This document shows positions 1 through 64,000 of a stretch of 64,000 bases of DNA, one piece after another. The stretch is from Isurus oxyrinchus. Lineage: Eukaryota. Both the position numbers and the translations under genes were made by a program. The stretch covers positions 868,001 to 932,000 of the forward strand of contig JANJGN010000119.1 in assembly GCA_026770705.1 (NCBI GenBank), in the 5' to 3' direction. Positions within the stretch are counted from its first letter, which is position 1, and the number at the start of each line of letters is the position of its first letter. A model generated the notes under the pieces. That model had not been told where the DNA came from. It worked only from the letters and a program-made list of their open reading frames with translations, and ran no database searches.

Positions 1-119
1 TATTAGACTAAGTATTGTGTAATATGACAGCGTTAATTCGTGACCGCCGTGTAAAGGCACCTTGGGTAATACAGAATATATTATGATTTTAATGTTACAT
101 CTAGATTGAAAGGGAGAAG

Positions 120-2310
120 ATAAGTATGCAAAACTTAGGGGGAAAAGTTCCACTATATGGGGAAGAATACTGAGCTGACTGAAATGAACTGTGATATTAA
201 GCTAGAGGATATATAACCAGATACACAATGGAAGGCATTGAAGAGAATATTTCAGAATACTCACAATAGGTATATGACTAATATTGGTAAAAATTCTGAA
301 ATGAATCCCGACCTTCCATGGTTAACAGAAAAAAAAATTAGGGAACACTTCACACATAAGGAAAACGCTTATTACTGCGCCAATGTGTGTGTCATGACAG
401 ATGATTGGTCAGAATATAATGAATGGCAGAGAATGACTATAAGGCGAATCAAGGGATAGAATTCAGAGCCTGAGAGGAAGCCAGCAAAAAATATAAGAAA
501 TTATATTAGTTTCTACAGTTATTTAGAAAAGAGGAGAGTAGGCTTATTGAGTGTTCGTCCTACAGTGATTGACAATGGGGAGTTGATAGTATAATGAAAA
601 ACATGGTGGATGAAATAAACAAATAGTTTGCTTCCGTTTTGAGGATATATAAAAAGTACATTCCTGTACTAGCTGTAAGTCAGCAGGTGGAGAATGGCAG
701 AAACTTGGCGAAATTGTAATATCTAGTGCAGAACTGCTGAACAAACTCATGCAGCTGCGGTCTGAAAAGTGTCCCGGCTCAGATGGATTCACCCTTTGGT
801 CTTAGATACGATGGATAATGAGCGAGTAAATGATTTAGTTCTAATTTTCAATAATTTCCTGCATTCTGGAAAGGTTCCACCAGACAGGAAATGAGTAAAT
901 ATCACCCCTCTATTCAAGAAGGGAGGGAAGCAGAAAACTGGAAACAATAGGCTAGTTAGCTTGACGTCTGTTGTGGGGAAGGTGTTCGAGTCAATTATTT
1001 AAGCTGTTATAGCTAAATACTTAGAAAAGCTCAAGGTAATTGTGTAGGATCTGCATTGTTTTTTGAAAGGGAATCCATGTTTAACTAAATAATTAGAGCT
1101 CTTTGAATGATTAAATTGTGCAATTGAAAGGGTTGAGCCTGTAAGTGTGCTGTATTTGTGTTTCCAGTTTGCATTTAATATGGTGCCAAAACAAAGTTTA
1201 TGCATAAAATTTAAGTTCATTATGTCGGAGGTAACATATTAGCCTGGTTGGAAGATTGGCTTGCTGGCACAAACCAGAGCGTATGCATAAACGGGCATTT
1301 TTCAGACTGGCAAGAATCTGTGCTAAGCCCTGAATCTTTTTCATTTCAATTTACATCAATTACTTAGATAAGTGAAAAAAGTCTCTGGTAGCTAAATTTG
1401 CAGACGGCAGAAAGATAGGCGGGGAAGATTGCTCGGCAGAAGATGTTAGGAGTTTGCACACGGATATGGCTATTTTATCTCAGTGGGCAAACACCTGACA
1501 GCTGGATTATGATGTGGGAAAACGGGAAGTTGTTCACTTTAGCAGGAAGAAGACACATTCTTAGTGTTATGTAAACAGAGAATAACTGCGGCATGATAAG
1601 GTGTACAGGTATCTATGTGTCCTCGTACAGGAGTCACAAAAAATTAGGCTGCAGGTTTAGCATGCAATTAAGAAGGCTACTGGAATGATATACGATATTG
1701 CGACATGAATTCAACATTAAAGTAAGGATACCATGGTCAGTTAAACAGGCCATTGGCGAGAAGGCATGTCGGAAACTGTTTGCAGTTTTGGTCTCCTTAT
1801 TGACGGAAGGATGTAAATTCGCTGGAAGCAGTTCAGAGGAAGTGTACTGGATTGTTATCTGGAATGAGCAGGCAGTCGTAAGATAATTGGTTGGGGCTTG
1901 CTTGGCTTGTTTCCAATGGAATTTCAAAGAGTGAGTGGTGACTTTATGAAGATAAAATCCTGAATGGATTTGACAAGGTCGATGCGGAAAGGATGTTTCC
2001 TCTTGTTAGTGGGTCCATGACAAGGGAGTACACTGTTAAAATTAGGGTTCACCCTTATAGCAAAGAGAAGAAGAGTTTTTTTTTTCTCTCTCTGAGAGCT
2101 ATGTGACTTTGGAACTCTGCCTCAGAAGGTGGGCAATGATTAATTTTAAGGCAGAGGTGGAGATTCTTGTTAGCAAAAAGAATCAAAGCTTGTAGGGGAT
2201 AGATGGGAATGAGGAACTCAGAACGCAGTTAGATTCACCATGGTCATATTGACTGGCAGAGAAGGCTTGAGAGACCGAATGACCTACTCCTGTTCCTAAC
2301 CCATATGGAT
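120..2310 (+). mobile_element. Degenerate CR1-type LINE, ORF2 (RT region) through 3' tail
   Basis: Broken-frame CR1 ORF2 motifs in order: KCPGSDGF (~766-790), GNPCLTK*LELFE (~1070-1110), KFAD (~1394). The CR1 3' end GACCGAATGACCTACTCCTGTTCCT lies at ~2273-2297. Many stops and frameshifts. Confidence 0.88.
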
Positions 2311-2703
2311 GGTTGTTCACATGCTGTCGGTTGAATAAGTTAACAGATTCAAACAAATTGACATTTTGGTTTCTTATTGAACTGCGGCAACAGAGAGAGA
2401 TGTTAACTGGTTAATAGGCCAGTTTTATGCTATTCAGCTAAATAGAATAATGACAAACTTACTCTTCACAGACTAAGTTCAGATACTGCCTGCTGCTGAT
2501 TTTTCCCCTGCCATCAATGGGGAGTGTCTTGGCTAGGTTCGCTCATTTTGTTGGTGCAACTATATGCACAATGCATATTGCATTGTTGTTATTCATTATT
2601 CTACTTTTTGCAACTGCTTATGGTTTGGTGAGGAAGTTTTTAAAGGAAAATCAGTTTTTATACTTCATTCTACAATTAACTTTGTCGGTAGCTCAATGAT
2701 TTA

Positions 2704-3992
2704 ATAGGACCATAAGACATAGGAGCAGAAATTAGGCCATTCCTCTCATGGAGTCTGCTCTGCCATTCAATCATGGCTGATAAGTTTCTCAACCCAATCT
2801 CCCAACATCTCCCAGTAACCTTTGATCCCCTTTCCAATCAAGAACGTATCTATCACGGCCTCAAATACACTCAATAACCTGGCCTCCACAGCCTCCTACG
2901 GCAAGGAATTCCAGAGATTCACCACTCTCTGGCTAAAAGAACTTTCTACTCATCTCTGTTCTAAAAGATCTTCCCTTTACTCTGAGGCTGTGCCCTCGGG
3001 TCCTAGTCTCTCCTGCTAATGGAAATAACTGCCACACGTCCACTCTGCAGGCCTTTCAGAATTCTATATGTTTCAATCAGATCCCCTCTCATCCTTCTAA
3101 GCTCCATCGAGTATAGACCCAGAGTCCTCAAACGTTCCTCATATGTTAAACCTTTCATTCCTGGCATCATTCTCATGAACCTCCTCTGGACCCTCTCCAG
3201 GACCAGCATATCCATCCTGAGATACAGGGCTCATCATTGCTCACAATATTCTAAATGTGGTATTACCTGAGCCTTATAAAGCCTCAGCAGCACATCCCTG
3301 CTTTAGATACTAGACCGCTCGAAATAAATGCCAACTTTGCATTTTCCTTCCTAACTACTGACTCAACCTGCAAGTTAACCTTAAGAGAATCCTGGACTAG
3401 GACTCCAAAGTCCCTTGGCACTCCAGATTCCTGAATTCTCTCCCCATTTAGATAATAATCTATGTCTCTATTCTTCCTACCAAACTGCATGGCCTATCAT
3501 TTCCCGACGTTGTCTTCCATCTGCCACTTCTTTGGCCATTCTCATAACCTGTCTAAACCCTTCTGCAGCTTCCCCACCTCCTCAGTACTACCTGTCCCTC
3601 CACCACAAATCTTTGTATCATCTGTAAATTTAGCCAGAATGCCCTCGGTTCCTTCATCTCAATCATTAATGTATAAATTGAAAAGTTGTGGTCCCAATAC
3701 TGACCCTGACGGAACTCCACTAATCACCAGCCGCCATCCTAAGAATGAACCCCCTTATCCCCACCCTCTGCCTCCTGCCAGACAGCCAATCTTCTATCCA
3801 TGCTAGTACCTTACCTCTAACACGATGGGCTCTTATCTTACTGAGCAGCCTCCTGTTTCGCACCTTGTCAAAGGCCTTCTGGAAATCCAAGTAGATAACA
3901 TCCATTGGCTCTCCTTTGTCTAACCTACTCGTTTCCTGCTCAAAGAATTCTAGCAGATTTGTCAGGCAAGGCCTCCCCTTGATAAAACCATG
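2704..3992 (-). mobile_element. 5'-truncated CR1 LINE (RT domain + 3' tail), better preserved copy
   Basis: ORF-track peptides DVIYLDFQKAFDKV...LAWIEDWLSGRRQRV (3720-3905) and LERVQRRFMRMMPGMKGLTYEERLRTLGLYS...RGDLIETYRILKG (3003-3215). KFTDDTK on the - strand at ~3610-3630. Tail CATAAGACATAGGAGCAGAAATTAGGCCATTC at 2711-2742. Confidence 0.95.
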
Positions 3993-5119
3993 TCCTCCAG
4001 TGAGAGATGAGAGATGAAAAAAGCCAGAAAAAAATCCTTTCTTATTTTCATGATGTACAGCTAATTCCAGGGGCTCTGAATAATATAGCTAACAATATAA
4101 AATGGGTAAATAGTGCACTGTTTATTGAGCGCACTGATTCGATACCCATACAGTAGTGGAATAACTGCTGACTGCGATTATTCATTAAGTTACGTCATTA
4201 ACCCCTGGAAAATACAGAACATGAAGGTGTCACTGATACCAACTGGATTTTGCTTGTTTTTATGCTCTACAGGATAATCTCTCCAAAGTCAATCTCTGCA
4301 TTCTGTGCATTTTTCAGTCATCAACATATCAAATTCTGCTCTCTCAAGTACCTATCCACATGCTGCGAACAATCATTTCCTATGCTCTGCTCCATGTTCT
4401 AGTTCATTCCACCATCTGAACACCCCCACACTCCAGTGTGAGATTCCTTTTTACGAGGACTATCTGTAATTGTATAATTTCACTGAGTGCGTCACTATCC
4501 GGAGTGGAACACCTGACAGCAGTGTACATGTATTACTCGGATGAGCTTTCAGTGTAAAATTCTATTGACTATGTATCACTAACCAGGGTGGTACAAAATG
4601 GAAACTATTGCTTCCAGTCAGTAGTGTACCAACTCCCTGGAGCTGCTGGCATGTTTTCCAGTTGAGTTGATGATTGCTGCTGTGGGAGGTTCTTAGGTAA
4701 TACGATAATAACTTGAAGTACATTGATGTTGCTCTGTTTCCTATTTAGCACTTCCACTGACGAGTATACAACAGGATGATACTGTCACTACATTCAAATT
4801 ATTGAACTCTCCTTCTGCTTGTTGCAGTAAATCCTTTGGCGCTCAAATGCAGCTACGCTGGAGTCCTTGATTCCCTTTATTAAAATATGCACATTAGCTA
4901 ACATTTTTACGGACACCACAAACGTTGATTGAGCGATAAGAGAAACAGCCATCCTATAGGAATTTAAGAAATAACCTGCAAACATCAACAGGCATTAAAT
5001 GTCACAGCTGGGTAACGAGTTGTATTGAAATAGAGAAATTAAACTTGCATACATTGCAGTTTCAACAAGTGGGCCATAATCATGCTTATTTAAAAGAAAC
5101 TAATACTCTACAATAATAA

Positions 5120-5240
5120 TAAAAAATACGGCGGATCTGAAATAAGAACAGAAAGAGCTCTAAGAACTCAATAGGCTTGCCAACATCTGTGGAGGGAGAA
5201 CCCGAGCTAAGGTTTCGAATCCAACATGACTATCCATCCA
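5120..5240 (-). mobile_element. Old Penelope-like element terminal (pLTR/tail) fragment
   Basis: GATCTGAAATAAGAACAGAAAG...ACTCAATAGGCTTGCCAACATCTGTGGAGGGAGAA resembles the element ends at 28570-28700 and 30700-30810. Confidence 0.6.
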
Positions 5241-5479
5241 AACATTGAGCCTGTTCCCCCATGTAATATATACGATGCCCAAATTACCAATTACTTGTAA
5301 CTCTGTAACGAGAGTGACATGATAGCATGGAAAATTTAAGTATTAAATAATTAAAATAGATGTAATCAACAAAGTTGTCATTTGCATTGAACTTCCAGGG
5401 GCCATATTAAAGGAGTACAGAGGTAGAGATGGGTAAACAGCAATTTCCAGAGTCAAGTGTCCAGGCAGCTGAATTAAAG

Positions 5480-5820
5480 GCATTTGCACCAGCGATCAAG
5501 AGGGTGCCATATACAAGATGCATTGTAGCCACTTGCCATGCCTCCTTCAACAGCGCCTCCCAAACATAGATTCTCTGTCACCTAGTTAAGCAAGGACTGT
5601 AGGTGCACATGAAAACGACCAAGTGCATGTTCATCTCTAAGCAACATACCATCCTGATTTGGAATCACATTCTAACAGCACTGCTGGATAGCCTACACCA
5701 CAGAGCATCAGGAAAATTACTCGTCACCACCTTCCCAAGGAAGATGCTGGTGAGCCATTAGCAATAGTAAGCAAACGCTTGCCGAGTCAGAAACATCCAC
5801 ATCCAGCAAAATAATAAATT
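5480..5820 (+). mobile_element. 3' end of an L2/CR1-group LINE (family sharing its tail with the SINEs)
   Basis: CTAACAGCACTGCTGGATAGCCTACACCAC...TCACCACCTTCCCAAGG matches the reverse complement of 8880-8965, and the tail resembles the SINE tails. Confidence 0.6.
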
Positions 5821-7449
5821 CAAATGTAGCAGGACAAATATATTCGAGGGTGAAGGGCTGATGGATGTTACCTAGATAATGATGGGCGATGCTTTGGGGG
5901 GATTAAATCATTAACATTCTGCTATTTCTCAACTGAAGCCAATTGATTTTAGCAAACATTGTGCATGGTGGAGCAGTGCGAACTGTGATTTTGGATAAGG
6001 GCAGCAGTATTTTAAATGAAGTCAGATTGTTTAATATGGTAAGGAGGTTACTGGAGAGATTTTTGGAATGAAATGTACTGTAATGCAAATGTTATATGAC
6101 AGAAATGCAGTCGATCATGTAAAATTAAAGTGAATTGTTGATATTTATGTGATAGGCAATTGACAGTGGTTTTAGATTATATTTAATGTCATACAGACAT
6201 TTAAGGTCTTTTGTTCAATTTATTATGACGCATACATGAAATATGACAAAGGGATTTGTACCTCCCAGACATCTGCTTTGGAACAATATCAATGAAGCAC
6301 TTGCTGTGCCTGCTTTCTAAAGCATAGTTATCCATCGAATTCCACCTCTGGCGTCGTTCCATTTATTCCACGAACTGGTAGGGTGTAGACGTTAGTTTGT
6401 TTGTGGCAGTGAGTAAGCCTCATGATAATCCCTTCATCCCGGCAGCCTGTGAAACCTACTCCTCGTCCGGGACCTTCAACCACGGAGAACATCGCTAAAA
6501 CCATGGTGAGATTGAGGCCCTGTCGTTTGGAAGTAATAGGAGGGTTGCATATGTATCTTAGGTGAGTGTGGAAAATTGGAGCTTTATGAGTGTATTCAGA
6601 GGAAACGGTCATTGCAAGAGTGAGATGACTTGTAACTTCTTAACAGAGCCAATATCTGCATACCGATGTTGCTCGTGTCTGACTTGTGACTTCTCGCATT
6701 TTCAGCATTAGGCGTATGGTGTTAACTGAAAAGAAAAACACCTAACTGTTGCAATTAGAAACGATGGAAGATACAGGTTGTAAATAATGCTGTCAATAGG
6801 AATGTTTCTGCCTCTTGAAATGGCAGTGGGAAAACGATCTTAACGCCTAATACCTCTTGCAAAATAATGCATTGCCATCCTATTTATATAATTATTCTGT
6901 ATTAAGATTTTATGCTTGGCAGTTTAATTGCTACAATGCGCCCATTTTACTTTCGTTTATTTTTTATTTTTGTTATTTCAGAAATAGTGAATCCATGTTT
7001 ATTTCCCTGTTTGTTTACAGTGCTAACATTTGTTTACTTTACGGCTCATCAATGGTGTGAAATTTGCTGAAGACTATGACAGATCATCTGCTCAAAGCGA
7101 TGTATGTAATGTTTTATATACATTGTAAACTACTGGAATCATGTTTCGTGTATCAATTTTCACTTATCCCCTAAATCAAAAGTGAAGCTGTTGCTAATAA
7201 CGGGTTAGCATTAAACTATTTAACGCATAGTTTTGGATTGCTTTACCTTGATTTCAAGAGTTCTCTTACATAGAATTCACAAGACGGGGAGACAAACTTT
7301 AGTGGAAACGCAGCCTCTTTTCCACTTTCCTCATTTAACCTTGTCAGCATAAACCTCTATTTACTCTTCGCTGTTACGTTTATCAATTATTTCCTTTGAA
7401 TTAATCTATGCGGCTCACTTCAACTACATTGTTGAACGGGCGTTTCCAG

Positions 7450-7697
7450 GTCAACCACATTGGTGTGGGTCACATGTCGGATGGGCCAGGTAGCAGCAGC
7501 TCATCTCTTTCCCATCAAGGCATTAGTGAACAGGATGGCTTTTGACAACAATCAGCAATGGTTCCATGGTCAGCATTTGAATTTTAGTTCCAATTTTTAA
7601 TCTGCCAAGGTGGGATTCGATCACAGGTCCCCAGAACATGAACGTGTGTTTCTGGAATACCAGTTAAGTGACCAACCACTGCATCATCGCCTCCCCT
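7450..7697 (-). mobile_element. tRNA-derived SINE (DeuSINE/SacSINE1-like), partial
   Basis: The - strand reads GGGGAGGCGATGATGCAGTGGTTGG...CTGGGGACCTGTGATCGAATCCCACC (A/B-box-like head). It continues into CCATCCTGTTCACTAATGCCTTGATGGGAAAGAG, homologous to copies at 22815-23140, 49620-49750 and 56560-56900. Confidence 0.75.
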
Positions 7698-7852
7698 TAG
7701 TTGTCATTTGCTTGGCTTTTAAAGCACAGGCATGAAATTTGATATCTGGCAGTCTGCTTCACTAATCTGTTCTCCAACTAGTGATTAAAATGTTAAATAA
7801 TACACCTGTCATTTCAGCCCGAGGTTTATGCATTCACAAATATACTCATTTA

Positions 7853-7872
7853 ATATATATATATATACACAT

Positions 7873-7910
<38 letters not shown>

Positions 7911-7920
7911 ACAGACACAC
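7853..7920. repeat. (TA)n(CA)n compound microsatellite
   Basis: Directly visible dinucleotide runs. Confidence 0.95.
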
Positions 7921-8824
7921 ATTAGTTTTAGGGAGTGTATTACTTGCAGGCATTGCACTAATTTGAGGCCCAATATTATTTTTAGCTGCTGCGTTACATT
8001 GATAATCTGCCCAGAGAAAAATTATTCAATTTGAGGGGATTATTTATTTGAAGTTCTAAATTTTAATCGGGAATCACGGTTTACCTGAAAGCGTAGAGTA
8101 TTCAAAAGTGGATTATTCATGGTTGGCAGTTAACTATATCACTGGGAATTAGATTAGACCTAGCAATTATAAGCCCCAGATAAGCTGGAATATTTTATTC
8201 CAGAGTAATGATCTAATTCATTGGATCCAGTTCCTTCATAACGAAGGTGCGTCTTCATCTTTGGTTGTCTATTAGTCAAGAAAATTAGCGGAAGCTGCCT
8301 TGAGTCAGCTTGGCGAGCCCTCCTCACTTTGGGGCGAATACGTTACGACAATCAGCCATTCAATTATTTATCATTCTCTTACCAAGTTGCAGGATATATT
8401 CTTCGGCTTTATCGCGTCGCGTCTATAAGGTCATCAGCTGGCTCAGCCACTGAAGCACACTGCATTGCCCATTAACTTGATTTAGATATGAGAATCCTGA
8501 GATTAAACCTTATCAGGTTCAGGAATGCGTATACAAATGTATTTTCTTAGATTTATGCTATAAATAGAAAGTCATGTTAAATTACTAAAACACATTCTAT
8601 CTTCACAGCATTGCTGTACGTAAGCTCTTGCAAAATGAAGAGAAACTATAGCTACTTATAGGATGAGAGATCAATTGCTAAATTTCAAACAGTTTTATAG
8701 GGTGCTACATTAGGTTGAGGTTCTTTATGAACTAATGACTATGTATTCATTTGGCACTTATGCTGTATTTTAATTAAATATCATTTTAAATTCTGGAATA
8801 TTTTCAGTCGACATATTATTTTGA

Positions 8825-9655
8825 GATTCCTGAGTTGTGGGCTGCTCTGTCTGTGCCAGCATATATTGTCCATCCTGAGTTACACCTGGGAAAGTGTTGG
8901 TGAGATCCTTATTGAACGCAGCGGTCCATGTGGCGTTGGTACACCCACAGTGCTGTTAGGAAGGGTGTTCCAGGAATTTGACTCAGCGACAGTGAAGAAG
9001 AGGCCATCTATTTCCCAGTGAGGACGTTAAGTGACTTGAAGGGGAAATTCTAGGTGTTAGTTTTCCCATCTTTCTGCTGCCCCTGTCCTTCTACATGGCA
9101 GCGGTCTTTGGTTTCGAAGCTGTTGCTGAAGGACACTTGGTGAATTCCTGCAGTGCATCTTGTAGATGTACACATTTATGCTGCTTTGGAGCGGTGGTGA
9201 AGGAAGGGACTGCTTGTGGATGTGGTGCCAATCAAGTGGGTTGCTTTCTCTTAGGCAGAGTCAAGCTTCTTGAGTGTTGTGGAAGGTGAAGTCATCCAGA
9301 CAATGGGGAGTATTCCATCACACTCCTGACTTCTGTCTTGTATATGGTTGAGAGGCATTTGGGAGTCAGTAGATGAGCCTCTTGTCGCGCAAATGCCAGC
9401 TTCTAACCTACTCTTTTAACCACAGTATTTTTGTGGTGAGCACAGTTCGGTTTCTGACCAATTATAACCCTCAGGATGTTGACAGCCAGAGATTCAGTGG
9501 TTGAAATGCCATTGAACATCAAGGGGTGATGGTTGGTTTGTATCTTGCTGGAGATTGTCATTGCCTGACACTTGTGTGATGTGAATGTTACTTGTCTTTG
9601 TCAGCACAAGCCTGGTTAATGTCCAGTTGTTGCTGCATTTGGACATAGACAGCGT
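8825..9655 (-). mobile_element. L2/CR1-group LINE 3' portion (RT C-terminus + 3' UTR)
   Basis: The - strand carries degenerate LINE ORF2 C-terminal sequence (VRSVMEYSP at ~9305-9330; W-Q-TF-PHKCQAMTIS-like at ~9545-9600). Its 3' region is homologous to 5480-5820. Confidence 0.7.
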
Positions 9656-11174
9656 TTATAATTTTGAATGGCTAGATTAGTTTAAGGTGCGTTCTATGCT
9701 TGAGGGAAACATTGGTGGACAGTGTCATATTGAGGGATTGCATTGTTCCGAGGGGCTACATTATCTTGAGGGCTTATGTTAGTTTCAAATTCTTCCTTGG
9801 GTTATGCAGATGCATTTGTTTGAACGCTGTGTCAGCTGTTGTCTCTGTAGTACATTGAACGGCATAATTAATAACATTTGAAGTGTTAAGCCAAAGGCTG
9901 AAAGATTTATTGTTGGAGTCTTCGTTGTCTTTGTTTTTTTTTCTGGTTATGTATTAGTTTCAGCGAATTCTGTGCTTTTATAGAAATTATTTATTTGTGA
10001 TCCTGTATGATTTGAGGGTTTACATAATTTTGAAAATTTGCATTTACTTGAATCACCGTATGAGCTCCACGACCTGTATTAGGGGAAGTTTCTGAATTAC
10101 ACGGAGGCATTGCATTAGTCGTGAAGAGCTCAATTAGACTGTAGCATTCCTATAGATTGCAGCGACTGGCTTGGTTTGAGCAGCAGTATTTTTTTCAAGC
10201 ACTATATTAGCTTGAGTATCTGTGCCCAATTTAGGAACTGGATTTTAGGCTGACAGAACGCATTTCTTTGAGTATATATATGAGTTTGTCTAATTCTTTC
10301 ACTTTGTTTTAAATGGCTCTGTTGTTGTTCGGCTGCATTCGCCCGAGAGGCTGTATTCTTTTTTTCTGTAGTGAGGGACAAGATTAATTAAGGTTATTAG
10401 AATTGGAGGCTGCAGTAGCTTGAGAGAATGCTTTGCCTTGTGAACCTATAATTTCATCTGGGTCCTTTCCTCTATGATGCAACAGTTTGCGCTACTGTTT
10501 CAGAAAATGTAGTTTTTCTAGGATGTGTGTCAGCTTCTGGGGCTACGTTTGTGGAGACACTGTCGCTTTCAGCTGTTATATTCGTTTTGCTTTTTTTCAT
10601 CGTTTGAGGGCTCTAATGGCTTCAGCTACTTCATGCGCTTCATGTGCTATTCTCTTTTATAGTTCTGTATTAGTTCCTGTTGATATTTTAGATTAAGCTG
10701 CTATTTCAGATTTAAGTGGTCTATCCCTTAAGGGTGCTGTAATGATTTGGTGATCCAGTGATACAATTTCCCACTTCAGTATGTTTAAGTGAATGACCGC
10801 AATTCGAAAGCGAAGCTACATTATGAAGTAGTAAATAACAACACTGAGAATACCCTTAAAACAGTAGGAATTCAGTTAGTGGATGGCCACAACACTGTGA
10901 AGAAATGGAATTGTAAAAGTTATTAATTAGCACCTGATGATTTTCAAGGAATATGACCTTTTATGATTTATACAACTTCTAACATTGAATGGTTATTTAT
11001 TATAACCCCAAACATTCTCGTATTTGGGATTTTAAAATTAAATATCAGCGATAAATGCACTCTATCAGTACAGAAAATTTATTCAGCTGTTACCATTTCT
11101 CCATTCACAATTTAATAAAGAAACAAATTCTGACGGTATTGCAGTAGCATTCCCACCGTTGAGATTTCAAAGGG

Positions 11175-11181
11175 TATAAAT
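11175..11181 (+). promoter_or_regulatory. Candidate TATA box (TATAAAT) of the GPCR gene
   Basis: GGGTATAAATGAAAGG lies ~90 bp upstream of the exon 1 ATG (11266). Position only, no transcript evidence. Confidence 0.4.
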
Positions 11182-11265
11182 GAAAGGCGCTAGTAATTAT
11201 CACCTTACATTACCTTCGGCCGAACATGTCTGCAGCTCGATGAAGCCAATCAGTTAAGGCATTAA

Positions 11266-11332
11266 ATGCTGGAAACATTTCATGGTGTATATACAATATA
11301 CTTCACGATCATTGTTATCCTTGGTGCTCCTG
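11266..11332 (+). CDS. GPR139/GPR142-like GPCR, coding exon 1 (N-terminus + most of TM1)
   Basis: ATG 11266 gives MLETFHGVYTIYFTIIVILGAP plus one extra G. The phase-1 end joins exon 2 (G|TT = Val) to give GAPVNLVTILIL, the TM1 G-x-P-x-N pattern of this family. The donor reads GAAAGA instead of GTAAGA. Confidence 0.8.
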
Positions 11333-11543
11333 GAAAGAGACAAGCACCATTTAAATTGTTGAAACCTGCTTATAAATTGGTTTCTACATTTGGCGTGTGA
11401 CTATTACTTGTTTGTAAAGTGCATATCGTTATGCCGTGACATTACTCAGTCAGTATCCTGAAATATTTATGTTGTTTTATTTAATTGTCGATTTATAACA
11501 ATGATCTATTCTCAACTCGCAGATTAACTGATATATCAGCTAA

Positions 11544-11770
11544 AAACAGAGAACTGATGATGCTGCAAATCCAAAGCAAAAACAGAATCACCTGGAAAAA
11601 CTCAGCAGGTCGGGTAGCATCGGTGGAGAAGAAAAGAGTTGACGTTTCGAGTCCTCATGACCCTTCAGGTTCTGCTGAAGGGTCACGAGGACTCGAAATG
11701 TCAACTCTTTTCTTCTGCGCTGGTGCTGCCACACCTGCTGAGTTTTTCCACGTAATTCTGTTTTTGTTTT
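11544..11770. mobile_element. Fold-back (inverted pLTR) Penelope mini-insertion in the GPCR intron
   Basis: Inverted arms centred at ~11668, both homologous to the Penelope 3' end at 61396-61535. Flanked by TGATATAT(C/G)AGCTAA at 11529-11543 and 11770-11784 (TSD, 1 mismatch). Confidence 0.88.
11668..11706 (+). ncRNA. Minimal type I hammerhead ribozyme-like motif (variant core, slightly decayed)
   Basis: GGTT-CTGCTGA-A-GGGTC(ACGAG)GACTC-GAAATGTC-AACT: stems I and II pair, A6 is C, and stem III has a C>T change. Confidence 0.55.
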
Positions 11771-12549
11771 GATATATGAGCTAATTGATTTCAGTGCATT
11801 ACTTTTGGTTCTTGAATCACGCAGAAGCGCAGACAAATCAGTGCTCGGAGCATCGAACCCTCTGGACAGCACTGGGCGTCGTGATTAACTGGGATAGAAA
11901 GTCTGACCCCAGTGGACACGTTTTAATAAGAGCATGTGTCTCTGTGGAACTGAGCTGAATGCGGGTCATCAAGTGTAATGGTACACACTATTTTTGCTTA
12001 ATAAAAACTAATCATTCAGTGGATTGATCACTGCGCACCATGGTAACCCTGCCTTGTATTGTTAAATAACTCGATAGCAAATGGAAAGGTTTTTGCTGCT
12101 GGTTGAATACGTCTATTGATTGAAACTAATTGACATTTTAGATTTCTTATGGAACTTCAGGAAGAGACCGAGTTGCTAAGTGTCCAGTGAGAGACGCAGA
12201 GCTGGACAGCAGTACCGTATTCAAATAATTCGAATAATGACAACGTTACACATTATTGACTAAATGCAAACAGTAAGATTGCGTTGTTGTTATTCATTAT
12301 TCTACCTCTGAATCTCACTGAAGTTTGATGAATCGGTTCTTTTCTGTGAACCAGGGGAAGCATATAAACCCAGAAGCATACATTTCAGATTTTTCTAAAA
12401 CGGAGCTGCGTCCACGGGCACGGAGTAATGCCATTCAAAAATTTAAATATGAATTTATAGTGCACGGTTTTAATGAACAGACGGGTTTATCATCTGTACT
12501 GTTAGAAAGGAACTGATGAATATTGTTCGTAATTTAATTGCAACTCATT

Positions 12550-12760
12550 TCATAGGATTTACAGCAGAGGAATTGCCATTCGTACCAAATGGATTTTGCC
12601 TGTGTTTATGTTCCACAACAGTGACTCTCCCTCACAGCCATGCTAAAGTTATTAGCATATCCATGTATTTCCTCACCTATCGATCAATCGAACTTCCCCT
12701 TAAGGCTTTTCACACCATTGGGTCCATGATATAGCACGTTCCTTATTCTGACCATTCACT
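12550..12760 (-). mobile_element. Short CR1 3' fragment
   Basis: ATAGGATTTACAGCAGAGGAATTGCCATTC is a reversed CR1-type tail, followed by degenerate 3' sequence. Confidence 0.45.
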
Positions 12761-13099
12761 AGCCCCTTTGGGAATTTATTACCACGAGGGACTGTAAGTG
12801 TATAATTTTACTGACTGTTTGCTACTACAGGAGTAGAACACCTGCCAACAGACAGGCTGAAGAATGCCCGACCACGAGGGTGTCAGGGCGACGAGCGAAA
12901 ATTAGTTATGCTGATCCGTTTTGTTGGGGGTGGGGGGGGGGGGTGGGGGGAGGTGGTGAGGTGGAGGGGATCTGATTCTTCAGAAACCGTGGAAGGATTC
13001 TAATCTAGTGCTAGTTGGAGACGTTCACCAATTCAGAATGACTTTGTGTCGTATGATTAGTCTGTTGAAGCATGTCATAAAAACTTAATAACGAAAGAC

Positions 13100-13500
13100 T
13101 TAGCAGGAGTAGCCCACTCAGTCCCTCGAGCTTGATCCGGTATTTAATAAATTCCTGGGTGATCTGTTTGTAACCTCAACCCCAGATTTCTGCCCACTGC
13201 CTCGTACCTTTCAGCCCTTTGTTAATTCAAAATCCATTGTTCTGTGCCTTAGAACTATTGAAGGTCTCTGGTGCCACTACATTTGACGAATTGAATTCTA
13301 AAGATGCACGAACCTCTGAGAGATATATAAAAAAAAATCTCCTCATCGCTGCCTTTAATGGGAGGCCCGTTATTTTAAAACAGTGGCTCCTAATTCTAGG
13401 TTCTCACACAAGAAGAAACAATTTCTCCACATCCATCCTGTGAAGATTCCCCAGCTTCTTAAAGTTTGCAGTCAGGTAGCATCTTACTCTTCTCAACTCC
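13100..13500 (-). mobile_element. CR1 LINE 3' fragment
   Basis: TAGCAGGAGTAGCCCACTCAGTCCCTCGAGC reversed tail. The body is homologous to 2720-3100 and 30810-31200. Confidence 0.75.
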
Positions 13501-13812
13501 AGTCGGCGTCAAATGAAGTGAATCCTGGAAACCCCGTTAAATCAAATGTTGCCAAAGACACTATCTGTTGAAATGGCCAGAATATTTTCCCAGGAGCATT
13601 TTCCACCCCTTGTCCTGCCGGAGATTAATCTGGAGGTGAATGGATTCGAGTATGGCTGGGAGATGGGTTGTGATTTCATTAACTCATAGCACCTTAAAAT
13701 ATACCAAATCACCCTTATGATGTAATCATGCTGTATGATGTAGTCAACCTCGACTAAAACACGGAGACTTTGGTCTGTCATTTACAATCTATTTTAATTT
13801 TCTCTCTTACAG

Positions 13813-14723
13813 TTAATTTAGTGACGATTTTGATCCTGTCCAGGGGAAAGTGCGGCCTATCCACTTGCACAACAAGGTACCTGGTAGCAATGGCAGCGGC
13901 GGATTTACTTGTAATTATTACTGATGCCATATTGTATCAGATACGTGATTATTATTTCCCTGGTTCTTTCCTGGACATCACTCCGTTATGTAGTGTTATC
14001 TTTGCCCTGATTTCTGCAGCCACAGATTGTTCTGTCTGGTTCACCGTCACTTTTTCCTTGGATCGATTTGTCACAATCTGTTGCCAAAAGTTTAGATCTA
14101 AATATTGCACGGAGAAAACAGCAATTGTGGTTTTATCAACAACTTGTGTTGTGTTCTGTTTAAGAAACGTTCCATTTTGCTTTATATATGAACCTAGAGA
14201 GATAATCGGCAATGTACCCTGGTACTGCCATGATATGCCAAGCTATTATACAGATCCAGGGTGGGTGGGCTTTGACTGGTTTCATAAAGTTTTAACACCA
14301 TTGCTCCCATTCACTTTGATTCTTTTGCTTAATGTTCTGACAGTCAGGCATATTTTAGTGGCCAGTCGAGTCCGTAAGAGATTGAGGGGTCAGAGCAAGG
14401 GAAAAGGCCAAAATGACCCAGAAATGGAAAGCAGAAGGAAGTCGATGATCTTACTATTCACAATATCCGGCAACTTCATGCTGTTGTGGTTGACACATGT
14501 GGTAGATTTTTTATATTATAACATTACAGGAACAGATCCCAATAGTTACAACGATTCTTTATACATTTTTCGGCAAGTAGGATTTATGCTGCGAGATGTA
14601 AGTTGTTGCACAAACACATTCATTTATGCAGTGACACAATCCAAATTCAGAGAACAGTTCAAAAGGGCGGGAACATATCCTGTTAGGTCAATTATGCAAC
14701 TAATAAATACACCGAGAGACTGA
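13813..14723 (+). CDS. GPR139/GPR142-like class A (rhodopsin-family) GPCR, coding exon 2 (end of TM1 to TM7 and C-tail)
   Basis: Uninterrupted ORF with hydrophobic helices and class A motifs: AAADLLV (TM2), SVWFTVTFSLDRFVTIC (TM3, DRF), PLLPFTLILLLN (TM5), FMLLWL (TM6), CCTNTFIY (TM7) and SKFREQ (helix 8). A strong acceptor TTTTCTCTCTTACAG ends at 13812, and the stop is TGA at 14721-14723. Confidence 0.93.
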
Positions 14724-15039
14724 GTGAATTCATAAACGGGCCGAATGTCTGAGTCACAACAATGAAATAGTGTACTCCTAAATCAGTCAACTCAATGAGA
14801 GCAGCAATCACTGATGACCTGCGAAGGAATCCGAAAATTGGCAATTACTGTATTGAAGAAACAATATTAGTTTTGTCCGATATTTTAGATAATTTGATTT
14901 GGAGAAGAGCAGTATTTGCAGAAAGCTATACGAACACCTAAAAGTGTGCAATCAGTTCGCTGACAGCTACATAATTAACGAACTCTTGAATAAGTCGGTA
15001 TATCTAGCAGACTTTAGGGATACCTTGAAATCCCACAGT

Positions 15040-15215
15040 CCATCTCGCTCTCTCTCACAGACACACACACAAACTCTCTCTCTCTGTTTCTGCCTTGCTC
15101 TCTATGTCTTCCTCTGTCTCCCTCGCTCCCATTCTTTCGCCCGTGCTCTCATTTCCCCTTTTCAACACACACACACACATACACACACACAGACGGATAT
15201 ACGCACACACTGCCT
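15040..15215. repeat. (CT)n/(CA)n low-complexity microsatellite region
   Basis: Directly visible CT and CA runs. Confidence 0.8.
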
Positions 15216-15459
15216 CCCGCACACTTTGCAAACAACACTAGGCCAAACACGTCGAGTGCCGGTAAAACATGCATGATTTAGAAATTAAACTTCCATCCAC
15301 ACTTTGCCATCAAGCACGCCTAGGCAGATTCAAGGTTGGCTCCATTTGATACAGTAAGGCTGAATCCATAGTCTACAATTCCGAAGCCACCACTGACATC
15401 CATGAGGGCAGATTTTGACCGATTCTCCTGCCACCCGCCCGTCATCTGCATTTCATAGG

Positions 15460-15505
15460 TTGGGGGGGGGGGGGGGGGGTGGGGTTGGGGGGGGGGGGGG
15501 GGGGC
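15460..15505. repeat. Poly-G tract within a GC-rich, probably DNA-transposon-derived segment
   Basis: G homopolymer runs. Similar tracts occur at ~12925-12970, ~17358-17385 and (poly-C) ~27570-27625. Confidence 0.8.
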
Positions 15506-16959
15506 TCGAATCCTGCAACTGGAGCACACGTTTTGTGAAATTGAGAGGCAGATGCAGTGAAGGCAGAGCATGCGGGAGAATGAATAAATTCTGTCCATCA
15601 AATGATCATACCACTGGCAGGGCGAATCCTGTATAGATTTTGGTTAACCGTACAGAAGGTTGGAAGAGATCCAGGATTGTGCCAGCTATGTGCCACATTC
15701 AAAACCGCTTTCATTATTTGAAACGACAGGCCGTACAGACACCCTGAAAGTGTGAAGTTCAGGCCATGGCACCAATAGAAAAGGAACTACACAAGAAGGA
15801 ACAAAAAAGGATTAAATAGCTCTCGTTGGGGAAAACTGCAAGTGCACGGTAACAGAGATGTATTCCCGTGACATTCATTCTGAGTTAGTTATGTTGTTTT
15901 GCCACCGTGTGCCAGGGTCAAGATCAGCATGGACACGGTGCAAAATGCTCGGCACGAGCAAGGGAGACGGCAGGTCTGCCCTTCTGCCAGAATTTCATGA
16001 TTATAAATGACGTTGAAATGTAGTGCATGAGAATTAGAAAATCTTGTGTCATACCCATTGTCATTCCTGAGCGAAATCGGAATATATTGAGGTTCAGTGC
16101 GTTGGCTGAGTACAATAATTTTTCTTCTGATGTCACAAGAGGCAGGAAATAACTTCACGAAAGTCAACATTATTAAATATTTTGATTCGTCTATCAATTC
16201 ACGTTGAAAATTACCACAGAAGCCATATTTGTGCTTTATGGACTATGGAATTGAGAATTGAAGAAGCCACGTTCGGGGGAATCGTGTATAACACCCAGGA
16301 GGAACTTTGAGAGGCAACGGGATATATGATTCTTAGCTAAATGAAGACGGAGAGGAAGGTACTAACAAATTAGCTGTTGTTTGGCTGAAAGCGTCCGGCA
16401 TTCTGCGAGCTTTGCAACCGTACAGTTAGTGAGGAATAGGAGCATTTTTCTGTTCCTCCCAGAATTAAAAATTGCTGAGCTGCTAAGTCCACATGAAAGA
16501 CGCAAACACCATCTGATCGACTGCAGGACACTTCATACCTGCTAAGCTGAACAACATGTTTCAACCCCTTCACTTTCACAATAGAGAGGCAATTCAAGGC
16601 ATGGGAAGCGTTGATACCTTACGTAGGATGATAAGATTTTGCATATTTCAGGATTATTTCTACTCCTGTATTTAACATACGATTTGTGTTTTAGTAAATA
16701 GCGGCAACATTTTTACTAAAGTAGCTTTCAGCAATTGTTCTTCAATAAAATAAACGTTATCCTGTTTAAGGCTAAAGCTTTACTGTGTGTGTATGTGTGC
16801 GTATCATTAAATGGGAACATTCATAAATTTAAAAGGCGGCGACGTGCACACACGAACATACGCACAAATAGACACAAAGACACACGTGCATATTCTTACT
16901 TCATAAACCACTTTGAAGAAATTCATTTTACATGATTGTGAGAATATTGGGAAAGGTGT

Positions 16960-17750
16960 GTTGCCATATTAGATAGCAGCATCCTTAGATGTATTACGAG
17001 TAATACAAAGGTACATTCATAATGCATGCTTGTAAATTAGAAATGGGGCGAAGAAAGCTGGTAAACTACATACGTCCATAATGGTACCGTGATATGTTAT
17101 TTTTATGACAACAATGAAAACGTGAGCGAAAAATGGCATCGTTTTGCGCTTAGTTATCAAAGATATGAGGTGTTCCGAAAAAAGTTAGGGAGGTAGAAAG
17201 AATGAAGGTAGGATAGCAGGAGTAATTCGGCAATTTGTTCAGTGCTAAAAAAAAATGAAGTCCTTTAGTGGGCAAAAATAGAATTCATTTGGATAAAGAT
17301 GAGAAACATAAAGGGGACAATCATGCTTCTGTGGGAATTGTATAGGCCTCCAGGGAGTTGGGGGTGGGGGGGGGGGGGTGGGGTGGTTGTGTGGGTGTAT
17401 TGGGGTACTGGGACACGTAGCGGAACAAATATTCGGATTGAATATGGAGAATTAATGCTCGGTGAAGTGACAGCATTGTGGGAATTTAATTGCCAAATAT
17501 GTATGTTAGATGTCAAAAAATAATCACATGGAAATAAGGCTACTTTGAACAGTGATAAACGGGAAACATTTCCGAAATGTGTTCAGGAGAAATTTCGTTG
17601 AGTATTATTCTTTCTGTACAACGAGAAAGAGGACACTAAATCATCTGATGCAAATTAATATGGTGGACAATGTGGGTAAACTCTGTGTGAAAGTCGATAA
17701 AGTAAGATTGACCATTGCATCATATAATATATTTTCACATTGGAAAAGAG
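16960..17750 (+). mobile_element. CR1 ORF2 endonuclease-region fragment
   Basis: EFIWIKMRNIKGTIMLLWELYRPP (17281-17352) and ALWEFN resemble the APE motifs YRPP and GDFN of CR1 ORF2. Confidence 0.7.
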
Positions 17751-17889
17751 CAAGTGGAAATCTTCAGTATAAGTTCCAAATTGGAAGGGGCCTAGCTTAA
17801 ATGTCAAGAGAGTGGATTAAACAGTGAAAAATGGAATCACAGATGTACAGAACAAATCTGCCATGTAATCATAGGTGATCTTGAATTTA

Positions 17890-19560
17890 AGTGCATCAGT
17901 AATTGAGCACTCGGATTGACCCCTACAGACGGCACCTCCAATCCATTGCACCTTTGCTGACCTTTAGCCTCAACATCAATTTCCCACCCACCCAACGCAT
18001 GCCTTGATTTCTGAGAGAGAAACGAAAAATTTCTGCTTCATCTTTAATTGCATTCACCTTTTGAGTGGGGAAATGGAACATTCACAGTCAGTTAAGTGAA
18101 GAAATTTCTCCAGAGCACAGACCTAACTAATCAATCCCTTATCTAGAAACCGTTAGTGCATGCATTAGGTTTCGCAGCCTGGGGATATAACCAAATAGCA
18201 CCTAGACTTTATAGGCCTTCAGAATTGTTTATGAATTAATGAGAACACCTCTCTTTCTTCAAAGGCCGGATAGTACGAGCGTTGCTTAGTCTTTTTTTTT
18301 TATAGGAAAACAGTTCCATTCCAGAAACCAATCTATTGAGCATTTGCTCTCGCAGCTCCAAAGCAATTATATCCTTCTTGAGATGCGGAGACCAAAGCTA
18401 CGCACAGTACTCCAGGTGTGACTGCACCAACACCCCGTACAATTGAAACACTACTTCTATATTATTGCACACCAATCCCAATGTCGAGCATGTCCTTTAC
18501 ACCCCTAATTCCTTTTTTGCAGCCACATGGAAAGTGTTGTTTCCTATGTACAAGGGCACCAAAGCTCCTCACAGCATCAATGTGTACACTTCTATCCCCT
18601 TTACAAACATTTTTTTTTCATTCTTAACAAGGAAATAAAGAAGCAATTTTTTTCTTACTTTTATACTCTATCTGAGATTTTGCTGCTCAACAAGTTAACC
18701 TGTCTATACATCTTTGTCATATTTCTGTTGAATTTCTGAGAACTTAAATTCCAAACTAACTTCGCATTGTCAAACTTAGAAATATTAGCACTGTCAATTC
18801 GTCAAAGTTGTAAACATAGACTGCAGGTCACTGAGAACGCAGCATTGCCTTCTGGCACTCCAATTTGAATATGTTTTCTTTATTCTTGCGTTTTGCTTCT
18901 TGTCCAATAGGCATTTCTCTATCCATTCCAATAAACGCTATTACCCCACAAATACCTTTTATCAGGACGTTTTTGAATTACATTTGGAAAGGTGAGTGAA
19001 TTGTATCTACCTTTATCAGCCCTGCTGGTTTCTTATTTTTGACAAAGAGTCTAATTAGATTTCAGTCTTTGTACTTCCATGTGACGATGTCTGATGATAA
19101 TATAATCTTCACCGCACATTGTTAAATATTGAGAAATGATAGATTTAAGCGTTTTCTGATGACTAACGTTGGACTCAATGGCCTGCAGGTTAGTTCCTTT
19201 GCCGCACTCCATTCATGAATAGCGCCATCACATTTCGCCATTTCCGATTCCCTGATATAATTTGAATAATAATGTCCAGAGCATGATGTACTCCGCAGTA
19301 ATCACTATCAAACACCGGGCATATAGCCCATCAGTCCCTGGGGATTCATCGGATAGCATTCCCCTAACTTTAGCCAACAATGTTTTCTCTACTAATAGTA
19401 ATTCCAAAGAGCATTGCACATGTATACGTCATTTCATTTTCTTTTTTCTTTAATTCTGTGTTCCAGGTTTGTAAATTGCGCTCTCTACTGCTAAACAGAT
19501 GAGGCATATTTTCGCAACCTCTTCGACATTCCTCTTTCACCAAAATATCTCTTTTCTCTG
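17890..19560 (-). mobile_element. Old degenerate CR1 LINE ORF2
   Basis: SPGTDGLY (ORF 19228-19419). HLEYCA*LWSP on the - strand at ~18385-18420. Confidence 0.7.
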
Positions 19561-20269
19561 GTATTCAAGAAACAAATGTCTTCACTTTTCTTATACATTT
19601 ATAAAATATTTTGCAATCTGTTTCTGTATTCTGTTTTCTCCTATTCTATAGTTTTGCCCTTTTGATCAACATTTTATTGGTTGTTGTAAGGTTCCTAATA
19701 GTCTCCCTGCTCTCATATTTAAAACTCTTTTGCCACATTTTAAAACTCTCATTTTAATCAAATTTATTTTTTTTACTTTCTCAGTGATGTTCCACTTATG
19801 TGCAATTTGACAACCATTCCTGTCATCTGAATAGCAAATCCCATCGAACAATTCTCGTGTTAAATTGACATTTGGCATTATTGTTCCTGTTCACCAAACC
19901 TGTGGTTTGACATCGCCGAACAATTAGATCTGTGTGACACCACAGAAGCGTGCAACATCATGGAACTGATGAACGCAATCAATGCCTGCGAACCTGGCTG
20001 ACGTCGCCAACGTCACAAAGATGCTTCACAATTTCACACTATAGTGCACAAAAAAAACGAAAAACCCAAAACAATTTCTTGTTTGACTACATTGGCGACA
20101 TGGAGACATGGAGGACTTAACATGAATTCTAGGCAGGTCCTCTGGGATTCTGCTCATTCGGATATTATATTATTTTGGATTGTTTCTATATATGTTTCGG
20201 TCTGCGCTTTTACCAGTGCATGTTTTAGTCTATTGGCTGACCTGCTTTGTTGAACTAGAAGTGTCAAGT

Positions 20270-20442
20270 GCAAAAACAGAAAATGTTGGAAATCTCAGCA
20301 GACCTAGAAGCATCTGTGGAGAGAAAAAAAAAAGCAGGGAGTCAATCTTTCGAGACTGTAAGATCCTTCCTCAGAGCATTGGAATTTTCCAGCTTTTTTG
20401 TTTTTGTTTCAGATTTGCAGCATTCACAATATTTTCCTTTTA
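20270..20442. mobile_element. Older fold-back Penelope terminal insertion
   Basis: CAAAAACAGAAAATGTTGGAAAT...CAGCAGACCTAGAAGCATCTGTGGAGAG is followed by the inverted TTTTCCAGCTTTTTTGTTTTTGTTTCAGATTTGCAGCATTCACAATATTTT. No TSD recognised. Confidence 0.7.
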
Positions 20443-22814
20443 GTTCGCAATTTGAATGTGTCGTTCAAACCTAACTACAAAATGAATTTATCATAACCAT
20501 TGCTTACCAGCAGAGTTTCCAAATGTAATTACTGATGGAACTTATTTTACAGTACAGAACTGAATGATAATTAGCCTTATCCCTCAAATGTTTTGAATTG
20601 TCACGTTCCGGGCAAATACCATGAAATATAGACTTATCTTGCAGGCGACATTTGCCAATGTGATTAAACAAATGGTACATTGATAATAAACTCCAAAATT
20701 ATTGGATTATCTTTGTGGCAATTTAACAGTCGTGTTCCTCTTATTCATCTACCTTATGGTGAAAACATTAGTCCTGACTGACTCATATAAAGCGCCCTAA
20801 TATTTAAGTTTTCACTGCTATTCGTTAGGTGGACCTTATTTGCAAGCCACTAAGATCGTTAATCTCTCTCCTCATAACCTGATGTGTGATGCTTCACTTC
20901 ATTCCAACTGTTTTTCAATTTGACTCTCAACTTTTCTTTTTCAAATGAGGTTTCTAAGTCTGCTTTTAGATAAACTCCGCTGCACCCTTTTACTCTCTCA
21001 CATATTCACACTTGTAGGATTTACCGAGTCATGGATCATAGTTCCATTTAAAGGGAGTCAGCCCAAAGGTAACATTCCCTCTTTCACAAGTTATGGTGCC
21101 AGTGATGCATGAATTTAACCCAATAGCTCGCACAAAACTCTTTGAGCCACATTAAGTCGGAAACGATTCAGGTACAGACTGGACTGTATATATTAACGGC
21201 TATAGAGAATGGAACCAAAGCTAGAGGTTCTTGGACATAGGAGGAGGAAGAGCACATGATACAACTAACAAAATGATACCATGTCGGAAAATTTTTCTAG
21301 TGGGAGCTAAACAAATTAAACGAGGTGTGAGGAATTCTGGAGAGTGAAAAAGGACATACAAGTATTTTTCTTTTCGTGGGATATCCTGGGCGTTTTCCTG
21401 GCATATTTAGAAGGCATTTTAACAAACAGGTTAGTGATAGATGAGATCCCCGCTACCTCCCTGGCTGCACCCCGATGAAGAGAATGACATTAACCCCTGG
21501 ATAATCACTCCTGCTCCTTCTGACCTGTGGACTGGTTGCTCCTCAAAAGGGACTATTAGATGGATGTAAGTCCATGAATATCCATTATTTCCTGGATGAA
21601 GGGCCTGAGGAAAAGAACAGCAGGCGTCTGATTGGATAGATGGAAAAGTAGGAAGTTTTTCAGCATTGATGAAAATACTTCAGGACAATAGAGTCTGATT
21701 CCTTGCAAATGGTTGTGTTTTAGACTGGAAGATCTTGAGAGTGGTGCTCTACAATGTGCAGTGAAATAGCCACTGTGGAACGTGAAAGACACTTTCAAAG
21801 TTTGCCAATGGTGCTATGCGTGGTGCAACAGAGAGTGTTGCAATTCCAACAAAATAGATAGCTCCATAGGCGAGCAGAATGAGCACAAAAATGTTAGATG
21901 GGATTTAATGCCGGGGCGGGTGAGGAACTTACGTTTGAGAGATGTGGTGGCGGACACAATAGCATGGGAACAGAACACTTCTAAAGAGAGCACAGGGACA
22001 AATAACACTTGTCCAGAATTTGGCAGCACTGATATGGGACCAGCCGAGTCCGGTTCCTGAACTATATGGTGACTGGGACGTGAAAATGTATCGGTCTCTG
22101 AATTGTTTCACTAGCACGAAGAATGGGATGAATCGTAAAGTCCACATACTGCACCTTGGAGTTAGAGGCAACTTAATACGAGTGTTAATTTCTGAACCTG
22201 CCGAAATTTAGTGCAGGCGGCCGGGTTCTTAAATCCCTCCAAAATGAAACTTGTAGTTGAGCGAACAAATGAATGGAAGTGGGTAAGGCAAGGCAAGCAA
22301 ATCTGTTTTCCCTTTCTTATGGTTAATCAAGAATTTTAATGCCCTGAGTTTAAATGTGCTTACCAAATTTGCCAGTGACTGCTCTGTGATTATAAACTGA
22401 ATTTAACATTAAAGTTAATTGTTTCCATTTACCTACTTCTGAAAGTGATCATACACTCGAGTGAAGGAAGAGATATAAAATTTGCTATAGTATCAAATGA
22501 ATTAGAATTAATTTTCCACTGCATAAAATATTTTCTTGCATTGTACATTATTGCAAAGCTAGGTCAGTGTCAGGCCTGGAGCTTGTTACTTAAACTCAAC
22601 CACTTGTTTTCAACAATGCTGTGCAAATCAGCTCTCTAATCTGTTTTGCCGTTTTAACGCTTAGACAGATATAATAGCTTCTGTCTGCCTTCAAAACAGT
22701 AAAGCATTCTGAACTGCCAAAAGATACATTAATTTCGATGTTTGGTGCATTCCAAAGCAATGATGGAATCTACAGCAATTGAGTAATTTAGGACGCATAA
22801 GAAGGTGTGTTTTT

Positions 22815-23142
22815 TTTTTCAATTTGCTAATGGGATTTGGGCATCGGTCATTTATTGCCCCTTCGCAATAGCCCTTGTTCAGAGGACAGTTTCAGTGTGA
22901 ACTATATTGCTGTGTGTCTGTAGTTACATGCAGAGAAGAACAGGAAATGCAGGCTGATTTCCTTCCCAAGAACACGTCACTAAACCAGAAGCGTTTGCTC
23001 AACAAGTAAAAATGATATCTTAGCGATCAGACTTTTAATTCCAGATTTTTCTTGAATTCGAATTTCAAAATTTGCCTTCGTGGATTTCGAACACAGGCCA
23101 CAATGCTAGTAGAATGACAGTATTGCATTGCTACCACCTTCC
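22815..23142 (-). mobile_element. tRNA-derived SINE (DeuSINE/SacSINE1-like), near full length, degenerate
   Basis: Homologous to 7450-7697 and 56560-56900. The B-box-like TGTTCGAAATCC is on the - strand at ~23082-23093, and the T-run tail is at ~22810. Confidence 0.7.
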
Positions 23143-24959
23143 TGAATATAGTCAACGGTGTGTATGCTGGGTTCTCTGAGAGCTATATAGACATGCTTGA
23201 AACATCATTTGTATCCCATAGCAGTTCCAGCTTAATTACTTCTAGTGCACATTCAAGTACCGTTTGAAATCTTTAGAGGAGAATTCAACTTCCTCTGAAT
23301 GCACAGGGTAGCGATCAAATTTCTGGAAGGCCTTCCCACGGGTTCCCTCCTACGGAATATTATGCAGGGATGGGCGAAGCTGAGAACAACCCACCAGCCC
23401 CTACCTCATTTGAGGCTCTTAAATAGTCCATGATCACTCATCCAAGTGCCATGTCTCACTCAGAACCAATTTTCAGGCTGGCGGGAGGAGTTGTGGGACA
23501 GTGGGGCAGCCAGCAAGTTAACCATATTCAGGCCTCTGGTAGGAATGGCTGAGCCCTGCGGGGTATAATGCCCACACCCGGCTTCTCCACCGACATTCTC
23601 TCTCCACCACTTCCATGCCAGCCCTCAACTAACCTGGCCAGACTTGAGACATGGCCGTCCCATGGTTAACTTGGCCCTGGAATCCCGGGACTTATGTTCT
23701 GCGAAGAGCTGGCCGTGCTAGTCCTGGCTAATGCAACTCCTACACACAAGGCAAAACGGTTAGCACTCGATCAGAATGGCCATCAGTTTTCTGAGGCGGA
23801 CTTCCTCCAGCGGGTAGGGCAGAAGCCCTAACTTCAACCACTTCACATTCGTTAGAGTGTGCGCTGGTAGCCTTGGCAGGCGGGAATGTAATTCAGCCGA
23901 CTCCATGAATGAAGGAAAGAGACGTTATGCCGTGCAAAGTGCGCTGGAATTGATTGATTCCCCTTCCAGTCACATCTTGGGCTGCGTTCTAATTGCCACT
24001 AACAACCTCTGCGTTATGAAGGACTCGATCTGAGTTATATTCCCGATGTATCTTTAGCTCTTGACATTGAATGTATGACCCATAGTGCTAGAACCATCAG
24101 GCTAGAGGAACATGTTTTCGTTGACTCCCTTATTGAGTTATGTTATAACCTTTTAGTAATCTATCAACTATCTCCACCCCTATTTTACTTAAAGAAGAAC
24201 AATCCCAGCTTTTCCTAACTAATTTTACGACAAAAATTTCCCATTATGGAAACTCATCTTCTAAATCTCTTCTGCCAGCCCACAAAGTCTCTCGCATCAT
24301 TCCTGAAGAGTCCTGGACGAATGAGAAACATTAATACATTTGGGTCATCACCAGTTGTTTAGAAATGTTAAGAATATAATTTCTTTTTTTTGATCTCATC
24401 ACCACTCTTTATAAGACCAAAGGTCCAATATGCCTTTATAACCACCTGCAGCAACACATCCCTCTCTTCCTTTACTTTAGTTGTAGCTCTGCCATTATGC
24501 CCACATTACTTATTCATATAACTTATTTTAATAAAATAATCACAGCATCACTGTTCCCTTTGGTAAATGTCATATGTCATTTGTCTGCCCAGTCTTCTGG
24601 ACTTTGTATATTTTTCAGCTGATTTGTACCATCGTCACTGTTTTCCATTCCTCTTGGTTTGGCATTACGAGCAAAGTTTGTAATTTCACTCGGTTACCCA
24701 AGATCCTATCTGTGTACATCTTGCAACAGAACGTAATGGTGCCATCGGTCATCAATTTGGAATACTGCTGCCGAAAATCAGCAAACTGAAAAAAAATCAT
24801 AATTACCACTCGCTGTTTTCTACTCCATGTATTTATTTACTTTTGGCCCGTTGGCCACTGACTCTCCTGTTGGATAAGTCTCAATTTCGTTAATCAGCCT
24901 GTTACTTGTTATCTTGTACAACTGTTTCCAAATGTTCATAAGTAGTGGATTTGAATCTG

Positions 24960-25440
24960 GCTCCAAAGATAAACATGTTGTGGAAGCTTTTAGTTTTCAG
25001 TCATCAGGACAGTATCCACTAGAATTCCAAATTTAAAATGTAACAATAATTTATATGCTTGAAAAATAATGTTGATTGGTTGGCAAGCGGACATTGATTT
25101 CTTGAGGTGTTTTCATGAGCAATGCACAAGCAACAAATATGCTCAATCGTTTCTTTAAATTCAATGCAGGCAAATCGGTTAATATTTTCGATGTTTTGGC
25201 ATTAAGAATGTTCCAAGGAAATTTTGAACCCCAATCCTTTTACTTAAATAAGGCGCAGTGACTGGGCATGTTATTGTATTTACATGGGACAATGCCTTGC
25301 GTCTGAATGCTGCATAAAAGGGTACTAGCAAACGTGAGTGAGCCCGACTGCAAGCCGTTTGTTAATCTTATATTGAGTGCGAGTGTAAATCTCAACACAC
25401 TGGAGATTGTTATGTAAGTCTCCCCAATTGCTGAATCACA
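24960..25440 (-). mobile_element. Penelope-like element family 2, 3' fragment (GIY-YIG C-terminus + 3' UTR with decayed hammerhead)
   Basis: The - strand reads DSAIGE... (25420-25437), homologous to CDSVIGQ at ~58845-58866. The hammerhead-like TGTC-CTGATGA-CTGAAAAC-TAA-AAGCTT-C-CACA is at 24979-25011. Confidence 0.65.
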
Positions 25441-25454
25441 CTTAAAGTTTCATT

Positions 25455-25572
25455 ACAAAAACATAGTTACCTGGAAAAACTCATCAGGTCTGCTGCCAGA
25501 TCTGCTGAGTTTTTCCAGGTAATTCTGTTTTTGTTTTGGATTTCCAGCATCCGCAGTTTTTTAATTTTTATT
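25455..25572. mobile_element. Ultra-short fold-back Penelope insertion with TSD
   Basis: TTACCTGGAAAAACTCATCAGGTCTG / CAGATCTGCTGAGTTTTTCCAGGTAA inverted arms plus tail. TTAAAGTTT(C/G)ATT occurs at 25442-25454 and 25573-25585. Confidence 0.85.
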
Positions 25573-26340
25573 TTAAAGTTTGATTGTTTCTCCTGTGTTT
25601 TACAAAAACGGGGTGCTTGAGTCGGGTCAGTAGAAGCAATAGAATTGAACTGTTGTTGAAACGATGCACCAGTCATTGGGACATATCGCCTAGAAAGCAA
25701 TAATCATAGAAACTATGGAACTCATCCAGCACGTTACTAATTTGTGTGGTAAGAAGATCATATTTTCGCTTGTTGGCAACACTGTGCCACTATTGCACTA
25801 CCACAGTGAAAAAATACTTTTTGCTTTGCCCGCTGCTCAAATATTTGAGACACCTTGCACTCCAAGGGGAATTTGACGTAGACGGAGAACTTGTCAGGAA
25901 TAAAAGTGCTTACCTTTGTACAATTCATGATGTTGAGTAGCACACAATGAGCAAAGTTCCGATTGTCGTGCAGGGTAGCTTTGGTGCGTCCGATTTCAGA
26001 ATCAAGGCTGCATGATGGAAAAGGTGACTGAGTACATTTTGGCGAAGTTGTGATTTGTCCAATTTTGTAGTTCGTAAGGCTATAGGAGCTACTAAAGTCT
26101 TCCACCCTCAATTTCTTCCTATAACACTCTCCTTCTTTGCTCGAATTCTAAACAGTTCCTTTTATCTTTCCAGTCTCTCACACAATTCTTTCCCGGGTGG
26201 TGAAGTTGCTGACAGGCATTCTCTGATTGCCTTAGATTATTGTGGGAAACTTGATTTTCTCGTATATCTGAGGCTTATGCAAGGAATAACGACAGATGAG
26301 CAACTGAAGGCTCAAGCCAATTTTCAGTCAAATATCCTAC

Positions 26341-27161
26341 TGTCATGAAGAAATATTATTTTCTATACTGGAATTGGAAATTATTTTAAATTGGATTTTT
26401 TTTTAGCCTGCCTCTGTTTGGCTCTGTGGGTCTTAACTGGATTAAAGCCTGCTAGCCTGGTTGCTTAGATGCATAGTAGGTTGGGGTGTCATTACGGTAA
26501 ACGGGAGGTGTAGAAAGTAAAGCGTAACTTTGCATCAGTTGAAGAAACAATTCAAAAGAATATGTAAAATCTTGCACCAAGCCGGGAAACGCCACGCAAT
26601 GTGTTTATATCACAAATTAAATTTATGGAATGAAAAGAATATTTCTAAGAGCGGTTTCTTTTTTAAACATTACAATAGAAAATTTACATTCAAAGATTAA
26701 GCTCGGTCTAGACAAAAAGGTGTTTGTTTGCATCTGTCAGTGACATTTCAGATCTAATCAGTCTGTAAGTGCACAACTCTGTCTGAAAAGGAAACAAATT
26801 GAAATGAACCTAATTTAGATTTTTTAAGGTCAAATGTGTTTTGCATGGTGTCTATTTAAAATCTTTCTGTTCTTATTGCCTCTGTGAAGATTTACGTGGT
26901 AGTTATTGTTGTAGGGATTCTTTTAACTTCATTATTACGCTAGTAATTTGTAGACATGTTTATTTGTTTAATTCGTTGTTAATTTAACAAACTTTTAATT
27001 TAGTTTTACATTAAAAAATACTCTTGCAGCTTGATGGTCTTATTCATGAATTCAGCACTGCATCTGAAAAATACCTATTCAAAATATAGGTTATGATAGC
27101 TGTTCAAGTTTCCCTCCGGGATTTAAACAATGCAATCTTTACTAAATGCAGTGCCATAAGA
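26341..27161 (+). mobile_element. Solo LTR of the Gmr1-like Gypsy family
   Basis: Starts TGTCATGAAG and ends GCCATAAGA, resembling the ends of the LTRs at 36757-37487 (TGTCAGGAAG...GGCATAACA) and 46888-47636. Flanks CCTAC and CTTAC form a 5-bp TSD with 1 mismatch. Confidence 0.78.
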
Positions 27162-27979
27162 CTTACCCACATGTGAACAGGTCTTCTTGGATGGCAATAT
27201 ATCCCTGATACTGCCTGTCCGGCAGCCATTCAGTGTTTCAACGTGCATTTATTAGATTCAGGTGGGACCTACGACGATAAATCGGGAGTAAGTCCCGCCT
27301 CAGAGATCTGAGAGCGAAACTGACTGGCCAACTCTTCGCTAGTCCCAGTTCCGGAAGAAGTCCCCAAGGCCTTAGCCCTAGAGAAACAATAGTTTTTGGA
27401 TTTCTCAGGATACGTAGGGGAGGTGAGGTTGGAGGAGGCGAAAGAAAACATATTTGGGGTGTCTGTTGAGAGGCGGGGGAGTGGAGGAACCCCGCAAGCG
27501 TGAGAGTTTTTGAGCAGTCTATCGGTATTAAACAATGGCTGCTGATGGAACACCAGCACTCCCGTAAGTCCTCCCCCCAACACCACCACCCCCCACCCCC
27601 CACCACCCCCCCCCCCCCCAACACCCCAACTTGAAATCATCGTCTAAACAGCATTATGGCTGGGCGGAGACAAACATTAAGTTTTCAATAATTGGCCAGT
27701 TAATGGCTTCAATTGCATAAGGGTGGGTAGAACTCCTCCGCTGCGTCGTACAATTGTGTCGAGGTCTGGGCTTGCGTGAACACGTCCAGATGGTCATCTG
27801 GCAGATTTTACACTCACCACAAACACGCCGGCAGGGGGACACAAAGTTCTACCCCATGACTTGTAAACGTTTTTAGTGCCTTTGTAGCTCATACTGACGT
27901 GAAGTTAAAAAGAACATTTGGTGACTCTATAATGATATTTTGTATCCTGATTAATAGTCCTTAAGTCATTAAAACCGTA

Positions 27980-28560
27980 GAAGAGGTTATTCAGTCCATC
28001 CAGATTTTGTTGGCACGCCCAGCAGCGAACCAATCGTTCCCATTCCCGAATCTATTATCAGAGTCCCGCTGGTATATTTTGCATAAGCGTTTTCTAGCTT
28101 CTCACTGAAATAATTGGTTACTCCATTTCCCGCCAAGCTCATAGGCAGGACGTTCCATCCCCTTAGTGCTAACTGCATGATAATGTTAATACCCCTTTCT
28201 CTCCAGTTCTTGTTCCTAACAGCTTAAATCTGGGCCCCTCGTTTGCAAAGTCGTCTGATGGATTGGAAACTTATTTCTCTAATGCATCTAAGCCAATCAC
28301 GATCTTGCGCACTGTCATCAGATCCCCCATCAATCTATTTTGCTTCAGGCAGAGCAACACTAGCTGCCGCAAGGAAAACTTAGAAGGAAAATGTAATATT
28401 TCTGAAACCATTCTGGTAAATAACGTGTGCTTCCTTCCAAAGAGGCAGTTATCCTTTTCTGAGGATTAATGAACCTACCACGGAACAGTAATGCTGTTGT
28501 GGGCGAACAAAGCAACATACTCGTTCTGAATAAATTCCTTGCATTTGTACTCAATGTTTT
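27980..28560 (-). mobile_element. Old CR1-type LINE 3' fragment
   Basis: The - strand shows degenerate CR1 C-terminal sequence (WNVLP in ORF 27987-28178; GDLMTVRKI at ~28300-28328). Confidence 0.55.
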
Positions 28561-28569
28561 GATAGATAA

Positions 28570-30810
28570 AGAAAGCAAAATGCGCTGATGATGGAAATCG
28601 GAAATGATAAGAGAAAATGCTGGGAAAAGACTGCAGATCTGGCAGCATCTCTGGAGGGAGAAACATAATTAAACTTTCGAGTCCGTATGACCCTTCTTTG
28701 TACATAAGAGGAGGGGAAATGTGTTGGATTTTAAGTTGTTGAAGAGCTGGTGGAGCAGGTGGAGCAAGAATGAAAGTCAGGGTTTGGTGACAGCTAAGGA
28801 GAAATTGACAGAAATGACACAGACACAAGACATAATGAGTGTTAAAAGTAGTGGAAAACACTAAATAAGGTGTTGGTTGTCGCATTTAAGTAAGACCAGA
28901 ACGTGTTAATGGCAAAGCAAGGGTCAGAGCTCTGTGAAATCACAACATGAAGACAAGTGATAGGTGGCACAATGGGCTTGGGGGTGAGGGTCACTGGATG
29001 TGGTGGGATGCGTAAAATGGCTAAAAAATAGATTAATACATTTTTAAACAAAACAAATAAAAGTTAAAATGTTGGAAAAAAGAAAGAAATGTATAAAAAA
29101 GACGTAAAGATGGATGACAAAGGTATGGTCTAAAGTTATTGACCTCAAATTTAATTCTGGAAGACTGAAAAGCTGCTGATCGGAAAGTGTGGTTTTGTCT
29201 GTTCAGGTTCCATTGTGCTTCGCCAGAACTTTGAAGCAGGCCGAGAATGTAGAACTGTGATGAGACCAAGGTCGTGTGTTGAAAGACAAACGGCAGAAAG
29301 TTATGTGTCATGCACATGAAATGAGCCAAGGCATTATGCAAATCGGTCACCAATTGTGCGTTTAATCTCCCCAAAGTAGAGAAGACCACTTTTCTAGCAG
29401 CGAATACAGTTGTCCAAATTGAAGGAGGAGCTGGTGAAGCGCTCCTTCACCTGAAGGGAATTCTTGAGGTTGTGTATTAAGAAGAGAAATGAGCTAAATG
29501 GGCTGGATTTGCATTTTCTGTGATTGCATGGGAAGATGCTCTGGGAAGGGGATAATGTTTCAGGAGTGATGGAGGACTGGACCAGGTTGTCACCGTGCCA
29601 ATGTTGGCGAGAGGGCGGGGGGATGGGGTGGGATGGTGAGGGAAAGACATGCTTAGTGCTGGTATTGTGATAGAGGAGGCCGAAACGCTATCAAATAAAA
29701 TATCAAACCTGATGGGGTGACAAGTGAGGACAACGAGGGCCCTTATATGCTTCCGGCAAGGAGGGGTAATAGTGAAGGCAGAGTTGGGGGAGATGAGTCA
29801 GAAATGGTTGATGACACTTTCAACCATCGTGATGTAAACATTGGTTAAGGAATAAGGAAGGCATGAGGCAAGCGCCATTATGGAAGGCAGAATCATTGGA
29901 ACAGATGCAGTGGAATTGGTAGAACTGAGAGAACGGAATGTAGCCCCTGCAGGAAGTAGGATGTCAGCGGCTATAGTTGAGGTACCTGTGGAAGTCATTG
30001 GACTTGAAATGAATGTTGGTGGACATCTTATCACCAGGAATTGAAACAGAGAGGTCAAAGATGGGAAGGAAAATGTCACAGCTGGGCGACGTGAAGGTGA
30101 GACAGGGATGTAAATTGGAAGCAAAATCCATCTTCTTTTTCCAGATCCTGCTCCGACTTCCATTATTACCCAATGGAAACTGGAGGAACAACATCACATC
30201 TTCCAATTAGGCACGTTACAGCCTCGCGGATGTAACAATGATTTTGACCTCCTCCACCTTGACCAACTTTCAAAAATCGAACTTTTATTTACCTATTGAA
30301 TTAATTTTTGTATTTTTTGGCAGCATAATTTTTATTTTTTCATGTCATTTTTGTTCAGTTTTAATTCTTTTTTGCAGCCTCCCTGCCCCAAAGAGCCTTC
30401 TCTTGTTTCTATGTAATTCTTTCACAGAGCACTGAACCTATTCTGCTCTTAACAGCTTCACCTTTTGTACCTTTATGCCAAACCCAGCACAGTCTTTACT
30501 CTTTCACATTTTCATTAACACTCCATTTGTCTCACGTCCATTAAATCAAATCACTTTGTCTTTCTCTGGCATCAATCTCTTCTCAGCAGTCACCTGTCCC
30601 TGAACCTCTACCTTGCTCCACCTGCCCCATCCCCTATTTAACTGTAGCAACTCGATCACATTTCTATTTACCTTTCGCTCTTAAGGAGAGTCAGCAGTAT
30701 TCAAAATGTTAACTTTCTTCTCCTTTCCACAGATACTGCCAAAACTGTTGTGTATTTCCAGCATTTTCTGTTTTTATTTCAGATTTCCTGCATCCACAGT
30801 ATTTTGCAAT
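28570..30810. mobile_element. Penelope-like retroelement with inverted arms (RT C-terminus + GIY-YIG on -, inverted 3' copy on +)
   Basis: The - strand has IFDLSVSIPGDKMSTNIHFKSNDFHRYLNYS (PLE RT thumb, ORF 29964-30206) and a frameshifted GIY-YIG region (LYFGEIKRTIGDRFA at ~29340-29385). The + strand from ~30170 repeats KLEEQHHIFQLGTLQPRG and ends in the pLTR tail at ~30810. Confidence 0.85.
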
Positions 30811-31200
30811 AACCTTTGATTCCATTGCCTAATAATAATATATCTCCCTCTGCCTTAAAATTATTCATTGCTCCATTTCCGTTGCCTTTTGAGGCAGTGA
30901 TTCCAATGTCGCACAAAATTTTGAGAGAAAAAAAAATCTTCCTCATCTCTGTCCTCTAAGGCGACTCTTCATTGTAAAACAATGCCCCCTATCTTTGGTC
31001 TCCCCGAAAAGAGGGGGAATAATTTCCACATCCATGGCATCAAGGAAATTCAGGATCATACATACTTCAATCTAGAAACTGTTCAAAGTTTTGAAATCCA
31101 GTGGAACAAAGCGTAGCCGATCTAACCTTTCCTCATAAGACAGCCAATTCATTCCAAGGTATCGGAAACTGCAGGGAAATATACTGGACATTATAAAAAC
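30810..31200 (-). mobile_element. CR1 LINE 3' fragment
   Basis: LGMNWLSYEERLDRL (ORF 31072-31431). The body is homologous to 13200-13500. Confidence 0.75.
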
Positions 31201-32659
31201 AATTATTGAATGTCCGGGATGATGGACAGGCAGTGAAAGCCATGGAGTGGGAGTATACATTACCAGAATTGGAAATAAGGAAGAGTTTCTGAATTTCCAT
31301 AATGGATCGGCTGATGAATCCCATTTGAAGGAACATGCAGGTATGGGAGAAAGGGCCTCACATACGTTATGAAGGGATTTAAATAGTACTGGCATGGAAA
31401 GTCCACAACAAACGAGCAGGGGTCGAAGCATGAAAAGGCATCACAGTGGATTAGATATCATACAGAACCATCGGGTGACTAAGATATTTTTGTGGCTGCT
31501 ATTACATATGGATAAAACCATACATGACGCTAAGGAGATATACTTAGAGAGTTGGCATGAATTTTGCGTGTATTGAAGGGTGCCAGGTGAGGGCCACCCA
31601 ACATTATTTCATAAATTGTTCTGTAGAGAAATGTTCCGATCTTAGGGAGCTTATAAGGCCAACACGGGGTTAATAGTCATAAACACAGCATGTCAGCAAA
31701 GGGATCACCTTCAGGTAAATGAGTTCCTGTAACCACGTAATGAAGAGATATGTGTGCAAATAAGACTTGGGAAGTCAATGAATGTGCGTATCATTTCACT
31801 GATACTTGCAGAGTATAATAAATTTCAATTAGACCACTTTTGTTCAAGTCAGTTAGTCTCCAACTGAAGACAGATCGTGAATTTCTTTCTTTTTTCTGTT
31901 ACCAATGCAGAAAACTCTCGCCTTCATGGTGATGCATTCTGTCAACTTTTGGTGGGATGGTAATATGGGAGATCCAAAGCACTGATGTTGATAGCAATAA
32001 ATAATAACATCAGGATGGGAGGCAGGCTTCTGAGGCCTTTACATATGTGGGTTAGAAAGAAGCCAGTATCAGCTTGATGTTACCTTACGTCAACTATCAT
32101 ACTTAGAAATTGTTGGCCCTCTCAAAGTCAAACGTGCCGGGTCCTCACAAAAATATGCAGATGCTACCAAAGCTGAGACAGAACACCACCAAACGCCAAT
32201 TGGCTAATTGAACAGGCTAAGCATGCCAAAAAGACCATACACAAGCTGTTATGCCTCACAACTGAGCACTGTAATAAAACATCAACAGATTGAAGACTTT
32301 GACGCTGCTGAACAAAATATTTAAAATCATGGTGAAGAACAGTGAGCTGAAAATTCTACCTTTAGGTCATTCTAAGAATACAAAATAATCGATGTTTTTG
32401 GTGCACCTAATGCAAACCTTTGCGAAGGGCTTTCGATTGCATCCCGTTTCTTGTTACTTCTTATGAGACAAAGCGGCAAATGTTGCCTTTCAACTCGGAA
32501 AGCTGACAAAATGAGTCGAATGGCAAAAACTACCCTGACTGCTGAGTTTTGCGCTCATTAAGGCAGTCGACATGGAACTATTATCATCAAATTTATTAAT
32601 AGGAACTCCATATCAGGGAGATGCGGAAGAAACCCTAATGATAGAAAATCAGAATTATA

Positions 32660-33470
32660 GAAAACAGGAGCAGGAGCAGTCATGCGGCCTCCCAACTGCT
32701 CAAATGTTCAAACAGATCATGGCTGATACTCGTTGTCAACGCAATACTCCAGCACACTCCCCAAATCCCATGGTGCCTTTAGAGCCTAGAATTTTTTCTA
32801 ATTACTGCTTACGTATATTCAGTGACTTGGCCTCCACAAGCATCTACAGTCGGGAATTCCATAGGTTTACGACCCCCTAACTGAAATCCTCATCTCCGTC
32901 CCAAGTGCTTTACCCCGTATCATGAAACTGTGATCTCCTAGTCAAAGCACCCCAGCCAGAGGAAACCTTACCCCTGCATCGAGCCTGTTCAGCCCTATCA
33001 AAGTGCGACATGTTTCAATGACATCTCCTCTGACTCTTCCAAAATCCAGAAAATACTGACCCAATCAGCCCAAACTCCCTTCATACGACAAACGTGCAAC
33101 GCCAAAAATCAGTCTGTAATACATTTGCTGCAATCCCTGTGTGCCACGTATATAAGTTCTTATGTAAAGAGACCAACACTGCACACAATGCTCCAGGTGT
33201 GGTCTCATCAAGGCCCTCTTCAGCTGCAGTAAGACACCTTTGTTCCTGTATGTATGTTCTCTCAGTAATCAAGGCCAATATCCCATTTGCCTTGTTAAGC
33301 CTTGCTGAACCTGCAACCTTACATTCAGCAATTCGTGCATAAGGATACCCAAACCCTTTTTGATATCAAAATTTCCCAGTCTATCATAATTTGAATAATA
33401 TTCTACCATTCTGTTTCATTTTTCCGACCGAAGTGGATAAATTCACAATTATCCATGTAATATTGCATCT
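32660..33470 (-). mobile_element. CR1 LINE 3' portion
   Basis: Reversed tail AGAAAACAGGAGCAGGAGCAGTCATGCGGCC. RPHLEHCVQCWSLY on the - strand at ~33165-33205. Homologous to 2704-3540. Confidence 0.8.
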
Positions 33471-34119
33471 GCATTTGGACAGAAATATTGCATTTGGACA
33501 GAATTATTCTTCCTAAAGTGTTCCCCCTATTGAGGTTGAGCTGATTGGCCAAACATCCTGGGACTATCATTACATGCAACAACTTTTTTTATTATTTTGA
33601 GTAAACAAACAGGTGTTGCATTTCTCCTGTCCTCCAGCCCAGCCTTTAGAAACATTGGAAGATTTGGGCAATGGCATTCAGAGTTTCCACCCTTATTTAC
33701 CAAAGATTTGTGGGTTGTACTCATCACCAGGGAAAAAACCAAGCATTGCATCATACGTTAATAGGCAAAAATATCATTGGATCTGATACAGACCCTCGAT
33801 TGTAATTAATTAGATCTTGACACAAAATATATGCGGGTGCAAATGGGAGGAAAAAAATATAATTGAGGCCTATGATGTTGCCCTGACTTCCTGGTAAATT
33901 CATATCTACCCCATTGTTATGTGATAGAGCATCAATGCCCAAAGCAAGACAGATATTGAAATGGTTTGGCAAGTGATGGATGGCCATAAATGTTGCTTCC
34001 CGGTTGATGTGTTCGATTTGGAGAGGTGGGAGAGACCATGAGGTATTTATGTTCTGATCGGGGGTTCCAAAAACCATTGATAATAGTGTAAAGCTGTTCT
34101 TGTTAAAACAAGTGAAGGG

Positions 34120-34969
34120 TATTTTTTGGATAAAAGGGCAGAGAGAGGCAGAGAGGGAAAATGAAAAGAGTGTAAGCAAGAAGAAGGGTAGGTATTGGGG
34201 AAAGAAAAAGACAGAGGACGGGATTGAGGGGGATAATCACAAAGGGAGGTTGACAAATGCAGGAGAGAAAGGTAGTGGCGAGCGATTTAGACTGGTGGCA
34301 AATGGATTCAGGAACAGAGAAATTAGGGAAGAAGAAAGAGTCGGAGATGGAAATGGATAAAGTTTAAGACAGTTGGGAGGTGTGCGGCAGTTGGTGAAAA
34401 GAGCCCTCCAGGGACAGAGGGAGAGGGCTGAGGAAAATCGAAGGAAGGGGAAGGTGGCAGAGGTGGAACAGTGGTGAGAATCAGAGATGGGTATGTGCTC
34501 GACGTTTTGAAGAACGAGGAAGAGGGACTGAGAGAAGTGGAAAATTAATGGGTTATCGGGATAGAGATTGGCGAAGATAAGTAGAAATAGAATGAGAAAG
34601 TGAGAAATAGAGAGGCGAAGAAAATGTGTATGTGTGCGTGTGCGGGGGGAGGGGGGGTTCGTGGGGAGGGGTGGAGGCAGGGAGGGGAGAGAAAAGTAAG
34701 GGAGGGAGAGAGAACCTGACGGAGAGAGATGAACGCCCAGAAATATAGATACATATTAAGCAAGAGAAATAAGGAAAATTCAATTAAGAGACTGTGAAAA
34801 GTAAAACTAAAGCGCGGGCAAAAGTGGGAGAATCACAGAAAGGAAAAAAAAAAAATAATATGACAGACATTAAGAGACAAAGGGTGCGATTGGAATGGGA
34901 GAAAGAGGGGAAGAATTAGAAATTTCGAGAATGAAAAGTAGGGAGAGGCAAGACGGTACAGAATGCGGC

Positions 34970-35002
<33 letters not shown>
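34120..35002. repeat. Purine-rich (GA) low-complexity tract ending in (GA)n
   Basis: Strong A/G strand bias, with perfect (GA)n at ~34977-34998. Confidence 0.8.
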
Positions 35003-35003
<1 letters not shown>

Positions 35004-35049
35004 CTCGACAGAGTGTCAAAGACGGGATACGTTAAACATAGATGATATA

Positions 35050-35620
35050 CACCTTATTCCATTCTTATAGTCCAAGCTTACAAGCATCTTCAAAGGTGCG
35101 TTAGAAAGCAAAGGCTTTACATCTAGTCAAAGAGAAATTAGGATTTAGAGGAAAGATTTTGAGGTGCGCCCTGAATTCCACAAAACAAGGGGCTGAGAGA
35201 TTGAGGAATGCAATTTTACATTCCTTACAAACGTGCAGCTGAAGGTACGGCCTCCAATGGTGGAAAAATGAAAATGGAAAAGGACAAGTTCCAGTAATGG
35301 AGGTTTCCAGATATCCTTAAAGGTTAAAGAGAATGCAAGGGAACACAAATCGAGTTAAGGTGTAGGTGCTTGAGGGGGTGAAAGATGGAGAGTGTTGGAG
35401 CCGCTAGAGGAACTTATAGAGATCGGGGGCGGGAAGAGGTGCACTATTGGCTGGTAGGCCTCACAGTGATAAACTCTGTTGTAGTGCTTAGTAGGTTTAC
35501 AGAGATATGGAAGAGTTAGTAGATGAAAAGTTTTGGGAGCAAGGCGACCCTGGCTCCATGTGTGATCACACAGTCGCTCAGCCATGAACAGCGTCTTTTA
35601 AAGCTTGGGGGGAGAGATAT
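35050..35620 (-). mobile_element. L2-like LINE 3' fragment
   Basis: The - strand peptide FHFSTIGGRTFSC (ORF 35145-35348) resembles the L2 ORF2 C-terminal G-R-F-S motif. Confidence 0.55.
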
Positions 35621-36446
35621 AAATAGAGGACAGCGATAAGGCTGGAAGGTGGCTAGGGCAATACAATAATTCGTTTCAATAAATGAATAACAAAATCAAT
35701 AGATTGATCGATAGATGTATGGATGCAAACTAAATGGGTGCGGGAAGGGTGATAGATGGCCGAACGGATAGAATAACGGGATGAGGGACATACAAAATCT
35801 ATGGAAGAATGGACGACCAGACTGTCGGACAGACAGAAAGAGGGATGGATGGGGGATAAACAAATGAATAAAAGCATATTGACCAAAGGAGATTTCATCT
35901 ATATGCAGCCTCTTGCTGTTATACAAACTTGTTTTCCGTTCTTTCTGAGAAGAAGCAAGGAGTTCAAAATCGAGCAAGTCTACTTTGAGGAAAGAATGTA
36001 TCTGCTGTGCTATTTTATGTTCATCAGGGAACGTTTTTACTGCCTTCCTGTCAACTTCACTTCCGGTTCACCGAAGACCAAGTTTGTCCTTTGTCCTCTG
36101 CTCCCTTGACTGCCCGCCTCCATCTGTTAATTTATTCCCCGGACTCTGCATGTTATATCTCGACATTGAAACGCAGCCTTTGGCGTTAGAGTCTCCGCCT
36201 GCATAGCTATAAATGTATTTTCAATGTCTGCTTAAATGTGCTCATTGAATGCAGTCCCCGGAAGTATCCCGATGATCTTGACCCACTGCTTTTCGCTGTA
36301 TCAGATAACTGAGGCACATTTTTTTTTAAGTTTTTCCCGCTCACTGACCCATCTTAATTTTCGTTAACAGCTCTCCTCTGGATGCATTACTTCCGATACT
36401 GCTGCGGTTACCTCATGCCCCATGATTCTAGATATTTCAGCTGCTC

Positions 36447-36756
36447 TCAGTTCTTTTGTTCAGCAATTAATTTCTTAATCGATGTAGTGGATGATTCAGC
36501 GCATTCTGTAACTGCACCCTGAACTAAGCCTGAGTCAACATATAAATATTTTTTTGTGCAGCAAACTTAAGTTCCACAGCATTTACGCAACATTATCATA
36601 GGTGCAAGAAAATTCATCATCTCAAGCATTTAGGACATCAAAATATCTAAAATATGCACCAAAGATCGAAACTGTGATTCTCTCCCACAGTCTGTCCCCT
36701 CAGTCTCTGGTGAACTCGGCTGGCAAATAAAATGTCTCTCGCTGTCAGAGATTTGA
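36447..36756 (-). pseudogene. GPR139-like GPCR pseudogene, 3' part (end of TM5, ICL3, TM7, C-tail)
   Basis: The - strand gives KSLTARDILFASRVHQRLRGQTVGENHS (cf. NVLTVRHILVASRVRKRLRGQSKG). After an apparent deletion of TM6 come ML.NLS/CCT and TQA*FRVQLQNALNHP (cf. TQSKFREQFKRAGTYP). Stops and frameshifts present. Confidence 0.88.
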
Positions 36757-37487
36757 TGTCAGGAAGAGGAAGTAATGATAATATCATTGGAGTTTTTCTA
36801 ACATTTTTAATCGAGTATTAGTCTGTGTATGCTAATTGGATGAAAGCCAGCGAGGCTGGGTGCTTTGGTGTACCGTAGTTTTCGGATGTAAACAGGGCTG
36901 GCGGATACATTTGCATTTTGCTAAATAGAACATTCAAGAGTGCGGGTGAGAAATCTTGCATCTAGTTAGGAAGACACCAAGCAATCCTTTTATTACTGGT
37001 GACAATGGAACTATGAACGGATTTCAAAAGGCCTGGTCATACAATGAAAATTTGCATTCAGAAAGAAAGGCTAGGTTTAGCAGAAAGGTGAACCCATGTG
37101 CATCACAGAAACGTGTAAGTTGAAAATTTGTAAGATTAAAACTGTTAGTATTGGAACCAAACAGTAAGGAACTACATTTCGAATTCGGCTGGTGAAAATG
37201 CTCCGCCTAGTGTCTGCTTAAGTCTATTGGTTATTGTTTCCTTGGGAATTTGTTTAAAATTTAAAATAGAAATGTGTAGACATGTGTATGTGTTTAATAC
37301 CTTTTTTGCAAAACAATACAAGTTTAATTTAGTTTGATATAGAGACGTCTGGGGGTTTGGCGGGTTCATTTATGAATTCAGAGTTCCATATCAAATATTC
37401 CAATTGAAAACATCGGTTATGACGGTTGTTGGAAGTTGTCCCCTCGGATTTTAAATAACAGTCTTTTAAAACTGCTATGGCATAACA
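36757..37487 (+). repeat. 5' LTR of the Gmr1-like element
   Basis: TGTCAGGAAG...GGCATAACA, collinear with but clearly diverged from 46888-47636. Confidence 0.8.
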
Positions 37488-40400
37488 ATTTTGAACTGTT
37501 GGGGTATACAACAATTTTGTCTGATATAATGTGGTCAACCTAGTGGGTGGAAGCTTTTCCGACCAGATCAAACACATCCAAAATTATTGCGAAATTTATT
37601 TTAGAGAAAGCGTTTACACATTATTTTAGTAAAATGGGTACAACAACTAGTAGAAACTGTACAAGAAGCAAATTATGTAACTGCTCACCGACAGGGAAAG
37701 AAGAAACAGCAAAGCAAGGCTTATTTCGATGCAAAAGCTACCCTGATAGAGTTGAGCCCCGGACAACGAGTAATGATTAGTATGCATCAACCAACCTCAT
37801 TCTTGAGTCCAAATCCAGATCTACCAACCCCTCCAATCCCCTCATGTCCCTACCTGTCATAAGCCTATAAGGAGTGTATCCTGTTGAAGCCATGGTATTC
37901 CTGATTATTATCAGCACATAGGGCAGAACAACCTGCCGGTTTGTCTTGTGCTGCTGCACCATTTTGGCTATCATGTTTTTCAATGTCCGATTCAGAATTT
38001 CCGCAATTCCACTAAACTGTGGTCTATAGGGTATGTGGAATCTCTGCCTGATCCCAAAAAGATTCATAACATCGTGCATTACTTGGGCTGTAAAACATGT
38101 TCCCTGATGCAATTCTCTGCCTCCAGGTAAACCCCAGCATGTAAACACCTTCCCTAAAAAAAAAAATTGCAGTAATTTTGGCTGTGTTTGTTCTGTTCGG
38201 AAAAGCTTCCACCTGTTTAGTGAAGGTATCCAATAACACTAGAATATCCTTGTAGTCCTCTGTTGTGGGGGAAGGGATCCTACATAGTCTATCTGTAACT
38301 TAGTCCAAGGCCCTTCTACTGGTCTATTATGTTGGAGGCCCCTTTCCTAAAATTTCTATCGGGGTTGTGTTGTGCACAGATCAACAATTCTTGACATAGT
38401 GGTGCACACCACCTTTCATTCCTGGCCACCAGCATACCTCCTTTATCAAATACAGGGTGCTCTCCATTCCTTTATGTCCTGATAGGTCATGGTACTGGTG
38501 GATAATTTTCTTTCGCCCCTCCTCTGGTGCCCCAAATTTCCGCTCACGTAAAACCACTCAATTTTGAATATAGACCCCCTCGTGCCTTTTAAATATGTCT
38601 GACTGTGCTCCTTCTATAAATTTTTTCAATTCTCCATTTTTCTTTTGCTCATCCATTAAATCCACTACTTTAACCTGCTTCTCATTCTGGCCCCCGATTT
38701 CCAAAATCAGTGGCTACCATTCCTGTCCACTTACAGCACCTCGTTTGGCTAGGTCATCAGCTTTCCTGTTCCCTTCGGGAGATAATTTTGAATGAGCTTT
38801 AACTTTTTTGACCACAAAGTCTTTCCCTTGTGCTTCTTGAAAGATGTATTGTAATAGCGGGGAGGAAGGAAGAGGCCCTCCATCTGCAGAGACAAAATCT
38901 TTTGCATCCCATAGGGGCAAATGTTCTGTGAGGCTATTACAGACAGAAATGCCATCAAAATATATGACTGATCTAGGCGGAAATATTCCGGGTGTCGAAC
39001 CACATATGCAATGGCTGCTAGTTCTGCTCCCTGCACATTCATGGTTTATGGATATTTCAAAGCCACACTAAATCTTTCCTGTCCGTTTTCATACTCCATG
39101 GATATCCCACAGACAGTTCTCCTTTCCCCATGCTGTACTGATGAAGAGTCATCCACCAGGATTTAAAATAGGGTTTTCCTTTCCTGTTTGCAATGTTTTT
39201 CTACTTTCAGGCCCAGTCCTACTCCCTCCCTTTTGTTCTGATACAAATGGGCCCTTGCAGTCATTTGCGTTCATCATTTGACATTCCTGTTTTTCTCCCT
39301 GATAAAGTAAATTATCTCTTAACATGATAATGTGTTATCCCCCTTTATGGTTATATTTCTCCCGTGCAACATTATCCATCTAGGGATTCTATTTGTCTAA
39401 CTGTACCATCCTTAATCGTTCCGTAATTCAGTAGCTGTACAGGGATGTGTTCTGTTAATGTTGTAATTGTGTTCATTCCCACTATAAAGGTAAAATGCTG
39501 CACTGACCAAAAGACAGCAAGTGTTTTGCGCATATTGTATACCCCTGCTCTACTGGTGAGAGCATATGTGAGGCATACGCTACGGGTCGTAATTTCCCAT
39601 CTGTCTCCTGTAGTAGAACAGCTGAAAGGTTGGTGTCTGTGATAGCCACCCCAAATGAAAATGGCTCAGTTGGATTTGGGGTTTTCAGAGCTGACACAGC
39701 AGCTAATGCTTGCTTTAGAGCGTTCATGGCCTGGGTTTGTAATGTTTTCCACTCAAAGGTCAAATTCTTTTTTAATAATTCCATTAGCGGTGCTGCTTTT
39801 TTGGTGAATCCATCTATGTGGTCCCTACAATGTCACACCAAATCTAAGAAGGACGTTAACCCTTTTACGTCTTGTAACATTGAGTCTGCCAACTGTGTTC
39901 ATCCTACGCTTGTCAATGTCCCTCTTCCCCGATGTCACAATCATTGCCAAGTAAGTAACTTATTGTTTCATGATCTGCGCTTGTTTAGGGTTGATCTTTA
40001 ATCCCAAGTCATTTAACTGCAGTAATTCACTTAGTCGTTGATTATGTTGCTTTTTGGTTTCAATTTGCAGGGGTATGTCGTCTACATACTGCACTAGAAA
40101 TTCAGCCCTCGAGAATCCTTTTAACCCTTCCCTTACACGTTGGTGAAATATGGACAGGGAATTCTGAAATCCCTATGGCAGGGTGATCCATGTATATTGC
40201 TTTCCATAGAAAGTAAAAACGAATTTATATTGACATACTTTCTCCTGTGCACTAGACCAAAAACCGTTACTTATGTCCAAAACTGTAAACCATTGCCATT
40301 CTCATTTTGTCGAACTACTGTCTCTGGGCTAGTTGCTACAGTAGGGGTGTTAAAGGGGTCACTTCCCTTAATTCTCTGTAGTCTATCTGTAGTTGTCAGC

Positions 40401-42986
40401 TGCTGTTGGTTTTTCTCACTGGCCATATATGTGCATTGTTAGTAGAAGCTATTGGTCTTAATATCCCTTGCTGCAGCAGACTCTGTATCACCTTTCCTAT
40501 TCCTTATTCTGCTTCTTTTGGTAAACCGTACTGCTTTTGTGGTTTGGAGTCTGAACCTTTTATGCACACACGTCTGGTCATTTTCCCACAATCATGCTTT
40601 AGTCGGACGATTAATATTGAGTTTTGTGCAATAATTTGCTTTACATGAAGATCGTCACTCATTTCTCCTGGTTCTATCCACGTTTCCCCGATCGTGCATA
40701 TCCTATCCTGATATTTTCCTACCCAGTGAGTGTGTGATTTATACTGCCTTTGTCCAAAGGCATTTGTCAAATCATACAATTAACTAGGTCAAAGCAGAAT
40801 CCTGCTTGGACCATACAGTCGCTCCCTGAAAGATGTTCTAGTTCTCTGGGTAATTTGATAAGAGCCACTGAATGTTCTATCAATATGTCTCCCACACCAA
40901 CTTCCAACGGTACACTCACATATCCTACTTGTGAATGTCCTGTGAATTGGCTTAGAAAAATGTTGTTTTTAATTTTCCAATCTATGTCATTGATCGGCCT
41001 GGTGCTGAAGGCGGTGTGGGATCCCCCTGTGTCCCAAAGTAATTTAATAGGCCGGCGTCCAACCCTACCATTCACTAGGGCTCTTCCTGTGTCATCCCAC
41101 TGCATATCACACACCCATTATGGAGAGGCCTGAGACCGTCATTGCAGTTCGGGGTACAACTCACAACTCGCTGGTATTTCTATCATATCACACTGCAGAC
41201 GTGCTCTATTCTGTCCTTCCACGGGTAGGCTCCGGTTTCCTCCCTGACCTGAATTTTCTCGTCTCCAGTTTGGGCAGTCGCTTGAGAAGTTTCCCTCTCG
41301 GCCACAGTTATATCATCTGGACGCCTAGCCCTGATTTCTCCCCGTCCCCGAGAAGTTTCCTTTTCCTCTGCCTCTACCCAATGTCTGATAGGCTGGAGCA
41401 TGGTCCCTCTGAGGAGATCCCCTCCCTTCATTTCTCCAGGTTGTCAGCTGATTCTTAACAAGCATTGCTCTGTCCCTGGATGTCTTGGGTAGTTTTGGTG
41501 TTTCCCTTTCCCATACTCCAACTATCTTTTTAAATTATCCAGTGCTCTCTATGTGCGTCATATGTGGAATCAAACTGATCCAATGCTTTCCTCGACTCCT
41601 CAGTGCCTTGCAACACGAGCATACTCTGCCATCAGTTCCTAACCTCCAGCTGTAAATTATCCTTATCTAGGCCAGTGGCATTGACCAATTAAAATACGAC
41701 CCAAATACGAGCCAAACTGTGGTGGTGTATTCACCTTTTCTTTGATAGCATTTCATCAGCGCCTACACTGGGACCCCTCTGTTATCGTCCATGACAGGTA
41801 AAATCTGATTCTTTGAGGCCTCTTTTGTGCCTCTACCAAGTTATTGCTCCTCTGGTAGGGCAGAGTATATATGTGGGTGTAGGCACATTAGAATTAATTT
41901 TTCCTCATCATCGTCTAAGCCGTGTATCCCTCCCTGTTGCCTGACTGCGAGGAACCACTCGCTCGGATCATCCCTGGGTGCACACGTCCCTATATCTTTT
42001 GCAATATCCCTCAGTGCTTGTATCCCAAGTGGGTTGGAATATGTCATATTGGGGCCGGCTTGACCCTGGCCATCAGCCCTACCTTTGCTCTAGTGGTTAC
42101 AAGGGGGGCCATTGGGGCAGACAGTTTTTCCGGATCTGGTTTATATGCCAGTGGTGGATCCTCTGGTGGAGTTTTCTCGTCACCCCCGTTGTATCTATCC
42201 GCCCTGCCTGCTAAATCATCCCAATCTATATCCCCTTGACATTTTTCTTCACTTCTTCCGGGTGTAAAAGCACACTGTATGCCCCTCTGTGCAGGTGGCT
42301 GATCTTGCAGCCTCACTGTTAGTTTCTGACACTTTGTGTGATCACCGGTAGTGCTCCTCTTTTCCTGAGCTGCTCTGTGAATCACATTCATAGCACTTTT
42401 AAAATCACTACGTTGTTGTTTCCAACCCTCCTCCTCAGCTTTAGCTGTTTGGGCTTCTCCCTCTCTCTTACTCTTTTTTATCAGCCAATGTTTCGAACTG
42501 TAACTGATATCGGTTCATGTGCAACAAATCCACACTTCTCTGCTGTTTTAAATCAGTAACCTTCTCACTAAGGCACTTCTCACTAAACTCCTCATGGAGT
42601 TTCTTATTTTCTTCCTCTAGTTCGTCTTCCTCTCTCCTAGCCTGCTTTTAGAATTCTATCCATTCCTGAAATAAACATCCGATCGCTACGGACTTCGGTA
42701 CCTGTTTTAAATTTCTTATCTGACATCTTTGTTTGCGCAATTCTCCAAAGGGCCTCTATAGCGGGATTTCCCTTGTGACCAATGTGACCTACATTTTCCG
42801 TGTAATGCGGCCACTCCCCTATTACGTATTTATGAAGAATTCCCTTCCAGTCAAAACAGATATTCCCTTTTATTCGTCATCTTATGTTAACAGCTATGAA
42901 TTAACCCAAACTCCTGTTATGCCTATACTTTGCCAAATTGGTTCGCTTGAGTCTCCCGGTAACTGAACTCAGAGACGTATCCTTGA

Positions 42987-43004
42987 GCTCACACAGGGAC
43001 ACCA
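42987..43004 (-). promoter_or_regulatory. Primer-binding site, tRNA-Asn-like
   Basis: TGGTGTCCCTGTGTGAGC starts 4 nt after the LTR end (...GCAACA). It matches 15/18 to TGGCGTCCCTGGGTGGGC, the complement of the vertebrate tRNA-Asn 3' end (recalled sequence). Confidence 0.75.
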
Positions 43005-43008
43005 AACA

Positions 43009-43719
43009 TGTTGCAGGAGGTCACCAGTAATGGTTAATGGCTTAGTACACAGAGGAGTAGAGCGAATTCTCTCTTAACTTTAAACGCGCTTATTCACGTC
43101 TTTAGATCATCTACACACAATTCATACATCTGTTTAAATATAGACATACAGTTTACAACAGGTTATCCAGTGTTATACCCAGAACTAGGATCTAAACACT
43201 CATACACTATGTTTCTCTGACACTCCCTGAGTGGTCACAGAATATAAAAGCTAGTATCCGAAAAGGAGAGCTGATGCTGGCCAGGCATTCCCTTCTCTCT
43301 CCCGTGCATCTCTACGTTGCGGAAGTAGTTTCCCTCGCTTCTGCGATGGTTGGTCTCCAGAGTCTCGCTGCCCGATGCCCGAAGTCCTCTCAGTGTTACA
43401 CTGAATTGTATATCTTCAAGCTGTTCTGTCTCTCTTCCCGTTGGTTTTGGTCTGCTTTTCTGATCTTTGGCATCTTCTCTATTCGCTGTTCCAAGACTTG
43501 AAGGATCATTTCGTTTCTCTGTTTCTAAATATGGACGCATCACATTTCCATTGTCTTGAAGAAACTCAGCTTCTTTGAAAGCGGTTCTAACCAGTTCGGA
43601 CCCAGTGATTGGAGTCAGCTTTGAAAAGTTACTCAGGCCAGCAACTGGACTCAAGTTACTTCAGTTCAAACGTTGCTTTTGCCTGTGTCTGGCAGTTCAG
43701 CTGCAGCCAGTGGCCAACA
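43009..43719 (-). repeat. 5' LTR of the retrovirus-like element (711 bp)
   Basis: Bounded by the inverted termini TGTTG...CAACA and adjacent to the PBS. Gmr1 protease-region sequence (NDRAGSQM...FPDCVVTRS) resumes immediately at ~43720. Confidence 0.75.
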
Positions 43720-46700
43720 TGTGCAACGATAGAGCTGGATCGCAAATGTGGTTGATGCCTATAGAAGTTGAGCAACCTGTATAATTATTTCCAAAAGAGC
43801 TGTTACAGTAGGAACATCCTGGATTATTTCCTGATTGTGTTGTAACGAGGTCAAAATCTTACTGGGAAGAGCGAGTCGCACACGAAGGTCAAGCAGTTCA
43901 AAAGCTAAAAGAAGTCCAAATCGAATTAGTTGACACTGTATTTGATATCATTTTTCTGGAGGAAAGAGGGCAGGACCGTTCAACAGAAGTGTTTAACTCA
44001 ACGAAGTTAGTGAAGTTACAGAATAAAGAATTTACAAATAAAGGAGTTATATCAGAAAGCCTATGCAGAAAGAGACGCAAACTGTACTCCAATATGTTAT
44101 TATCTTTAGGGAGATATCTAAATATAAAAGCAGAAGTCGGATCATTTCTTAGCAGATGAAGACTGCATTGAAGTTCATCAGGTTATCATCCCAGTTGGGT
44201 AAAAGAAAACGAGATTCTGAGGAATGTCACCAAATTCCAATGTGTGGAAATTTAGGAACTAGGAAAACACAGGGAACGAACCATTGCCTTTACATTTTTG
44301 CCCAGTTTGCATAGGGATGTATTAAAATTCTGTAGAACCTGTCATAAATGTCAAGCAGTGATTAATGCCGTGCGTTTAATCCCTATACCACCGTTTGAAT
44401 AACCTTTTACATGGGCTACAATTGATTGTGTAGGACCCTTTTCTAAGTTCAAAAGTGGAAATCAGTATTTTCTGACAATAATCAATGTATCTACGAGATT
44501 TCCTGAAACGATTGCGAAATATTTCAACTCAGAGGATTGTGGAGGACTTTTTATTTTTGCATGTTATGGTGTAGGGTGTAGGTAAAAAAAAGCGATCAGA
44601 TAAGTCTTCAAATTTCATTTCGCACCTCTTTTGTGAAAAAAAAATGAACAATTTGGGGATTCAACAGTTCAAGTCAACAGTTTATCTTCCGGGATCATGG
44701 GGAACTTTTGAGAGATGGCTTCAAACTCTAAAGACAATGAGAACGGCATTTTGTGAGAATTATCCACAGGATTGGAATGCAAGAATTCCGTTCCTTTTAT
44801 TTGCTATTAGAGACGCTCCAAATGCATCGACTGGTTTCAGCCCTTTTTAACTAATGTATGCCTCTCAGGTAAGGGGCAACTGAAGCTGATTCATGAAAAG
44901 TTGATGGGTCAAATACAAAAGATATTTTTCTGGATTACATAAGATTTCAGGGAAAGATTGAACAGAGCATGTGAGTTGGCGAGGAAACATTTGAACATAT
45001 CACAGCAATTGACGAAAGTGAAGACAAATAAGCAGGCTAAACCACATAGTTTTTCTTCTGGAGAGAAAGTGCTAGTTCAGTTACAATTGCGAACTGATTC
45101 ATTAAATGGACGATTTACTGGAACTTACAGGATCGGAAAGAAATTGATTGAAGGAAATTATTTAATACATACTCCAGATATAACCAAAAAGCAGAGGGTC
45201 GGACACGAAAATATGCTTCAAACGTGCTTTCACAGGGAAGAGGAACAAAAAGAGCTATTTTTGATGGTGACTGAAGAAGAACAATTAAAACTGCAGGTCT
45301 CTGCAATTAAATTTCCTCTAATCGAATTGGAAAATGAGGGGGTGCTTGAAAGTTTTAATGAACTATTTAGTTACGTTCCAAACAAGTGTCAAAGTGGTTT
45401 GGAAATTATTTTGCAGTAACAGATGTATATTTGTGGAAAGAAGTTGGGAAACATACATTTTGCTATATTTAATGCCTCAGTGCAAGTTCTTTCTTCAATT
45501 AGGCAACATCCTTATAGATTAAATCCGGCAAAGTTATCTCAAATACAGAAAATATCTTACTTTTGTGCTTCAAAGCTATATATGTGAGTCTAGTTGCACT
45601 AAATGGAGTGCACCTAACCCATTGGTACAGAACCCAGTTGGAGAACTATGACTCTCTCTGGACTATGGAGAGATGAATGTGGTGACAAAAACGGATTCAT
45701 ATCCTACACGACGGTTGGAAGATTGTATTAAGAAAGTAGGGCAATCGAAATTTATCACACAGCTTGGCTTGCTAAAGGAAAGTGGCAGCAACCTTTGTCA
45801 GAGAGAGCAATAGGGATATGAGCCTTTGTAACACCAAGTGAACTACACCAGTTTAAGGTCATGCCATTTGTTATGAAGTATACACACGTGACATTTTGAA
45901 GAATGACAAACAAATTAATTGCGGGTCTAAGCAATTGTGTTGTTTTTATTGATGATCTAAACGTTTGTATTTAGAACATTCACCCCCTCTGGAAAACATA
46001 TTTACTCGAATATAAGAAGCTCATTTGGCGTCGAACTCGGCTAAAAGTGATTTTGCAAAAGTGCAGGTTAAGCATCCAGGACATATCATTGGAAATCGTA
46101 AGGTTGCTCCCAGGTAATGTGAACGTCAAGGATATCGTGGATTTCCCAGTACCTCCGACAAAACAAGAATTTATGATATTTCTGGGCATGAGTGGGTTTT
46201 ACGGTAAATTTATGTCAAATTTTAGCCGAGTGGTTGCTCCACTGGCTGAATTATCATAAATGAACAGGACGTTTCAATGGACATTGGTGTGTCAGAAGTC
46301 ATTGAGTAGTTCGAAAGCTACGTGTTAACTATGACATCAAGTTTGGAAGTACCCAATTATGCCACTTTATGTTCGCCATTGATGCAAGCGATATAGGCAC
46401 TATGGCTGTACGGTTACAACTTTATAACATTGGAATTGTAAAATCGATAGGATATTTTTTCACAGAAGCTGGACGTGCAACATAGCCGATAGTCAACGAT
46501 AGAAATAGAGTTCAATAATGCTGGCAACGCAGCATTTTGAAATTTATGTTGCAAGCAATTCATTGGAAACAATTATTTATCTGGACCACAATCCCATGAA
46601 GATTTGGAGAAATTTTGTGATAAAAGTAGAAGACCTTGTACGAAGAGATTATTATTACAACCATTTATTCTACGGATTATACATGTGGAGGACCTGCGTT

Positions 46701-46887
46701 TTAATCTTAAAGGAAAATTGTGGATTTTCAAAAACATGGTCATTGCAGTGGAACGATGCCTTATTTTAATGCATGCGTCTGGTAATATAATAGGCTAATA
46801 AGTATGGGACATAGTGTGAGATGGTTTATTAAAAAATGGAAGCTTCCTTTAGGATGCTGACTGTTCATTTTTCGATAGGAATGGGGA

Positions 46888-47636
46888 TGTCAGGAAGTGA
46901 TATTCATGCAGATAATATTGGAAATTTTCTTTGTTAGTAGATGTTTGGCCTATGCGAATTTTAACTGGATTAAAGACAGCTCGTCTAGGTACTTTTATGT
47001 ATAGTAATTTTGAGCCGTAAGTAGAGGTAGAGTGTTCATTTAGATTTTGTTGAATGGAGCATTCAGGAATGGGTGTGTATTCTTGCATGTAGCTAGGAGA
47101 TGCCAAGCAATGCTTATGTTATTAATAAAGCTAATACAATGATAGGGCATCAAAGGACCTGGTGAATCAATGGAAATTTGCATTCAAAAGGAAAGGATCG
47201 TTATTAGAGAAGGGTATCTGTGTGCTTTGCAGAGACATGTAAGATGAAAGCCTGTAAGCCTACAGAAATAATAAGCATTGCAAAGGAGCCAAATTGAAAG
47301 CATCGTCATTTTGAATCCATAAGGTAAAAATGCTTTACCTGGTGTCTGCTTAAGTCTAGTGGTTACAGGTGCCTTAGTGGAGATTAATTTGAGAATTTGT
47401 TAAGAAGTTGTGATAGTTGTAATTTGTAGACATATGTATGTATTTCATAACCTGTTGTAAATAAATAAATATATAATTTAGCTTGATATCCACACCTCTT
47501 GGGACTTCGTTGGTTCATTTCCGAATTCAGAGATGCATATTCAACATACCAATTGAATGTATAGGCTATGGTAGTTGTATACATTTTACCTCTGGGGTTT
47601 CAAATGAAGATATTAACCAACTGCTGCGTTATAACA
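46888..47636 (+). repeat. 3' LTR of the Gmr1-like element
   Basis: TGTCAGGAAG...GTTATAACA, preceded by a polypurine tract. Confidence 0.85.
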
Positions 47637-47848
47637 GTTGAACAATGGAATTAACCCGATTGGAAGCAATAGGGTTTTTTTTTTTCGAAGATCATAAAAC
47701 CAACCGATCATGCATCATTAAAGTAGCTTGGATTTATAGAACAACGGCAAATTGAGCTGCCGATAACAATAATAGTTAAACCTAAAGCAAAAACAGAATT
47801 ACCTGGCAAAAACTCAACAGGTCTGGCAGCATCGGCGGAGAAGAAAAG

Positions 47849-47887
47849 AGTTGACGTTTCGAGTCCTCATGACCCTTCGACAGAACT
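47849..47887 (-). ncRNA. Minimal type I hammerhead ribozyme motif (A6 replaced by U)
   Basis: - strand AGTT-CTGTCGA-A-GGGTC(ATGAG)GACTC-GAAACGTC-AACT: stems I and II fully paired, palindromic ACGT stem III, GUC cleavage triplet. Confidence 0.7.
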
Positions 47888-47902
47888 TCGACAGAACTTT
47901 GA

Positions 47903-47941
47903 AGTTCTGTCGAAGGGTAATGAGGATTCGAAACGTCAACT
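47903..47941 (+). ncRNA. Minimal type I hammerhead ribozyme motif (A6 replaced by U, stem II weakened)
   Basis: AGTT-CTGTCGA-A-GGGTA(ATGAG)GATTC-GAAACGTC-AACT. Confidence 0.6.
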
Positions 47942-49619
47942 CTTTTCTTCTCCGCCGATGCTGCCAGACCTGCTGAGTTTTTCCAGGTAATTCTGTTTTT
48001 GTTTTGGATTTCCAGCATCCGCAGTTTTTTGTTTTTATCTCTATAGTTAAACCTAACCTAGGTTGGAAAGGTTATTTTAAGCAGGACGGAATGCTATCTG
48101 CTTCTAGACCGACAGCCGCAGTTTATCTGGTCCAATATTGAGATTTCAACTTCTGGCAACATATGACGTCGAATCGATCAAAATTGAAAGTGACAGTTAA
48201 CCAAGCAGTACAGTCTGTGGGTGCAAGAAACAAGATGTAGCGAACACTGCACACGCGTAATTTTCAGGAAATTGAGCGGGACACAATAATCATTGATTCG
48301 GTTTACCATAACCCCTGAAATAATGATGAGGGCTTCTGTTGGTGCCATGACCACAGCGTAGCAAGTATCGCTGGTGGAGAGGCGGCACTTTCCATAGGAC
48401 AAGATCAATTGACGGAGATGGGCGGTTACTGAAGAACTCTTTCCGTTTCTGAGTCCAGGTAGATTGGATTTTAGCTGCACGAATTTGGTAGCAAGTCAGT
48501 GGTTAGGCTTAACTCGACCGTGACTTCAGCCAGCATCCAAACCAGGTGTAACAAATATGTTTCTGAGCCAAGCAGCAGATTACTTCCAGGAGCCAGGTTG
48601 ACATCTTAAATGTTGTTCACGAGTAACCAAAATGGGTATACTGGACATTGTTATGTGATCTCCACCAACTCTCAGTGTAAGGACTCATTCCAGTTTGGGA
48701 TCTCAGCCTTCTGCATGAAACTCACCATTCAGGTGTGAGCAATGCCCTCATACAGGAGACTCACATTTATCTCAGACCACTACACGTAATTTGGGTACCG
48801 GAGCTAAAGATGTATCACATTATTATGTATAGAAGGGTATTAATGGAGTTGGTGCACATGCGATTAGAAAGCAGGCATTCAGTTCAACTGGAAGATCACT
48901 AAAAGAACTAAAACATATTTTTGTTTATAGAATGGAGGTAATAGCGAATTTCACACATATGTTAGTTTCTGGCCGATCATAACAGAATCACAACTCCATG
49001 TATCAGCTGCCGACATTCTGTCCAAAGGTAATACAGAAACAAACAGATTAGCATTGTGGAAATTGTTATGCCTCTATCCTGTGGATAAGAGTATGCTTAT
49101 GGGGTATTGAATGGAGGCCATTAAATTAACAGAGGCTAATGAGGATAGGATAGTTGTGACACATGTGTGTGTGTCCAATTCTCATTCACCTCAATACAGG
49201 ACAGTCGGCCTGAGACAGTGAATTGAGTATGAGGGAAACAGGAATCGAAGATTATACTGATAGTCCCCGATGACTTGCAGAAGAGTAAGGTTTGTCTCCA
49301 CCAGGAAGAATGGCTGAGCCTCGTTTCTGTGCTGTAAAACCTGCAATTGGGTATTAGCTAATTATAATCATAACGGAAATATTATTCATTAAAACATTAT
49401 TCTAATTTCCCAGTGGCTCTTGGGACTGTGTATGGCGATGGAGATTATTCAGCACCCAGAATCATCGTCATCAGCTCTACTTACAGCAAGTGTAATATGA
49501 TGCCCCGCATTGAATACATTTATACAATGACAGGTCCCACAGGAAAAACATGGTCGTATTTGACAGGTGCAGCACTGCATTAAATGTCCACAAAGGCATT
49601 ATGGATTTTTATTTTCATC

Positions 49620-49752
49620 TGTTTCACGAATGTCCTTTAGGGAGGGAAATCTGCCTGCATATTAACCCAGACCTCCAGCAATGTGTTTGACCCTTTAAGT
49701 AGGGGTGCACAATAAATGCTGGCCTAGCCAGCGACGCCCACACCCAATGCTT
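49620..49752 (+). mobile_element. DeuSINE-like SINE 3' half
   Basis: AATGTCCTTTAGGGAGGGAAATCTGCC...CAGCAATGTGTTTGAC...AATAAATGCTGGCCTAGCCAGCGACGCCCAC. Confidence 0.75.
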
Positions 49753-50169
49753 TCCCCCTGTACACGTGTAATTGGCCGCTCTACCTACCTGTGGGAATTC
49801 AATAGAACAATTCATAGATGCAAAAAATCAATTAATAAATAGATCGGTGAAATGATTTTTAAAAGGCAGTCGGACATTTCACCTGTCTTGCCAATGCCAG
49901 TTGCCAGCAAGAGCAGTTCAGCAAAATTCACTCCCTTGTTTCCTCATCTTTATTTGGCGTAATGTATCTTCCGTCATTTATTCTGTTCGCTTCCGCTTGA
50001 ATCGCTACCAAAGTCGGACAGCTAATGGGGGAAAATAATCCCCTTTAACCTCGACTGCACTCTCTTCAAGTATCTCAAAATTAAATTCTGGGACCTAGAA
50101 CTAGAGGCAAAGGACAGGATTTGAAATATTTGTCCATCTCTCACGGAACGTGAGTTGTATAGCTTTCCT

Positions 50170-50850
50170 AGTTCAACACTTCATTCGATAGGTTGATGAT
50201 GATTCTTTTTGTAACAGTTCCTTCTTTAAGGATGATCTTGACAGAGTAAACAATTTTGCATCTATTTTCTGACCACCCCACGCCTGCAAACGGGCCACCT
50301 GTGAACCTACCTTTATTTTGATTACTTTTCCATCTGAATTTCAGGGATTATTCTCAGCATTAATATTTTCTATGAACTACGAAATCAGAATGTTAAATTG
50401 AGAACTGTTCGTTTGACCCCATTTCCAGTAAACAAGGCACAATTCTCCCTTCGCCTTTGCAAATGTTCAGATGTCACTGCCCATAACAAATCTTCAGATG
50501 TGCCTTCCTTTAAAATCAGCATTACTTAACCCATATTTTAATGGTCTGATTCCCTCGGTAAAGGCTGTTCCTTTTCCCAAATTTCTCCCCTCACTGTCTT
50601 CCCCTCCTTTCCAACAGAAAGATACGTTTCCCCTTGTTCTCACCTTCTATCCCAACCATCTCCACTTTCTGGACTTTATCGTCCACAATTTCCACCATGT
50701 CCACTTAGATCACTAATAACATCTTCCCCCACCCCTTACAGATGTTCCGTGTTTGTTCGTTATTTCTTCCACATAAAACATCTCATTTGCTTTCTCCCAA
50801 GCCTCTCCATATGCAAGAGTAGGGGATGCAATAGCTGCCCCATATACCTA
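50170..50850 (+). mobile_element. Old Penelope-like element RT fragment
   Basis: PFQQKDTFPLVLTFYPNHLH...IVHNFHHVHLD (ORF 50471-50716) and ICKSRGCNSCP resemble the PLE linker seen at 59940-60020 and 60610-60650. Confidence 0.6.
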
Positions 50851-50899
50851 ACGCCTTATAACGTGCTCCTGACCATTTTTGGCAAAGAGGTCCTCCTAC

Positions 50900-51900
50900 A
50901 CAACAGCCTTCCAAAATCTCTTTTCATTTAAGTAATACCCTGCTTTGATATGCTTGTGAACAAAATGGAAATCCTGACATTTTCCCACTTTGTACAGTAC
51001 ATGCCAAAATTGTACAGCGCGTGTCAAAAGTCTTCAGCTAACATCTCTAAACTACTTTCCAGGCTTGTTTGTATATTCCTAGCAATTTTATTTCCCAGCT
51101 CTCTTGGCATGGTTAGAAATTTTGTGTACAGCTTACTCGCCATTTCATAGAACAAATTTGGAGAGTTTGGAAATAGGTCAGGCTGCACGATTGAGCCCTA
51201 TGCCACTCCACTAGTAACCGAGTGTCAAACTGAAAATGAAGCATTTATCCTGACTCACTTTAGTTTTGTTTACCATTCCCCCATATATAATAATGCGTTC
51301 TCCCCGACTCCATGAATGCTTTGTGGTAAGATTTTGTATTACATAGCATCAGATCGTTTCCTTTCTGTAAACCAAATAAAGTAGATCTACTGCTGCCCCG
51401 TGTATCCACCCTGCTGCATACAACTGAGAATATAAGAATAAATTTGTCCAGGACTATTTTTCCTTCAAAAAATCATGTTCACTCTTTTCGTACTATAATT
51501 TCCGAAATTAACCGCTGCTCCATCATTAATCATGGATTCCAGTGTTTTCCCAGTGAGAGAGGTTTGGCTCACTGCTCTAGAATTTGTTGCTTTCGTCCAC
51601 TACCCTATGCAATAGAAGTGTTACATTCAGCATGTTACAACCCAGTGTGACATTTCCAGATTTTGGAATTTCAGAATATTTGAAGCAACCAATCTTTTAT
51701 TTCTGTTGCCACTATTCTGAAAACACTGGGTTGCACAGCATCAGATTAAAAACATTGGTTGCCATTTTTACTGTTATATTTCTACGTATTTTGTCTTCTA
51801 GTTTTAAATATTTCTACAAGTTACACCCTTCCTTCTTCCCCTTGATTTCCTATTTTTTTTTTAATTTTATTTTTCGTGTCTTTCATGTAGGAATATTCTA
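50900..51900 (-). mobile_element. Old CR1 LINE ORF2 fragment
   Basis: The - strand shows degenerate CR1 RT sequence (VTSGVA*GSIVQP at ~51180-51220; HDFLKEK at ~51460-51480). Confidence 0.6.
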
Positions 51901-53099
51901 AGTGTCAATGGGCGGAATTTCCTTGTCTCTTTGTCTGGCGGGCGTCATGGCGGGCGTGAATGGGCAATATAGTGGGAAGGCCAAAAGTAGGAGTTGCACT
52001 TTCGTGAAAAAAACAGTTTTTGAATAGCCTCTGCAGCAGGTAATGACGGGCTTCACTTCCAGCAATCGAATGTAAGAAACAAAATGTGGAATTTTATTCC
52101 AGCAGGATGCTACGGTCAGCCATAGCCACCGAAGTCTAGAATGGATCCCCGCATTTGCACCGCCTTCCCAGCCAGAAGGGGCCATAAATTTTGGTATTTT
52201 AATACTGTGCAGGTGGCTGGAATCATCCGTCCAGGTTAATTCTACCTCCCACATCAATGTGACTTCAGAATGTCATGATATACGATTATCTTGACAGGCG
52301 TGCATCTGGCGACTTGAAGTTTTAGAGTCCTCGAAGGTAAGTGCACACAACCTTGTGCAGTACTCAGAAGCCTCGCCCGTAGGGCATTTAGGAAGAGGCA
52401 ATGCACACTCTGTTGGAGTCCCGGGGAGGGCATGGGTGGTAGGGAGGGAACATGCAAGTCACTGATACCCAGCTGGCTTTTAGTGCAGTGCTGGGGCACG
52501 GGATCCGGTGTAGGTGGGCTGATAGGTGGGGAGCAAGATAACAAAGACGGATGGATGCTCGCAGCCACAGGCCAGGTGTCAAAAATCTTGTCAAAATTGA
52601 GCTTTGCTGCACAGGTGGGATGGTTCAGCAGCAACTTCATTGATATGTTTGGAGTCAGGTTCTGAAACATGTCTGCTCACTCAAACAACGGAAAAGCATG
52701 AATGTGCCACCAAATTGTCTAGAGCCTCTCATCTGTCGAGCGCGCATTGCAAATTAATCAGCGTTTTAGGATGCTGCAATTGGACGACTGGGCAATTTGT
52801 TCACGCCTCTTGTGAAATGCGGCCACCTCACTTAGAGTCCTTGATATGTGGTTATTCAGATTTGGAGCAGTTCCCTTCATGGTTTAATTGAGCAAAATAG
52901 CCTTGCTGTGTGTGTTAGGTGGATGCCCGCCTTGAGCTGAGAGTGCAGCATGAATTCCAGAAGACAAACTGCTGACAATAGGTCAAGAGAGTTGGGAATG
53001 GAATAGGCGGTGTTTTGAACAATCATGAAGTGCACTGGCTTTTGCGGTGGTGCCTGGCACATGCTGGCAAGCGCCAAGTGGCCTTTTGTCTTCACCAAG

Positions 53100-54330
53100 A
53101 GATTTACTTTGGACACATATGCTAACCCAAGCGTCTCTCTTTCTGATCCTGGAGGAGCAGACATCAGGATCGTGCAGCCGGTTGAGCTACTACTCTGTTT
53201 CATTGCTTACAGGGAGCAGAGAACAAAGGAAAGAGTGCCTGGCTCGCAAATGAGTTGAAAACTAACTCACAATGAAGGTGTGGCAGGGCATCCTGCACAT
53301 GCAGCTAAAGATCCACAGTGGGCCGTCGCTCTTATGTGCCTCACTAGACCCAGGGCCCATAGATGGCTCCTGCCATTTCTGCATATGGCTAAGAACCAGT
53401 GTCGCCAGAAAGTGCAGATTTCTAGGGGATTGTCGGTCACATAACTCATCTACTGCATGATATAGAGCCATGGGGACATGGAGGACATCTACTGTCAGTG
53501 ACCAGGAACGTGATGTAAAACACAATTGGTTCCCCAGGTGACCTGTGCGGGATGTCACAAGCCTTCTCTCACAGGGCCTTTCATGAGATCGTGGACTTCT
53601 TCTTCTGAAGGGCCAGAACCTATTGCATTTTGACCGGGGTCAGGCAAGGCAGGAAGTTTTCATTTAGAGCGCTAGGTCTTCCGACAACCTCTGATTTTCT
53701 ACAGTTGCATGGTGCCATCGCGTGCACTCATGCGGTGCCTAACTCTCTGTGGCAACAAACATCCAATGGCATCAACCACAAGGGCCCCCAGCTAGTGTAC
53801 ACACAGCTGGTTTGCAACCTCAACAAGTGTATCCTCCAGCTCGCCAAATGATTCCCACAGCGTGTTCATAAACAAAAAATAATTTGCTAGCCGCAGATCC
53901 CAACATCCTCAAGTGTCTAGAGAGGCTGCAGTGCTGGATCCTCGGGGACAAGGGCGACCCACGTGGCTGACCAAGCTCATGTGCCAGCCTCAAGCTGCAA
54001 CAGCGACATAGTATAATGAGGCTGTGCCATAAATCAGACGTTGGTGGAACAAACAATAGACATAAGGACATTGAGGGTCTGGTATCTCTGCAAGCCGTGT
54101 GGCATGTAATTCAGCTCCCAGAGGGTGTCGCATCATCACAGCTGATTGGCGCTGCACAACCTGGTGCTGCACTCGGCAGAAGACCTGCATGTGGAGGAGA
54201 TGAACGAGCTGCACGTCTCCTTCACAAGGAGGGCGTCGAAAGGGATGAGAGTGATGAGTTCCCGAAGCCGAGGTTGACAGCACTGAGGACATAGCACTGG
54301 CCAGGCAAGGCAGACAATTTGATGAGGCTT
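53100..54330 (+). pseudogene. Harbinger (HARBI1-like) DDE transposase relic
   Basis: FLQLHGAIACTH (GAIDCTH with D>A), NHKG...QLVCN (ORF 53630-53851), WILGDKGDP (~53935-53961, cf. GDKGYP), YNEA and VEQTI (~54012-54058). Frameshifted. Confidence 0.85.
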
Positions 54331-56559
54331 CAATGGCCACATGTTTCGTGAAGAATGATGACGAGATGCAGGGAGGTCAGTGCTTGTATCTGGCTTGAAA
54401 CATAGCCGGCAATGGCAATTTCTGATAGGCGATGGAAAAACAAATCCTTGCATCGGTGCAAGTTTGGCACCAGGCTGATGGCAACGCACATTCAATCAGT
54501 GTTCAGGGACTTGCCTCGGAGTGCCACTAGAGGGCACAATTATTAGATAGGTTTCAGGAGGATCATGAAAACATGCCATGAGGAGACTCCACTTCTTTTC
54601 ACATTTCTTCAGTAGACGCCTGACTCCTGTTTGGCCGAGGGCAGATTGCTTACATTCTGTGATCAGTCTCATATCATGTGTGTTCAGCGGTGCTACTATA
54701 ACAGCACCTGATCCTTTGGCAGCCAATATCACACTTTTTCGTCAGAACTGCACCGTCACCGGACGCTGATGCTGAAGAGATTGGAGGCCAAACCCACCTC
54801 AAAGGCTCTCACAGCACACAGGGATAATGATGAAACTCTCTGATTCCTGCCGATGACATTCTGACTACAATAACATATATGATCGAGGTGCAGCTGTCAC
54901 GAATGTGTCAATTGAGTGTGAAGCCGGATGATTAGTTGATCTGAAGAGACTGCACAGGGAAGAGGCTGAGGAGTAAGACACTCCCCTTCATCTTCAGGAA
55001 CCAGGTTTGCACATCTGAATGCTAAAACACTGTTCATCCCAACGTGCAGCAAGAGAATTAGACATTCTTGAGACTTTATTTACAATACGAAACATTATGT
55101 ACACCGATGCCCACATGGTGCTACAACATATTCTTAACTATCATAACCCTGTTGCTATGTCTTGGTGCTCCCCCGATGTGCACATTGGAGGTGTGGGCAT
55201 CTGCTGACTGCTACACCCAATTGTCTGTGATGCCTTCGGCGGGCATCTTCTGGAGGACCTAGACCAGGAGGGGTTTCACGAGCTGCTTTGTGCACTCTGA
55301 TGTGAGCCAAATTAACCCTTTTCAGTCTTTTGAGCTGGAGATGTTGGTGACACAAGAAGAGGGGCTTTCGATGGGATGGGCATTCCCAGAAACCTGTTGA
55401 GTGGCCTAGGATATCCAGCTGTTGGTCATCTTCCTTAAGGGTGTCCATCAGCCTCTGGCTGACTATTGAGGAGAAGGGGAATCTGGAGTGAAATTGATTT
55501 GTCCCCCCACCCCTCTTGCATTAAGAAAGGTTAAAGCCAACTGTGTATCAGCGATGGAGTTCAGCCCGGGCAGCAAAGCAGGAACAATGCTTAGGCGACC
55601 GTCACCCTGCTAGTGTTTACCCCGATGGGTTGGCATGCCGGTGCTTTCACCTCAGGCTGAAGCCAGACAAAGTCTTATATCACATTTTGCATCAGGAATC
55701 ACTTCATGATGTTCCTGTGATTGACCTTGAAGCTCCAACAACTCATTGATGACTGAGTCAAAAGTCTCATCAACTGATTAATACTCAACAATGTCCTTCC
55801 CTCCACTAGATCATTGAGTGCCAGCGATATCAGATATCCCTCTCTCTGCCTTTAGTGGAATAGATTGTGTTCTGTGCTCACCAGATTTAGAGCTCGACAT
55901 CTAGGTCCCAGAGAGGTGTGTGTCACTGCGCTTTTGGAAGTAGTGGTAGGGCGCTGTGACGGATCTTCAAAGTTGCTGCCCTCAGAGTCCTCATCATAGG
56001 TACTTTCTGTGCTTGGGTCGGCGTTAAATTTGCTTGACAGCGACGTAGAGGATGCGTCTAGGACAGTAACTGAAGATAAATAGTTCCGGCACTCGCATTA
56101 CATGAGAAACAGTGGACTCAGTGTACCGTTGACAGCCGGATGATCTGGTGCGATATCCTTCTGTGGATTCTTGCCGGTGATGTGAATTTCGCTGCAGGGA
56201 CACTTCCCTTCCATTCTGGCTACCTCCACCATGCAAATCTCGAACAGAGTGAATAGCTCGATGACTGGGAATCCACCAGAAGTCTAGTACTCCACCCGTA
56301 GATTATCCGTGATCTTGCTCTGAATAAACAACGATGGGGAGATTGCAAGCAAGCCACTTGCCAGGCCAAATGGGAATGATGGCAGGCATGTGTGTGTGCT
56401 AAGTGAAGCCATGGGTGACATGGGTTTGGGGGGTGGGGGGTTGGGTGTGGAAATATCTGGAGGAGATGAAGACAGATGGTGATCTGTGGGCGTGTGTGGG
56501 TGAGCGATGATGTCCCTTGAGCTGGCTGAGAGTAGGACTGATGGGTTTTTTAGGGCATT

Positions 56560-56900
56560 TTTAAATTATTCGTTCTTGAGTAGTGGGAATCATGCGCCAG
56601 ACCTAACGCTTGATCACGGAGCTTTTAAGAGTGAAACATATTGCTGTGGCTCTGAAGTAAAATGCACGCCAAACCAGATAAGGAAAGCAATTATCCTTCC
56701 CAAAAGGCAATTAGTGAATCACATGAGTTTTTAAGACAAACGAGAATGGTTTCATGCTCATCATCAAACTGTTTTGGTCCAGATTTTTTATTGAATTCCA
56801 ATTTCAGCATCTGCGTTTTTGAGATTCCAACCCAGGGTCCCAGAATAATCCACTGGGTGTTTAGAATAACAGTCCAGTGAAAATATCACCATGATATCAT
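56560..56900 (-). mobile_element. DeuSINE-like SINE nested in the Harbinger element
   Basis: The - strand head CACTGGACTGTTATTC...CTGGGACCCTGGGTTGGAATCTC and the body match the other SINE copies. Confidence 0.72.
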
Positions 56901-56919
56901 GATGAGCTGGTTGAATTAC

Positions 56920-57158
56920 CATTGTGGCAGGGGTGAGATCATTTATTATTTTTCTGCACAGGATGTCCGACCTGTTGTGTGCACTGCTGGCGACGACTGC
57001 CGCTGCCACGAGCCCCCAAACCGGGGTGGTGAAACTGATGCGCAGTCTATGGGCAGAACAAAGTAGAGGACATCATGCTTGCCTGGTGATGTCCTAAAGT
57101 CGTCTCAGGGATGCGTCATTGAATCCACAGTTGCACTCTGCTTTGCTTTTGTCGCCAT
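56920..57158 (-). pseudogene. Harbinger Myb/SANT-like DNA-binding protein, first exon relic
   Basis: ATG at 57158 (MATKAKQ), then FNDASLRRL and PVWGLVAAAVVASSAHNRSDILCRKIINDL, the W...VA..V.A.....R....C.K..NDL pattern. Followed by a GTAATT donor. Confidence 0.75.
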
Positions 57159-58399
57159 GTCTTCAGTGAAGCCGTCCTGAGCTGCAAACATTCAGAACTG
57201 TGCGGACAACAGCAATTTAATTATGGTGCATGGAGTAATAAAGTATCAAGGTAGCCATGCTGGGCAAATGGCAGGCCGCCCATCAGCAGCCACGCGTGAG
57301 TGAATTTTAATGGGGCGGTTGCAGCAGTAAAGTGGGGCAAAAATCCATCATTGTGGCCGAGGGGTAAGTCCCGTTTGTTATTAGTACCTACGGTCGAATT
57401 TAAAGCAACTCTGCAATGATTCCACACACTCCCTAAACACTTTGCAGATGTAATTAAGTACAGGCAAATTAAAATGTTTAATTTTACTCGCAAAAAACTC
57501 AGTGAGACGATAAATGGAGCATATTTGAAAGCTGTCCCCGAGCAGAGTATTGCGCCTGTGTATATATTTATCATAGATTACGGCAAGACACTTTGAGAGC
57601 GCGGTTAATGAAGTGTAAAACACCCTCGGCTTCCTTCATGGTGGAATAGTGTATTAAACCAAAGCCGTTATGTTGAACTTTTTCAACTGAATATAACATA
57701 AACAGGACGAGCTGGAAAAGCATAACATGTTTACAAACGTGCGGAGAGAGAAACGAAGTTAACGTTTTGAGAACTGTACAGAGGTGGAAGTTTGACGGTT
57801 TATGCTGTTAAGAAGGTTAACCAGAACGGTCTGAGGGCGTGCCACTTCTTCCTTGAACGGAGGCCAGAACAATCTACATCCACGAGCAATCCCCTCCATC
57901 TGGCTGAACTTGTTCTCTCATTGGAAAGTTTCTAATTAAACGTGTCAAACTTCTTCCAAGTAAAAGGCATGGTTTTGGGTAACTGCAGGGCCCATAGTTA
58001 TGCCTGACTTTCAATGGAGAATATAAAACATTCTTTGTTCCAATTCTACCCTGTCCAACTCCCATAAAGCTTTTAGCTTCTTTTCTCGTTCATCTAAGAA
58101 TGTACCTGCGCCACTGCCTGTTCTTGTGCAGAAATGTTTTTTTTATTATTTCCTTTAACATTACTTCCAATTTAAACCCTTATCTCAGCTTCGCTTGTCA
58201 ATCAATGTTGTACAGCTTTGACTTCCATTTCCTGGGATGGATTGCTGCTGTCAATAACCAAAAAAAGAACTCAGAATCTGGAATAGCTTCACGGGTAAGT
58301 AAATGTTTTGAGATTCTTACAGTTTCACACACTATGACATGGGGCTTTTCAGCAACCTCATAAATCTGACCCGATCCATTTTCTCATCATGCAAGATTG

Positions 58400-59330
58400 T
58401 TACTGATCAAGGTCGCATGCAAATCTCCCTGCCTTTGGCTACCCTGATCAGATAATTTTGCGATGTGTTACATAATTTCGGGTTGACGCTAAAACCGTCA
58501 CTTTCCATCCTGAAATGTGGCCAGTCTACCCTAGATTACCCTAAAATGAAAAGGATTGAAAAGTTCTGAGCCACAAATGCTCCTATGCAGCCGCAACACG
58601 AGTGATGTCGCTACTAAAAGGATGTTGCCTTGATGCCAAAAAGAAGTTCTGCCTATCACACAAATAAATAACCTGGCATATGGCTTTCAATGCTAGTGTG
58701 GTGCTGGGTATGTAGGGTGTACGCCTCAAAGGCAGGCGGCTCATGTGAAAGAGAATATCACAGCCATTATTTGCAATGGACAAGCTACAGAACTTATTCA
58801 AATACCCCATGCTTCCAAAACCCAAATGGAGTGCCCAATATTACATGTGATTCCGTGATTGGACAACAATTGCTAAATCCTCAGCGCGTGAAGAATTACA
58901 CTGACAACCAATTAAAAACTTTTAGTCAGTGTCACATTGTGGCTCATTTAAATGTCCTGGAAGCTGCATATACAAGAAATAGGGCACTGTTTTATAAAAA
59001 AAGATGGAACATTTGCACACATTGCGCCTGTTTCAGCTAAAGAAAATGATTTACAGCCATTTGCTGACTCATTCCTCGAGGCAACGTTTTGAAGAATGAG
59101 GCTCAAGCTCCCTACTTTACAGTTCAAACAATGCTAGGCAGTTAACTATCACCCACCATCACTGGTACATTTGCATGGCAACGGCTGCATCAAGCTGAGC
59201 GCATTTGCATACCAAATCTTCACATACAGTATAAAATGCTGGTTTCCCCTGATTTGTTCGTATACCTATGAAGTGCTCTGATGAGCGCAAGACCAAATGC
59301 ATCAGCATTTCTACTTTTTCCCGCAATTCT
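58400..59330 (+). mobile_element. Penelope-like element family 2 (GIY-YIG region + 3' UTR with decayed hammerhead)
   Basis: CDSVIGQQLLNP...YTDNQLK...HLNVLEAAY (ORF 58690-59040). Hammerhead-like TGCT-CTGATGA-GCGCAAGAC-CAA-ATGCAT-C-AGCA at 59274-59307. Confidence 0.72.
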
Positions 59331-59659
59331 GGAATGAGTTAAAGGTAGAAAATTATTATCTGCACGCTTGCAAAGGACAGCTTCAGCAGAAAAAAAAACA
59401 CTCAAAAAAGATCAGTCACATCAGGTTTTTGATACAATAAGTTCATCAAAGAAAACGCTCAACTGGCTGCAGTTGGTAAAAGCCAAGTTACATCATGTTC
59501 AGCCTTCACAATATCAGCTCAGTCTTTGTGCAACAACATCAAGTAAAAATTGGTAACCAGGAAAGATGAGCTGTCCAAGAAGTTCTGACGGCAATATACA
59601 GTAGGAGAAAGAGATTTCAAAGTACACCTCATCTTAATCACATTAACCCTTTAATCCCA

Positions 59660-60315
59660 ACATCATTACAAAGCCAACGGACCCCAAAGTTAATTCGACT
59701 TCACCTCCTCACTCCCTGACTGCTTTAAAGACACGATTTCGTTCCCCCAGTTTCTCCATCTCCATCGCATCTGATCTGATGTTGCCACCTTCCATAACGG
59801 CAAATCTGAAAATCTTCCTTTTTTCTTAGTCCTGGATGCATTCCTGACTGTGATGGGCGGGGAACGCAACTCTGACTAAACTTGTTCCTGCTCCTCTGAC
59901 CTCCTTCACATCTCCCCTTAGCTTTTGAAACAATTTTAGAATCCCCCTTGTCCTAGCATTGCATCCCACTAAGTTTCATACTCAAAGTATCATCCTCTTC
60001 CATTACCAGCAACTCTAGCATGATGCAACCACAAAATATCGTTTTACCTGCCTCCTGCCAACATTCATAAGATATAGCATTCAATCAGGATACACATATC
60101 AACTTCTCTGTCAACCTCAAAATCTCACCTTCCCCCCATGAAATCGTAGGAGGATCAATAAATACCACTTTAATTCTTCCTTACTTACTGCCCAAGGCTA
60201 CAAAGCACTAATTTGAGAGAATTAAACATTTAACAGTACGTTTTTCCCCGCTCATAATGCCGTTGCTTCTACACAGGTGAGACCAAAGGCTGACTGGTTG
60301 TCTGTTTTGGGGGTA
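59660..60315 (+). mobile_element. Old Penelope-like element fragment
   Basis: Degenerate FPQFLHLHRI*SD, RIPLVLALHPT and YTGETKG*L segments, collinear with the PLE thumb, linker and GIY-YIG. Confidence 0.62.
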
Positions 60316-60329
60316 AGTTATGTCCATAC

Positions 60330-60492
60330 GTTGTCTGGCCTATATGAGACTCCTGATCCACAGCCATGTGGTTGGCTCTCGATTTTTCTCTTAAACAGAT
60401 TAGCAAGCCACTCAGTTCTCAACGCAAAAGTGGTATTGTCAATAAATGATGGCTAGCTAGTGATGCCCATATGCCATTAATGATGAAACTGA
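60330..60492 (+). mobile_element. DeuSINE-like SINE 3' half
   Basis: GTCTGGCCTATATGAGACTCC...CAGCCATGTGGTTGGCTCT...CAATAAATGATGGCTAGCTAGTGATGCCCAT. Confidence 0.7.
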
Positions 60493-60574
60493 AAATTCCA
60501 GACGCCCAGACGCATGAATGCGAACGTCCAGTCTCTTTCCCTTTCAATTAATGACCTTGCTCTCATACACAAGT

Positions 60575-61536
60575 TTCTGTCCTCCTACTCCTCAACCCCA
60601 ACCTATGGCAGCTCCCCATGCTCACGCAAAAGATGCAATACCTGCCCCTTCAATTCCTCTCTCCTCACAGTCCAAGGTCCAAACACTCCTTTCAAGTGAA
60701 ACAGCATTTCACTTGCATTTCCCCTAACTTAGTCTACTGCATTCGTCGCTCCCAATGCAGTTTCCTGTACATTGGAGAGACCAAACGTAAACTGGGCAAC
60801 CGCTTTGCAGAACACCTGTGGTCTGTCTGCAAGAAAGACCCAAAGCTCCCTGCCACTTGCCATTTTAACACTCCACTCTGCTCTCTTGCCCACATCTCTT
60901 TCCTTCGCTGGCTGCATTGTTGCAGTGAAGCGCGACGCAAACTGGAGGAACAGCACTTCATCTTCTGACTAGGCACTTCACAGACTTCTGGACTGAATAT
61001 TGAATTCACCAACTTTAGATCTTGAAATCCCTCCTTCATGCCCAGTCACATTACGATTCTTCCCCCTTCCTTTAGTTTTTTTCCAATAATTTATATAGAT
61101 TTTTATTTTCCCCACTATTTCCAATATTATTAAATCTATACCTTTGATGCCCTGTGAGTCTTTCCACCCCACCTCCCCTCGAGATGTACAGGGTGTCCCG
61201 CCATCCATTCTTTGTTAGCACATTCGTTTGGAAATTATCACCACTTCTCTTTGTTCTTTTATCTGCGACATCTTTTGATTATCTGCTCCTAATACTGCTT
61301 GCATGTCCTTCCAATCACCCCCCGCCCCCGCTTCTCTCCCCGCCACTCCCCCACCTTAAACCAGCTTATATGTCACCCCTCTCTTATTTTTACTTAGTTC
61401 TGCTGAAGGGTCATGAGGACTTGAAACGTCAACTCTTTTTTTCTTAGCGATGCTGCCAGACCTGCAGAGTTTTTCAAGGTATTCTGTTTCTTGTTTTGGA
61501 TTTCCAGCATCCGCAGTTTTTTTTTGTTTTTATTTC
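60575..61536 (+). mobile_element. Penelope-like retroelement family 1, 5'-truncated (GIY-YIG endonuclease + 3' UTR + pLTR)
   Basis: PCSRKRCNTCP, then FTCISPNLVYCIRRSQCSFLYIGETKRKLGNRFAEH...RKLEEQHFIF*LGT...GLN (GIY-YIG). The 3' end matches the fold-back mini-elements. Confidence 0.92.
61396..61434 (+). ncRNA. Minimal type I hammerhead ribozyme motif in the Penelope pLTR (A6 replaced by C)
   Basis: AGTT-CTGCTGA-A-GGGTC(ATGAG)GACTT-GAAACGTC-AACT, in sense orientation downstream of the GIY-YIG ORF. Confidence 0.68.
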
Positions 61537-62479
61537 TGACCTCGCATGCTCTAACGTTCCAGTGAAGCACAAAAGAAGTTGGTGGAATTTAAACTCCCAG
61601 CTTAGAAATTTTACAGCATTCTGGATGCAACTTCGAGTTCAATACTTTCGTATCAAATACTGGCATATGTTATTGCCAAGACCCGGTCGTGTCTGGTTAT
61701 CATGTTTATGATTTCGGAGAGTGTTGGCCAATATACACCTGCTCTCGACCGATACTTTCTTAGTTTAATACTATCATTACCACTCCGTTTGCATGATTTC
61801 CCATGACATCTTTGTGTTTTTTTTAAATTCCTCCTCACAAACCCAATCTTGTCCTGCCTTTCTTCTCCACGTGACTCTCGGCCATTTTTCTGCGGCATAA
61901 AATATATGAGTGTTCAACTGCACATTTATGAAAAGGCCTCAGTTAGATCTCCACATGATAGCACTTTTCTGTCGCTACAAATTCTGTCAGATCTGCTGGG
62001 TTTTTCAGCACCCCCTCTTTTTTTTATTTCAGGTCGGCACCATGCACCGTGGTTTGTTTTTATAATGTTATATTAGAGTTTTAGGCACGTGTGAAATACC
62101 TTCTTTGATAACTGCTACGTTGTCATTCTCGCTTTCCAACTTAACTTAAATTCCGATTTCACTCTTGACAATTATCCCTTCATACCGTTTGACATTTTTT
62201 TTAAGTTCAAGACTTTGTAGGTCCTCTATTTTCCACTTCAAAACAAATGGGAATTTATATAATTTTATGGTCAATCTTGTTGGAAGGATACATAATCGTG
62301 AGATCCATTCCTTCTCATTACCTCTGACATCTGTGCTTTTGTCCAGAAGGCATCGTTCTCAGTAATTATTCTATATGCATTTTCGGAACTCCCTCTCTAG
62401 TTGACTATTGACATGTCAATTCCCCCCAGCTTTGGAATATTCAAACAGCTACTGGAATATATTTGTATAAGTCCTTACG

Positions 62480-62570
62480 ATAATGGTGATGGTGACGGTA
62501 ATGATGATGATGATAATTAGTGTTATTATTATCATCATTAATACTTGTAGTTGTTAATATTACTATCATA
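62480..62570. repeat. Degenerate (GAT/TAT)n trinucleotide low-complexity tract
   Basis: GATGGTGACGGTAATGATGATGATGATAATT...TTATTATTATCATCATT. Confidence 0.75.
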
Positions 62571-63179
62571 ATTTTGATCTAACGTCTGTCCTCTAGTGTA
62601 GCTAGTGTTAGAGGGGTAAGAAACAAATTTGAACATTGACATACTTTTTCCCGAAACTTGTTATTCCAAAATAATGCCCGACCTACAATTTCTGAGCCAA
62701 GATTATTTCTTACTCCATAATTGATCTCATAATCTATTAGCTATCACATTTTACGTTATTTTGCTCCTATCATTATGAAATGGCAAATGCCCATGAAAAA
62801 TTAATTCCAGCTTGGTAACTTTGGCTCCACGTTTATGCAGTGACGTCCCTGTCATAGCCTTCTATTTTCATTTGTGTCCATCTGGACCGAACGTGATTCA
62901 AGCAAAGCGTGACCTAACAGTGCCGCGTTTATTTTCGAATTGTGGTTCTAGGACAACACGAATGAAAAACTAGTTCTCCAGTGCGAATCTTTGAACATTT
63001 CTCTCTCTCATGTTAATTACCCGACGCCAAGTTTCTAGAGGCTGAGGCAGTAATGCGCTGGTCGTTATGTTTGTGATCATTTTTTTTTCTTTTGGGACTC
63101 ATGGACTCTGTTGCACAAGTAGCATCTATCCACCCACCTGTACAATGGTCAGATCAATAAAATTTCCTTTCAACATCCC

Positions 63180-63600
63180 TCACTTGGATTCTCTCTTCAA
63201 TCACGGCTCATCTGTTAGGTAATTTCAGTTCTCATTCATACAAATTGCAGGAACCTCAATTCTACTGGATAAATCTAAGGGTTTAGGAGCATCCAATGCT
63301 ACCTTTCTGACCCCCGGGTCCCCCAGGTCTCCCTCATTCTCAGTCACACACTCTCCTGCCCTTGTCCACAGGACAATTGTGAACTACCTTACCTAAGCAA
63401 CTTTTTTTCCTCGTAGAACAATACATACAGGTGACTCCCTAAGACACTGAAGTTTCACAAACTCGAATTCCAGCTCATGAAACCTGAACCATATTTTCTG
63501 TAGCGGCTGGAATCTCCTGCACATGTAGTTGCTGTGGATGACACTGCTGTCTACCAGCTCCCACGTGTGACAACAATAACCCATCACTTGCATTGCATCT
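63180..63600 (-). mobile_element. CR1 LINE ORF1 N-terminal fragment
   Basis: CCHTWEL...NYMCRRFQPLQKIWFRFHELE...LQCLRE (ORF 63393-63593) resembles the zinc-finger/coiled-coil start of vertebrate CR1 ORF1. Confidence 0.6.
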
Positions 63601-64000
63601 CCGTTGTATTCTGTTTAATTACTTAGGATGAACAATTTAAAAATATCACTCAGTGATACACTGCAATAATATTATATAGTTTAACGAGCTTAACTGTAAA
63701 CGTAATACACCAATTTAATTCTATTTCAGATTAAACTACAGTCCTGGTTGACAGTGAAAATGAATTCATGAAACTCGCCAGCCAAACACCACTTGAATAA
63801 CATTTATTGTGCTGGAAATTGACTCTCAGGCTTCGCTGCCTCTCGCTTCAACAATCCACCTGAAGCTTGTTTTGTAAAAGATGGCAATGGAACTTTCTAC
63901 CTTCCTGTTGCAGATAACCCGACACAACAAATATCCCTGTTCAGTAATCTGTTGAAGGTGTATTATGTGGTGCTGGGCTCCATGTGACCCTCTTCAACCC

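Follow-up and report, generated by a model that had tools for sequence, protein, structure and literature searches.

A dead provirus in Isurus oxyrinchus from a retroviral family with a predicted F-type envelope

To which retroviral lineage does the decayed element at positions 37490-43719 of a 64,000-nucleotide stretch of Isurus oxyrinchus DNA (the window) belong? A preliminary description had placed it in a loki- or foamy-related lineage. Our analysis indicates that it is probably a dead, 3′-truncated provirus of a multi-copy endogenous retrovirus (ERV) family inside canonical Retroviridae, likely the snakehead retrovirus (SnRV) group (clade Huo, class III-related), and that the env of fuller copies is predicted to be of the paramyxo/pneumovirus F type.

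The window copy and its family

The provirus is read from the minus strand. Its 5′ LTR (43009-43719; 711 bp, TGTTG...CAACA) is the same LTR that flanks both sides of two-LTR copies elsewhere, and 4 nt past it starts a primer-binding site for tRNA-Asn(GTT) (PBS; 42987-43004), which matches the 3′ end of the genome's own tRNA-Asn at 15 of 18 positions. The gag region (41142-42880, from its presumed start) is interrupted by stops and frameshifts and comprises a coiled-coil N-terminal part, a capsid region and one CCHC zinc knuckle (41274-41315), in which the first Cys and the His are gone. At the gag-pol junction (41136-41141) an in-frame TGA is followed by CGG, a type II readthrough context. Pol continues with an aspartic protease (DTG; 40728-41135) and a broken reverse transcriptase (RT; 39790-40540) with the motifs LDISNGFWS (40254-40280), GFQNS (40158-40172) and YVDD (40077-40088). 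The tether, a degenerate Gypsy-type RNase H without the first catalytic Asp motif (39400-39789; FGVAITDTNLSAVLLQ at 39608-39655, RPVAYAS at 39569-39589), precedes a second, cellular-type RNase H (38744-39160; AELAA at 39013-39027, KVKAHS at 38789-38806, GNRKADDLAK at 38744-38773), which is broken in the window and has D-E-D-D in other copies. The zinc-binding and core domains of integrase (IN; 37810-38560) are likewise broken and end early at 37810. All Pol motifs quoted in the preliminary description are therefore real, each having been located on the minus strand.

Beyond this point lie 270 bp of inverted IN pieces on the plus strand (37544-37813), made up of a core fragment that is duplicated (37544-37624) and the C-terminal portion (37617-37811); the remaining pol, env and the 3′ LTR are missing. 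The earlier statement that the 3′ end is deleted thus stands, with the last 270 bp of the interval now recognized as inverted IN, but env can be assessed after all, in other copies. The provirus is inserted in a Gypsy element that flanks it on both sides. The left LTR of this host element (36755-37496, plus strand) is ∼68% identical to its right LTR (46886-47643), and the rest of the element (43720-47643, plus strand) has IN (44277-44877) before RT (45565-46316), an order that we take to denote the Gmr1 type. With its numerous frameshifts and stops, its missing 3′ part and its partly inverted IN, this copy of a multi-copy ERV is broken and dead and, taken alone, a plain fossil.

At least 40 related stretches are present in the genome. 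Stretches L013-L017 were rejected as independent insertions, because they match the window at 97-98% across the entire 10 kb, flanks included. Two-LTR copies measure ∼8.5 kb and carry 4-bp target duplications, exact in seven of nine copies, with one mismatch in another and absent in one. Among 34 other loci, 24 match tRNA-Asn at 15-18 of 18 positions and eight do so perfectly, which bears out the tRNA-Asn-like PBS described earlier; the PBS of CmiERV lineage I, an elephant shark ERV considered below, is Ser-like, not Asn. TGA occupies the gag-pol junction in all 31 loci with a matched junction, and CGG is the next codon in 22. Other copies retain a full CCHC (Pfam zf-CCHC, E 8e-8 in L047), and Pfam, applied to less decayed copies, detects RT_RNaseH/RT_RNaseH_2, i.e. 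the tether, and then RNase_H (PF00075) in a single open frame (E 9e-23 and 1.4e-18, respectively, in L040). The preliminary description was accordingly right about the decayed knuckle and the tether followed by a second RNase H. It was also right in calling the element a retrovirus rather than a vertebrate Gypsy element: the RNase H is dual, not single, and the RT lies outside the Gypsy radiation, which sets the family apart from Ty3/Gypsy (Metaviridae).

Large internal env deletions are common to 21 of 34 copies. In fuller copies the gap between env and the 3′ LTR spans ∼150 bp, which indicates that the family lacks accessory genes. The closest named proteins are from Heterodontus (78%) and rays. 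Among viral contigs the shark Pol had no relative and no ERV-L or FLERV reference turned up, and a search of a plasmid collection gave distant Gypsy-like matches only.

From this anatomy a life cycle can be proposed. Reverse transcription would have been primed by tRNA-Asn, and Gag-Pol would have been made by readthrough of the in-frame UGA-CGG; tether and second RNase H presumably served the RT as elsewhere in retroviruses. Integration would have left the 4-bp duplications, Env may have mediated entry, and env-deleted derivatives probably multiplied after the virus had reached the germline. The window copy itself would have inserted into the Gypsy element, then lost its 3′ end by rearrangement and finally been copied with its flanks in a segmental duplication.

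Placement of Pol

In a tree of RT plus tether (31 rows), the family falls within canonical retroviruses (100/99), apart from Loki and Gypsy, and groups with SnRV and a Latimeria (coelacanth) ERV (82/83). The same grouping was recovered with RT in 56 rows (91/84); in both trees its support is under the starred level and two long branches are involved. AU tests rejected a clade of shark family and Loki (p = 0.036 for RT, p = 0.004 for RT plus tether). The mammalian foamy RTs, the sole foamy rows, form a distant clade (100/100). Loki is represented by 4-5 rows, labelled via motifs in the supplement of PMC7947760, and the trees contain no Odin, FLERV, ZFERV-2, ERV-L/S, CmiERV or alpha-, beta- or lentivirus rows. 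Consistent with the trees, of all entries in the protein collection SnRV Pol matches the RT best (44% over the RT core), and LDISNGFWS/LPQGF/YVDD is the SnRV signature, whereas the Loki RTs seen all read PFG. The proposed loki- or foamy-related ancestry was not upheld. Nesting of the RT in a known shark ERV or orthoretroviral clade, which the preliminary description had named as evidence against itself, is largely what the SnRV grouping and the motifs of CmiERV lineage I amount to.

The RNase H tree, which has long branches and no cellular outgroup, places the family outside the Loki and foamy group (99/97) and on its own branch outside a group of SnRV, epsilon- and gammaretroviruses (98/95). 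In the IN tree (no CGIN1 row) it lies outside the Loki clade, with a teleost ERV clade and epsilon- and gammaretroviruses (92/91), and not with SnRV. Neither domain joins SnRV; both are short and drew long-branch warnings. BLASTP of the family Gag against SnRV Gag matched the knuckle alone.

Among known elements, CmiERV lineage I clusters with SnRV (Han 2015, PMC4422223). Judged by eye from its supplement, it has LDISNGFWS, LPQGFHNSP and IN motifs in common with our family, as well as a coiled-coil Gag with one CCHC, a TGA-C ending gag and a dual RNase H. It differs in its LTR and in an env with a gamma-type TM (immunosuppressive-domain and CX6CC-like motifs, again by eye). SnRV, an unclassified orthoretrovirus (PMC12193657) of clade Huo (PMC6001957, PMC12193657), resembles the family in RT signature, coiled-coil Gag with one CCHC, homologous Env and tree position; it differs in its length of 10.7 kb, its 1042-aa Env and its 3′ accessory ORFs, the shark family having a shorter env and no space for a 3′ ORF. 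XtERV-S (PMC8278194) is likewise class III-related; its gag and pol share a frame and are divided by TGA, and the ancestry of its env is unlike that of its pol relatives. It differs in having a Ser PBS, a dUTPase and an env of class I (gamma-type).

The envelope of fuller copies

Fuller copies carry a class I Env with 49% identity to an intact 745-aa stingray protein. It comprises a signal peptide, an N-terminal domain of ∼180 aa, a furin site, a fusion peptide, a heptad region and a C-terminal membrane anchor. Intact 745-aa Env ORFs occur in two stingray genera, Hypanus and Hemitrygon (XP_059838750, XP_072911529), and are 96% identical; these homologues are candidate captured genes.

The Env is homologous to those of Loki, SnRV and foamy viruses. 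Its similarity to Loki Env reached E 3e-5 among 1.84 billion proteins, and the profile of the shark-family Env scored 26-39 bits with Loki Env and 0.4 bits with SnRV Env. HHalign gave a probability of 92.5 for the Env family profile against SnRV Env, and with a wider profile the matches extend to foamy, SnRV and walleye-virus Env. In the Env tree Loki and SnRV are both long branches, and their relative closeness to the family was not separated.

We predict that this Env is a paramyxo/pneumovirus F-type fusion protein, as the preliminary description had thought possible. The fold evidence comes from the predicted model of the stingray homologue rather than of a shark copy. This AlphaFold model (mean pLDDT 53) matched RSV F (E 3e-11) and hPIV3 F (E 8e-10) in Foldseek, and in VIA it scored Z 11.2 to Nipah F and Z 8.5 to foamy Env (8rm0). 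By sequence, the family profile matched hPIV3 F at E 0.004. Pfam found no fusion-protein family (including PF00523) in the env frames or the stingray protein, and phmmer with a single shark Env gave no match in the PDB; family profile and fold alone pointed to F. In the ESM Atlas all matches of the stingray Env (F, baculovirus F, spike) were below the tool's bar. The same held for the Env N-terminal domain; BLASTP left the stingray N-terminus unmatched, and AlphaFold gave the domain a pLDDT of 33.

Alternative lineages and implications

Could the family instead form its own, as yet unnamed basal lineage within canonical retroviruses, outside both the SnRV clade and spuma, as a mosaic that combines an RNase H of its own with an Env related to that of Loki? 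The modest support for the join with SnRV, the solitary branch of the RNase H, the position of IN away from SnRV and an Env profile closer to Loki than to SnRV speak for it. However, the neighbours of the family are identical in two independent RT trees, near-identical motifs (by eye) occur in CmiERV lineage I, which had previously been grouped with SnRV, and domain swaps are common among retroviruses (PMC7947760); we regard this reading as unlikely. We consider it highly improbable that the family is the first lokiretrovirus from cartilaginous fishes, which were screened in PMC7947760 without yielding one, as the preliminary description had stated. Lokiretroviruses share with it the tether and new RNase H, a coiled-coil Gag N-terminus and an F-like Env in which a furin site, a fusion peptide, a coiled coil and a TM are all present (PMC7947760) and which is detectably similar in sequence. 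Dual RNase H, though, is common to all retroviruses and Odin, and an F-like Env is not specific to Loki, being found in foamy viruses (PMC11468914) and SnRV. Moreover, Loki Env has ∼570 aa versus ∼750 aa in the shark family, whose Env has an additional N-terminal domain. The RT reads PQG instead of PFG, RNase H and, in a tree without a CGIN1 row, IN fall outside the Loki clades, and no match of a Loki Pol query to the genome, run at reduced sensitivity, exceeded 38% in the RT part. The RT trees, with the AU result for RT plus tether, refute a Loki assignment unless improved sampling overturns them.

A foamy-like ERV is the least credible of these readings, and we give it almost no weight. In its favour, foamy RTs head the PDB matches of the RT piece (E 3e-15, slightly above MLV at 1e-14), YVDD and D-x-S/A-NGFW motifs are shared, and foamy Env has an F-like core (PMC11468914). 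Against it stands the distant foamy RT clade, in a tree without fish FLERV references. In foamy viruses Gag lacks the CCHC, pol occupies a frame of its own and env is followed by accessory genes. In the shark family, by contrast, Gag bears a CCHC knuckle, a readthrough-type stop divides gag from pol within a single frame, Env is anchored at its C-terminus only and no accessory region follows env. An Odin retrotransposon was rejected, as fuller copies have env and the RT is not on the Loki side (in a tree without an Odin row). A provirus of the SnRV group thus remains our preferred explanation.

In previous work Loki Env showed no significant similarity to the Env of retroviruses, and four scenarios for its origin were left open (PMC7947760). 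A family of canonical retroviruses with a Loki-homologous Env, whose profile, once widened, reaches foamy, SnRV and walleye-virus Env, favours a common F-like ancestor, and an F-like Env can no longer serve as a lokiretrovirus marker. The contrast with the gamma-type env of CmiERV lineage I indicates env exchange inside one pol clade. More speculatively, the shark, ray and frog Env family may join Loki, SnRV, foamy and epsilonretrovirus Env as one F-type family; F-like Env might then be ancestral to retroviruses and gamma-type Env a replacement, swapped even inside a clade (cf. CmiERV lineage I), and live-bearing stingrays might have domesticated one member, which would be the first captured env gene of F type. 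The stingray homologues provide a lead on env capture in viviparous cartilaginous fishes.

The window copy and its relatives in the shark genome

All motifs quoted in the preliminary description of the element (~37490-43719) lie on the minus strand where it had placed them. On this strand the element begins with a 711-bp LTR (43009-43719), followed after a 4-nt spacer by a primer-binding site (PBS) in which 15 of 18 bases correspond to the genome's own tRNA-Asn(GTT). Next come gag, PR, RT, tether, RNase H and IN, in this order, each interrupted by stops or frame changes, and the element ends at 37810; IN pieces on the opposite strand occupy 37544-37813. The ERV sits between two plus-strand LTRs (36755-37496 and 46886-47643, ~68% identical) of a host Gypsy element (36755-47643, plus strand) in which IN precedes RT, the order of the Gmr1 group. 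The gag/protease part of this host element is absent at the place where the ERV 3' end is absent. The region 33870-43920, flanks included, recurs on small contigs at 97-98% identity, with at least six copies (compared with L013-L017), and is a segmental duplication or array. A short interspersed repeat has palindromic or head-to-head copies, 80-95% identical, at 11538-11771, 47778-48048, 61396-61540 and 25450-25580. More old LTR elements in the window are suggested by repeat pairs ~9.8 kb apart (2322-2481 and 12094-12268) and by 26417-27159, a third LTR-like sequence resembling the host Gypsy LTR.

A 1-kb pol query of the 4.98-Gb genome gave 77 candidate loci; 40 were scored, all 40 matched, and 10-kb regions were retrieved around 39. 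Five of these (L013-L017), which match the window copy and its flanks at 97-98%, are segmental duplicates; the other 34 (L018-L051) share 82-86% identity with the window copy. Both LTR ends were delimited in 9/34, with element lengths of 8.2-9.2 kb, LTR-LTR K2P distances of 0.039-0.103 (median 0.058) and a 4-bp target duplication that was exact in seven copies, had one mismatch in one and was missing from one. At 2.2e-10 per site per year, the rate assumed for the elephant shark in PMC4422223, these copies would have inserted ~90-235 million years ago, and at a mammalian rate ~9-24 million years ago, either rate being an assumption for this lineage. All six copies inspected have a polypurine tract ahead of the 3' LTR. 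The best match of a lokiretrovirus (Loki) Pol query in the shark genome (G000:C12:92446494-92449580; 30% across 1100 aa, with few breaks of frame) lies outside the loci retrieved for this family and may represent another ERV family.

TGA ends gag in all 31 loci with a matched junction and is followed by CGG in 22; in 17/31 this TGA shares its frame with both the CCHC knuckle and the protease. Since UGA-CGG is a type II readthrough context (PMC3159437), Gag-Pol of this family would be made by readthrough of the gag-terminal UGA. The pol stop in 27 matched loci is TAG (22), TAA (3) or other (2), and in 20 of them env starts ~20 codons past it without a change of frame.

Position of the family among retroviruses

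Pfam, run on open frames of other copies, detected a Gypsy-type RNase H-like domain followed by PF00075, in agreement with the tether plus second RNase H first read from the window copy. The first domain is without the initial Asp motif; the second keeps D-E-D-D and matches XMRV, foamy, human and E. coli RNase H. The pair is the retroviral tether arrangement, which PMC7947760 and PMC9040795 describe as common to canonical retroviruses, Loki and Odin.

The best RT match among predicted proteins was P0002, the Pol of snakehead retrovirus (SnRV; 44% identity); it agrees with the SnRV RT of the Loki paper's supplement (PMC7947760) and with the 10,688-nt record L056. All Loki RTs inspected in that supplement carry PFG, or PxG with F/L, in contrast to PQG in the shark family, SnRV, foamy and epsilon viruses. 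Tree references were drawn from IMG/VR, a metagenome collection and protein matches; their labels rest on motifs identical to those in the same supplement (PMC7947760). Shark RT rows were unbroken natural stretches (5/18 copies with long RT stretches) plus the RT core of the window copy, in which two stops are written as X; Odin, FLERV, ERV-L/S and alpha/beta/lentivirus rows are absent. Several species labels among the reference rows are provisional. In the RT tree (56 rows), SnRV, a Latimeria ERV and the shark family formed one group (91/84), with Loki monophyletic (100/100) and Loki plus Gypsy set apart (100/96). The RT+tether tree (31 rows) recovered canonical retroviruses (100/99) and again this group of three (82/83). 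Constraining shark and Loki together was rejected by the AU test (p-AU 0.036 for RT, 0.004 for RT+tether). The Loki-type lineage originally proposed is thus contradicted by the RT motif, both trees and the AU test. Simple sisterhood with SnRV is also argued against, because in the IN tree the family joined epsilon/gamma viruses and a teleost ERV clade (92/91), the RNase H tree set it on a separate branch, with Loki+foamy (99/97) to one side and the rest (98/95) to the other, and Gag showed no significant similarity to SnRV Gag outside the CCHC knuckle.

A teleost ERV clade (the 120-member P0003 protein cluster and P0078-P0089), with dual RNase H and relatives from Cirrhinus, Sinocyclocheilus, Coilia and Solea, falls near the base of canonical retroviruses; its IN is ~40% identical to that of the shark family. 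Three records from the metagenome collection (L070, L071 and L073) are near-complete lokiretrovirus sequences with env, and are probably host DNA.

SnRV-related ERVs in cartilaginous fishes are already known. CmiERV lineage I of the elephant shark was described with SnRV (Han 2015, PMC4422223), and clade Huo comprises SnRV-like elements in all vertebrate groups (PMC6001957). Read by eye from the supplement of PMC4422223, the RT, IN and gag motifs of CmiERV lineage I are those of the shark family, whereas its env has gamma-type TM motifs, unlike the predicted F-type (paramyxo/pneumovirus fusion protein-like) Env of the present family. In line with the preliminary description, which had lokiretroviruses reported from other vertebrates rather than chondrichthyans, PMC7947760 records Loki as absent from the chondrichthyans it screened (Orectolobiformes 0/3, further species listed as screened).

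Env: decay, relatives and predicted fold

Env comprises a signal peptide, an N-terminal domain, a basic furin site followed by a hydrophobic peptide, a heptad region and a C-terminal anchor. Scored against the env region of one copy, three of the 34 loci are colinear through the core and two retain the core but have lost 5' sequence; internal deletions of 0.9-1.2 kb affect 21, while two keep the 5' part only and six show no env. Twelve of the 21 share breakpoints within ~5 nt, and this 1.2-kb deletion brings the membrane-proximal part next to the N-terminal domain; a second shared deletion occurs in 4/34. As the same deletion is found on different contigs with different target sites, env-less derivatives appear to have multiplied. 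An env-core search of the genome gave 13 matches, nine of them long, and stops or frame changes interrupt all env copies inspected.

Shark Env is 78% identical to Heterodontus proteins and 49% to a 745-aa Hypanus sabinus protein (P0022, XP_059838750). The latter is 96% identical to P0025 of Hemitrygon akajei (XP_072911529, 745 aa); both are intact and are candidates for a captured env, or for a young ERV. P0026 is a partial second copy of P0022 on the same Hypanus chromosome. Further full-length members are P0032 of the bamboo shark Chiloscyllium punctatum (739 aa; UniRef name 'Ig-like domain-containing') and P0038 of the frog Pelodytes ibericus (723 aa). An Env profile matched 37 of 1.84 billion representatives; the ten looked up were from Scyliorhinus (3), Mustelus, Chiloscyllium, Rhinoraja, Pristiophorus, Pelodytes and Xenopus, plus one Loki-type Env (E 3e-5).

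The predicted model of the stingray homologue (35 alignment rows; mean pLDDT 53, with the first 217 residues unreliable) resembled RSV F (E 3e-11) and hPIV3 F in the PDB, and F-type proteins together with WEHV1, WDSV and feline foamy Env in BFVD. In VIA, the model aligned with Nipah F (Z 11.2, rmsd 5.3, 275 aligned) and foamy Env (Z 8.5, rmsd 4.7, 266 aligned). By sequence, the family profile reached hPIV3 F at E 0.004 and SnRV Env at a probability of 92.5. A narrow profile without Loki gave 26-39 bits for Loki Env against 0.4 bits for SnRV Env; a wide one including one Loki row, run on 290 test sequences, gave foamy Env E 3e-5, SnRV 0.003 and WDSV 0.011. Loki and SnRV Env both formed long branches in the Env tree, which favoured neither as the nearer relative. 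Since foamy Env is a known F-like protein (PMC11468914), an F-like Env is not defining for Loki.

In the literature searched, including passages of PMC12813294, PMC10435555, PMC10699275, PMC8227577, PMC8278194, PMC12193657 and bioRxiv 2021.11.23.469661 and 2023.10.26.564294, we found no publication on F-type Env in SnRV-clade shark ERVs, nor on captured env in stingrays; the stingray genes may be listed in the supplements of PMC12813294. That study reports 3,891 env ORFs from 154 genomes, 40 of them chondrichthyans. The window feature is a real, dead provirus and not Loki. Within the known SnRV-related kind, its family is distinguished by the F-type Env, Asn PBS and UGA-CGG junction, and is of moderate interest for Env evolution.

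Follow-up and report, generated by a model that had tools for sequence, protein, structure and literature searches.

Uridine in place of the core residue A6 in the hammerhead motifs of a young Penelope-like element lineage of Isurus oxyrinchus

Introduction

In the window analysed here, a stretch of 64,000 nucleotides from Isurus oxyrinchus (GenBank assembly GCA_026770705.1, contig JANJGN010000119.1, positions 868,001 to 932,000 of the forward strand), two hammerhead-like motifs lie back to back near 47.9 kb and read CUGUCGA in place of the canonical core CUGANGA. The question arises whether the loss of A6 reflects the decay of single copies or is a property of the elements from which these copies stem, and what it would mean for the ribozyme. 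To our knowledge, hammerheads are nearly universal in canonical Penelope-like elements (PLEs) and yet cut poorly.

Natural as well as engineered A6C hammerheads retain low activity (PMC3088659; PMC7151607), and the same reports, together with PMC9901934, describe core contacts of A6 and a low activity of position-6 mutants; the parts of these three sources covered here report no A6U variant. In a mutational scan of a type III hammerhead, mutants of the CUGA turn likewise showed low activity, with no rescue except by a C3-G8 swap (PMC9901934). The hammerhead of an Anolis PLE cuts only with its protein and is dispensable for insertion in vitro (PMC11167929). Known features of PLEs include their hammerheads with the extra A as well as dimers, tails and inverted copies, and an A6U hammerhead was not found in the literature searched, which lay outside Lünse et al. 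2017, a study that could hold position-6 variants, and outside the bioRxiv supplements.

Results

As originally noted, A6 is absent from all four motifs of the window (4/4), namely 47849..47887 on the − strand and 47903..47941, 11668..11706 and 61396..61434 on the + strand. The first, a minimal type I hammerhead-like motif with the core CUGUCGA, has exactly the form of the youngest subfamily and is the only undamaged young form among the four: from 47887 to 47849 it reads AGTT, CTGTCGA, A, GGGTC, ATGAG, GACTC, GAAA, CGTC and AACT, with U6 at 47880 and the predicted cut after C17 at 47853. The second (core CUGUCGA, U6 at 47910) has a stem II damaged at 47919 and 47927. The two remaining motifs both have the core CUGCUGA. 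The one at 11668..11706 (C6U7) carries a U at 15.2, and its inverted partner arm (11538-11666, −) is without the first half of the core, while the one at 61396..61434, with a U at 11.1, sits in the 3' pseudo-LTR (pLTR) of a 5'-truncated element, downstream of a frameshifted remnant of the C-terminal part of the PLE open reading frame with linker and GIY-YIG (60625..61022, +; tblastn, 75-80% identity to P0001). The flanks of the copies at 11.7, 47.9 and 61.4 kb are unrelated, and those at 11.7 and 61.4 kb are independent copies. The window further holds a piece of a fold-back pLTR (25455..25571), which belongs to the same family and begins downstream of the hammerhead, and an older decayed relative (28564..30806) with ORF remnants inside and outward pLTR ends (28564-28696, −, and 30696-30806, +).

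The back-to-back arrangement is a single head-to-head fold-back pLTR insertion of 257 bp (47786..48042), with a short arm on the − strand and a tailed arm on the + strand, flanked by the two copies of a 14-bp target-site duplication (47772..47785 and 48043..48056, both +). Its inversion junction lies at the 5' edge of the hammerhead (47888..47902) and contains an 11-nt direct repeat. The motif is present on both strands, but as one insertion whose arms are predicted to pair with each other in a single long hairpin of about −190 kcal/mol over 47786-48042. Since the arms are mutually antisense, we rejected the idea that they form a cleaving ribozyme dimer, and cleavage of this copy is improbable. 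In the 33 fold-backs from the sampled blocks and loci, either arm mostly has its end at one of the two RT start sites; 19 of the 33 combine a short with a tailed arm, as expected if each of the two target strands primes separately, and 20 have a duplication of at least 8 nt. An Rfam search of the window at E≤5 returned hairpin look-alikes only and no hammerhead family; among the former, a match to the MIR1033 microRNA precursor (RF03297) was discarded, as it scored 54.3 bits against a gathering threshold of 70 and is explained by the hairpin that the fold-back makes. As predicted, the motif thus escapes standard searches, being reported neither by CUGANGA descriptors nor by Rfam.

The motif is confirmed as the minimal hammerhead of the pLTR of a Penelope-like retroelement with RT, GIY-YIG and a Neptune-type linker, in agreement with the proposed PLE origin, for which an ORF with RT and GIY-YIG lies between motif-bearing pLTRs. 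In intact elements of 3.3 kb, both pLTRs have the CUGUCGA core: the two motifs of locus L059 are separated by 3,324 nt and enclose an open frame of 925 codons, and the tandem units at L051-L052 have open frames that span 865 and at least 828 codons. The single ORF encodes an RT with DKG and YIDD motifs and has GIY-YIG at its C-terminus; the Pfam matches (RVT_1, E 1.3e-5; GIY-YIG, E 8.8e-4) both fall slightly below the curated cut-offs. A CX4CxxC linker (CPRKRCNTC) is present in L051, L052 and L058, with one cysteine altered in L059; a CX2-5CxxC linker before the endonuclease is a feature of the Neptune clade and common to Nematis. Among named proteins, the greatest similarity (68% and 63% identity) is to those of a bamboo shark, Chiloscyllium punctatum, in keeping with a host that is a shark. 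Since intact open frames lie between variant motifs and the junction from pLTR to ORF is found in at least 3,152 copies, the variant sits in autonomous elements. The short, non-coding tandem repeats of a non-LTR retrozyme, each with its hammerhead, were not found, the tandem units observed being 3.3-kb coding ones and the short copies solo or inverted.

The motif shares the type I order, the position in the pLTR and possibly the short helix I with the minimal hammerheads of metazoan PLEs (Cervera and De la Pena 2014; PMC4209133), as well as the extra nucleotide after A9, G10.1-C11.1, GAAA, the palindromic 15.2-16.2 and an NUH site. Here, the extra nucleotide between A9 and 10.1 is an A in all subfamily consensuses, helix II has 5 bp closed by G10.1-C11.1, and GAAA-CG-UC of the young copies corresponds to GAAA-CG-UU in older ones. 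The extra A noted in the window is accordingly real but was already part of the published PLE consensus. An older family has helix II as AGGTC/GACCT, which amounts to two double-sided changes. In helix I, the complementary strands AGUU/AACU stay the same from S2 to S7, although the helix is predicted at P≤0.02 in context, also in the A6 copies. The difference lies in the core: A6 stood in all 44 of the alignment rows examined of PMC4209133 (consensus CUGANGAH), where the core variant named in the text covered is U3-A8, whereas here CUGANGA with A6 is, apart from 138 of the 78,939 matches, found in older subfamilies. A shark row was not found in the part of that alignment examined, nor the words 'shark' and 'Callorhinchus' in the supplement searched, file 1 excepted.

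A 31-nt pattern of the motif has 78,939 exact matches in the genome, compared to 0 for the reversed control, and is thus abundant far beyond chance. A6 is scarce in these counts, as only 138 matches hold A6 and 99.8% are without it; U6 occurs in about 97% (about 77,000 copies) and is the form of the young copies, and C6 in 1,655 (2.1%). The replacement of A6 by 'a pyrimidine' hence mainly means U6, C6 being a minor state. U6U7 accounts for 14,644 matches; the other 62,502 are mostly U6C7, by a hand count of 80 in 100 among the matches listed. The opposite-strand product of CpG decay reaches only 1,898 matches, which argues that most U6U7 copies represent a true older source state, and decay of U6C7 was rejected as their main source. 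C6 copies are present on several upstream backgrounds, which indicates that C6 arose or was carried more than once; by hand, 88 of 100 among the C6 matches listed are C6U7. As a side note, C6U7 (L212-L235) makes up about a tenth of the U7 class, far above the share of C6C7, and its backgrounds span S5 to S6b. The older GUU-site pattern has 8,585 genomic matches, and the 100 of these that were listed comprise 39 A6, 57 U6 and 4 others (hand count). In a sample of 1.2 Mb of the genome, 159 hits were obtained, 100 of them spanning the motif, with CTGTCGA in 25, CTGTTGA in 21, CTGAAGA in 18, CTGATGA in 10 and other cores in 26. The non-canonical core is therefore not family-wide, as had been proposed, but marks the younger lineage only, older subfamilies of the same genome being canonical.

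The order of these states follows from a tree, with the hammerhead excluded, of those 41 of 224 anchored copies that have at least 760 nt of upstream homology; it contains a single S2 row and is rooted at the midpoint. It forms a ladder from S2-S4 to S7, along which end branches shrink from 0.054-0.14 (S2-S4) to 0.002-0.07 (S7, most <0.03). S2 has A6U7, S3 U6U7, S4 a change from A to G at 10.2 and S5 a loop change together with GUU to GUC, followed by S6 and by S7 with U6C7. A6U is a derived state in this phylogeny, which places it early in one master lineage, older subfamilies being canonical, with the direction judged by the shrinking end branches, the canonical cores of the more decayed families and A6 in the published rows. 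It is likely, judging from these sequences, that the master lineage changed A6 to U once and then kept amplifying. Two other A6 rows of the tree are nested in U6 groups, as revertants, and no subfamily that goes back to any of the 138 A6 revertants is visible. In contigs of the runs X1, X6 and X16 (organisms A, B and C; RNA label guessed), where A6 families may be too divergent to align, the A6 letter was not seen at ≥2% depth. As organisms B and C also carry mainly the S7a upstream letter, U6 likely predates the split of these organisms. Together, the intact elements, the copy counts and the copy tree support the recent activity proposed for this PLE family.

Six changes of the motif occurred from S3 to S7, at N7, loop position 3 (twice), loop position 4, H17 and 10.2. 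Five of the six fall on the 7 free sites among 38 (placement P=0.001), the sixth (10.2, A-U to G-U) retains pairing, and neither a change in the rest of the core nor a compensating core change was found after A6U. The 31 structural sites thus hold 1 change, where the pLTR rate, which is inflated by simple repeats, would give 9.3 (P=0.0009) and the rate of 4-fold sites of the ORF (0.136 changes per site, from 129 sites) would give 4.2; compared to the latter, the deficit does not reach significance (P=0.078, and P=0.20 for the core by itself). Equally conserved pLTR windows of the same length outside the motif number 38 of 365. This pattern is suggestive of selection on the motif that continues after A6U, be it for catalysis or for a different structural role.

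In U6U7 39-mers, U4-G5-U6-U7 are predicted to pair with A14-A15.1-C15.2-G16.2 and thereby to hide the dimer palindrome. The pair N6-A15.1 of this lock has P 0.83-0.97 in 13 U6U7 39-mers, 0.12 in three U6C7/GUC 39-mers and 0.44 in one GUU copy with U6C7, and 0.00 in 10 A6 and 2 C6 39-mers. The 39-mer folds no better than shuffles (z=0.06). Ten copies were also folded in their natural context, with 45 nt added upstream and 25 nt downstream. Stem I was then predicted at P≤0.02 in 10/10 and stem II at ≤0.03 in the two S7 copies; every subfamily favoured other folds, and reaching the hammerhead-ready fold takes 3.6-8.3 kcal/mol. The S7 sequence that precedes stem I (L059, 7311-7335, −) has come to resemble the 3' half of the motif itself, and pairing of this stretch with the core and the 5' strand of stem II is predicted. 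A permuted hammerhead formed through it (GGACTCGAAATC) was set aside because the sister S7a reads GAAC there.

If cut RNA served as the template, copies should begin at A1.1. None of 91 copies from the 1.2-Mb sample and the window starts within −6 to +1 of the cut, while the starts of 39 of the 91 fall between −51 and −22, at the 5' edge of the motif, although the apparent 5' end of the oldest copies may stem from mismatch to the reference. This accumulation could be due to RT stopping there, to an RNA start or to splicing at an acceptor formed by the AG of stem I; the AG as a possible splice acceptor or initiator was noticed in S2-S6 and is weaker in S7. Genome-wide, two foreign bases directly before the cut were found in 298 copies, compared to controls of 276 at +2 and 120 at −4, and 18 of 20 inspected cut-edge copies are fold-backs or small deletions or substitutions. 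Among 30 copies that lead into the ORF, three of which belong to one array and two to one insertion, none starts at the cut and 25 cross it. In the A6 subfamilies, a clear signal at the cut site was not found either (236 vs 176), and most of 24 inspected A6-family loci represent deletions, fold-backs or decay. Inserted cDNAs were thus copied through the cut site, and the templates are uncut or re-ligated both before and after A6U. Since the footprint is absent in the A6 subfamilies too, its absence does not decide between an attenuated and a dead ribozyme. The 3' ends of the copies cluster at about +65 and +105, which, together with the fold-backs, matches the described PLE tail and inverted copy.

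Discussion

The source elements resemble EN+ PLEs of the Neptune/Nematis type (PMC8557442) in their C-terminal GIY-YIG, the CX4CxxC linker, the tandem and inverted pLTR structures, including inverted truncated copies, and an optional tail of 30-40 nt. With the Anolis Poseidon element PAc (PMC11167929), they share two internal RT start sites, which lead to short and tailed ends, and uncut RNA as template; in PAc, RNA-seq ends are absent at the cut site. PAc differs in that it belongs to the Penelope/Poseidon clade and in that cleavage with its protein was demonstrated. A natural position-6 pyrimidine has a precedent in the A6C hammerhead of phage Bcep176, whose CUGCUGA is the same as in the C6U7 copies described here (PMC3088659; PMC7151607). 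The phage motif, however, is a single one with full helices that was tested as active and prefers Mn2+, whereas in the present case U6 is the main state, found in about 77,000 copies whose subfamily history is recorded.

From our point of view, there is about an even chance that the motif represents a weakened, still-constrained hammerhead and that full cutting is dispensable for transposition. As A6 has changed in 99.8% of the copies, the intact elements included, cutting is likely weak and full cutting not needed for spread. One can imagine that the protein of the element binds tandem read-through RNA and that reverse transcription, with RNA that is uncut or re-ligated as its template, begins about 65 nt or about 105 nt downstream of the cut. 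Any cutting would occur between two sense-strand motifs paired via the ACGU palindrome and would be slow and probably protein-aided. The change to U would remove the core contacts of A6 and is predicted to let U4-U7 pair with A14-G16.2 and hide the palindrome, a lock whose release is predicted for two later changes, U7C and the recurrent U6C. Along the ladder, the site shifted from GUU to GUC after A6U; GUC is a better cleavage site than GUU.

Read somewhat differently, and with a low probability in our estimation, the hammerhead was tuned down: A6U would have been kept since the template or mRNA is lost when cutting is strong, and a protein-gated U6 ribozyme that is active in vivo would have been readjusted afterwards by U7C, the recurrent U6C and the shift of the site from GUU to GUC. 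If so, no active A6U hammerhead would precede this one, and an ordered natural series of alleles for testing it is present in the genome. We regard it as rather improbable that the variant is fully active, with U6 tolerated or compensated in the dimer or in the protein-bound state and re-ligated circles as templates. Such circles would give the 25/30 ORF-leading copies that cross the cut as well as the tandem units, but read-through tandem RNA accounts for the same copies; protein-assisted cleavage is known for one PLE (PMC11167929) and GUU became GUC after A6U, yet A6C strongly lowers the activity in Mg2+ in the two hammerheads described in PMC7151607, and a compensating core change is not seen.

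A catalytically dead relic is less probable than the weakened hammerhead, but a serious competitor: A6U would have ended cleavage, and the 39 nt would persist through slow change or another function in the pLTR, for which a protein-binding hairpin, a promoter or a 5'-end signal could be imagined within this same reading. The missing cut-site footprint fits such a relic, but the canonical A6 subfamilies are likewise without an evident footprint (236 vs 176). The predicted closed rod of U6U7 also fits, and yet U7C breaks a pair of the rod and would be disfavoured if the rod were selected. Other pLTR blocks are equally conserved and the test against 4-fold sites is not significant, but the changes after A6U spare all 13 unpaired or palindrome core sites, five of them falling on free sites. 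In addition, the 39/91 copies that start at the 5' edge of the motif hint at a non-catalytic role, Naiad PLEs amplify without hammerheads, and hammerheads may parasitize PLEs, as suggested in PMC8557442, which also describes Naiad. The possibility of decay or conversion after insertion or of an assembly artefact, in contrast, has practically no probability left. Private changes in three of the four window motifs would speak for it, but the genome counts (A6 absent in 99.8% of 78,939) and the intact elements with U6 in both pLTRs refute it, and the contigs of the three coded organisms are without A6 at ≥2% depth. The original prediction was thus right in assigning the variant to the source elements.

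A lineage has lost an invariant core base and then made about 77,000 copies, and one genome preserves the motif in seven alleles that succeeded each other before and after A6U. If the variant is active, the hammerhead consensus widens and searches for CUGANGA miss very large families; if it is inactive, it provides genomic evidence for PLE transposition without cleavage, with the motif preserved for another job.

Three further observations were made. In run X9, a coral metatranscriptome, 0.49 of the sampled element words were found, for which carry-over or contamination is the simplest reading. Repeats of the window spaced about 10 kb apart suggest tandem duplications. Lastly, the window contains an intronless frame of 321 codons for a receptor of the rhodopsin family (13758-14720, +; 7tm_1, E 1.6e-20).
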